The notes under the pieces are model-generated. The model did no database searches and had not been told where the DNA came from. It saw only the letters and a program-made list of their open reading frames with translations. From positions 27,840,001-27,904,000 of the forward strand of contig NC_087436.1 of the NCBI RefSeq assembly GCF_036321535.1: a stretch of DNA of 64,000 nt, given 5' to 3'. The position numbers were made by a program, and so were the translations under genes. Source of the DNA: Camelus dromedarius (Eukaryota). Below, piece by piece: positions 1-64,000 of this stretch (its first letter is position 1; the number at the start of each line of letters is the position of its first letter).

Positions 1-16
1 GACACACACGCACACG

Positions 17-527
17 AATATTATTCAGTCATAGAAAAGAAGGAAATCTTATCTTTTGTGAGAATATGGATGGACCTTGAGGGCACTATGCTAAGTGAAA
101 TAATTCAGACAAAGACAAATATTATATGATCTCACTTACATGTGGGATCTAGAAAAAATGAATCCATTGAAAGAGAGAAATGATCGATGGTTGCCAGAGA
201 TGGGTGGTGGGTGGGGTGGTGAGGGGCTGTGGGAAATAGGTGGAGGTGGTCAAAAGGTACAAACTTCCAGTTAGAGAATTTAATTGTGAATATATAATAG
301 ACCACACGGTGACTATAGTTAACAATATTGTATTGTATACTGAATGTTGCTAAAAGATTAAAAAAAATTTTTACCACAAGAAAAGTAAAGGCGTTGGATG
401 TATTAACTAAACTAGTTTGGTAATTACTTCACAATATATGTATATATCAAATCATTATGTTGTACATCTTAAACTTATACAATGTAACATCAATTACATC
501 TTCATAAAGCTGGGGGACAAAAAAGAA
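17..527 (+). mobile_element. LINE-1 3' end (ORF2 tail/3'UTR, older L1M-type), 5'-truncated
   Basis: Typical L1 3' motifs ATGGATGGACCTTGAGGGCACTATGCTAAGTGAAATAA, ATGATCTCACTTACATGTGG and terminal ATAAAGCTGGGGG followed by an A-rich tail. Confidence 0.85.
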
Positions 528-899
528 TAAGGATTCCTTTCTGGAAAAAAACGGTGATAAAATACTCCATACTTCTCTGGAAAGGATAACTTCTCAGAGT
601 TCATCATAAAGAAAATAGAATATTAACAAGAGAGTTGAACTGCATATCTCATTGGTCTTTATTTTATAAATACAATTTTTTTCTATATGCAGTCATTTAC
701 CAATGATGTCATAGTCAGTCATTCTCATCGGTTGAATATTTGGGGAATTCAGCTCAATGTCTCCTTCCCAAATTCCATTCAAAATTAAACTTCCCAAAAG
801 TTATGCCATTTATATTCTATACTTTTACCCACACCATTTACTCTGCAGATTAAACTGGTATTCACCCTAGCAAATTTTCACAATGGTTTCAGGACACAG

Positions 900-1360
900 A
901 GCAAATTTTTAGCAGAACTTTCAAAGCCCTTCATGACCGATTTGGTCCTTGCATTTCTCTTCAGCCACTCTGTAGACAATTTGCCATTCTCTCTGCTTTC
1001 TGCCTCAGCTTTACTGACTTGTATTCAGCTCTGTGACAGCACATAACAGCATTTTAGTGCAGGGTTCTCACTCTCCTGGGAATGGTTTCCCTTCCTCTGA
1101 CACAGTCACCTGCCACCCGGCTACCTCCTAATTATTATTTATGTCTAAACTCACATGTTATTTTCTTTCAACTCCTTCTATAAGCCTTTCTAGCCTAAGT
1201 CAGTTGCTTTTTCTCCCTGTTCTTTGAGTAACAATTGCATATCACTGTCATAATTCTGTCTCACTTATTAAATTACTTTTTCACATGCCTATCTCTCTTG
1301 ATAGGTTGTGCATTCTTTACAGCTATGTGTTATTTTATTTACCAATATATTCCTGTTCAC
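900..1360 (+). mobile_element. Degraded LINE-2 fragment
   Basis: Pyrimidine-rich L2-like motifs (TTCAAAGCCCTTCATGA, CTCCTGGGAATGGTTTCCC, CATGCCTATCTCTC). Boundaries approximate. Confidence 0.45.
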
Positions 1361-1444
1361 ATTTAATCTGATTTCACAACACGTGTATACAACCAATTAT
1401 CACATGTGTATATGAACATGTGTTCATATGTACAAAGAGAAATA

Positions 1445-1680
1445 AGTAAGAACAGCTTCTGCATATTGAGTCCCTTGTTATACATCATGTAACTCTGTAA
1501 GCTTTTTAATATACATCCTCCAGTCTTTTAGACAGACCATGAGTTCTCTCTTTGCATTTTTATTTACAGATTAGTAAGCTGAGATAGTGAGATGCTGGGA
1601 GCTTGACCCATGACACATGGACATTTGGGATATAACCCAGGTTTGTATCTAACTGCCTGGCATCAAAATCCAAGGATAGT
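1445..1680 (-). mobile_element. MIR SINE fragment
   Basis: Antisense MIR core-like TTTACAGATTAGTAAGCTGAG...CTTGACCCATGACACATGG...CCCAGGTTTG. Confidence 0.5.
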
Positions 1681-4600
1681 GAACCAGTATAAGATATGTT
1701 TTTCATCAATAAACCAGTGACTCATTCAGATTACTGAGATCAGAAGGCACGCAATGATGAAACTCTACCATTGTCATAGCTATCACTTCAGACACGTTTG
1801 CCTTGACTTTACATTCTTTGTTCTTGGTGCTTCAATCAGGAATAAATATGAGTGTTAGAGACAGCTAGTTAATGGCTTAATAAAAGAAACAAAGTTTTGT
1901 ACATTAATGACCAGACTTGGACAATCAGTGTTTTTCACAAAACTTTCAGGGACCCAGATGTCTTCTCTAGATTATTTTGTCTTGATTTATTTGGTTTTTA
2001 TGTTCATTTTTCATGTTCTGTATTCTCAAGTTCACCTCCCTTATTAAAGCTGCTCTAGGTCCAGTGGTGTGGAGCAAATTGTATGTTAGCTGTTACATTC
2101 TTGGAAGGTACAATGTCACTTCTTTACCGTGTTCATAACCCAGTGTAACAGGGAAATCTTATATTTTGAGAAAACTTGCGGTGGTCTCTGCCTCACATGG
2201 TTTTATATGTTTTTACCTCCAAGATTTTACCTATAATTAGTAATATTAATGGCCCCAAAGTGGCTTTTGGAGACTCATAATAGTTAACTCACATAATTTT
2301 TTTATGCATCAGCCCTTGAAAAATACTATAGCGTGTGGTGTTAGAATGAGGATGAGTAAAACATGCTCCCTTTGCTCAAAGAATTTCTAATTTTGCAAAA
2401 CAAAAAGTTGAAAAATGGTAAATAAATCAAGCCATATATCAAATAAGTGATAGTGAAATAAGTGCTAAGTAGCATAACACAGGAAAACTGGATAGAATGT
2501 TTAACTTTTCCCACTCAGTCATGTTAGGTGATTCCTCATGAGTAAATCATTCTGTTTTCTATTCTCTCTTAGCCTATGCCTTTGGGAATGCTCTTCAAGC
2601 ACAATAACCACACCCTGGTACACTATATACCTTGCTGAGCATGGTTTTACTTGCTGATTCCCATCATTGAGGGCAGACGGTACACACACTTAGTCTCACT
2701 ATTCTGACGTTTGTGTTCATCCATTGGCACATGTCCCATTAGCTTTGCATCATAGAGCTGATCACAGAGCTCTATGAGGTTGTTTTTTCCTTCGTGTTCT
2801 CTTCCTTGATACTCACATCCACGTCAATACAGACTCAATCTAAACTGCAGCACTTTAGATCTAGAAAGGATTATAAAATGTCGTTTTTTTCCTCAGCTCC
2901 TTATTTTACAAATTAGGAAACAGAGACCCAGGGATTTATCCAGAAATCTAAATTAACTTTCATACTCCGAACGCAGTGTATTTTCACATTCTCCGAAAGA
3001 GTCTATTTTCTGCCTTATCTGATCTATGAACTCAAAACCTGAATTTCCAAGTATATTTAGAAAAGCTACAAATGAAGAAAGTGTAATGCACATTACATTT
3101 ATGCCTTTCTTCCATATTTGAAAGATAATTGAAATGATAATTTCAGTGCTTATAAAATTTTATTAAATGATAGATCTCTTTAAATAGAACTTATTCCTGA
3201 TAAAAAAAAAAGTGCTATTTTAGAATTCTGCAAAAAAAAGTTTGCTGGATATTCATTTATTAGGATGGACATGCTAAACTGGACAACTCTTTCAGCAGAT
3301 TTCTGGGTAGAGAAATAAGAGATAGCTGAAATTCTTATGTATGCTTAAGTTAGTTTTTTTTTTTTTTTTTTAACTTAATCTTTCAGTCCTGGGACCAACT
3401 GTGATAATATCACCTCCAATGTCTGAGTCACTTATAGAAAACTAGATCTCAGAGAGAAAATAAATTCGGATTCATTTAACATAAAACTAAATGTTCTAAA
3501 GATTTAATGATATAATTTTTATATCTATTTATTCAGCTATATTATTACTCACTATGCAAAAGTTGGCAACTGAATATTAGCAAAGTGAGAAACTGAATAT
3601 CAGCAAATTATATGTGTACATATATATATATATATAATTTTTCTGAAGGATTTAGTTTGAGAAAGGAGATAAAGTATTGGAATGGGGTTTAGGAATCCTT
3701 GAGTCTAGTACTTTCTGTAATTAACTAAATTGTCTTGGCCCACTAATGTCAACTCTATGGATATCATTTTCCTTATTTGATAATTAACTGGCCTGAACAA
3801 CTTTTCAGAGGTGCTCTGACCATGTATAACCATGATCTGTAAATGTCTACAAACTGTAATAAGGTAGATTCTAGAAGAGGAATGAATCCTGCCCCTGTCG
3901 TTTAAGGTCTGTTACTGCTGCAGATGAAAGAGGAAGAACTATCACACCTGGAGGCACACTGACCCCCCAGACATTGCTTCACAAGCTGGCAGCCATATTT
4001 CAGGGTTTGGTAATAAGCACTGGATGTCCAGAAGTTCAGTTTCATCAGCACACCTGCAGATAACAAGTCTCCTGGGAGTCTGATCTACTAATAAAACTCA
4101 CACAAAATTGATGCATGAATCAAAGGGGTGATCTATTCATCTAGAGCAAACATATAACCAATAAATTAACAATCGTATTTAGTCTAATTGGCCTATCCAA
4201 TTTTTTTCTATTGAGTTTACATGAAAAACCAAATTATTATCCAAGGCCGCTTGTTGAGTATGTAAGCAGAGCAATAAAATGTGGCAGGTTTAAAAAGGTA
4301 TACAATTACAGAGTGGAGCAAAATAGCTTCATGAGTTTGTACTTCGCAAAATATCTTTGTTGTCAGCTATGGGGGGAGATGAGAAGCCTGTGCCAGAATA
4401 TAAATTGAAATCTCAGCTAACCAAAGTAATATGGTCTAGTTGATTTAAATTATAACACAAGCTTTTGTTATTATGGTGATCCAGTGACATACTTTGCTGC
4501 CCAAACTTTAAATGGCACTAGAATAGAAGACCATCTCCCATGAAGCAACCGAGACACAATGATTATAATTTCCAATGTTATATCTGATTTTCCAGCTTTC

Positions 4601-4789
4601 CCTCTTCAAACCCTTTATCTGGTAACGTGGTCTTTCATTAAATGAAGTGCTTGGAAATTATTAGTAACATTGTTTTTATTATTATAGTCATATTCCAAGA
4701 CATACTTTCCCAGAGCAACACCAAATTAATGTAACTTAATAAAGATATTTCCTAATTTCTTCACCCTCAGTAGCAGCTGCATTAGTGTC

Positions 4790-5240
4790 CTTCCATCCCC
4801 TCTTAGTACTTAAAAGTTTTCGCAAAGGCTTCCCCCAAAGCCAACTGCCAGCATCACCACAGCGTTTTACCTCAGAGTCTTGTGTGTCCACACCAGCTCT
4901 CTCTGCCCATGCACACTGAAGAGAGGTGCTGCGTGGAAGGGCTGGAAATTAATACCCTTTGGGAACTGGCTTCAACTAATGACAGACATGAGTTGGGGGA
5001 AATTTTCATCCCATCCCTTGTTTTGATGTCATGGGTCTGTGTTTTAAATCATTTCCCTGAATTCTTCACAAGGACTGAGCTCTGTTTGCTCACAGTGCTA
5101 TCTTGTTTACCAATTTTGTTAGCTCCTTCCCTTCCTGTTTCATTTCCCTGTGCTCCCATCAGTGTTCATGAATTTCTTCCCAAATAGTCCATCTGGAGTT
5201 TATCGTTAGTCTCGCTCTTCCTCTGGGAGAACCAATATTA
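4790..5240 (+). mobile_element. Ancient ERVL LTR (LTR16-like)
   Basis: GC-elevated block with LTR16-like motifs (GGAAATTAATACCC, AACTAATGACAGACATGAG, CCCTTCCTGTTTCATTTCCC, CTCTGGGAGAACC). Family assigned from memory. Confidence 0.55.
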
Positions 5241-6534
5241 GAAAACATGAAACCCACTTAACTCACAAATAACCCACTGAGTTATTTCTATCAGTGAATA
5301 ATTTAAGACATTTTTTTTTTCCTAACTTAAAAAAACAGGAATCTTCATAATGTTGTCTATGTGCTGGCTTTAAAATCTTGTTCAGGTATAGCACATAAAG
5401 TACGAAATGACAGTTCCACATAGGATTTAGATAATCATGTTTTAGATACTCAAAGGGTAAGATCACTAGAAACAGGTGATGGAAAAACAGAGACGTTACA
5501 GACAAATTGGGACTTGATCAAGGTTTGAGCATACAAATATTTATACATACACAGTCATTTGGGAGCTGACAGACAGTTTTGATTGCAGTAAGTAGTTTGA
5601 GGAGTTTGTAGATTTGAAAAGTGAAGAAAGTACATTGCAAGAGCTATAAACAACAGACCTAGGAATAAAGCAATTTGTAAACAACACAGTACTAGGGATA
5701 GATGTTTCAATAAAGAAATTACATGTTTTAAACAATTCTGCAGTCTAGGCAGATAATTCTAGTAGCAGCATATAGCATAGGCATGACTGTGAGTAAGAAG
5801 GGAAGCTGGGTAAGACTTTATTGTCAAAACTATCGAATGGAAACATTTTTTCAAGTTACCCAGTACCTAGGCATGTCACATCCGGAGCTCAGGTACCTTT
5901 TAGGAGGCACTGATTGTGTTGGGAAAAACAGATCAGACAGACTGGGAAGTTAAGCAAAGATTACCTTCAAGCAAAAAGACATTAAGTAGGTACTAAACAG
6001 ATCCAACCGCGTGGGCATTACCCATCATCACATCTGAACAGAATACTCATAAGCTCTGAAAGTTGTTCTCATCCAGGTTAAAGGCAAAAAATAAGGAATC
6101 AGCCATGAAGGTGGTTTTGACATGTCAGGATTAAATTAGAAAAACAGAACATAATTCCAGAAGACCAGCTGTGTGAGAAAGGTAACCACCCAGGAACTCA
6201 GGCACAGGAAAGCAGACTTGCAGTAGAAGCAAGGAGATAAACGCACAACGAGACATACATGTTCACTTTAACCAGAAGAAAAGTTGAGAGCAATAGCAGA
6301 AATTTAGAAATGTAGTCCAAGATAGAGGTCAGGGATGAAAATATAATTAAATTTTATATACATGTCATTTTAAGTAAAATACATATATGTGGTTAATTGC
6401 AATATTTTATTCACTCAACAGACTTATAAAGCAGTCTGTCCCCTCCAGGGAGAGTATTATATTTTAAAGGTGAGACAGATATAAAAAATACATCATTATA
6501 CCATTTTGATAGTACTTAGCAAAGAGTTAGTAGA

Positions 6535-6744
6535 AGAAATGTGTTGAGTGATTTAAAGCTCATGCAAGAGACAAACTGTCTGGGTTTAATTCTTAGCTTT
6601 GCCAGTAGGGAAAGTTGTTACAAGTCTCTAAGCCTCTAATACTTATTTGATAACTATGGCTATTAATAGTACATGTCTAATGGGGTTTGGGGGATTTAAA
6701 TAAAACAATCTACGCAAAGTTCTTAGCATAAAGCCTAATATGTA
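6535..6744 (+). mobile_element. MIR SINE, 5' part; apparent 3' remainder at ~8818-8850
   Basis: CTGGGTTTAATTCTTAGCTTTGCCA...AATAGTACATGTCTAATGGG...AAAGTTCTTAGCATAAAGCCT. The missing MIR terminus (CAATAAATGTTAGC) appears at ~8833-8846. Confidence 0.65.
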
Positions 6745-7279
6745 TCCCCACCAGCCAGAGACCACAAGGAATCACCTATAGTGAAAGAAAGTTGGGTGTA
6801 TTAGCTTACTACAGCAGGGAGAAGGGTACCATGGGGAACCATGAGGCATCTCAGTAGGAGGGTTTAGAAGAGGCTTGTTAGAGGGTTTTAGTTTAGCAAG
6901 GGTTTAAATAAGTGAGGAGTTGTTCTAGATTGTTTGCTCCCAGGGGTGAGGTCAATTTCATGGTTGAATGTCCTAAAAATTTTTATCTAGGGGGCAAGAG
7001 GAACTAAACACATAGTTTTAGGTAATGGGATTCATTTATGCCTGGGTTTAACATAGGTAACATAGGTAGCCCAATGCATAGGAAAAGTATAGATAAAGAA
7101 GCAGCAGTGATACATGCCAGTCAAGAGAGGGGCATACATTTTCTGATTGTATTGTATCCTCCTCTTTGTGTTCAGACATGATTATTGAGTGGATCTGCTT
7201 TTGTCTTATTGCATCATAGCCACAGAGTGGCTCTACCAATTAATCTGGATTTCTTGTAAAAATTCTTTACCTTCAGTAT
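6745..7279 (-). mobile_element. Old ERV LTR fragment, family not assigned
   Basis: GAAAGTTGGGTGTATTAGCTTACTACAGCAGGGAGAAGGGTACCATGGGGAACCATGAGGCATCTCAG resembles the antisense R/U5 region of eutherian MER-type LTRs. Confidence 0.5.
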
Positions 7280-8345
7280 TGTGGAAGGTGGGCTTCTAAG
7301 ATCATTGCAAAGGATCCATGCTTCCTGCTATACATGCCCTTGGGTAATTCCCTTCCTTTGATGTGAGCTGGACCTTTAAATGAACATAATGAACTTGCCT
7401 CAAACGAATATAAATATGGCAAAAATGATGGGTTATTGCTTTTGTCGACTGAAATAAATGCGCAGCCTAAAAGTTGAGAGTTATGTTTTATTTGCTGGGA
7501 GGATTTGAGCCGGGATGACTGCCTCTCAGATCGCTCTGAGGGACGGCTCCCAAGAGGTAGGGGAGGAACTAGGATATATAGGAGCTTTACAACAAAGACC
7601 AGGTAGTTGAAACAATAAAAGATTGCTTGTTATCTAAAGAAAACCAGGCATCTCAAGTTAAAGAATTTAGTGCTTTTCTATGTATGGGAGGAAGCAAACA
7701 TTTGGGCTCATTGAATTCATTCCTTTGACAAGCCCCTAGCTATCTAGGGCCAGTATCCTGTCCTTTATTATTCTGTTTCCCCTCAGGGTGTACCATTGTG
7801 AGTGGCTGCAGAGGCTGGGCTGCAGGCTTGTCTTCGGGGGGCGGGGGTGGGCGGCAGCCGCTGATGACTTAATGGCTTCAACATTCTTTGTTTACTGATA
7901 TGGTTTGCAGTATTTTTCGTTCACACTTTCAATATTAGATTATACAGACTATGACTTTCATCTTGCTAGCACCCTTTCTCTTGTTGGCACTCTCTTGCCT
8001 TTCTTGGCTTGTTCTCTTTCAGGAAGCAAGCTATCATGTTGGAGAGGCTTGCATGGCAAGGAACTGAGGACTGTCCCTTGCCAACAGCAGGTGAGGAATT
8101 GAAGCTCTCATTCCAAGAGCCCGCAAGGAAATGAATCTTTCCCACACCCACAAGAGTGAACTTGGAAGTGTACCCTTCCCCAGTGGACGCTGAGATGATT
8201 ACATCTCTCACCAACATTTTGCTGCCTGTGAGAGACTCTGAAACAGAAGACCCAGGTGATCTGCACCTGCATTCTTGACCCACAGCAACTGTGAGGTAAT
8301 AAATATTGTTGTGTCACGCCACTGAGTTTTGGGGTAACTGATTCC
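7280..8345 (+). mobile_element. MaLR LTR (MLT1E/F-like), split by the ERV1 LTR at 7443-7925
   Basis: Starts TGTGG. Contains GCATGGCAAGGAACTGAGG and CTTGACCCACAGCAACTGTGAGGTAATAAATATTGTTGT...GCCACTGAGTTTTGGGGTAA. Sequence reads continuously across the insertion. Confidence 0.8.
7443..7925 (-). mobile_element. Young ERV1-class solo LTR (483 bp)
   Basis: TG...CA termini and a 4-bp TSD CTTT (7439-7442 / 7926-7929). Minus-strand AATAAA at 7487-7492, TATATA at 7575-7580, about 10 retained CpGs. Confidence 0.9.
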
Positions 8346-8347
8346 TA

Positions 8348-8757
8348 TATAGAAACGAATTAATTCAGCAGGCCTGGGTAGTTCAAATCTGGCATTTCCA
8401 AGAAAGGCCTGCCTTTAGGACTAGCCCTTGGCCAGCCCTGGAGACATGAACCCTGAGCCTTAGGAACAGTCTACTGATAAGACTGGTTTTGTATGCCTGA
8501 GGCAGTGAACTACCCAGTACCAATATGATCATACAGGTGATGCTAACAATGTGATTTAGGATGAATACCTGATTTTCCACTTGTGGATCTGGAGTCTAGG
8601 TAGCTGAGGTCATTCATGCAGATGCTACATGCCTTGGCTAATTTTAGTCTATATTTTTCACCATATTTGTGAGAATAACATCTTTTTTGAGTCCTGGGAG
8701 ACCTTCTAGCAAACCATTGAGCCCGAACCGAAGGTGGTCTTGGGACCCTCAGTACAG
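8348..8757 (+). mobile_element. ERVL LTR (MER77/MER68/MER21 group), internally deleted
   Basis: GAATTAATTCAGCAGGCCTG...AGAAAGGCCTGCCTTTAGGACTAGCCCTTGG, ending GGTGGTCTTGGGACCCTCAGTACA. Confidence 0.7.
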
Positions 8758-11700
8758 TTGCAGAGCAAAGCCTAGCTGGCTTTTGCCAGATGTCCTCACT
8801 TAAAAAAAATCCAAGTTTATGTAATAAATGAACAATAAATGTTAGCATGATTTTTTTGCAGGCCCAGGAGAAAACTGCCTTAAGATCCTGAAGGAGAACC
8901 TCCCTTTCCTGGCTATGACAGTCTCAGCTGATTTTCTTTCTCTCCTAACTTTACCATTTCCCTTTTATCAACAAAATATAAACACTGATTTTCAACACTG
9001 ATACCTAATGTTCTTTTAGTTACCACTAATATTTTTATAATTAGAAAATATTTCAATACCCCTTCTATCATTTTAATCCTGTGAATAAAATTTATGACTG
9101 CAAAATAGATCATTAGAACTCATTATTATTTCAGCTAGTACAATGATCTTTTCACTCTCAAAATTATTCACTGCTTGCCCATTTTAAATTTAATTTTTTT
9201 TTAACTGATGAACATAATTCTAACTTTTGCATTGATGAATATGATGGTGCCACAGATTTGTTATAAAATCACTATTTTTTAATCTTTTATTTATAAAACA
9301 AAATGAACCAAAAATTGAAGCTTTGAGCTTGCCTTTATGAAATTAGATTTAATTACTGTTGTATGTATTTATGTAAATTGATAGATAGTTGCATTTTAAA
9401 GGGAATTCTGATATATTTCACTATCCCTACTCTATTCTTGAATAAGATTACCTTAAGACTGGGTTTTTCTAGTACTATCCTGGGCACTTCTAGTACTATC
9501 TTTAAAGATGTTAAAATCTTGTATCCTAAAAATAGCAGATGTTACACGTGTTTTCTTTAGTGGGTTTTTAATTTTTTAAAAACCTCTTTAACATGCTCTC
9601 TTTTACTGACTCCTTTGAAAGACCTATTTAATTTTCATGTGGTAACTATTAAAATGCATTCAGCATTATTGGCATAAATGAATCCCATTCCCTAGTATCT
9701 AAATAGACTCATAGAATTTGAAAATATTAAAATGTAAAGAAATTTACATTTTTTTTTTCACTGAAAGAGACTTACAGGAATAAGTTACTGTTAAAATATT
9801 TTTGAAACTTATTTTATGGTAAGAAAGGAACTAAATAGATTATTTTCTTTTGCAAATGATGTTAATTTGGCTTTCTTTTGTTTGGTCTTTGATTTAAATA
9901 TTTTATTCCAAAAATTTTAACTTTATTTCATATTTTCTGTCTTTCTGTCTCTCTCTTTCTGTGTCTTTCTCTCTTACTCTCTTTCTGATTTTTGAAAATT
10001 TCTTTGCAATTTATAAAACTCTATCAATTTTATTTTCTGAAAAATTCCAGCTTCGTTGTTTGATGCATATTGCAAATAACATGGACATTATTATATGTGA
10101 TATTATAATACTTAAAATAATTATGAAAGAATTAGTAAAATTTATTGGATATTATAGAAAATGATAAACATGACAGTATAATTAAATGAGAAAAATGCAC
10201 CTCTCTGAAATGTATGATATTAATATATATTCCTATTTCAGCTAAAGTAGAAAAAATGTAATAGCATAGTGTATCTAACTAATAATGGATGGTAAAAAAA
10301 AAGCTCCCAGCAAAGGTAAAATGTATCCTCATGGTAAGCTAAATAAACAACATTTCAGAAAAAGAACACATATGTGTATATACACATGTAAGTGTATAAA
10401 TAAATACATAGACAACAAATATACATAGAAATATATATTTTTAAAGATTAGAGATATGTCAAAAGAAGTATCAAAATCATTGGGTCTTTTATATGGGATT
10501 TAGAGGTCACACAATGTTTTTATTAGGTTAGCTGCCTCTTCACCTAATTCCCTAGCACCCCCATTAGTAAAACTAGGTCTAGGCAGAAAGCTCTGATGGT
10601 CAGTAAGCTCCTTTGTTTCTGTCACTACATGTTATATCACTGCTGAACACAGAGCAAACAATCTACTAATTTCAAAGAAGTAATTATATACTTGCCAAAA
10701 CCAGATTAGCCAGAAACTAATATGACAGCAAGATTCAATTCCACATGGATTATTTATTAACCTTGTTCAAGATTTTATGGTCATGGACAGGACCTTGTAT
10801 TTACTGGAAGAGACAGTGTATTCACCACAGTGACTAAAGTGCTCAGGTGTGGGCTATAAGATATAAAATCCACAGGTGACCTGGGATCCTCAGAGATTCA
10901 GGGGAGTGTGGAACTTAAAATATGTTAGATACAAATGAAATATATATTCCTCTTGACAGCTCCTATAATTGAAGTTTGGAATCTTCAATATATAATGTAG
11001 CTATTTTTTTCTCTTAAATTTAAGTATGCTAGTTTTTTAAAATATATTAAATGTATTTGTTAATAAGCTTTACTTATTAACACACATGTGAAACAGACTT
11101 TAATAATTCTTTCCTATCTTTGAGAGATACGCACTCTAATATCTTTAAAGAGAAGTTAAACATTAAATAATTTATTTTATAACATAGTTATTTTTTAGCT
11201 GCCATGGAAACTGCCTGAAGATTTTCTAAGTAAACTATGTATCACACAGCCTGTGTATCTGACTTTCAGCCCATCTCCATTGGCCCCTTACCACATTAAA
11301 AAACAAACAAACAAACAAACAAGAAGTCTTATTGAAGTAATTAATACCAAAAGATCCTTATACAAATAAATATAATAAAAAATGAAATGCCTGTAGAAGC
11401 TGGATCTATTTCCACTATTTTATACAGAGACAAATATTGTACAAACTAAGTAACTGTTCTAAGCACAAGGACATTTGCATATCTGGTCTTATAAAATGTC
11501 AGAAATAATCAAAGAGGTACGGTCTTGAGATCATTCATCAAAGAATCAGTCTTGATATGAGGAAGGAAAAAAAGAAGTTTCGGTAACATTTCTAAAGGCC
11601 TTAATCTAACTCTCCTTTTTCATGTTCCTAAACTGAAAATAAATTCAAGCATGTATTGATTATTTCCTGATGAGAACTTCAGTTTATTATTTTAAGATAC

Positions 11701-12469
11701 ATGTAACCATTTTATAATAAGGTTGAATTATTTTCCAAAATTATATTTATTTATTTATCATTAATAAACTGTATAATTTAATGAGGACAAGAAAGCATAG
11801 ATTGGTGTGATTACATTACCTAAACTGTATAATTTATAAATCATTTTCTTCAACATTGTATGGGTGATAAAATAGTATATATATATAGTGTGTGTGTTTA
11901 TATGTATATAACTTCTTTTTAGATATTGTATTGCTAATATCTTTGTGTCTAAAATATTATTTGAGTTACATAAGTGTGTTTCACAAATATAATCCATCCT
12001 CCCCAAGAAATATCTCTTTGAAATATCTTTTTATATCACCATCTGAATAAAATATGATTTTTTAATTTTAAACCTGATACTTTTTGTACCAGATCCCACC
12101 AAAAATCCCAATTATACTTCTGCAAATCAGTTTCCTGAAATGCAATGATGATTTTTTCATGTGTGTATCTCTTAATCCAGTACAATAATTATTCATTAAT
12201 CTTCATGCATATCAATACTATTTTAATTATGTAAATTCATATTGATAAATAAGGCAATTAAATAAAATTCACCAGTGATATTTTATTAAGCTTTGATAAT
12301 GGAAAGTCTAGAACAATTTTGCTTATGCCAGGCACTGTTTTTGGTGCCCTAAGGTAGAGAAATAAACAGGGCAAAGTCTCTGTCCTCTACGTTGATGTTA
12401 AGAGTATGACTTAGTCCATGGCTTACCTAGTTGATTTAAGATATTTGAGATTTGTCTTGTTTTATGATA

Positions 12470-12895
12470 TTATTAGTGTTAGTCTACTGTACTCAGGAAA
12501 ACAGAAGCTACTCTGTGTAATCCAAGAATGGATGTGTTATTATAGGAATTCAGGGCTTACACAATTATTGAAAGACTGGGAAAGGAAAAAGTCATAGAAA
12601 TGCTCACTAAAGCTCAGGTAAAAACAGGGACGATTTCACGCTGAAACTCCAAAGAACTCACGAGGATGCATCTGTGAGCCTCATGTCCATCCACACATCT
12701 GGCAGCAACTGCCTGCAGAGAATTCTAACTTTTCTGTTCCACTGAACCCCCTGGCAAGGCTGCCATTTAAAATGGCAAACTGAGAATTCAATGGAAAAAT
12801 GGATTGGGGCAAATACAAGTTTTGGCATCCCAGGAATAATGCAGAGGAGGTTTTTAAAAGTGGTGGCAGGATGTCAAGTTAACAACAGACAATTA
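12470..12895 (-). mobile_element. Possible very old MaLR/ERVL LTR
   Basis: CTCAGGAAAACAGAAGCTACTCTG...TATAGGAATT-like start and elevated GC. Highly diverged. Confidence 0.35.
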
Positions 12896-12919
12896 GGGCA
12901 CCTAATTCACCTGTGCTCC

Positions 12920-13078
12920 ACCATGGGATTGGTATTTCTCTCTTACAGAAGTAGAAGCAGAGATCCAAAGACATTGTATACTTGCCTACCTCCACCAGAT
13001 ATTAAGTAACAGAGCTGGATTTGAACCCAGCTCTGCCTGACTGTCATAGCTCTGCCTTGTTTCAGCCACTGAGCATAT
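12920..13078 (-). mobile_element. MIR SINE fragment
   Basis: TAAGTAACAGAGCTGGATTTGAACCCAGCTCTGCCTGACT matches the antisense MIR B-box region. Confidence 0.7.
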
Positions 13079-14559
13079 ACTTTAATGCAGGTGCCATGCC
13101 TAAACTGTAGCATAAAAAAATAATTTAAAAATCTTCAACAATTTTTTTCACTTCCATTTTGAAAATACAGAAAATTGGTGTAGAACGCATAAAATTACTT
13201 AATCACAGTACATTTAAAATTGTGTGTGTGTTTTCTAATGGTGGGCAATTGAAAGTGAAGGGTGCTTGAAACTTCAGGTAATTCAAGTTTGTGCTGAACA
13301 AAGGAATGTAGTTGCTAGAAAAGATGAATTCAACCCTGTATAATTTAAAACTGAATACGTCCAGCCAGTGCACATTAACATCCGAGGGCTGAACTTGAGG
13401 AGCCATACAATGTGGTATTTACAATTAAAATAGTGATGAAGGCAATTGACCTTTAATAATTATATGTAACATACTCTAGCTTATTAACTGAAATAATGTA
13501 CCGCAGATGAATGTAAAAAATGGACGTAAAATTCTTAGAGCCCCTGAAACTGTCTTTAAACTTTTAAATCACACACTGAAAAGGAATCTGGCTGAATCAC
13601 TAACTTTATTCTGTCTTCAAGGTGTGCACCCACTTTGTATGCAGAGAACCTTTTCAGAAGGAAGTTGTTCAAGAGGTAGTCAGTATGTAAATTTACTAAT
13701 TAGATTATTGCAAACACCAATAACACATCCTGTTGTTGCTTCCTTAAGAAGACAGAATAATCTCCACAATGTATTCACTATAATGTAAACCAAATATTTG
13801 CCTGACTGCAGAATAGAATTACTGTTACAACAATCAGTAATAACATAAATCCTGATGGTATAAGAGTTTTGCATAGCCACTTATCTTACTACATGAGTCA
13901 TGATCTCAGGGATGTCCAAAACTTTTCCAAACACATGAGAGCTAGTGGTTGTGTGGAAAAACTGAAGATTTCAGCTGAACAAATAGTTATTTAAAATGCC
14001 AGTTTGGGCTGAAATATCTTCAACAACATTTTTAAAAGAGCAGTTTTTAAATTGTTTTTTTGCATGTAAAACCACTATAGGAGACATTTACACACCTAAG
14101 ATCTGAATCACACATTTTAAAATCTGCAAAATATTATTACTGAGATAAAAAATTGTTACTAAGAAAGGAGGATCGTAATATTGAGTATTATTACTGGGGG
14201 TTTGGGGGGTAAGTCTCAACCTCAGATTTCTTACTTCTGTAATAAGGAGGTTGGGATGCTTTCTAAGGGCCATAAAATTCTATCTTCCTCTGATAAATAT
14301 TTCCATTTTCACAATTCTTGCCATGCTATCAAGCCAATGTTGCCATTGCATGTGAATATCATATGCATGAAAATCATAGTTTTCCTCTCTCAGAACAGAA
14401 TTTCCTTTCAGGCTTACTCTCATAAGTTGTTGTCAATTGCACTTATTTTGGAATTTCTGCTGAAATCACCACACACCAATTTTTCCTTTCTCTTTAACAA
14501 TACCTCAGAACTTTAGAATCTTAGGATACTAGTTGTGTGCACGGATTTAAGGGATCATT

Positions 14560-14745
14560 CAGGCTGGTGTTTCTTTTCAGAAGCACTATTGGCATTTGAT
14601 GGGGATAACTCTTTAAGTGCCTTGTAACCTCCTCTCCGTGGTGCCTTTAGTATCCCTCAAGCCCTGGTCCTAGACTCCAGTAGTAGCTACAGCCCTCGCT
14701 CCACAGGTCATTGTGATAAAATCTTGCCCTATATTTCCACTTGCA
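14560..14745. mobile_element. hAT-Charlie MITE remnant (MER20-like)
   Basis: GCACTATTGGCATTTG...GGATAACTCTT...TTTAGTATCCCT...CCAGTAG...GTCATTGTGATAA. Confidence 0.4.
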
Positions 14746-15573
14746 CTGTGCCATAGTTGGGTAATAAAATAAGCCTATTAACTGTCACAGGAGAATATGA
14801 TGTCACAGGAGCTTAACTTTTTCTACCCAAGTGAAAGACAAGTGTGAGCAGATGCTAGAAACTAAAATAAGGACATCTTTTTTTTTTTTTTTTTAATCAC
14901 AACTGAGAATCTCTTTCAAATATAAGAATGTTTCTTTGTAGCTATAGCTTAATCATTCATTTTTTTTCTTCCTAAAATTATTATTGGAATAAAATACTTT
15001 GCCCTTTTGGATAATTTTCAAAAGTAGAAATTGCTTTGCTTTCTTTTTCCTCACCTGTTTCTCTTATACTGACTCTCCCAGACTGGAAATTTATAATTGC
15101 TGTAAATAGCACTTTGTTGAAAAGTTCCTTGATATTCCATGGAAACTGGAGATTATTCTATTTTCTGCGGTGTCTCTATCTCCAGTTTTGAGGTTATTTG
15201 CTCTTGCTTTTGTCCACTTTGCCAGCTTCTTTGATACATTCTATTGGAAGGCTTTTTAAACTATTTTTTCTTGCGTTAGTCTTTTTCTTAATTACTTTTA
15301 TTCCAAAGTACACCTTGAATTTCTACATAGAGTATAAAGTATAAAGCTTGACTCATTTTTGTGTTATTCTTATTCTTGAAATACAGAGATTCTTAAGCTA
15401 TAATCTATCCACGCAAGCTTGTCTAATTGGAGTGATAGATCAATACATAACAAAAAACACTTCTTCTGGAACTGCTCTTTGTTTCCTTTCGCCAAACAGG
15501 ATTTTATTAGTTTGCATATGACTATGCTTTGGAGTAATAGTTGTAGAAATTATTTGTCATGCTTGTATCTTAC

Positions 15574-15739
15574 CTTTTTGGTCTGCTTTTTCCCCAACAT
15601 GAGGACACCACCAGAAAGATCTCCCTGACTAGAGTGTCGGCAGTAGTCCCGAAGGCTGTGTGAGTGTACAACCCCAGGCAAATCTGAAGTGTTCAGGCTC
15701 TCCTGCCACTGTCAGCAGCTGGGCACTTTCAACGAATCC
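15574..15739 (-). other. Candidate 166-nt spliced internal exon (non-coding: 5'UTR or lncRNA)
   Basis: Minus strand reads cataac-T15-ggccag|GGATTCG...ACCAAAAAG|gtaagat. GC ~50% versus ~33% flanks, 3 CpGs, no repeat recognised, stops in all three frames. Confidence 0.55.
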
Positions 15740-16197
15740 CTGGCCAAAAAAAAAAAAAAAGTTATGAAAGCATCTAACTAGGTGTAAGACAAGTGCTGAT
15801 TTGTTTTAAAATGCCTCAAAGGAGAATTTAGTGGGTATTATTGGACTCCCCCTGAGTTCTCTAGTGTCAAGTATTCAGAGTGAGTTATATCAACTGTTTG
15901 AGTTTATTTGTTACATGATTTCTGTACTCGTACCACCCACATTTGCTTTCCTATTTTTTCATATTTTATCAGGGAATTGATTTGGCTAAGTTTTAGAAAT
16001 AAGAAGGATTGCCATTTGAGACTTCGTGAAGGTAAATTTCTCAGAATTTGGGGGAGAGGGGGAGAGGGAGAGAGGGAGCTTCAGACAGGTCTTTTTGAAA
16101 GATGGTAACAAACCATCCTGGTATGAGGTATTGACTATGGAAGTATGGACCAGTATATTTCCTGTTATGTGCACTTACCACTCAGCTCCCCTTTTGA

Positions 16198-16198
<1 letters not shown>

Positions 16199-16245
<47 letters not shown>
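16199..16245. repeat. (TA)23 microsatellite
   Basis: Perfect TA run read directly. Confidence 0.97.
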
Positions 16246-16248
<3 letters not shown>

Positions 16249-16884
16249 TTTTGTCAAATAGCTTTAACTTCTTTACTCATGTCATGTTGATGAAAAATAT
16301 TTTGAAGAGATCTGGTTCCTTTGTTTTGTAAGGTTCAAATATTGCCAAATATGAATAAATGGCATAGAATTTTTTAAAGTAGAGAAAAAATTCATTACAA
16401 TATAGCAGATTACTGGGACTAGGCACTGTAGCAAATGGAGAGTTGTGTAAGACAGTATTTGCCTTCAAGCATCATCATCTATTGAGATAAAAGGGATTAA
16501 AAAATATCAACAAAACATACTACTAATGCTATGGGCATTCAAAGGACGGAGATTCACATAATATTGAAAATCAGAAAATACATGAGTAGAATGCTGAATT
16601 ATAGTGATCTTGATAATGATTAAGAATATTAATAATTATTAAACAAATACGCAGTAATGTATATAGTACATTAGGCCATATGGTATAGTAGCGGACAAAA
16701 AAATAGATGTTTTCTATTGTGATCAGAATAGAATCCAACATGTCTCAAGATAAATTAATTTTATGTTTTTTGTTTAGTTGTGGTGACAGAATGCCAGCAT
16801 CCAGTTATGAGGTATATTTCTCTATTTTGCATTGTTTTGGAATCAATATATCATTGGGGAATCAGGCAAACAAATACAAACATA

Positions 16885-17075
16885 ACTCAGGTAGTTAGAA
16901 CTGATGACCTCAGACCAACCAACCTCATCAGCAGGCTGTGTTTCTTTGGAAAAAGTATTTGGTCTCTCCAGGCATCATTTTTCCCATATAGGAATCTATA
17001 TAGTATACAGTAAAGATCTAATGAAATAACTTACATAAAACATTTAGCATTGTCCTACACATCATAAGTGGTTAA
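16885..17075 (+). mobile_element. MIR SINE fragment
   Basis: GCTGTGTTTCTTTGGAAAAAGTATTT...CATTTTTCCCATAT...TAATGAAATAACTTACATAAAACATTTAGCATTGTCCT. Confidence 0.55.
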
Positions 17076-20000
17076 TGTTTACTGATTTTTGCTACTTTAA
17101 ACAATTGATATTACACAAGGGACTATGTGTGTTCAGCTGAGATGATCTACTTCTTCATTGGTCTGGAATGATTTATTTATGATGTTTTCTAAGGACAGAT
17201 GTTTGTATGGAATGATCTTTAAAGACATTATTTTCTCAATTTTACTAGGATAATAGAAATATATGTATCATAAATAATAGTACCATTATGAACTTAGGTT
17301 TTTTCAATTTATGTAAACTGAATAAAGATACATATATATCAAGTAAATATATTCTGGTTATTTTTGTACAGAATGACAGTACATTGACTCAAACTTGCTT
17401 ATGTTTACATTCTATCTTTATGAATATTTGAGTTGACTCAATCTGTGAATGGAAAGGCTAGATCCTCAATTCTATGGAACTTCATTCATATAGTCTCAAA
17501 GCTACTTCTCTTTTTAACTAGAGGATGAAGTATTCTGTGCATTCATATAATAAAGCCTATTACTGAGTCACATTGTCAAAGTTGCATATACTGACATACT
17601 GTGATTTTATTATATTTTAATTTTAACCTCTCACTTGTTTCATTAATAGCTCTCAAGAACCACTGAAAATATGCAAAATGATAAGAGATAAATACACTTG
17701 GATTTTTTTTTCTTTTCCTTTTTTGGAAGATTGGGATATTGGGTCATTAACTCATTGCGTCACCTATGTGACACTAAAAACAAAGAGAAAGAATCAGGAT
17801 ACACAGTAAAGCATGGATGAACACTAATATATATACACAAGTACAAGACAATCATTCGTTAATACAAATCAACTACTGTTATTGCTTTATCAAGTATAAG
17901 CAAGTAAGAAAAAATGTAAATTTCTGCCCAATGTATTCAAAGTTGTTCAGAAATTTCCTGTATAATTTAAATTCTAGCAAAGGACTTTGGCATCTGTTTT
18001 GGAGGTCTGTTATTTTCAGTTACTTTAAGTGATTGTGAAACAAAACGTAAAAAATAGATTTTCAAAATACATGGCCTAGGATGATATTTACTTGGCCTTT
18101 AGCAGTGAGATATCAGCTTAATGAGGTAGGAGCAAATGTTTGGCATGTGTGGAACCAATCTGTTTTTCAAACATTGTTAGCCTTGTCTGTTTCAATAAAT
18201 GCTCTGTGTGAACTGAAATATTTCACTTCCACTCCCGGTAACAATCAGATAGGTGGGTGATGTTTTCTCAACAGGGGCATTATTCAGTATGAATGAAAAT
18301 CACTTGTTCCTAAATGACAGGATCAAGGTGAAGACAGGACTACAGACAAAACCCTGACATCCCAATATCTTGACCTTTGTTGTTTCTAGGCCCTCCTTGT
18401 CCTCCTCCAGGCTGAACAAGAAAACCACAGCATACTCATCTTGATAAACATCCACTGACCACATATTGAGAACTTGTACACACTGTGTATCTATTACACT
18501 TCTGGCATAAAACAAAATGTCTGTATCAGTGTTATCAATTTTCTGCATAATGATTGAAAAGAACAGGTCATAGTCAATCTACTTTAGCAGTCCAATTACA
18601 AGAACAAAGTAACTCCAATGTTCTTACACTAGTTATGAATAATAATAACATTAATTATAAAATAAGATAGCCTCCTTTCTACTCATTTATATGAGTGCAT
18701 TTTTCCTAGATTCTATCTGTATATTTAATGTGCTAATATTTTTAGGATTTTTAAATTTATTTTTTATGTTAAGTTATAATAGAAGCTGATAGAATGCCTA
18801 TAAATTCATGAAGATTCAAAATGAACTGCTACCACAGCTACATACAGACATATCTGCTCTCACAAGAGTATACTCTTGGCATATATTAAATTTATTATAA
18901 AGTTTTCAAACCATTTCCCCCCTGCACATAATAAATTTTAAAAAGCAATTTAGAAATTACTCATAGAAAAGTGAATTGCCTAGCAATCCCATGAGTTAAA
19001 ATTATGTCCTTGAGAAATCATTTAAAATAAAACAGACTTCATTAAATGAGAAAAATAAATCCCTCTTTTAACATAGCACCCAAACTCTAACAATACAAAG
19101 TAACAAATTGCTCGAGGCCTCAAATCATAGGATTCTAACCAAGGTTAATTTCTTTAATATTTTGAACACTGAGAAATTGTAGTCTAGAAGAAAGAATATA
19201 TCAACTCACTAAGTTATCAAAATACCATGGGAAAATAATAGATTTAAGTTTTTACTATCCTTTCAATAAGCCCCCCTTGAGTTGGCAATAAATGCCTAAG
19301 TTGAGGAAGAATACCTGGTATATAGGTTTGAAAATCTTTGGGGGTATAATAATTAAATCCCTGCAGTCTTTTTCTTAAAGACAGAGAGTAGCCATTCATC
19401 CAAAGCTTTTAGGACTTTTTTTTCTCATACAGAAGTGATTCTTTCTATTGCTCTTTGAAGAGTGTATAATGGATGCTAAATAATTTATTTCCAAATGGAA
19501 ATGCATCTTCAGAAAAATTCATATTAATCTAACTTTAATTTACTTCAAGTCAACAAATATTTATGACATACTTATAATATGCAAAATTCTATGCTATAAA
19601 TTCCTAAGGGATATATAAAGATGAGTTAGACATATTCTTGTTTGGGGAAGTAAATACAGGAAGGAATGCCTAATTAACAAGGGAGTTAAACACATCTGAG
19701 CTGGATCTTGAGGACACAGGATGGTGTGAACAAGCAAAAATACGTGGGAGATACTCAGACAGAAAGCTGCACAAGAAATATAAAAAGACAGGAGGAGCTA
19801 AAAAAACTGATATGAAATTAAAACCTGTTAACTCATCTTTTCATAGGAGATGTATATTTCCTCAAGTATAGACACACTGTCCTCAGAGCAACCCAGTTAT
19901 ATACACAGGACAGGTGTCATGCATGTGTGTGTGTGTGTGTGTTACAGATAAGAAAATAGTGGCTTTTCAGTTCCACTATGCCAATTAATCACAAAATTAG

Positions 20001-20931
20001 AAAAGAATCCTGTCCTTTGGCTACTAGAGCAGTTCTCTTCCCACTACACGATGCCACCTTTGCCACCTTTCACATCACTTTGGATTATATTGAAGGAGCA
20101 CTACTCCCTAAACAGAATATAAACTAGGAAGTTGAACACTGCGGACATAGATGAAACACCATAGCTCAAGAAATTTTCATGAAACTATCCAGTTAACAAA
20201 TAACTAGAACATTGCCCCCAGTTAGGTCTCAGCTACATGCAGTCATACTGAATAAATACAGGATGAAGAAGGCAAACAGAAGTCAAATTGCAAGGCCCCT
20301 GAGAAAACCTTCAACAAAGATGAGGAAGAATTCCGGAATGTGGGGGCCAAACTTGGTCATGGGACCTAAATGTGGTGAGGGAATTGTGATATGGATTTTT
20401 GAAGAAATAGTCTTTCAATTTATTCCTATGTCCTTGTGAGGAGACCCTCAGCTAAAAGAAATTAGAAGAAACTAAGAAAATTGCATAAAGTAAAAACTGA
20501 ATTCCTTTTATAAATGGTTTCAGTAGTTTGATTCAGCAAGTAGCTTTACTCAAGAATATTTACTGATGTCATACTGGAAGCTAGAAATACAGCAAACAAC
20601 TCAACAAGGATAGGTCTTAACAAAACTGTATATCATAAAATGTTGAATTCTTGAAAGTAAAATCTAAATACTTCCTCATTATTAGTTTATATTTCATGAT
20701 TTACTCCCCTTTTCTATGCATACTTTAATGCAGTTATCCATTCTATAAACAATCCCTTCTAAATACTTTTTCTTAAAAGACATGTGTGTTGTGTGTTTTA
20801 GGTTTCAGTAATTTAAAAATTCAGCAAATAGTCAAACTCCAGCCATTCCTTCATATTATTAAATGAGAAGATAAATTCAATAAAGAGAACCAGGGTTTTG
20901 GAGAGTCCATGTACTTTTTTGTCTATATAGA

Positions 20932-21505
20932 TGTGATCTCATGGTCACCAATGCCAGCCTCAGGTCAGTGATTTGCTAGGACTCACAAAACTCAGAAAAA
21001 ACATTATACCATGATTATGGTTTGTTACAGTAACAGGATATAGAATAAAATACCAAAAGGAAGAGGTGCACAGGGCAGAGTCTAGGAGACGTCAGGTGAA
21101 AGCTTCCTGGAGTCCTCTCCCAGGGCAGTTGTGCACACAGGGTTTATTCCTCCCAGCCCTGTGTGGCAACAACGCATAGAGCTTTGCCACCCAGTGAAGC
21201 TCACCTGAGCCCAGATGTCCAGGGTTTTTACTGAGGTCTGGTGACTTAGGCAAGGTTTCCTGCTGACCTCTGTTCTGCATCCCTTCCAGAGATCAAGCGG
21301 ATAACATGGTCGAAGCTGCCGTCATAATTACATTGCAGGCAAGAACTCTCCTCGTTGCCCAAGTCCCCTAGGTTAACAGATACTCTGAATAGACAGGGTA
21401 CTCTAAAGACTTAGATGTTACCTCCCAGGAATCAGCCAAGAGATTAATCTTTAACGTGCAGTGTGCACACAACCTGGACTCGCTGAGTTAATCATTTTCT
21501 GCACA
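20932..21505 (-). mobile_element. ERVL solo LTR (MER68/MER77-like)
   Basis: TG...CA termini and a 5-bp TSD ATAGA (20927-20931 / 21506-21510). Minus strand starts TGTGCAGAAAATGATTAACTCAGC. Confidence 0.85.
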
Positions 21506-22229
21506 ATAGAATTCACTTTTTGTTAAAAACACAAAAACATTTCTCCTTTAGATATTGGAAACACTAAAAGTCAAGGAGAGATAAAAACATATACCGAAAA
21601 CAGAAAAGAGACTGAGAGTAGCGAGCAGCAAACTTAATTTTTTAAAGAGTAGTCTGCACTGATGGCATTACTTCCTTATCTCTCATTCACTTCTCAGACC
21701 AGTCATCTGGCTTTTCTTTTCATCACACTGAAGAAACTCCCCTCTATAACACTGAAGGACACATGAAACACCTGATATAATGAGCCCAAAGAATTCTGCA
21801 GACCTTTGCTTTAGACATCTGCAGCCCTGGACACTGCTGATCACAAAACGTGCCCTATTTTATTTGTATTTTTGACTATTCCAAAAAGTGTCTACAAGTT
21901 TACAGAATCCAAATTGCCTGCAAGTTTATAGAATGAGAACTATTACTCATCAGACTATTCTGACCTAAGAGATAATAATTATTTAGTTTCTTGAATGTCC
22001 TTTCAGAAAATCTCTACACACACACACACATCCTTGTCACCCTTATTTATACCAAGCAATATATAAAATATATGAAACAAGTCAATCCTTTTAATTAACA
22101 TCTAATTGAGAAATTTCACATAAAAGATAATGACAAAATTTCTGGATTTTTACAACTGCAGAGAATAATGATATATGATTATGATATAATTTAGGATATA
22201 AAGTTATTTCTCAAGCTGCTAGGATAAAA

Positions 22230-23030
22230 CAACTTACTGTATTTTAATCTTCAGTTGTATTTGATAAATTTGAGCATCTTTATATGTATGTATCAGCCAT
22301 TCGTATTTCTTGCTTTTATATTTTCTTCCTGTATTAATATCATTACAACTTAATATGTCATATTTCTTGCAAATAGTATACTTCCTTTCTGTGGTTTTTA
22401 ACTTAACTCTATTTTTGAATGTTTTCTCTGACAAAAAAATTCTATAGTGAAGTTTATCTGCCTTTTGCTTTATAGTTTCTGGGATCTGTGTCTAGTTTGG
22501 AAAGAATTTCCAAACAACAAGATTATAAATGGTATCTTCATCCATTTTTACTGCAGATTTTAGTCTGTACCACTTTGATGTTTTGAAATCTATTGACATT
22601 TACTGTGCGGCTTAATATTTAATCATTTATTGTAAATCTTGCATATGCACTTGAAAATATGATGTAGTGTCTGTTTTCAGGGGCCAGAGTTTAATATGTA
22701 ACTAATAAATTATCTCCATCTTATCTGGGCCTTTTGTCTGTGTCTGTATTTTTTGTTGTTTATTTACTCTGTGTATGTTAACATTTTAATTTCATTGTGA
22801 GTTTCTATTATTTTATCTAATATTATCTCTATAGATAGTATTTGATAGATTTTGATTTTGTTATTTACTATGTAAAATTTTGTTTTTCTTCTAAAAGTCA
22901 TTTGTTTCATTATTGAATTCTGTTTTTCATTCTGTTTAAAAAGTTTGCCTTGTTTTCAAACTTCTCTTTTTTTATTTGCATTATCTGGTATCATTTTCCT
23001 TTAAGACTAGGTCTATCACTTATATTTATT
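22230..23030 (-). mobile_element. Old, fragmented L1M ORF2 remnants
   Basis: T-rich antisense L1-like text (TTGAGCATCTTTATATGTATGTATCAGCCATT, TATATGCACTTGAAAATATGATGTAGTGTCTGTT). Boundaries approximate. Confidence 0.5.
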
Positions 23031-23199
23031 AATAAGATGTTTGGAGTTAGCTCTATCTTATTATATCCTTTCTGCTTTAAATGTGTCTTTGCTTTTTATC
23101 TCTTACTATAGCTTCCAATACTGTCATGAATGTGTGAATGAATGTACATGTGTTTGTGTGGATTTTTTTCCTGCTGAAACTTTAAAATTTAGATGTTTT

Positions 23200-23376
23200 T
23201 ATTTACTTTTTATTTTTTATTTTTTTTTTTTTTACTTTTTTTTTGGTGGGGGGAGGGAGGTAATTAGGTTTGTTTGTTTGTTTGTTTGTTTATTTAGGAG
23301 GAGGTACTGGGAATTGAACCCAGGACCTTGTGCATGCCAGGCATGCACTCTACCACTTGAGCTATACCCTCCCCCC
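23200..23376 (-). mobile_element. tRNA-derived SINE resembling camelid Vic-1
   Basis: Minus strand GGGGAGGGTATAGCTCAAGTGGTAGAGTGCATGCCTGGCATGCACAAGGTCCTGGGTTCAATTCCCAGTACC (A and B boxes), then (AAAC)n, CCTAATTACCTCCC and a poly-A tail. Confidence 0.9.
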
Positions 23377-23781
23377 TATTTTTTAAATTATTATGACTAA
23401 TGTTAACATCTACATCTGTAAGTAATACTCTTAAGTCTATTATTAGATTTAGTAGACTTAAATGGTTGTGAGATGTTGATTTTCTAATTCTGATCATTGA
23501 TCACTAGCCATAAAAGAACAGTGAATTTATAAACCATATTTATCACTTGGCCTTTCACTAACCTATTTTTGGTTTTTTTAATTGGAACATCATTATTTAT
23601 AACTTCTTTGATTCTAAACCACAATTACCATAATTGTTTTGAAAATGACTTAGGGGTGGGGTTTACTGATTTCCCTCCTGTCTAAAGATAAATGTTCCTA
23701 CTCAATAACCAGTTTGAAAAGTTAATTGCCATTTTCCCTTTTTGAGTATTCTTTACACGTATCTTCACAATCCCCTCACTC

Positions 23782-24416
23782 TATGGGGACATCTAAGGTC
23801 AGGCTGATTCCCTCTACACAAAAAGGAATCAACTTGAAAAGTCAAGGTAGTTCACACCCTGTATTTTCCAAACAAAATTTGGCCCTTATCAGTCTCCTAG
23901 GAGGTAATCTCTAAACCCTTGGAATATCCTGTCTGATAAGAGTACCTATTTACCTAGGGGCCCTGGACCATGCCACAGAGACTATGTTAATAATATGATT
24001 GATGCTGGGGGCCTGAGGCTGTGAGATATCAGCTTGACTTCCAGACCAGTGGGAGTCTAAATGTGAGTCAACACACTAATGTGAATGACCCCCAATAAAA
24101 GGCCTGGACACCAAAGCTTAGGTGAATGAGCTTTGGCATGAGCTGGTTGGCAATATTCCATGTGTGGTGGTACACATGTTGCCACACGTATGATGTATTA
24201 CTGGGAGAAGCTAGTACAATCTGCAAAACTCCTACAGGAGAAGCAAACTGGAAGCTCTCCTGGTGTCTCCCTAGAAGCCTTTTCCTCTGCTGATTTTAGT
24301 CAGTACTCTTTCAAGGTAATAAACCATAGCCATGGATGTCACAGCTTTTCTTACTTCTTTGCATCCTTCCAGTGAGAGAATGAATCTGTTTGTGGTCCTG
24401 GGACACCCCCTGACCT
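23782..24416 (+). mobile_element. ERVL LTR (MER21/MER77 group)
   Basis: GGAGGTAATCTCTAAACCCTTGGAATATCCTGTCTGATAAGAGT, CCCCAATAAAAGGCCTGGACACCAAAGCT, ending GTGGTCCTGGGACACCCCC. Confidence 0.75.
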
Positions 24417-27028
24417 TGTCCAAACAGTACCCTCTTTATAGTTACTTTGACCTTCTTGGCTTTTGGGACATGGAGAGCAGGCTGGGTGTTTTCCCATATC
24501 AGGAAATTGTTAATTTCATTCTTCTGCTTCCAAATGTTCTGTTTCAACTCTTCTCTTTCTTCTTGAAGGATGTTAATCATGATTGTGTTAGCTTTGAGAT
24601 TTCTGTCATACATATTTATTTTCTCAAGTCATTTGTGACTGCTGATTTCCATTTAATTCCTCTGTGTTTTCAGACCCATCTTCCATGTTGACTGTTTAAA
24701 GCTCTGCCTTTTTACTTTCTTGCTTCTGCTAAGTGAACATCATTTTTATAATTATTTTATTTTCTCTTTCCTTATTTTCTGAACTCTTCTCCTAACATTT
24801 TTGTATTTACTTTTGTATTTCTTTTTTAAATTTATGTTTCAGACCAATCATATTTTAATTTCATTGATTTCCTATGACATTCATCCACAAATTTGTGAGA
24901 TAGCTTTTCTGATACGTAATTTTTGGGGTGTGTATCTTTTACCCCCCTACCTCCTTTCTCTTTTAATGTTCCTTTTCTCCTTTTCTTTCAATATCTTTTC
25001 ACAAATTCCATGCTGGTTCCTTTGTAAATTATTTTTTTCACCTCTGAAATGCAGGGTTACTTTTTTTGGCTTGGTTGTTTGTTGAAAGATGGTTCGAGTG
25101 AGGCTAAAGACTTGGGTCAATAGGCCACATGAACTTTGGCCCATTTTCTCTGAAGTCTTTCTTATGAATACTCTCCTTGAGGATAATTCTCTGCTCTGGT
25201 ATAGAAGAAAATAAGTAGAGTGAGCCCTAAAGCCTTGTGTGTTCCTGCTCCCTGCAGTGATCTAACATTTACTTCTGCTGATCTGACCAAGACTATCCTT
25301 AGCAGTGATTTCCACATGCTTTTTCTTTCTGACTTGCTCTATTGAACACTTGGCTACATCTTACAAAGGAGCTGATCTATGTGTTTCTTTTTCAGCCTCC
25401 TCTCCCATCTACACTGCCTTTTAAATTGTCTGAAACTAATTGCTTAAATCAGTTGAAATTTAAAAATGGACTGAAGGGATTGTGATTTGCTTGTTTTTAA
25501 ATTTAGCTTAGGACTTATTTTTCAACATATCTCTTGTTTTCTTTCTGTCCACCATACCATAGAATCAAATACTATTCTCGGATATTCTCTAAGCTCTCTT
25601 ATGTACCAGATAAGCAATGAATTTTGGTTTTGTTTCTCAATATGTATGTTGCTAACTGACCAAAGCCCATTTAGTAATGCACATCCCCTGCTTTCTTTTT
25701 GGTAGTTTCCAAAGCTGTTTGATATAAATGAGAGTTAACTACCCCACAAAGTTACTACCATGTTAAAATAAAAGCAAATCTCAGAACAAACATTGTCCTA
25801 CAGATAAAAGACAACAAACATTCATTAGATTGTAAACAGAAAATATCTCATAAAATGTGTTCTAGGAGTTTGACAAAACCCCAGTTCTCTCTCTTTTTAG
25901 GTACTCTGAACCACAACTTCAAATGGAAAGTCCATACAAAGCAGAGGAGAATATTCTAGAGGCAAGATTCTGTTATCCTTAAGATTATCATCAGGGAAGC
26001 AGTAATTTTTCAAAATCAATTTCTGGATACAAGTCTGTTCAGTGATCAAGTTTCTGGCTTGCCTAGACTCTTAATACCATTAGTGAGTAATAACAGTTTT
26101 AGTTTTCCCAAATGTACTGAATTTAAAATTGAGAACCCATTTCTACTATTCATCATGTTATTTGACAAACCAATGCTTTCACTAATAAAAACCCATTTTT
26201 ATTTCAAAATTGTTGATGAGCAAACATTCAACTATTTAACTAGTTAATGAAAATGGAAACAGTTTAGTACTATCTTTGGATTACCACCTTTCTGATATAA
26301 TAACAGCTAATCAGCCCTTTGGAAGTTTTTCTGATTAAAGCAATTGATTGCCCCTAGATTTGAACCTTAAAGTAACTAGTATATACTTACTAACATACTG
26401 TCTACATCATTATGCTGAAATGCCAAAATCTTTAAAAATAGATTACAGACAAGGAAAAAAAAATGCCCAATTTACTTTTGTAGAAACTGGCTCAATTCCC
26501 AAGATCAGCTTTTCAGCACACAAAGTACCATATGTCATTGCTCTTGCTAGCACTTTTTTTTTTCATATATTATGTATTTAGATATTCACTAACTGTATCA
26601 AGGACAAAAGTTTTAGGCTCTGAATTCCTAATTTTATCATGTTGCAGGAAGGCGATCCAGGCAGATCTCTCTTCATCCCCTCCTTTTCCAATCAAATATC
26701 CATCTATTCTTTCTTGGAGGTTTTCTTTATGTGTTTCTTTTCCTACCTATTATTTTTTGTTTGTTTTAATTTATTTTAGTTTGATATAATTTCAGCATTA
26801 CAGAAACTGCAAAAGAATAATATCTAACCCAAGAGTATGTGTTCAGTTCCTCAGACTTTCATCTTTTGACCCCGACAGTTTTGAAGAGCATATGGCTCAT
26901 ACTTTGGAAAATGCCCTTCATTTTAGTTTGTCTAGTGTCTCCTAACGATTACAGGTCATACAGTTTGGTAGGAACATGACTAGATATATTTTACATCCTT
27001 CAAGGTACATGATGTCTGTTTGTCCTTT

Positions 27029-27438
27029 GATCTGCCATCTACAAACTGGAGACACAGAAAAGTCAGTGGTGTGGTTCCACTCCAAGTACCAAGTCTGAGA
27101 ACCAGAAGAATTTATGGTGGAAATTTCAGTCCAAGTCCAAAGGCCTGAGAACCAGAGTCCAGTGGTGTAAGTTCCAGTCTAAGGGCAGAAGACTGATGTC
27201 CCAGCTCAAGCAATCAGGCAGAGAGAGTGATTCTGCCTTTTGTTCTATTCATTCCCTCAACAGATTGTATGATATGCCCACTTGTATTGGAGCAGGCAAT
27301 TTGTTACACTCAGTCTACTGATTCAAATGTTAATCTTGTCTAGAAAGATCCCCACAGACACATAGAGAAATAATATTTAGGCAGATATCTGAACATTTCA
27401 TGGTCCAGCCAAGCTGACACATAAAATTAATCAGTACA
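27029..27438 (-). mobile_element. MLT2 (ERVL) LTR, partial
   Basis: Ends CCAAGCTGACACATAAAATTAATCAGTACA, the reverse of the MLT2 5' start. Internal repeated CTGAGAACCAG units. Confidence 0.8.
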
Positions 27439-27479
27439 ATAATTTTCATCACTTGCACACCCAGAGAACTGGGATATTT

Positions 27480-28320
27480 CCCAGATTACTTTTCTGTACT
27501 CACCTACCTCTCCTCCCTCACCAAACAATTCACTTAAGAGATATAATTAATATTTCCATTATGAGTCTCAAATCTACTCCTCTTTCTCACAATGAGGAAA
27601 CATCTTAGTTAAAAACTTTGTAATTCTGTAATATATTACTGTAGAGATTTTCTAACTGCTCAGTTTCCAGCACTGGTCTTCCTTTTCTTCCTGTAGCACC
27701 AGTGTCAGAATTCTAGAATATACAGTTCCTGACAGTAACAACTTTGCCTCTTTTGTACACCACAGTGCTAGACCAGTGATTAAGACTGAGTAAATATTCC
27801 ATAAATATTGGCTGAAAAAGACATAAATGCAAACTTGAAAATGTAATTTCCAAACTAAAATCATCCCCTGGTTTCTCATGGATTTACAGTCTTCAAACAC
27901 GATGGCCTAGTGAACAAAATGCAGACTTACCTGGACCAAATTCAAAATCCACCACCCTTTCATATCTCCTATTGCTCCAGTGATACAGAATCATTGTTTT
28001 TCACATAACCCATCAATCTTTCATACTTGCTTTTACTTTGAACCTTTCACTCTTTTTTGAACTAGCTATAAACTAACTTATATTTCAAAAAATGCAGCTC
28101 AATTCTTACTTAATCACCATGTTCCCCCTGATGTCACGTAGATATATTTTTTGTGTCTCTAGTAACATACTTCATCAAAGCACTTAGTTCACTGAACTGT
28201 AATTACTGTCCTATTTTTCTGTCTCCTTTTGGGTCAGGACCATTTATTATTTATGTTTTGATTACCAGTTTATAACTGAGTACCTGTTATAGGTAGACAA
28301 TCAATATATTTTTGCTGAAA
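27480..28320 (+). mobile_element. LINE-2 3' region, degraded
   Basis: L2-like terminus GGTCAGGACCATTTATT...GTACCTGTTATAGGTAGACAATCAATATATTTTTGCTGAA. Confidence 0.5.
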
Positions 28321-31300
28321 AAGTGTATTCTTAACCCTTCATGTCAAATAACCTTTCACCCCACATCCACTTTTAGTATTTCTGTCCTTCTTATCCTTAA
28401 AAACTGTTTTCACCTCCTCTAGGAGAAACGGTCCATTTTCCTTCCTGAAATTCAATAATCTCTCTTTGTTCTCATTACTCTTAGTGTTTGGCAGTATTAA
28501 AACATGTAAATCAATCTGATTTGTAGTATAAATGGCTATTTGCTTTTCTACCTCCCCAAGTGAAATATAAACCCCATGACAACAAAATCTATCTCTTAGT
28601 TCTTACTAGATATACTATAATAATTATATTAACAATACTTCCTTAAGGAAAAAGCAGTAGTATATTGAACAATTGTCAGAGCTGTTACAGAAAAAATCTA
28701 TTGGAGCCAATTGAGGAACTCATCCCTTAAGATGAAGGATTTTTATGGAGAATAAAAGAAAAATAACATTATATTTTATAACAAAGTATAGAATTGAGTG
28801 CTTTGTAAAAAATACTATGTTAGACATAACTTGACTGGACATAATCTTTGTGATCAGAGAGTGGACATTTCATGTTCATTTACTTTGCTTTTTGAGAACT
28901 ATTAGTCAGGTACAAATTGTGAAAGATTGTTATTATTGTTTGTAAAATTTCTTCTCACATTTTAATAGTGAGTCACACTTTGTAAATTGTGTTTATACAC
29001 ATTACTTCAGTTAAAACTCAATATTATTTTGTAAAGTAAGAGAGAGAACTGAGATTCAGCAAATTCAAGTTACTTTCCTAAGCTCTGTCATATCATTAAT
29101 TATGACAGAAATGTGAAATTTTATTATCATAGTAATATAATACACTTAGGAAACAAAGTAACAATTTGGGATCTGATCTAAGGTTTTTTTTGTTTTTTGT
29201 TTTTGTTTTTTAATTTGTAAGGCAGCTGCTAGGAAAGCTTATCCTGGTGTAAAAGCTAACTATAGGTGCTGTGACTCTGAAGCATGTTTCAAAATATTTA
29301 ACAGAAATAAAGTGATGAAAGTTTCAAACATCAAAGAAGTTTCCCTTTCTCAACTATAAAAATAGCAAATATATATTGTTAAACTATTCAGTGGAAAGAT
29401 AACACAGGGTCAGTTATTTAACCAGTATTTGTATTATTAGAAGTAGAGAAAGTACAAAAAGCAAAGGAATCTGAGATTCCACCATCCTATTTGGTCTTGT
29501 AATTTAGAAGATTAATCAAAATTCATCAGATGCCCCATGCTTTGGGTGGGTTGGAATTTGGTAAATTCTAACAGAAAAGCAGGTCTCCAGGCCCTGGACC
29601 TGAATTAGGACATGGTCTGTTGACTTACAACAGTGTTCTCAGAGCAGGACTAAAGGTTTAGGAACCAAGGTTAAATTATTGCCTCATATGGGAGTGTTTC
29701 TCATGCATAATTTGGAAGAAAGGGTAAAGATTCCTTAACCTAGCACTGAAAAGTAAAATGAAGTGATTGGTGATTCTAGAACTTTAATCTTTTGTCATCC
29801 CAGGTCCAATGCATATTCCATTCTGTCAAAGCACCACAACAGTTATTTTCAGGCATTTACTAAATATTAATTGTTCAGTGAATTGCATCCTGCAAAAGTC
29901 ATGTCTCTCATGACCTCTCTAAATTTGAAGAATATATCCATTTTCTCATTCTCCCAGTTCTGAACTGACATCCTCTATAAAATAAATAATTCTATATTTT
30001 AGGTCACCAGCTAGAGTTAATAAGGCATTCTATATATATACACACACTCTCTCTTGAATTCTTCATTCAACTACATCATGAATTATATATAATTCTTCAT
30101 TCTCATTGTCACCACTTTGGTTCAGGCCCTCATCATTGCATGCCTGATCAACAACAGGAATATTCTAAATATTCTTCCTATTTCTAAGCTAACAGATATC
30201 CTGAATATCTTACTTTGCTCAGACTTTCTATAGCACTATGTTGACCACATGGAACAACTTTAATGACTCCATACTGAGTATGTAAAAAGTACCAAAAGCA
30301 GATTATAAAAATTGTATTCTCACTATTTTTCATGTCTTGGTAGGGTAGTAATATTTGGGTATTTTTATTTTTGCTTCTAAAAAATGTCAGGTTGTATTTA
30401 GAACTTCAAATAAGAAAAAAAAATTCAAAACAGAAGAAATATTAAAAAAAGAAAGAGGGAAATATCAATTTGAGAACGCATCTTAATCCACATTATTTTA
30501 TCCTCATTTTTAGGTTCTCAAACTGATACGACCTGTTGGGGTACAAACACTGAACCAAAGAAAGAGCATTTTTAATCATTCTTTTCATTCACACCACCTA
30601 AACATGTTGCAAAAACAAATATACAAAGTTCACATAGAATTTAACTCTCTCCCTTCCTCTGTCCCACTGGGCCAACCTATATTTAATAAGAAAATAGTGT
30701 GTCAATTAATTTACATAAAGTTTAATATAAAAATAACTTTGTGACAAGCAAGGCACGCTGAAAATTCAGTGGTTTATCTTAGGAGGTATTCAAAATGATG
30801 CTTATCAATGCTCAAAAGCTCTGTTTCACATAGTTTTGAAGAGATCTGAAATATCCCTACTGAAATCCTAACTGATAATTTGTTTTCATTTTTGAGCCAA
30901 TCAAAAGTCCCTTTAGAATAATATAAAGCCTGAATCATTATACGGATTTGGTATTTTCTGAGACTGCACTATGAATATACATAAATTGATTTAGAATCTA
31001 CAAAAATCTTGGGTTGGGACTTAGCAAAGATCTTAGTCATATCAAACAATTTTAATTTTGTACTGTTAACTTTTAAGCATTCCTGCAAAAGTACTAGACG
31101 TGAGTCACATTTCTAAGAATACATTTTCAGTTTTGTTGTCATTTTCTTCCAGTAACTGAAATGAAGTCTGGACTATTTGGATAATTTAGAGAATATAATG
31201 AAATAGTAATCTAATGATCAGTAAAGTTCAGTAAATGTTCTGATGCATCTCTTTACTACCAGGAAATAATAAATACTAAGCTAATTTCCATTACAGTTAA

Positions 31301-34300
31301 TTTTTAGTATGAATGAAATATTAATGTAATAATAAACTGTAATATAATAAAACATGAGAGGGAAATAGAGTTGAAAATATTTGCTTCTTTCTGCATAAGG
31401 CATGTGTCTCAGTTGACCTAAAGTTTAAAATGGTTTTTAAATATACAGTTCATTTTTTAAAATGATCTAAAAATAATTTCAAATTAAACTAAAAATTTAA
31501 GGATGTAAAATATGACCTCATTAAAAATTAGCAAAACAAAGAAACAGTCCAGTTGAAATGTCATATGGAATCCTAAAAGCATATTAATATTGTAATTTGT
31601 TTTTACCTTAATATGGTGTCTATGTTGATTAATAAAACACTAAGTTCTTTCAAAATATATTTAAATTGAAGTGACATATTTTTTATAAATAATAAAACTT
31701 TTTCACATTGTCATTCTTAAGTCATTCATACCTTTATCTCTTTAATTCAATGCTTTGCAAAAATATACAGCTTGTTATATGAAGGAAATTGATTTCATAA
31801 TCACCTTCATAATGAAAACACCACCTCCAACCATCAATCGGCCTCTCCATTTCTGTTTAGTGTCTTTTGAATGTTCTAAGCGGAAATGAAGGCTGACGCA
31901 CCTACATAGTTACTACAGAATCCCTGAACATAAAGAATTTACATTTTATCTTCCAGCATCATCATGATGTCCATGTCTTATCCCCCAAATTCAGCATTTA
32001 TAACATTGTATGATTACTCCTGCCTGTATAATAAAATGCAAACTCCCTAAAAAGCACTTTGTGAGTGGCCTCAGCTAGCTTTCCAGTCTAATTTTCCAGC
32101 CTAATCTCCATTTAGAGAACAATTAGCAAAGAAATAAGACACATGAAAGAGGGCAAAACATATGACAATACAAAATATATTCACTTAATGCATTGTGAGG
32201 TACAGTTTTCAACTGCTAATCTATTGTCACTAGGCTAGAATAATCAGAAGCTTCTTGGAGGTAAACTAGATATAAATTGGTTATGGGAGGGAGAACACCA
32301 TTTCTGTGAAGACACATTAAATAAGGAGTGATTATGATATGAACAATGTAAAATATTAATATCAATCTGAATACTTAAGTTGTATTAATATTTAAAAATA
32401 ACAGGAATTAGAGTTTGGTAAGTAGGGAAAAAGATTATGAAAGAGTAAAATTAATTTAGAAGAACCTTGATCAGTTTCAGAAGTAGGAGTATAAACAAGA
32501 AATCATATATACTCTTTTTCCGAAGTCTAGTTGCAAAATGTGTGATTTTGCTCCTTCTTCATTCATTTGAAATTACGTACTGAATTTCTGAACGTCTTTG
32601 TTAAATGCCTGGCATAGTTAGAGCATTATCCAATTTTGGAAAAATAAAATTTATTGATTACAAACACAAATGTCATCAGGGAAAGAAGTATCGATCATTT
32701 CTTCAACAAATACTCTTGAGCAACTTCCATGCACTGGGCACTGTTATCAGGAGTGTCAGACATGAAACAATAAGGAGTCCAGAGGACTATGGCAAACTAG
32801 AGAATTCCTGCCTGGTTTAAATGCTCTCAATTTATTTATTTATTTTAATCAAGAAAGTCAAACAAGACCAATCTGGTAACTTCCCCTTTGACCCACCCTG
32901 ACTCCTAGTTAAATATATTCTGGAGCTGAGTCCTTGTAACTCAGGACGACCTGAGATTTTCAGAGATTCTGAGGGAATCCCGGGTCATAGAGAAGAAATA
33001 ATCATTATTTAGGTTTGTTTCTTCCAGATCACTCTCAGGATTAGAGGGCATCAATATTGGATTCTGGAAATACGACATAGAGAAAGTCTGAGGTACAGTC
33101 AAACCACTAATCCCTTTGCTATTTTATCTTCTAAATATTGCCATCTGTCAGTTGCTTAGTGAAAAGTAAAGCTAATTTACACCTCTCTGAAATTTCTTTA
33201 ACATCAAGTCCTCTTTTCAAACAACTGCTGAGATGCTGCCTTAGTTAGGGACACACTGAGTCTTTGAAAAGTGATCAGAAGAATTTAGTTACTTGTAATT
33301 TCTGTAGAAATGAGAGGCCAGTAAAGTGAGAAGAGAGGATATGAAGGAAATGAAAATGTTATGATATATTTCTCCCTTTTTTATGTATTTGTAAGAGTGT
33401 TTTAAAATAATCAAATGTGTCACCAGTTAAAATTAACTAACTATAGGAAAATATCAATTGACAGTTACATTAGAAATCTACAGAAGTTATTTCACCTGAA
33501 AATGAAGCAAAAACACATGATTATATATTGTTTCATTATGGTGAGACGATGCTAACTCCTTGTGCAAGATCTGGTTTTATGTGAACCTACTGTATCAAAA
33601 AAAAAAAAGAGTATCTAAATGTTTTAACAGACATTACTGTTTATATAAGCATCATTGTTTAATAAGCTCATGGGTAATTTTATATGTGAGAAACATACAT
33701 ATACCAATTGAGTCAATGCATCATCAATACATACATACACTAAATATATCATAGATTTGTTCCAAACATGGCTGAAGAACTAAATTTCAATACCATCAAA
33801 ATGAAAAACAAATCTAGTATATTAGATTAGACCAATATAATTTGCTGATTAATAGGGACTATCAAAAGTTTACAAGATCAAAGAATTGAGTCATAAAATA
33901 TTTGAATAAATATCTTTCCTACTTTTGCTTTCTCATTTAAAGAAGTGGAATGACATATTGCTAGTTACTAGCAGATATAGGAGTAAAACCATTGTCCTCA
34001 TATTTTACTACCCAACAGCTCGTTAACTTCTATTCCACTTATAAGGCTTAGTAAATCTGATTTTGTTACTCTAGATAGGTTACGTGACTTGATCAAGGTC
34101 TGATAATTGTTTCATTGTAATGGTAACGGTGGATTGGGTCTAACTCACCTTCTATGTACCTCAAACTAACACTCTTTCAACTATATATGTTGATTAATAT
34201 TCATGCTTACACTTTCTTCATGCAGTAGGTATGGCTCCTACATAATTAACATTCCTCTTCATACTGATCATACATTGATTCACCACACCAGCAGAAAACT

Positions 34301-35324
34301 GAACAGAAGAATTAGAAAATCAGTTAGTGGTAGCTGCATATATGAATCTCCATTCATGATTATGCTGATGTTTAACTTACAGGAGGAAATTTTAAAAAAA
34401 ATACTTAATTTTGTGTCAACACCAATATCAAAAAATACCTTTCTTGCTAGTGCTCAAGGAACCACAGGTACGTACATATGTTTACATTCATTTAATGTAG
34501 ACAAACTATATGCACATGTATTTATAGGCAAAAATTATATGCAATTTTAAGGACTGTACAAATATGTGAAGTCTCATAACATCAGTCTTTTTATCTACAG
34601 GACAAATTTCTGATAATATTATGTTTCTATTGAGCAGAAAAGAGTGAGATATGCAATTTCAACATAGTTTTAAAGTAACTTTTTCTGTGTGAAGATTTGT
34701 AGAGCCCTATGCTTACACAAAACCAGCAGAGGTGTATAGTCATACCAAAGAAACTTTTACCTTCCTCTTTCTCAAATCTTATCGGAGGTAAACCAAACTA
34801 GATTTATAAAGATAAAGTATACCAATCAGAAGAATAATCCCCTTTATCTTCCTGTTGGTTTAGTTTCACAAGAAAGTCAAAATGACCAGTGGAAACTTTC
34901 TCTTTCTAATTGACCATATCCATGACCTCTTTTCTTTTTGAAGGACTTCTTTCTCAGGAATTCTAAACTGACCCAGTACAAGGGATCAGAGACGAGAGGC
35001 GACAATTTTTCATATGGGTTGTAGATATAATAGTGAAAGGGGCGCTCCCCATTTTCTACTCTTTGTTTCCATGCCTGTGGATTCAGGCTACAAGAAGACT
35101 TACACCATATACTGACTCTGGTTTCAGGAATGTGCCAAATCCTGTAGAAAAATAAAGGGAAAAAACCTTGCAGGTATGCCCTTTAAGCAGGTGCCATAAC
35201 TCTCCTTTTAGCTGGCCCTCCTATCATTTATTCAGACAAGCCAGCAGCTGCTTGATAATGGAACTCATGGCAAAAATTGTAAATTCTTTCTGTAGGAATC
35301 AATTGTCACAATTCCTTTTTTATA

Positions 35325-35740
35325 AAATAGGCCTGTTTGAATGCCTAGAAGCTGAATCTGAGATGAAGATTCTTGTAAAATTTATTTCAATAGCAAATTA
35401 TGCAAGAAAGGAATCAAGGGTAGGCATGGTAGAGGGGAGGCAAGCTAAGCAAAGATGTCTCAGCTGAAATAGAGCTTTAGTTTCAACATATGGGAAGGGT
35501 TTGGAGTAAAAATAGAACCACAGAGAATTTGTTCCATCTTGAGGCAAGAGAGTGGCCCATTGTACTTTGTGTTAATATATCACTGAGTGCTGAGTTCAAT
35601 TCTCCAATAATGAAAGAGCTGTGAGTTAGCAGCCAACTGCAAGAGCTGCTGGGTATGTGTACTGTGGAACCAGCAGCACACACTAGAGAGTTGATGTTGC
35701 ATGGGATACCATGGGGCTGGTAAAGGACATCGAAGTCCAA
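35325..35740 (-). mobile_element. Old ERVL LTR (LTR16-like)
   Basis: AGAAGCTGAATCTGAGATGAAGATTCTTGTAAAATTTATT...GCAAGCTAAGCAAAGATGT...CAGCTGAA. Confidence 0.5.
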
Positions 35741-35789
35741 TCACATCAACACCTCCTGGCATTGAGGGCAAACTAGACCTCAAATACTT

Positions 35790-36470
35790 TATTTCTCTGG
35801 AAGCACAAAGTTGCTGACCCTACATGATAGGAGAGATCCAATGTAATTAGCCAGTTACTACATTGCTGACTAGATATTCAGGAATTGGTATTATGGCAGA
35901 GGATCAGCATTGACCTTTGGATGTTGGAAAGTTGTCACAGTCAGATCACAGTGAAGGGAAGACATGTTGTTTTGTCTGTTGCCATGGACACTTTGATGAA
36001 CGCCCAATTATTGAATGCCTCCCCCAGCACTGAAATCAGAAGATTTCAATTTATGTAGTACGCAAATATTTTCATACTCTCTTAAGGGGGCCATCCATAT
36101 TCTTCTCTAGATTTCTTAGGACGAATTTTCCAGGATTATTGAATCTAAAGCTTTTCAATTGTGCCACCTGTTAGTTATTGTCCATGAGTCAAAGTAGATC
36201 CATAATTTAGACCATCTGTCCTTTCATGAGAAATGGACAATCAAACCTATGTCTTACATTTAGAAAGTGGGGTTTTAAGGCAGCAGCTATCTAGTTTTGG
36301 GTGGTGCCAGAATATTATACAGGTCCATTCAGAAACAGGATTGCAACTTTTACTTTTCAACAAATCTGTCAGAGTGAACTTATTATAAATTTCAGGCTTA
36401 TGAACAAGTCTAACAAGAGCAAGTGCCATGGGATTCTGAGTCACATGCTTGAGTAATTTAATTCTGTCCT
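35790..36470 (-). mobile_element. ERVL internal (pol/integrase) remnant
   Basis: Minus strand near 35815-35855 translates ANYIGSLLSCR, resembling the ERVL integrase core VDYIGPLPSWKG. Lies next to an ERVL-type LTR. Confidence 0.55.
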
Positions 36471-37129
36471 CTAGCCATGCTCAGGATTAGTCTATAAAAA
36501 CCTCTGCTATTTTTCAAAACTAGTGGACATCCCAATTTTATTGGGAATCAAATCTGTCTTTTTTAATACTCTGTATCCTGTTTATGGCACATGATGGAGA
36601 GTCACTGCATAGATACTCAAAAATTATTATAGGGTTTAAAATGGAATACATCAAAATTGTATATGAATTATACTCAAAAATATTATAAAATTATCTTTGA
36701 TTCTCCAATGTTGTTTTAGAAAAGGTAAAATTACCTTCTATAACAAAAGGAATATGAAAATGTCAGTAGTTTAATAGAGTTTTTCTAATTTATGTGAATT
36801 TTTTAAATGCCCAGAAAGAGTAAACATCATTTCCCTCACTTTCCATTAGCTTGAAATTAGTTCCATAGCCACTTCTAACTGGAAGAGATGCTTGACAGTG
36901 GTGACAAAATATCTAGTACTAGTAAATATCAAATCACGCAGAAAATAATATATTTCCATCTGTAAACTACATTTGAGTTATTGAAAAAGAAAAGTAAATT
37001 AATAAAATGAGGGGAAAAAGGCAATAAGAAGTAGTTGAACATTTGGTCAATATTGCTAAATTTTCACCAGAGTTGCTTTTTTCTTATTACTGATCACTCA
37101 CTGTGCTAGATTACTGTTGTTATATGAGT

Positions 37130-37855
37130 GGGCTAAAATTTGCTCCTGTGTATTAGCCTCAAATGGCCCCCACACTATTTACTTTTACAAAGTGGGCTAG
37201 GACCGTTAGTCCAAAGCCTACCAGAACCAGAACTTTGGCTTAATCAAGAAAGAGACAGAACCATGAGAAGCAGTAATATATGAATTTGTTGGGCAACTCT
37301 TGGACAGGGTTGCATGGGAGAAGAAGTCTCTCCTTATAAAGAAACCTTCCATAAAGGTGCACAAGGCCTCCACCCAGAAGAGGAGTAAGGCAAGGGAACC
37401 CTGGGGAAGAAGGGAAACCAGAGAGGAGGCTGATTTATCTTAGCAGCAAGATAGGGAGTCTCTGGTTCAGAGAGTACCACAAGGCAGCAGAAGTCTGAAG
37501 TCTTATAGCTACAGGGTTTGTTTTGCCTATGGTTGTCAGCAAATGTTGGATGCAGTTTGAAGGTATGAAAAGTAGTTCAGGTCTAAATGGCTAAAAATAT
37601 GTCTATTTGAACTACATTTTTTGTCTTTTTTTAGAAATTAAAAAAAATTGTGTGTGTGTGCAAGGGAGAGGTAATTAGGTTTATTTATTTGGTTTTTTTT
37701 TAGTGCAAGTACTGGGGATTGAATCCAGGACCTTGTGCATGCTAAGCATGTGATCTACCACTGAAGCTGTACCCTTCCTCCTTGGACTACATTTTAATCA
37801 ATTAGATGTGTACGAATTTGATGTTGGAGCTGGTAGGCTTTTGATTAACTTGACT
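37130..37855 (-). mobile_element. Old ERV LTR, apparently rearranged and interrupted by a SINE
   Basis: Minus strand AAAAGCCTACCAG...AAATTCGTACACATCTAATT...ATTTTTAGCCATTTAGACCTG resembles MER-type ERV LTRs. The same motif occurs on the plus strand at 37205-37224. Confidence 0.55.
37621..37781 (-). mobile_element. Second Vic-1-like tRNA-derived SINE (older copy)
   Basis: Homologous to 23245-23376 (GGTAATTAGGTTT, GTACTGGGGATTGAATCCAGGACCTTGTGCATGC). TSD TTGAACTACATTTT (37607-37620) / TTGGACTACATTTT (37782-37795). Confidence 0.88.
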
Positions 37856-37859
37856 AAAA

Positions 37860-38285
37860 ACCCAAGAGTGGGATTCCTGGACCATAACTGAATGTCTAGC
37901 CATATACAAAACAGACAACCTGATTTCCAAAGTGGACATGTGATTTTGGTTGATGGACATACGTTTCCACCAACAGTGTATGAGAGTTCCAGGTCCTTCA
38001 CACCCTCACCCACACTGGGTATTGTTGCAAGTTTTAATTTTAGCTGTTCTAAAAAGTTTGGATTGTGACATTTCTCTTCACTCCTTTAATAGTTTATTTT
38101 GGAGAATGGATGTTTTAAATGTTTCTTAAGTCTAATTTATCATTTAAAAAAGTTTTATTGATTTTGTTTCTACTGTCATATGTAAGCAATTTTTGTTTAA
38201 TGTCTTTTTTTTTAGAAGTGTTAGGGTATTAGGCTTTACATTTAGGTCTATGATTCATTTCAGTTTCTTTGTACATATGTTGTGA
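37860..38285 (-). mobile_element. Old L1M ORF2 3' fragment
   Basis: CCCAAGAGTGGGATTCCTGG, TTTCCAAAGTGG, TTCCACCAACAGTGTATGAGAGTTCC, TTTACATTTAGGTCTATGATTCATTT. Confidence 0.75.
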
Positions 38286-38429
38286 GCCACTACTGTATTT
38301 AAAAATTATAACTACTCACAAATCATTAGAGTTTTATGATTATAATAAAGAGTAAAATGTTCTTTTGTTTGTAAATTTTCATCATACCTTAAATATTTTA
38401 TATACCTATAACAAACACAAGTATTCATT

Positions 38430-38662
38430 CAGATCAATATCTTTCTCTGGGGGATACAGTATTAAACAGGGGGCAATATCAAATACATAATTACAAGCTG
38501 TGATTAGAGCTGAAAAAAAGTACATTGAATCATGAAAGGGAAAAGGCAGCAGGGTCTGAACTGATTCAAAGAGGCAGCTGTTGGGTGTATGAATCAGGAA
38601 ATATTTATTTCTGAAAAGAGATCTGAAGGTTAAGGAGGATGTGTGTGTGTGTGTGTGTCTGT

Positions 38663-38698
<36 letters not shown>

Positions 38699-39145
38699 TA
38701 TAGGGCACTGTGTATCAGGGAGAAAAAGCATTCATTTCATCACACTGGAAAACTCTAGGGTAGAAGAAAACAAGGAAAGTTCAATGTATTCAGAGAAAAT
38801 TGCTGGAGAGCGTACAGCTACAATACGTGAGCACAGCAACATGGGATTTTTATTATTCAGAGCCTTTTGTGTGACACCATCAAAGGTTTTCAAGTAAAAG
38901 ATGGACATCATTATATCATTAATTTTTAATTTTAAAACAATTACTCTAGAAGCAATGTGGAACAGAGTGTAGGGGGAGCAGAAGAGCATGTGGGGAAATA
39001 GATTAGTACTTCTCTGAAAGCAGGAAATTAAAATTGCATGTATATTTATGAGGTGGATTAGGCAGAGCTTGGCAAGAGATTGGAAGAGTTAAGGAAATAG
39101 AAAGTGCCAAAGATGATTCCTGGTTTTCTGGCTTAGAAAACTGTC
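38430..39145 (-). mobile_element. LINE-2 fragment containing a GT microsatellite
   Basis: AGAGATCTGAAGG, TTTTAAAACAATTACTCTAGAAGCAATGTGGA, CCAAAGATGATTCCTGGTTTTCTGGCTTAG. Confidence 0.65.
38640..38696. repeat. Imperfect (GT)n microsatellite
   Basis: Read directly; two CT interruptions. Confidence 0.95.
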
Positions 39146-39384
39146 ATGTATTCAAATAGGTTATGGTATAAGTGGCTTAGGAAAAATCTGGTTTTAAAAA
39201 CATTGATTTTTTAGTGTATATAATTTTTTTAAATTAAGGAAAAAGGAAAAATTCTGGTAACAGTGCTAATTTTTACTGAAGCACACATGTCACATAAACT
39301 ATATGGAAAAGTATAATCTTTAGCATCCATTTTCACAGGATAGATACATACTTAAATAGAATTCGCTAGTTGAATCCATGTGTG

Positions 39385-39862
39385 TCCTATTTAAGTATAA
39401 CTAAAACACAATCAAGAGGTTGCGAATCTGAGTTATTTCCTGAAAATAAGGAATCCACCCACATGCTGTTATGCTGGGGTCCAAATTCCACAGGGACAGA
39501 AGCTTCTTTGTTCAGAACCTTGCCCTGTGTATCTCTTTACCTGGCTGTGGATCCATATGCTTTATTGTACTTTGTAAAAACAAATTGGTAATCTAGTGAG
39601 TAAACTGGCTTAGTGAGTTCTATGAACTGCTCAGACAAATTAATAAAATGCAAGGAGGGAACTGCAGGAAGCTCCGATTTATAGGTCAGAAACACACCTG
39701 GACTTGCAATTGACATCTGAAGTGGGGAGCAGCCTCGTGGGACTGGGCCCTTACCTGTGGAATCTAATGCTATCTCCAGGTTGATAGTGTCAGAATTGAG
39801 TTGAATTGTAGGATCTCCAGTTGGTGTCAAGGAAAAAACCACATGTTGGAATTGGGTGCAGA
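39385..39862 (+). mobile_element. MER21-like ERVL LTR, 3' part
   Basis: GGACTTGCAATTGACATCTGAAGTGGGGAGCAGCCTCGTGGGACTGGGCCCTTACCTGTGG...GATAGTGTCAGAATTGAGTTGAATTGTAGGA. Confidence 0.8.
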
Positions 39863-40892
39863 ATTACAGTATAATAGACTTGACTACAGCCTCCCATACT
39901 CAGTAAAGTCTGTTACATGTAGACCTTCACATATTTATATGGTAAATATGTAATAAATAAATGTTACATATCTACTTATGCAAAAATATAAATACATATT
40001 ACATTATATATACATCTGTATCTATATTATAGATGTTTTATCTTTTTCTATAGTTATTACACTTTCTTCACATTTTGCTTCAATTCTGCTTTGCAGCCTG
40101 AATGACTCACCCACTATAGAATCAGAAAATAAAGGCTGAAAATACTTGAAAACACTTCCAATCCATTAGTGTAAGTGTAAGAGACATAGTCATACAAGTA
40201 TCACTGCTAAGTGAACTACCTCAATCCTAGACAAGACAAGACGAGAGAGAAGGCAAGGGAGGAAGAAAGAGAAAGAAAGAAAATCATCTATGGGGCAAAA
40301 CTGAAGCTACCTCCACAGTAAGTACCATCTGACCCAGCTTCTGCAAACTATGAGAAGCTGAATATGAGCCCAGTTCTATTACTTTGTTGCGGCAAAGACC
40401 ACCAGTTGACAGTAGCTGTCTTGGTTCCTCTCAGGGCACACCTATGCCCCGGACTCTTAGTTTCCCTTTGACCTTCATAATGCTCTTAGTATAATAAGGC
40501 ACTGTGTCCTCGGAATGATGTAACTAGTATGACGCAGAAGCTCCTACATCTAACAAAATTGGGATTAGAGAACCAGTATCAAATCTTACAGTTTGAAAAA
40601 ACTATGAGCCATCAGTCCTGTGTATATATTGGTATTTATATTTCCATATATTTTACTTTGATTTATTTTTCTATGTCCAGATTTACATGTTTCTTCTCTA
40701 TATGGAAATAAGACACAAACTTATCTGTGCCTTGATTATTTTTTTGAATACTTTTCTTTTGGTGATGAATACAAGGCTTGAGCCCTTCTCTTGTGTCTCA
40801 CTAGCCTGCCCCCCCATCAAGTCACAGATATTATATTGCACTGGAGAAAAACGCTGTTGTAGCCTGAAGAGGCCCTATTTCTGCTTAATTTC

Positions 40893-41120
40893 TTTTTTAA
40901 ATTGAAGTCTAGTTGATTTACAGCATTGTGTTAGTTTGTGGTATACAACAAAGTGATCTATTTATACACATATATATTATTTTTCACATTTTTTCCATTA
41001 TGATTTATTACAGGGTATGGAGTATAGCTCCCAGTGCTATACAGCCGAACTTGTTGTTTATCTGTTGTATATGTAGTAGTTTGTATTTGCTAATTCCAAA
41101 TTCCTAATTTATCCCTCCAC
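40893..41120 (-). mobile_element. Short L1 3'UTR insertion
   Basis: TTGAAGTCTAGTTGATTTACAGCATTGTGTTAGTTT...CCTAATTTATCCCTCC, antisense-homologous to the L1 tail at ~54400-54640. Confidence 0.85.
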
Positions 41121-41921
41121 CAAGGTTAATCTCTAATTGTTATTTCCATTTAACTTGTTTCCAATTTTGTTACTATTATAAATTTGGAGGTGATAAGCGT
41201 ACTTTACTTTTACCCATGCAAATATTTCATTATTTGGAGTGGAATAAATTTATAACTGTGAATTTATTGCGTCAAAAACCATAAATATTTTAAGATTATT
41301 AATCAGTATTTTTAAAACTATGTGAACTATTTTTTCACCCATTCATCTTTTCACAACATATACAATTACTATACCTATTATTATTTCTCCCCTTTTCTAT
41401 ACTAATCTATTTTGCAGTTAAAAAGTTGGTATGCAATGTGGTTATAGTTTCACTTGTTTGGTAAGATTTAACGTAGATACATAAACTTGTTAGACATTGT
41501 CTCCTGGAGACTTTTTCTTACTTTACAAAGGTTTCATATTCATGGAATGACTTTTTAAAAGCACTCTGTGGGTGTAGAATATTAACTGTTAACTACCGTT
41601 TGCATTTAAAGATTCTGCTTCAGTGTGCTATTTACTTTTAAATTTTATGGCATTATTTAGGAATACTTATGTATTCAAACCTCTAACTCCTTCTTTAAAA
41701 GTTACATAGAACTCTTTCTCACATCAACATAATGTCTATCTTGATTAAGTTTCCTTTTCTAAACTCAAACTCTTTAGTTCTTCTGGAACTGACTTTGCTT
41801 TTATACTTGTGCTTAATATGTTTTCTCACTATTATTTATTCCATAGGCTATCATTTTATTATTAATTCAAATTGTGAATTTTATCACATAATAAATGTCT
41901 ACATATGTGTTTGTATTTCTT

Positions 41922-42076
41922 TTTTTTATTGAAGTATAGTCAGTTTACAATGTTGTGTCAATTTCTGGTGTACAGCACAATGCTTCAGTCATACATGAAC
42001 ATACATATATTCAATTTCATATTCTTTTTCACCATAAGCTACTACAAGATATCGAATATAGTTCCCTGTGCTATAC
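41922..42076 (-). mobile_element. 155-bp 5'-truncated L1 3'UTR insertion
   Basis: Perfect 16-bp TSD TGTGTTTGTATTTCTT (41906-41921 / 42077-42092). Antisense to the L1 tail at ~48680-48825. Confidence 0.92.
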
Positions 42077-45000
42077 TGTGTTTGTATTTCTTATCATATT
42101 TTTATCCCATATTACCTGTTGTTTTGCATATGCCACTAATATAAGCTAAATGCTAAGTTCAAGCAGGGCAAACTCCCTCAGTTACTCAAATAACTCATTT
42201 TTACATTACTGTTACTAATTTAAAAATGCACCTGTGCATGTGTGTATTATATATATTACCTTTATATCTTTTGTATTTATATATTATATATACACAAATT
42301 TAGAATGACTATATTAAGATTTTTTCCAAAAACGTAATTGTGATTTAAACTGCCTTAAAACTTCAAATAATTTGTAAGTGTTGGTATTTTTGTCAAATCA
42401 ATTCTTATCCACAAATAATTACCGATGTTTCTCCAAGTATAGACATCTTTACTTTCGTTTCTTAAGTAAAACTTTGAGTCCAACCCCAACCCCATATATA
42501 GTTATTATTTTTTATCTTATGTTCTTTACAGTATATGCACATCAACTCGGGTGATTCAGAGAGGACTATGCCTTGAGAAAAATACATATTAAGCCGTAGA
42601 TCCTTGCAAATATAACAAACAAACCATCAATTACAACAGAAGGACAAAGTCAGGGACTTTGCTTCTCTCCTTATAGAAACTTCTGAGATTAAAATGCCAT
42701 GAGTTAGTAGTCCTATTGTCAAAGACAGAATCTAGCAAATAAGGAGGGTAAACCCATATAGGACTTAAGGATCAGTGAAGTCACAACTTAAAAGCAGACA
42801 AGAAGCCTAAAGAATCTGAGACTAGGCTTTTATTTTTTTAATCATCTTTGATGTCATATAGGTCTTTTGCACCTGCCTATATGTTATTTATTTGAATAAA
42901 TTATTTGAGCCAATTTATACATATGAAATCAAAGTAAATAATGCAGAGATTAACTTAATTAAAGAAAGTAACTAAATAAATGAAAAAAATTAAAAACGGC
43001 AAATATATCAAGAATTGATAATATTAAACAAGCTGTGATTTCACTATATGAATTATACACGTTTTTGCAAAATTTTGGATATGGTATGATTTTTAAAAAA
43101 TCAACTTTGATAAAATTAAATTGCTTTACATTTAGAATCTTAACATGCATGAACAAAGGATATCATACTTTTAGGATATCTAAGTCAAGTTAAAATGTTT
43201 AATATATCAGGAGGATAACTTTGCTACATCTCATTTTAGGAATGCCCTATAAACACACATTTAAAAACTGTAATAGCCCATACAGTAACTCAATATATAT
43301 GATTTTAATAAATGGTTTTTATTTTAAATATGACACATTTTGAAAAATAGATTTAATTTCTAGTACTGAATACCTATACCTCTTTCTTACAATTGCAAAC
43401 TACTTTTGAGAATCATGCCCACTAATCTTCACAGAAGCTAACGAATTAGACTTTCACTTTAAATTCGTGTTTTTAGAGAAGGAAAGTAACGTGAAAAGGT
43501 TTAATTATGTGAAAAAGAATCTTTAGCAATGAAAGACATCATTTTACAGTTCTATCTACTTCTTTCTTTATGTCACTTTTTTCTTTAGATTTTTGCATGT
43601 CTATATTTGCTCACACTAAATTACACTTAATCTGCATAGAGATGGACATTTGTAAATCTTGATTTTTTTCTTCTCCAAATACAACTCTTTATCCCACAAA
43701 TCACTAAGTGTTACGTTTATTTGTTATATACCCTGGTAAAGGGAGAAAGATACTATGAGGCAATTGTCATTGAAAATAGGTATCTGAGAAAAGATAGATA
43801 TAACACATATTTCATTTTTTCCCTCAGACATCTCTTACACTCATTTGTTTTTATATTTGATTAATTGATAACTTTGTCATCTCTGAGTTTGGTCATTTGT
43901 AGAATTAACTTCCAATAGCAGCTTTGTGGGTATTCACGTGTGCATGAGTGTGTGTATAATTTCTGCCCTAAGTGAAATAAGAAACCACTGAACCAAAATA
44001 AAGAGAAAACATGAAGACTTCCCTACTTGACAAATGATATAAGTAATTTTCTTCAATTTAGCTTCACAATTGAGGTGATTATTTCCATCAGAGTCAGACA
44101 GACTTTGGTTAACAGAATCATGGTGTGCCAGTTAAATCTCACATAAAATTACAAACAAACAAACTAAACTAAAAATTAATTTATAGTTATATTATTTATA
44201 ACTTACTAATATCTGATTCTTCCTTTACTGTTTCAATTTCTATAAAAGTATGAAGTACCAAATTCATTAAATGGTTTATGTTCCCTATGCTTTGTTTGCC
44301 ATTGAATGTTAGCTTTATTCAAACTCTTGATAAACCTTTTAATTATATATCAAGGAGGCAGTTGACCACGCAGAATCACAAAAGCATTTGACATTTGTGG
44401 TGCTTTGGTGACATCAGTTAATTTATAATATTGCCGTTGCAAACAACTTGTTCTCTCTGGAGCCATAGAGCACCCATCAGTTTTTATTGTGGAACATTTA
44501 TCTAATTTTCTCTTCCACCAGAGTGGAGTGTAATTAACACATTTGTAATTTGAAATATTTTATTGAAAAAGCAAGTAAGTGTTGCTTTGTTTTTTTCATA
44601 AAATTTGTGGGCATCTCTACTAAGTTTTCTAACTGTCTGCATTTGATTTCAAGACAAAACAAAAAATGGAAAATTTTGTAAACTTGAGTAAGAAAAAATA
44701 AAAATCAAGGAATGATATAAAAGATAAATTGGTAGGGATAATTTTTTTTATAAACTCTTAACAATGCTTCGAGGAAAGCAGGTATGAGTGACTTGTTATG
44801 ATACTGAATGAATTTTTACTATAGATGCCTTTTTTTAACATTTGCCTTGTGAACTGTTCAGATTATTTTACAAAAATAAAACACATTCCTATAAAAAGTT
44901 TGTTCTGTTTCTTTTTTAAAATTTTTATCACTGTTCAGTTTTGCCAAATTAAGAGTAAGATTATTTAAATCCATAGAAAGATGTGTACTGAGACTTTATT

Positions 45001-46948
45001 TTCAGATAAAATTAAATTAGCTATCCTAGTTTCTGATAAACTACATCACTAAACAAAGAAGAGAATAATAAGGCTAAAAAGAACATGAACCAAAAAAAAA
45101 AAAAGTATGTTGGCAAAATAGGATGAATTTGTTTTCCTTCCTAAGTCTAAGTACTTGAGTAGTCATCATATTTATTTTACTCTTTGTGAAATCCATTTTT
45201 AATTACGTCTAGGCAAAGAACACCAATAAACAAAACAAGTAAGTAACAATAAACAAAGAAGAAAATAGTCAATTTCCACTGTGATTTTTACATTGACTGA
45301 TAATTACTCAGCTACTCTGCCAACTTTGTTATAAAATGGAGAATCTGCTTCTTCTTCACTCTGCCACTCTGGGGCGGCTCTGTCCTACAGCTGTACCCAT
45401 CTGTGCAAACAACCTAGTCTTTCTTTCTTATTAATGTGCTGCTACTTTTTTAACATTGGGCAATGTATATTCAGTTCTTGCTCCTGGAAATTGTTAATAA
45501 GTACCACATTTATAAAAGAAAATAGTAGTTTACTTTCTCAGAACTTTATTCTCCCCAAGACACAGACCTTTCTGTCAGGAAGAGGAATTTTATTTAGTTA
45601 TTAATGTGAAGAACAACCATTACTGTTGATGGGATCATATGTGTGTTGACTGTATTTTTTCAATGAATATTTACTATAGAGATATACATCAAAAACATAC
45701 AAGTGATTTCCTCTACCAGACACATTACTTAAGACAGAATGTGTTTAAACTTTACAAGAGTAGATATTCCATATATGTTCCATAATCTTTTCTGGTTTCA
45801 ATTATATCCTGTATTAATTTTTTCCATAAATAATATATTTGTTCAATTTTTCCTAAAATCTGATTTTACCATTTGTTTTACTTTAAGCCCTGGTTTACAA
45901 ATTGTAGAGTATACAACAAATATGCCATTTTCTAGCTTCAAGGAATTTATTCCACTAGACAAGTCAACATAATTATTCATTGGAATCGATTAAACATTTT
46001 CCTTTTTCTTTTTACCTTTCAGCTAATTATGAATCAACAAAAAATTATTAAGCCCAATGGAATACCAGAAACTGCTTGTTGCCAAGAATTAAAGACATGA
46101 AATACTTTTCTTCCTGAGAGCAAAAGTTCTTCTTTGCTAAGTTTTAAATGCATACATTTTAATTGTCTTCTACAAATGTAAAAAGTAACTAATTTGAAGC
46201 ACTTATATATACTTAAAATAGATTTATATTATAGCATTCTCTTTTTAGTGATAAAAATGAATATAGGCAAAATCTGGATATAAGACTCTATTAATAACAT
46301 AACCACATTTACATTATGTATTTACACATATGAATTTTTATTAGTATCTAAGATGCTAATCTGTCCCATATAAATGCTTTATAAGAAAGACAATTGTGAA
46401 CATAACTACCAGGAAGTTCTGTAAATGGCAAGGCTGTTTATGTATTAAAATAAATAATTCTGTGTATCAAATGTTTTCTGTGTAGTTCTGCTGCTCACTC
46501 CAATTTTTAATTCAATTGGTGGTATTCACATACATTTTAGGAAAGGTAACAAATTATTTAATTTGTTACTTCTTAATATGCCAATTCTCTGAAATGTTTT
46601 CCTACTTTTCCAGTTTACAAAATAATAGTAATAATAATAGTCTGAAGAAAATCTTATTTGTGTAAAGTTCAAAGATCTTATGGGCAAAATGAAGGTAAAT
46701 TATTAGCTGAATAGTTACTGGCATTTTCTTTTTATTATTTTAAGAATATATATCATTTATTAATTCTTTACATGCAGAAATAAGAAAATTTATTCTTTTT
46801 CCTCCAGTCTTTATTGCTCTTACAGATTTGAAATAGATTTTACTAAAACAAACTAGCCAGAAAAATCCCCACATCATCTACTTTACAGAAATTTTGCAAA
46901 TGATGTGTTTTACTATGTTATTGTTTTATAAAAAAATTAATGACAATC

Positions 46949-48837
46949 ACGATGTATAATCTTTTTTGTTGCTGGAAAATAAAATACTTAGGAATAAATT
47001 GGACCAAGTAAGTGTAAGACTTATACATGGAGAAATATTGACTAAGGAAATTAAAGATGATTTAAAGAAGTGGAAAGATACCCCATGCTCCTGGATTAGA
47101 AGAATTAATATCATTAAAATGGCCATACTATGCAAATCTATCTACAGATTTAATGTGATCCCTATCAAGTTACCCAGGACATTTTTAACAGAACTACAAC
47201 AACTAATCCGAAAATTTATATAGAATCACAAAAGACCCAGAATTACCAATGCAATACTGAAGAAAAAGAATGAAGCTGAAGGAATAACCCTCCCAAACTT
47301 TAGACATTACAGAACTACAGTAATCAAAACAGCATGGTACTGGTACAAAAACAGACATATGGACTAATGGAACAGAACAGAGAGCCCAGAAATAAACCCA
47401 CAGACTTTTCATTAATTAATCTTTGACAAAGGAGGTAAGAATATATAATGGAGTAAAGACAGTCTCTTCAGTTAATGCCTAAGAAGACAGTATAAGAGAA
47501 TTCAAAACAGAGAGAATTTAAAAAAAGGTAGAACATCTACTGTCACAAGTGAATATTACAAATGTCAACTAGACAGCTGCATGTAAATCAATGAAGTTAG
47601 AACACTCCCTCACACTATACACAAAAATAAACTCAAACTGGCTAAAAGACTTAAACAGAAGATAAGATACCATAATCCTCTTAGAAGAAAATATAGGCAA
47701 AACATTATCTGACATAAATCTTAGCAATGTTCTCCTAGGGCAGTCTACCCAAGAAATAGAAATAAAAGCAAAAATAAACAAGTAGGACCTAAGTAAACTT
47801 ACAAGCTTTTGCACAGCAAAGGAAACCATAAGAAATGGGAGAAATATTTGCAAAAGATGAGACTGAAAAGGCTTAATTTCCAGAATATATAAACAGCTCA
47901 TCCAACTTAATAAGAAAAAAACAACAATCCAATCTAAAAAATGGGCAGAAGACCTAAGCAATAGACACATTGAAAAAATGCTCCATACCGCTAATTATCA
48001 GAGAAATGCAAATCAAAACTACAATGAGGTATCACCTCACATCAGTCAGAATGGCCATCATTCAAAAGTCCACAAACAATAAATGCTGGAAAGGCTGTGG
48101 AGAAAAGGGAATCCTCCTACACTGTTGGTGGGAATGTAGTTCGGTGCAGCCATTACGGAAAACAGTATGGAGATTCCTCAAATAACTAAAAATAGACTTA
48201 CCATATGATCCAGCAATCCCACTCCTGAGCATATATCCAGAGGGAACTCTAATACAAAAAGATACATGCACCCCAGTGTTCATAGCAGCACTATTTACAA
48301 TAGCCAAGACATGGAAACAACCTAAATGTCCATCCACACATGACTGAATAAAGAAGCTGTGGTACATTTATACAATTTATACTAATTAGCCATAAAAAAG
48401 AATAAAATAATGCCATTTGTAGCAACATGGATGGACCTGGAAATTGTCATTCTAAGTGAAGTAAGCCAGAAGGAGAAAGAAAAATACCGTATATCACTTA
48501 CATGTGGAATCTAAAACAAACAAACAAACAAAACTTACTTACAAAACAGAAAGAGGCTAACAGACACAGAAAACAAACTTATGGTTACTGGGGGGAAGGG
48601 GTAGGAAAGGATAAATTGGGAGTTTGATATTTGCAGATACTAATATATATAAAATAGAGAAACAACAATTTTGTATTATATAGCACAGGGAACTATATTC
48701 AATATCTTGTAGTAAATTATGGTGAAAAAATATGAAAATGAATATATGTATGTTCATGTATGAGTGAAGCATTGTGCTGTACACTGGAAATAGACACATT
48801 ATAAACTGACTACACCTCAATAAAAATATACATATCT
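46949..48837 (+). mobile_element. 5'-truncated LINE-1 (disrupted ORF2 C-terminal half + 3'UTR)
   Basis: ORF2 peptides [29 protein letters not shown] and [22 protein letters not shown]...HCWWEC. Perfect 17-bp TSD AAAAATTAATGACAATC (46932-46948 / 48838-48854). Confidence 0.97.
47470..47567 (+). repeat. Direct-repeat copy of 49108-49207 embedded in L1 ORF2
   Basis: AGTTAATG(C/T)CTAAGAAGAC...CAAGTGAATATTACAAATGTCA at both sites, ~90% identical by hand alignment. Confidence 0.95.
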
Positions 48838-49619
48838 AAAAATTAATGACAATCTATTATTATAAATTACTTAGTTTTAGTTTGCTGTAGTTCCTTCCTC
48901 CATAAGCATTTTTTTATTATTCAACCTTATTTTGTCTCAGGTAGAATTTAATGGATGCTTTTAGGTAGGAATTGTTCATATATTTGTAATAGTTAAAGGA
49001 AGAATGAGCATACTTTTTGTTTTTTAGACATTTAAGTAACTTGCTAAGGAATTCACTCTTACTTCTGATTTCAAGTATGAGTTAATATCTATTGTATGGA
49101 AGATAAGAGTTAATGTCTAAGAAGACCGTATAACAGAATTCAAAAAAGGAAGAGAATTTTTAAAAAGGTAGAACACCTACTGTTACAAGTGAATATTACA
49201 AATGTCACACATGATAGAGTCATGTCAGATTTCACAATACAACAAATCAATAAAAAGATAATTTTCATATTACAATTCAGGGTCTAAATGCCTTAATTCT
49301 TTTAAAATGAGAGAATAAAGAAAAATGATAGTAACTCTTAGAGTGAGGAGTACAGTATGGAATAAAAGCAATTAATCTTACAATAAAAAGAAATACTCAA
49401 TTCAAAAATAAATTTCTAAAACTTGTTCCATTCTGAGATTACATTACTCAATTAACAGTACTTTAGAAATTATGTTTACATGATGCATGCAGTGATATTC
49501 AGAAATTAAGAAACAGAAAATTCCACTGCTTATGAAATGCCATTACAAAAATGTAATAACTTGCATTTATATATGTATGTATAAATATGTATATGTATAA
49601 AATCATATTTTTTCACAAG

Positions 49620-49830
49620 CTTTTTCTTTAACTCAGGTTTATTGAGGTATAATTTATACGTAATAAAACTCATCCTTTTTAGACTATTTTTCTAGTTTTT
49701 GATAAAGGCATCTAGCATGTAACCACTGCTGCAATCAAAATATAAAACAGTTCTATTGTCCCATAAAATTTCTTCATGACTTTGGTAGTCAATTACCTCA
49801 ACTCACTCCATTCTATCTCCTGAGAGAACT
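49620..49830 (-). mobile_element. Old L1M 3' end fragment
   Basis: TTTATTGAGGTATAATTTATAC...TGTAACCACTGCTGCAATCAAAATATAAAACAGTTC. Confidence 0.7.
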
Positions 49831-50191
49831 GATTGGTTAATGCTTTTGTGTTTTACAAGTTTTTTTTTCAGTCTGATTTTATTATAAAATTCTGAAGTAG
49901 GTAATGATATTCCAAATTAAATCAAAGTACCAAAATGCTCTTTAAAATCTAAAAGCAATATTTGAGATGCTTGTTTTATATTCATAATGTGTGAGTGTAT
50001 GTGTGTGTTCTTTTGAGTAGTAAGTTGAGGAGTACTTAGAAACATTTTATCAATTTACTTACTATCAAAAAGAGAAAATTTTTCCTCTTTCAAAGATTAG
50101 AGATTTTCCTTTTCATATAAACCACTTAAATACTGTTTGCTTCTGAAATTATTTTTATTTAATTAAATAATTTAATCTAAATAATTAGTAA

Positions 50192-50548
50192 TTATTTACA
50201 ATACCCAGGATATGGAAGCAACTTAATTGTTCATCAGCAGATGAATTGATAAAGAATCAGTGGTATAATTATACAATAGAATATTACTTAGACATAAAAA
50301 AGAATGAAATTTTGCCATTTGGAACATCATAGATGGACTTGGAGGGTATTATGCTTAGTGAAGTAAGTCAGACAGAGAAAGACAAACACTGTGTGTTTTC
50401 ACTTACGTGTGTAATTTAAAATATAAAATGAATGATATAACAAAAAAGAAACAGACTCACAGATATGGAGAACAAACTAGTGGTTACTAGTGGGGAGAGG
50501 GACAAAATAGGGTAAGGATTTAAGAGGCACAAATGACTCCATATAAAA
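50192..50548 (+). mobile_element. L1 ORF2 end/3'UTR fragment
   Basis: GGATATGGAAGCAAC, ATGGACTTGGAGGGTATTATGCTTAGTGAAGTAAGTCAGACAGAGAAAGACAAA, ACAAACTAGTGGTTACTAGTGGGGAG. Confidence 0.85.
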
Positions 50549-52230
50549 CAAATTACTTTCTGATATGTATGTATGTGTATATATATTTCTCAATAATTTA
50601 GTTCATCAGGCTTCAATGATTTTTGCTATGCTTGAACATCCAGTGAATAATTACTATGAGTAACATCTTTAAGTACTGATGACAAACACATATAAGTAAG
50701 TTCTAAATATGTATTCACTTATTTAATGACACAGGCAGTGAAATTCACAGACAAAAAAAGCCAATGTGGCTTTCAAGACATAAAAAACACAAAGAAAATA
50801 TTGTGATATGTAAAATTGACTTCAGAACACTGTTATTGTTATTTTCTTTACGGAAATTAGCAAAATGTTTTCTAATTAAATGCAAATACATGAAATTCTA
50901 ATATGCAAAAAGGAGGATTAACAGAAAACTTATGGAAAGGAATTATGATTAATTAGTTATTAATTAAATTATAACCAAGCAAAATTATATACAGTATTTA
51001 ATTTGATTGTTCAGCAAATAGTACATTCTGTTACTTAAAATATTACACATTTTATGCAATGAAGAACATACATTAGTAAGTTTTAAATATGGTCAATCAA
51101 TATTAGAAGAGTAAAATCAGATTTTTTAAAGAAATATTTCAAGTCATATTGGAACTGTGTTATCTGAGTGTATGTATATGTCTTTGTGTGTGAAAAAAAA
51201 ATGAAGGTTAAATTCAGACCTATTGGATCAACTTTCTATTTTGTAAAAAGGCTATGAAATTCATCCATGCATGTATCTGCCTAGGATGTCAAAGAAAAAT
51301 GAGAAATGACATTTATCTCTATTCCTAAATAAAATAGAAACAGTCAAAGAAGTAGAAATACATACTTTGATGATGTTGAAGAAATTTCGTTCTTCAAAAA
51401 GTTTTGTTTGGTATCATTTTAGAAAAAAAAATGGATTTGGTTTGGAATACTGAACTCCTTCAGAGCGTTCTTTTCAACCACCTTTATGCTTAAGAAGAAT
51501 AACAAAATTTTTGCATTTAAATTTGCACAACAAATTTCTGCTTTCCATAAGTCTATATAAATAGAATTATATATAATTACTTTTCACAAGCAAAAGCCTG
51601 ATTTCACAAATAAATTCATTCTTACAGTTGAGTAGCTAAGTTACATTTCTGATTCTTAAAATACAAAACCTTATATTCTTTATTACCCTAATATTACATT
51701 TATCTGAATATATCTTTTGTATAAAACTTGAAAAAGGATGACATATCCAACACTGTATACAAGAAAAAATTATACTTGATTAATAATATCTCTATATTTC
51801 ATTAATTCTGAATGTCCCTTTTATGTAGGTATTTTTCAGAATGCAGACTATTGCTCCATATAATTTAGAAAGCAAATAAAGGACTTTGAGACACATGAGC
51901 AATAATCACTGTGAAGAAAATGTAGGAGAAAGTGTGGATTCACGGTGACAAGTAGGGATGCTAATGCGGTACTTTGGGTGATGGATGTTAGAATCTTGAA
52001 GCTGGTTGAAGTGGGTAGAACTGAGTAGAAAAAAAGAAAAGTATTTAGTTTTTCAATATATTTTGAAGGTAGAGTTAACAGGATATACTGAGAGGTTATA
52101 AGCATGATAGAAAAAAGAGATGAGTCAACATATTTCCAAAGTTATTGTCTTGAGCATCTGAAAGAACAGAGCTACCTGAGGTGCAAAGACCACAAGAACA
52201 GCACATATTGGGGAATGAGTTTATGACATT

Positions 52231-52418
52231 AAAGAAATTTCTATATCTATTTTTATTGAAGTATAGTCAGTTAAGAATGTTGTGTCAATTTCTGGTGTAC
52301 AGCACAATGCTTCAGTCATATATGAACATAAATATATTCCTTTTCATATTGTTTTTCACCATAAGTTACTACAAGATATTGAATATAGTTTCCTGTGCTA
52401 TACAGTATAAACTTGTTT
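52231..52418 (-). mobile_element. Short L1 3'UTR insertion inside L2
   Basis: Close to 41922-42076 in sequence. TSD AGTTTATGACATT (52218-52230) / AGTTTGTGACATT (52419-52431). Confidence 0.9.
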
Positions 52419-53403
52419 AGTTTGTGACATTTTAAATTTGAGGTGCTTGGTAGTAGAAATAGCATATGTTAAATATGATAATAACTGCAGATCTGAAATA
52501 ATCTCTACCAAATGAGAACATATTTGGCATGTCTTTCAGTTTCTTTAATCAAGAATCAGTGATCTGTAGTTTTATGAGTGGTAACATGAGGAAGATATAT
52601 ATTTTGTTCCTGTTCAGATATAAAAAAATTTAACCATATTTCTTAAGCGAAAAATGATTATGGATTTATGTTTGTAGTTTGAATTACAGTTGGTTGAAGG
52701 CACAAATATGGTGGTCACCCACATATTTATAGACATTATTTAAAGGCAAGAACTTGTATAACATCATCAAATGAATGAGTATGGATAGAAATGAGAAGAT
52801 GATCAAGAACTGAACGATAAGGCCATTCAACAGTAAAAAAAAGACAGAGAAGAGGGAAAACCAAGAATAGAGACAAAGGGGGGTTAATCAGGAGGTATTC
52901 GGCAAACGGATGGAATGTGGTGATTTGGGATCCAAGAAATAGTTTTCAAGGAGAAAGAATTAAACTTTCTCAAATTCTGTTACAGGTAAGGTAAAATAAA
53001 GACTGAGAAGTTACCATTTTATTTAGCAATTTGTAAGTGGACAAGAACAGTTTTGGGTTGAGCAGTGGGGGAAGCAATCTACTGAAAAGGATTTATGAGA
53101 GAATAAGAAACAACATGTAGAGAGGATTATTTTAGAAATTTTTCTACAAAGAGGATTAGAGAAATTGAGTAGTAGATAAAAAGGGAAAGGGGGATGATCC
53201 TGAGAAGATTGGTTTTTTCTCCCACATAAAAGAAAAAACAGCATGTTTCCATGCTGATGGATAAATCCTGTGAAGAGAAAAATATTGGTGTAGGAGAGAG
53301 AAGGGAGAATCGATTTAGTCATTTTTTGACTATGCACAATGCGATGGGATTGAGTTTAGAGAAAAGCAAAACTGATACATCACGAGCACAGGCATTGATA
53401 GGC

Positions 53404-53530
53404 AAGGCTGCTAATTGCACAACCCCTGGGTGCACCCTTAACAATGTATCCTATAGAGTTTTGCTCTAATGATTAGCATTCAATGAAATAAATGCAAATT
53501 GTGGCCAGTGGAGTTGTTCAATGCAGAGTG
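53404..53530. mobile_element. Possible small hAT-type MITE
   Basis: Imperfect inverted ends TTGCACAACCCCTGG ... CCAGTGGAGTTGTTCAA interrupting the L2. Confidence 0.35.
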
Positions 53531-54210
53531 GAACTGACAGTTGGATGTTGTAACAGTGTCATGATGGGAGTCTGTGGAAGTCCTTTGATGACTTTGCCAG
53601 CTAAGCAAGAGATAAGTTCATTAGCTAGAAGAAGTGAGAGTGGGTTGCCAGTTGGAGGAGTGAGTGGAATATGTGAAAATGTCATTTAGGAGATCTGGAC
53701 AAAAGCAGTATAGGACAGTTAAGCATTATGAAGCGTTTGTGTCTTGCTTGAGACCAGTAAGTGTGAATTTAAAGAGCTATCACCCAGCATTGTGGGGTGT
53801 GTTACTCTAGATTCATTCAGCTGCATGGGTATATAAGTATGCAGTGAGTATGCTTTGGACTTAATGCAGAATGGAGACGTGAAAAGGGCAAGGATTTGAC
53901 AATATACACAGAGGAGTGGTTAAGTATAAGGGTTGATAATGAAATTTAAGCTACTTAAAGAAGGAAGGTAGGGTAGCAATAGTGTGAAGGACAATGAAAA
54001 TACGGTGGAATCTATGAGTTGGAAGACTAGTGAAACTGGAGAATAATTGGACTTGAGATACCAACAACTGATAGATTTATAGAAGAATTGATTTTTAGCT
54101 AAAAAATTATATAGTGCCATTCAGTTTATTTTGAAATGTAAACATAAATCTTAACGTAGGTGAAAAAACCCCACGAAACTCTGACTTTAAAATAATAGGT
54201 AAAAGATACT

Positions 54211-54649
54211 GAAATAATGCCATTTGCAGCAACATGGATGAACTTAAGAGATTATCATACTATGTGAAGTAAGTCAGACAGAGAAAGACAAATATCATAT
54301 GGTATCACTTACATGTGGAATCTAAAAAATGACACAAATGACTTATTTACAAAACAGAAACAGACTCACAGACATAGAATACCAAAGGGGAAAGGTGGAG
54401 GGGAGGGATAAATTAGGAGCTTGTGATTAGCAGATACAAACTACTATATATAAAATAGATAAACAATAAGGTCCTACTGTATAGCACAGGGAACTATGCT
54501 CAATAGCTTGTAATAAACTATAATAAAAATATGAAAAGAATACATGTATGTGTGTATGTATAACTGAATTACCATGCTGTATACTTTTTGGTGCTAGTTT
54601 CTACTAACACAACATTGTAAGTCACTATACTTCAATAAAATTTAAAAAA
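54211..54649 (+). mobile_element. L1 3' end
   Basis: AAATAATGCCATTTGCAGCAACATGGATG...GGAGGGATAAATTAGGAG...ACTATACTTCAATAAAA. Confidence 0.9.
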
Positions 54650-56296
54650 TGGTATCATAACAGCCCTCAATTCACAGTCCATATTAGGGGAACCTAAAAT
54701 GAGTAGTAACATAGTTTATCTGACAGTTCCAATGATCAAGTTCTCAGAATGTTCCTCATCCTTACAATAAATTCTGAATTCCTCAGGTTGCCTTCAACTA
54801 GGCTTTAATACAGTATATTTCAGTGACTTAGACTTATTTAGAGAAACCAACAAAACTAATGCCATTGTAACAAATGAAATGCTAACATAAAAAATTTTAG
54901 ATTAAATTTAAAGAAAATATTAAAACTAAATAGATTTTATCCCATAAATCCAAGGCTATTTGTATGTGACATAATATGGCCCCAAAGTAAATGTTTAAAT
55001 AGATATAAAAGAGATTACACATTTCACTAATATTTGAAAAGATTAAAAATCTTTCTAACAAAGTTAAAAATTTCAAACCAACAGCCATTATCACAATTTA
55101 CAGTAGTTAAAAAAGAAAGTCCAGTTTAAAATACATTTACATTGCCTACAATAATGTAGTTTTATGCTTATTTATAATATAACATATGAAATTAATTCAA
55201 AGGCTTTATAGAGTATGAATGTAGCATGTTTAAAATTTAAAAAAAAATGGTCTTTAAAAGGAATGAATAAATAGACTAAAAAGGAGTGCACCAAACTGTT
55301 CTCTGCTGTTAACATTTTGTAATAGGAAAAGGGGTAATTTTGAAAATAATTTCTATTTCTATCTATCCATTCAGATTATATTTTCATTATATTTATAATA
55401 TTAATAAAAATACTAAAAATGGATGAATGAACTCTATATGTCCTCAAAAATGCTGTCCCTCAAACATTCTGTGATCTTATTTTTTCATGTAAAATAAATT
55501 TCCTCTTTTCTGGGCATTCTCAGCTGAGATAGGTATAATCCTACTCTAGTACACAGTTTATTGTTTCTAGTCATAACAATGGGATTGCACATGTCAAAGG
55601 TTTTCAACTATACAATGAAAAAATTTATCTGTAAAATAAATCTAATAGAAGTAAACCAAAGTTTACTATTAAAGCACAGTGGTAATAATTTTTTAGACCC
55701 AAAACAAATTTAAATTTAATTATGTCATCCATGGAGATTTGGGTTCTTTACATATTACATTACAACTCAGAAGCAACTGAATTATATTTTAAACAATTAG
55801 ATATAATTTATTATATTTTTAGAAGAATTTAGAAGAATATCTTAAAACTGATATTTAGGTTCTTAAGTATAACTTTCCATAAGCAAGACTTTGGAATATA
55901 TATTTCCAAATTATATATATGGAAAATACTTTCACATACACAGAAAATATTTTAAAACTTCTTAGGCTACTAGCACTTGATACTCAAATTTACATCTCAT
56001 TACATTAGGCTGTGTCCATTCACTCATCCTTACATTTTTCCTTTGATTAAAAAAAAGTACAGTGATTTCACCTCATATAAAATATGTCAAATACAATATC
56101 TCTTGAAAACAGTATTAATGCTGTTTTACTTTTTATTTTTTTTTCTTAAAAAGTTAAACTTTAAGAAGGATACAATCAGCCTCACAGGCTCATAGACCAG
56201 TAATGTCCCAGTTGTGTACAGATTCAACTACTGTTTCATCTTTTAAACACTTCAAAAATAATGATGCTTAATGTTGAAATTTCTTTACATGTCCTG

Positions 56297-57644
56297 GAGT
56301 CATGTGCTGGGAAAGGTATAATAACTGGCATTCAGAAGGAAAAAAAGGTGTGATTTATAATGTTTGTCAATTTTCAGAGTGCAAATATTCCCATCAAGTC
56401 CTATTTTAAGATATCAATAGTAGGGACCTAATTAAACTTACAAGCTTTTGCACAGCAAAGAAAACCATAAGCAAGACGCAAAGACAACTCACGGAACGGG
56501 AGAAAATATTTGCAAAAGATGAGACTGACAAGGGCTTAATTTCCAGAATATATTAACAGCTCATGCAACTTAATAACAAACAACCCAATCCAAAAATGGG
56601 CAGAAGACCTAAACAAGCAATTCTCCAATGAAGACATACAAATGGCCAATAGGCACATGAAACAATGCTCAGTGGTGCTAATTATCAGTGAAATGCACAT
56701 CAAAACTACAAATGAGGAATCACCTCATACCAGTCAGAATGGCCATCATTCAAAAGTCCAAAAACAATAATTGCTGGAGACGGTGCAGAGAAAAAGGAAC
56801 CCTCCTACATTGTTGGTGGGAATGTAGTTTGGTGCAGCCATTATGGAAAACAGTATGGAGATTCCTCAAATAACTAAAAATAATCTTATCATCTGATCCA
56901 CCAATCCCACTCCTGGGCATATATCTGGAGGGAACTTTAATTCAAAAAGATACATGCACCCCAATATTCATAGCAGCACTATATACGATAGCCAAGACAT
57001 GGAAACAACCTAAATGTCCATCGACAGATGACTGGATAAAGAAGCTGTGGTATATTCATACAATGGAATACTAATTAGCCATAAAAAATAATAAAATAAT
57101 GCCATTTGTAGCAACATGGATGGACCTAGAGATCATCATTCTAAGTGAAGTATGCCAGAAAGAGAAAGAAAAATACCATATGATATAACTCATATGTTGA
57201 ATCTAAAAAAAAGAAAAAAAGAGGACACTAATGAATTCATCTAAATAAATAGAAAGAGATTTGCAGATGTAGTAAACAATCTTATGGTTCCCAGGGGAAA
57301 GGAGGTGGGAAGGGATAAATTTGGGAGTTTGAGATTTGCACGTTAGCCACTATATATAAAAATAGATTAAAAAACCCCAAAATCAATTTCTTCTGCATAC
57401 CATAGGGAACTATAGTCAATATCTTGAAATAACCTTTAATGAAAAAGAATATGAAAATGAATATATGTATGTATATGCATGACTGGGATATTGTGCTGTA
57501 CATTAGAGGTTGACACATTATAACTGACTGTACTTCAGTTAAAAAAATAAAGATCCCAACAGTATATATCAACTGACAGCTGAACTTAGGCTAGTGAATA
57601 GATGCTGTGCTGCAGCACTTGAAGCCATACCCAGCCCACCACTG
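56297..57644. mobile_element. MER63-like hAT MITE split by L1 (halves ~56297-56422 and ~57565-57644)
   Basis: TIR-like ends GAGTCATGTGCTGG ... CCAGCCCACCACTG. Internal GTGCAAATATTCCCATC...ATTTTAAGATATCAA resembles MER63. Confidence 0.6.
56423..57549 (+). mobile_element. 5'-truncated LINE-1 (ORF2 C-terminus + 3'UTR)
   Basis: Peptide [56 protein letters not shown] (56408-56422) / AAGATCCCAACAGTA (57550-57564). TTTT/AAGA endonuclease-type site. Confidence 0.95.
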
Positions 57645-57826
57645 AATCCAATACTCTGTGTCATGTCTGTTCTACTCACCTGTCCTATCACATAATGCAT
57701 TGCCACCTACAACTTACAGAATCTATGACATTTAGAACTCTTCTAATGTGACAAATCTTGTCATATTCCCATGTCTTTTCCCATGCAATTCTGTATACCC
57801 ACAAATGCTCTTCCCAACACCCATCT

Positions 57827-57870
57827 CACACACACACACCCTCACACACACACACACACACACACACGCA
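57827..57870. repeat. Imperfect (CA)n microsatellite
   Basis: Read directly. A similar shorter tract lies at ~59014-59048. Confidence 0.93.
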
Positions 57871-60668
57871 TGGGTATACAGATCATTCATACATTCATTC
57901 ACTCATCATTAAATAATGAATTCCTTCTAGGAAGCATTTTTGTCTTTTGTTGGATGTAGATATATCTACCAAAATTCCATATTGTGAAAACAAAAAATAC
58001 TATGAAAGTTTCTAAAAGGAGTAGTCTATAAGACAGGAGGATTTAGTTAAATTGAGATGTCAGATAAATCATGAGAGGTGATTTTATTAGTTATCCAACC
58101 ATTATTAGTACTATAAATTATAGACTAAATGCATACTGATTAATAATGAGATCTTGAAACTTTGTTAACTTTATGTTACAATTTGAGGCTCATGAGATTT
58201 TTTTTTCCTGATATTAAAAATACATTGACAATTTTACATCGAAGGCAGTTTAACTAGATAGATTTGGTTTATATATTTAGGTAACAGTTAATAAGTAAAG
58301 CAAATATATTCCTATCTATGACACAATTATAGATCATTATACAAAAAAATTGAAAGATGTGAGCATTTTTTCCTGTCACTGACATTGACTGCCTGATGTT
58401 GGAAACTCATATTATTTTGTTCATCTAAAAAATGGAGATTGAAACATTTGTCTTTTGAAAAACCAACACATAGTAAGATAAAATAATAAATAAAAACACA
58501 AAAATGTATTAGATTTAGGGGCAAGAATGGTACCCAAATAGTATTGATAGCTTCATAGTTCAAATAATGTGATTTAAAATTTTTTCTGATATTTTTCTGA
58601 CAAAACAGGTTAATGCAATGTAAGTAGTGCAATAAAATCTACTCTTGCAATAGATACTACTATTTGCTATGGTCAATAATACTTAGTGAAAGTTCAAGAG
58701 CTCTTTTTATTATTTTTGGGCCACATGCAATATACTTGCTGAATTTCATTCTGACAACATTTGGAGAAATTGAGGGCGTTCCTGAAGTCATTAAATGCCA
58801 GTTGATGCTTTGCACTGCAGTGCTGCAAAATTAAATGTACTATTCCTTTTTTTTCCCCTCGGACATGGGACTAGTAAGAGGTAATTCCATACTTCTCATG
58901 ACAAATTCAAAGTTTGGTATAGCTATAACTTCACATATTAGGTTATGCTACTGGAGACTGCCACTTGATATATTAAACACAAATAAAGGCAAACCTAGTT
59001 TACATGGTGTGTATACACACACACACATACACACACACACACACACATATATACTCTAAACATGCCAGTGCTATATTTTTGCAACAAAAAATGAGAAATA
59101 CAATCAGCAAAAATCTTGATATATTTCTACATGGTAGAGATTTAGAAATGGAATATTTTATGTAGTATTGTATTTCTAAATAGAACTTCAGTATCATGTA
59201 GATCTAATTTAAGGCATTGCTTAAAGGAGTGTTGCCAAATCTCTTGATGTAGATTTTCAGAGATAAACAGAAAATGTTTGATTTTTTTTTTTGTCTACCT
59301 CATTTCTTATAATGACAGCAAATAAGGAAGTTAGAAAATGTGGATCTGTTCGGGCTGTGCAAGTGCTCCCTGTGCAACTGTAATAATAGTAGTTATCATC
59401 ATCCGCATCACAATAATCATCTAATGGCACAACCTAAGTTCTCCAGAAAATACAATTATACATGGAAATATTCCCTGTTATCAAGGAACAATAACAATAA
59501 TAAAAAGTCAGTAACAAATATTCAACATTTCAAGGACAGCAAATTCAATGATTATGAAACATTTTCTAGTGATAAAATTTTAAATGTATATATTAATTGT
59601 AATAAGTTTCATAAAATGTACAAGGAAACAGTCATGTACATATATATCTTTCTGAAAGCAAGTAATACCATATAAAAGTACTAGAAATTGTACATATATA
59701 TTTAGATAAATATTCCTCTAATAGCAATGTATTTCAGTATAATAATTATAGACATATGTAGGCATATAATAGCAATATTTATTCAATGCAGTGGCATTTG
59801 AATAGTAGAAAATAATAAATCACTTAAATGGTGAAAAATGAGATGAATAAATTATTCATTGACTCACTCATCAGATCTACAAATATTCCATTTTTTTCCC
59901 ACACCAAGAGACAATCACTGTGTACTCTCCTGGAAGTATAGAGGTTAAAAAAAGATAGACATCAGTCAGCTCCCATCCTCTTGATATTTTTAAGTTATCT
60001 TGGGATCAATATAATAGGCCGAAAATTACAGTGAAAGAGAATACCTACTCTAAGTAAAATACAAAAATTTATAGACATAAAACAGGGGAACTTAAACTAT
60101 TACTTAGATCAGTAAACATTTTACTGAATTAGTGCAGGTTAGCCCTGGAGATTTTACTCTGATAATGGATGAAGGATGTGGAAGAAACAAGCTGAAAGTA
60201 CTCAAAGGCAGTAGGTAAAACAGCCACATGGAAAGAATTCAAATGGAGCATGGGTCAAAAAGTATTCAGATGTCTGATCATTTATATAACTGCACAATCT
60301 AAATCCTACAAATAAACTTCAATCAAGATTTAGAAGGAGCAACATAGGATGAATTTTTCATATTAAGAACTTTTCTACTCAGTACAGCTTATATTGGTAG
60401 TAACAACTTTTCTGTTGAAAAGTTGGATCTTACATAAAAATTCCTTTTGCAATGGGAAAACTCCTTACCTCCATTTGAACAAGGACATCCTTGTGAGTGA
60501 TGACAGTAGGCTTTCTGAAATAATGCTGCCTGTTTATGCTGAACAACTCAAGCCTGTTATGGTAGAACTGCCTTTAGTCCCAAATATGTCTTCTCTTGTA
60601 GAGCCCTGTAGACATTTAATATAGATAATACACTATTTTCTAAAACCTCATACCATAGTTATCATGAC

Positions 60669-61119
60669 TGTTACAGGTTGAATTGTGACCCCTCTCCCCA
60701 AATGAAAGACATGTTGGAGTTCTAACCCCATGTACCTCAGAATGGGACTTTGGAAATAGGATGATTTTAATGTAATTAGTCGAGTCAAGATGTGCTCATA
60801 TCAGAATAAGGTATGCCCCTAATCCAATATGAGTGGTGTGTTTATTAGAAGATGGCCATTTGTGAAGACACAGATACACACCACACATTTCATGTGCTGA
60901 CAAAGCAGCTGCAAGCCAAAGAATGCTAAGGGCTGATAGCTGCCACCAGATACTAGGAAGATGGAAGGGAGGATCCCCATGGGTTTCAGAGGGAACTTGG
61001 TCCTGCCAACACCTTGATTTCTGTCTTCTAGCCTCCGGAACTCTGAAGTAATAAATTTCTGCTGTTTTAAGCTACTCAATTTGTTGTACTTGTTCTGGCA
61101 GCCCAAGGAAGTTAATATA
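60669..61119 (+). mobile_element. MaLR solo LTR (MLT1B/C-like)
   Basis: Starts TGTTACAGGTTGAATTGTG, ends AATAAATTTCTGCTGTTTTAAGC...GGAAGTTAATATA. 5-bp TSD ATGAC (60664-60668 / 61120-61124). Confidence 0.9.
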
Positions 61120-63084
61120 ATGACCTAAAGAATTTTTAAGCTAAAGTCACAAAGCTAAAGCTGCAACAGTATCTTTATCTGAATGTATAGACATCCCTTT
61201 ATATATGTGTGGTACAATTATTTGCCCATTCAACTTTTCCTTTCCTAAATATTAATGTGTTCTGTAGGAAGCCACTTCATAGTCTGATATTAAGTTACTT
61301 GAGTTTGAGTCAAGATTCTGTTCTATCTCATTGTAAGTGTGACCTTAATTAACCTTCTTAAATGCATTGGATTTCAAGGACAGCCTCCTTGAAAAGGATG
61401 CTATAGAGCTAGTCAAATGATAAGGTAATATTACTTCATAAAGCTATTTATAGAAAAGAACCTTGAATAGTAAAAGCTCCCAACCACTTGGACCTATATA
61501 AACATTGTAATAGAAATGTTATTTATCTCGACTTACAAAAAAAGACACTTTTAAAGATAGAATAGCAAGCTAATTTTTGAATAGTGTTCATAGATAATAT
61601 TATGATAAAATTACAACATAAAAAGAATATAATTAAAGTGTCCTTCAAAAAAATCAAAGGAATTTAAATTTAACAAATTCTAGACATAATTCCTTGAAAT
61701 TAGTAGAGTATTCCTACTCTACAGCTTGCTGATTCAAATGCAAACAAATTTAGAATAAATGGAGCTATATACTTATTTTATATTTATATACATTTTTCAG
61801 TACCAATTTTCTGTACATGAAAATTTGACAAACATAATTAAGAAAGTCCTAATTAAAGCATAATTTATTAAAAAGTCATCTAAGGTACCACTTAGAAGAA
61901 TTGAAGGTGCTTGAGATTAACTTGTTTTGTTTGCCCATAGTCAACACAGTAAAGGTTGCAGAGCTAATAATGGGTTTATATTTAACAAATATAAGTCAAC
62001 TTTCTGTTAGAAGGGCCACCCTAGAAAGCTGTAATTACTACTCATATTTTTTACGTAAAGGGAAAGTTAGCAAATGGCTTAAATAAATGAAGCCCTATAT
62101 ATCAAATGTAATAAATATTTGGGCTGCTGTTTTCCTTAGTGGAATTTAAATCAAAATGAGAATAGCTTAAACAAATGCAAAGAAAATGATTTAATTTGAT
62201 AGGATATTTTATATCTTGCCATTAAATAAAAAAATATTTTCTTGTTTTCATATCATATAGTTTTCAAGAAAAAAATGAATAAAACACTAAAAACATATTA
62301 TTTAACATTAAAATGAACACTCCCAATATGATTCCTGAGATGCAAACATGTATTTGCTTCTTGAAAATATGAAAATAATACTATGTATGTTGATTACTGA
62401 AAATTGACAAGATCTTTAAATATTATTCATAAATTCAGCTCACAGACATAAGCACTCAAAATAATTACAGTATTTCTTATCAAGGATGTTATTAAATATT
62501 TTTACACTGTATATTCATGACTAGTTATTTCTATCATATGGATGACCTAGGATTTATAACTATTTTGGATGCTTTGTTGCCAATGTTTTAGTGCCACAAA
62601 TAATTCTGTTGTGAACATACATGTTTGTAAGTCTTTGATCACCCTGGGATTAATTCCTAGAAGTGGAATTGAAGGTCAAAAAATGAAAAAATATTGTTAA
62701 ATAATCTTGCAGGAAAAAGGCTCATTTACACTCAATAATGTCCTATTAAAGGTAAAATTACCTGCTAGAAAAAGAATCATAGAAAGGATTAAATAATCAT
62801 TCATGTTTATACTACCCTAAAATGTCTGTGGTATGACATATTTCTAAATGTATTTTTCTCTAGCTATCAATGTTATATATGGTTAAAATGTAGTTTACAA
62901 ATGATTGTGAATCTTACCTTTTTTACTTTTTGTTGGTTTGTAAGAAGTTTGCTGTTACCAAAAGATCTTCGCATTTGTTATAATAATAGTGCATACATTA
63001 CATATGCCATATCTCTAAAGAAAGAAACAGGCCATTTGCGATTTTTCATTATTATAAACAACCATGCTCTTTTATATGTATGAA

Positions 63085-63148
63085 TTTTTTCTGTTTTTCT
63101 TAATTGAAGTATAGTTGATTTATAATATGTTAGTTTCAGGTGTACAGC
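63085..63148 (-). mobile_element. Very short L1 3' tail within older L1M debris
   Basis: AATTGAAGTATAGTTGATTTATAATATGTTAGTTTCAGGTGTACAGC. Confidence 0.75.
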
Positions 63149-64000
63149 TGTATGTATACATCTTTTAAAAAACACACTTTCTAATAATAAATTCTGCTGA
63201 ATGGGACACTACCTCATAACATACGAGCAATGTCACTGGATTTTCATGGTGGTGGTGGTAGTGGTGGGATTGCCAAACTGTCATACAAATTTCAATACCA
63301 ATAATACCAAATCCTTGTTCAAATTTTTAAATAATCTTTCACTAGCTTTGGAATTTATGTACATAGGAGTAAATATCCAAGACGTTGCAGATAGACTGGT
63401 TAAAATATTAGTTCCTATATTTTTATAGCTGATTAATATTAGAAAAATTTCTTAATTTTTTGTGTCTTGGACTCCTAATCCATAAAATGTTTAATACTCT
63501 CCACTTTATAGTGATTTTTGTGTGCATTAAATGAATTAATTTATTAAAAGAGAGCAGAACTTCACACTGGTATATTTTACTAATTATACATTGGTGCTAA
63601 TTTATTTTTAATCAATCAACATATATTCAAGATTTGGAATTTGTGATAAATCACTGAAAATCAAAACATTAGTTGGAAAAAAAAGTCCAATGTTTGCCAT
63701 TGTTATCACAGCACTAACAGTTCCCTAATCATCAAATTAGCTACTTATTTTTGCAACTTGTTGTGAATGAGTGTTTATCGTCAAGATACAATAGATAACA
63801 TTCGCTGCATTAGTGTTAATTGCCTTTGTTTTACATTAAAATTATTTAATTTCTTATCATGGAGAAATTAGAAGCATAATGTGATGAAAATAAATTTAAA
63901 ATAAATATTATATATATGCCTATATAATTACATTAAAGCATAAAAGGTGATATTTAATAACAAGATGTAAAATAAAATATTAAATTAAATATATCTTTGG

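Follow-up and report, generated by a model that had tools for sequence, protein, structure and literature searches.

A decayed L1 in the window (the whole 64,000-nt stretch of dromedary DNA analyzed here) carries inside its ORF2 a patch of non-L1 sequence at 47470-47567 on the plus strand, which was copied in direct orientation from flanking DNA at 49108-49207, also on the plus strand, 253-353 nt past the 3' TSD of the same element. The patch is an already described kind of DNA-repair scar, to which this locus adds a member; that it is a templated local duplication of the published class can be stated with high confidence, whatever its timing. The route by which it formed is a matter of finer balance, and formation after integration, through abortive SDSA or an MMBIR/FoSTeS-type template switch, is given an even chance and serves as the preferred account.

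The host L1, the patch and its source

The host element (46949-48837, plus strand) is a 5'-truncated L1 made up of the last ~500 codons of ORF2 in decayed form, the 3' UTR and a short A-rich tail. TSD comparison places exactly matching 17-nt duplications on either side of it, at 46932-46948 and 48838-48854 (both plus strand); duplication, tail and 5' truncation are the hallmarks of TPRT. The ORF2 pieces on the two sides of the patch were translated with X at stop codons and aligned to human ORF2p (8uw3): the left piece (47053-47471, plus strand) aligns from residue 879 and ends at about F932/N933, while the right piece starts again at N939, the L1 being in register on both sides. The ORF2 is dead. 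Of the 120 proteins listed, an L1-derived Camelus bactrianus piece has the highest identity (81%), and the host L1 is thus considered camelid-like.

A patch-free version of the site is available from a related sequence. The sole match in a motif scan of metagenomes was a mammalian L1 ORF2 fragment (L014, positions 1-1635 of a metagenome contig), presumably host DNA that ended up in the metagenome assembly; at ~74% identity it is too distant to date the host L1, yet it shows the site with 16 nt where the patch now lies.

In a blastn comparison with the 64-kb window on both strands, the patch aligns to its source at 90% identity over 100 columns (E 5e-34), and the next-best match is a 29-nt A-rich scrap (E 4e-4); just two copies of the patch sequence occur within the window. 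Over 98 aligned bases these show 8 substitutions, with one 2-nt indel besides, differences which rule out an assembly artefact. The source starts 253 nt past the 3' TSD and is separated from the end of the patch by 1,540 nt. No ORF2 match was found in the 1.3-kb flank around the source, the window matches of this flank being the patch and simple repeats only, and no Rfam match was found over the source itself. Because L1 relatives are without the patch sequence and the flank is without an ORF2 match, the flank is the donor and the L1 the acceptor; the reverse direction, from L1 to flank, is ruled out by the same relatives. The patch has neither TSD nor poly-A of its own, as its internal A-run is present in the source too.

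At the left junction the patch and the L1 share 2 nt (47470-47471, equivalent to 49108-49109 in the source) and at the right junction, where ORF2 restarts at N939, they share 1 nt (47567, equivalent to 49207), all on the plus strand and with no filler at either. The patch measures 98 nt with both microhomologies and 95 nt without them; thus, by alignment with L014 and human ORF2p, 95 nt replaced 16 nt of ORF2 with the shared bases assigned to the L1, or 98 nt replaced 19 nt with them assigned to the patch, for a net gain of 79 nt. The first-pass annotation had proposed a direct, ~90% identical copy of non-L1 flank from ~250 bp past the 3' TSD, with 1-2 nt of junction microhomology, no TSD or poly-A of its own and a loss of ~15-20 nt of ORF2, and each of these values agrees with the alignments.

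Further similarity is seen beyond the right junction. When offset by one base, the L1 bases to the right of the patch (47568-47587, plus strand) agree with the flank bases to the right of the source (49209-49228, plus strand) in 12 of 20 positions, a level reached by just 0.4% of window positions (P 0.004, or ~0.04 after correction for the best of 10 near-register tests at five lengths on two sides); left of the patch, no in-register homeology with the source flank was detected. First-strand cDNA grows from right to left here, so it would reach the right junction first, and the homeology fits priming in cDNA polarity; it fits repair too, and could equally be used as the resolving or final anneal of a left-to-right repair tract. 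Neither patch junction contains an endonuclease-like hexamer, and no strong hairpin was found in the L1 flanks of the patch in a search made without a shuffle control.

There is no sign of function for the patch, which has the appearance of a neutral scar in a dead L1 within gene-poor DNA; none of 124 open frames matched Pfam, these having been picked mostly by GC content from 484, a choice that may miss small exons. Loosely similar short motifs flank the source (49078-49089, 49102-49117 and 49213-49226, within 49075-49230), probably by chance in AT-rich DNA.

The host L1 has also lost sequence elsewhere. In comparison with a sister L1 at 56419-57555, a 23-nt deletion lies at 47831-47832 and a 33-nt deletion at 47955-47960 (both plus strand), the latter of which can be read from the sequence as 4+29 nt with a 4-nt microhomology, and a further 7 nt is missing relative to L014. 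These deletions cluster with the patch over ~930 nt (47032-47960), where the largest gap in the sister L1 is 7 nt, and it is possible that one error-prone episode lies behind both the clustered deletions and the patch. Four Trp-to-stop changes fall within 47080-48345; over the same interval of the L1 sense strand, G-to-A changes outnumber C-to-T changes by 11 to 4, which is not significant (P 0.12).

Age of the patch relative to the host L1

If the patch was made at integration, half of the divergence between patch and source should equal the decay of the L1. The half-divergence is 4.1% per lineage (95% range 1.8-8.0), or 3.1% without two slippage-prone changes, and at 3-4% per lineage the event is indeed old, as had been proposed from the mismatches between the copies. 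With the rate applied in PMC2671141 (2.2e-9 per year), such a divergence amounts to ~14-19 My; the camel and llama lineages separated ~16-17 My ago, at close to the same time. Decay of the host was first taken from its 3' UTR, using 147 ungapped columns common to the host L1 and three other copies in the window: the host carries 6 private changes (4.1%), and two short copies of the 3' end from a closely related L1 subfamily (41915-42075; 52240-52417, minus strand), which are 86-91% identical to the host L1 3' end and to each other, carry 5 and 4. Changes in ORF2 were polarised over 215 codons against a panel of mammalian ORF2 proteins, the 5' half of the element having no sister, and place the host branch at ~3.6% (2.1-5.3), with 13 private changes compared to 21 in the sister, 7 unpolarised and 3 shared; two of the 13 (47838 and 47841), which were kept and slightly raise the age, are artefacts of the alignment next to the 23-nt deletion.

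A cruder count of decay at conserved residues against 120 mammalian ORF2 proteins yields 7-8% for both L1 copies. This estimate is treated as an upper bound that includes changes of the master lineage; it cannot represent post-insertion decay in both copies because they differ at only 60 of 641 ORF2 sites (9.4%) in all and share derived changes. When a patch as old as the L1 is compared with one made at any later date, the Bayes factor for the former comes to 1.5-3.5 for an L1 age of 3.5-4%, to 0.8-1.8 for 5%, to 1.0 for 6% and to 0.1-0.34 for 7.5%. Taken from these sequence comparisons, there is a mild lean toward a patch that is about as old as the L1 and would therefore represent an early event.

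Class and formation of the patch

Repair-mediated duplications were described by Pace et al. 2009 (Pace, Sen, Batzer, Feschotte, PLoS Genet, PMC2671141) from a screen for transposons interrupted by a sequence of at least 50 bp with one other location, and since this is the defining case of the class, the structure of the patch is not unusual. The human genome yielded 1,136 cases, 824 of them with a donor at <5 kb, with 202 in cow, 192 in dog and further cases in mouse and rat; the rate in non-primate mammals is 0.18-0.26 per Mb of transposon DNA, and the hosts are LINE, SINE, LTR and DNA elements, roughly by abundance (PMC2671141). The duplications have a mean length of 162 bp and a maximum of 619 bp, and donor distance peaks at ~1.2 kb, a peak which may reflect the ascertainment of acceptors inside transposons. 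Poly-A was missing from each of the 39 proximal cases that were inspected; these had 2-9 nt of microhomology, a deletion of 1-15 nt or filler, and 9 of the 39 combined microhomology with deletion. Human-specific cases with empty orthologous sites are also reported, 'doublets' are cited as a related category, and the class is ascribed to SDSA-type break repair, at a rate which tracks L1 activity and peaks when L1 is most active (PMC2671141).

The patch resembles these duplications in having a nearby non-repeat copy, in its size, in the combination of microhomology and deletion, and in the neutral divergence of donor and acceptor. The insert of 95-98 nt (above 50 bp) lies between N933 and N939 and is absent from L014; its donor is removed by 1,540 nt (>50 bp and <5 kb); a deletion of 16-19 nt is accompanied by microhomologies of 2 nt (left) and 1 nt (right); the ends are without a poly-A/T tail; and one other copy is present within the 64-kb window. 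It departs from the sampled cases of PMC2671141 in that the deletion is longer than 1-15 nt and the right microhomology is shorter than 2-9 nt. Camelids fall outside the genome set surveyed there, and the patch looks approximately as old as its host L1, a comparison that was not found in the portions of PMC2671141 drawn on here.

In the preferred account, a break or stalled fork would have occurred inside the integrated L1, probably soon after insertion on an evolutionary scale, with the loss of 16-19 nt. One 3' end may then have annealed via 1-2 nt of microhomology to DNA ~1.6 kb away in the same chromosome or its sister, with the 12/20 homeology helping annealing on the right; 95-98 nt would have been copied, after which the copying end would be released and connected with its partner. 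Within this sequence of steps, the break, the polymerase and the timing are all putative. An L1 in register on both sides is as predicted for breakage of already finished DNA. Such duplications do not need L1 integration, since all transposon classes host them and human-specific cases with empty sites exist; a similar age of patch and L1 would be expected under repair too, because the rate of the class peaks with L1 activity. Micro-insertions at deletions, with templates a few kb away, were reportedly observed by Abyzov et al. in 2015. Insertions by template switch are known as germline variants, direct duplications included, and the MMBIR/FoSTeS events among them share with the patch a switch at microhomology or microhomeology followed by a return to the original template (PMC8421209, PMC5120786); the patch differs in having a single template and no larger rearrangement visible in the window.

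Three points stand against repair after integration: the age match would favor a patch as old as the L1 (by the factor of 1.5-3.5 at an age of 3.5-4%), the better homeology is on the side where cDNA would arrive (12/20, with none on the left), and, at 16-19 nt, the loss slightly exceeds the published 1-15 nt. Repair after integration is favored by base rates and the in-register L1, formation during it by the age match and the right homeology. The first-pass annotation had offered both a jump during integration and a later templated repair, and both models are still live; the weaker part is Pol theta as the repair route. Classical Pol theta end joining shares with the patch a deletion with a templated insert and 1-2 nt of microhomology, and direct 'cross-junction' templates exist (PMC11541566). 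It fits poorly, however, because the patch is 95-98 nt copied from 1.5 kb away, whereas Pol theta templates are confined to ~20 bp of the break end and give short inserts, with the provision that short reads bias against inserts of >20 bp (PMC11541566). The direct orientation had also been said to fit reverse transcription; strand polarity suggests that it decides nothing, as a direct copy would also result if the left end of a break were extended on the resected bottom strand.

Formation of the patch during L1 integration is a serious rival, held at somewhat below an even chance, and two versions of it can be drawn. The first, itself rather unlikely, is a first-strand jump: the cDNA end would leave the RNA at 47567/8, anneal to top-strand DNA at ~49208-49228, copy leftwards to 49108 and land back on the RNA 16 nt further on, the template being a strand that was displaced, the sister chromatid, or a fragment freed in single-stranded form when the target end was resected. 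The second, which is improbable, is a second-strand slip, in which resection of the 3' flank leaves it continuous with the cDNA as a long single-stranded stretch, and the growing top strand slips forward to 49108 and back.

Similar ages of patch and L1 and homeology at the junction that cDNA meets first are both expected of such a capture, and ORF2p copies DNA and RNA templates and yields template-jump products in vitro (PMC10830420; also PMC7617806). Among 3,611 somatic solo-L1s in tumour long reads, 22 templated insertions of <250 bp were recorded (Zumalave et al., bioRxiv 10.1101/2024.08.27.596794), and in cell clones three ORF2p-made insertions contained local genomic pieces, put down to cleaved single-stranded fragments or slippage (PMC11702581). 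The patch resembles these in being <250 bp of non-L1 DNA from the target locus within an ORF2p-made insertion, its template being 100 nt; however, the tumour templates lie typically, although not absolutely, within 15 bp of the site (bioRxiv 10.1101/2024.08.27.596794), in comparison to 253-353 nt for the source here. The deletions of 23, 33 and 7 nt within ~930 nt of the host, where the sister's largest gap is 7 nt, and the ~30-nt stretch at the 5' junction would also be in keeping with formation at integration.

Other considerations weaken this rival. The age test is a weak one, becoming neutral or negative once L1 decay is at least 5-6%, and the cruder panel estimate, with master-lineage changes included, is 7-8%. 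The homeology, one base off the register of the patch, might just as well be the anneal by which a repair event was resolved. A direct copy by first-strand cDNA would need the top strand as its template, which resection of that end would destroy, and the G-to-A excess that could result from long-lived single-stranded cDNA is not significant (11 vs 4, P 0.12). The nearness of the source to the TSD is itself weak evidence, since donors of the class are commonly ~1.2 kb away, partly by ascertainment.

The patch may be compared with other structures made by L1. It is similar to 3' transduction in that flank DNA was duplicated in association with an L1; however, DNA moved by transduction is placed 3' of the element, derives from the source locus, has its own poly-A and sits inside the TSDs, whereas the patch lies within ORF2, is tailless and derives from the target locus, its source being outside the TSD, so the earlier distinction from 3' transduction is upheld. 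RNA chimeras at L1 ends have been reported and differ in structure from the patch (PMC13174262). A search of openly accessible full-text literature identified no internal, in-register germline case of such a template jump. It can be proposed, as a minority reading, that the patch is the germline fossil of a double template jump, from RNA to target-site DNA 250-350 nt away and then, nearly in register, onto the RNA again, with priming through homeology at its 3' junction, and more broadly that a share of the 'repair-mediated duplications' hosted by L1 was made at integration and misfiled as later repair.

As the class has hundreds of members per mammalian genome, a single locus matters little; the case does suggest that internal capture of target-site DNA by L1 integration could be tested cheaply across a genome. 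Should donor-acceptor divergence in L1-hosted duplications track the age of the host L1, with donors grouped 3' of the TSD, the capture would be the work of integration itself and, if true, would be in vivo support for the template jumping of ORF2p known in vitro.

Two further explanations carry little weight. In an RNA-templated patch, a reverse transcriptase would have mended a break in the integrated L1 by priming on a transcript that had read through the 3' flank on the plus strand. No strand invasion would then be needed to provide a top-strand template, and priming at the right junction would fit; this explanation is very improbable, as there is no sign of a host gene in the Pfam comparison of the 124 mostly GC-chosen frames (of 484), nor any poly-A or splice signature in the patch. 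That the 98-mer is an unrecognised dispersed repeat or L1-subfamily feature whose two copies arrived independently can hardly be credited, for although its copy number is drawn from the 64-kb window alone, just two copies 1.6 kb apart occur there, the homology stops exactly at the L1 junctions, TSD and tail are lacking, neither L014 nor human ORF2p has the sequence at this position, and no match is given by Rfam or ORF2.

Related L1 sequences and other repeats

Approximately 30 nt lie between the 5' TSD and the first clear base of the host L1 (46949-46977). No source for this stretch was found in the 40-56 kb interval above the level of shuffled sequence (best score 24; shuffle mean 22.4, maximum 36), and it could be filler or a short inverted piece of L1, although comparison with L014 gives no support to a short twin-priming inversion. 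Such a stretch is not unusual, as extra 5' nucleotides are carried by 14.6% of 5'-truncated L1s (PMC2912911).

The host and the sister L1 have two in-frame ORF2 stops at the same positions (48183-48185 and 48383-48385 in the host; 56871-56873 and 57072-57074 in the sister), while a Camelus-derived piece (P0006) is open at both. The common stops suggest either a defective master mobilised in trans or an old conversion between the copies; a recent conversion is not indicated, because identity between the two is even along the alignment, at 7-15 differences per 100.

In motif scans for related L1 DNA, viral contigs gave 0 matches, and prokaryote genomes gave 13 matches to a gapped L1 motif and 0 to a longer one; the 13 are taken as chance, judged by record titles without alignment. 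Older L1 3'-end fragments, 70-81% identical to the others, are present within the window at 50193-50511, 54200-54640, 40888-41118 and 16-161. A pair of ~120-nt repeats, 79% identical, is also seen at 23257-23377 and 37668-37782, and these are presumed to be camelid SINE copies.
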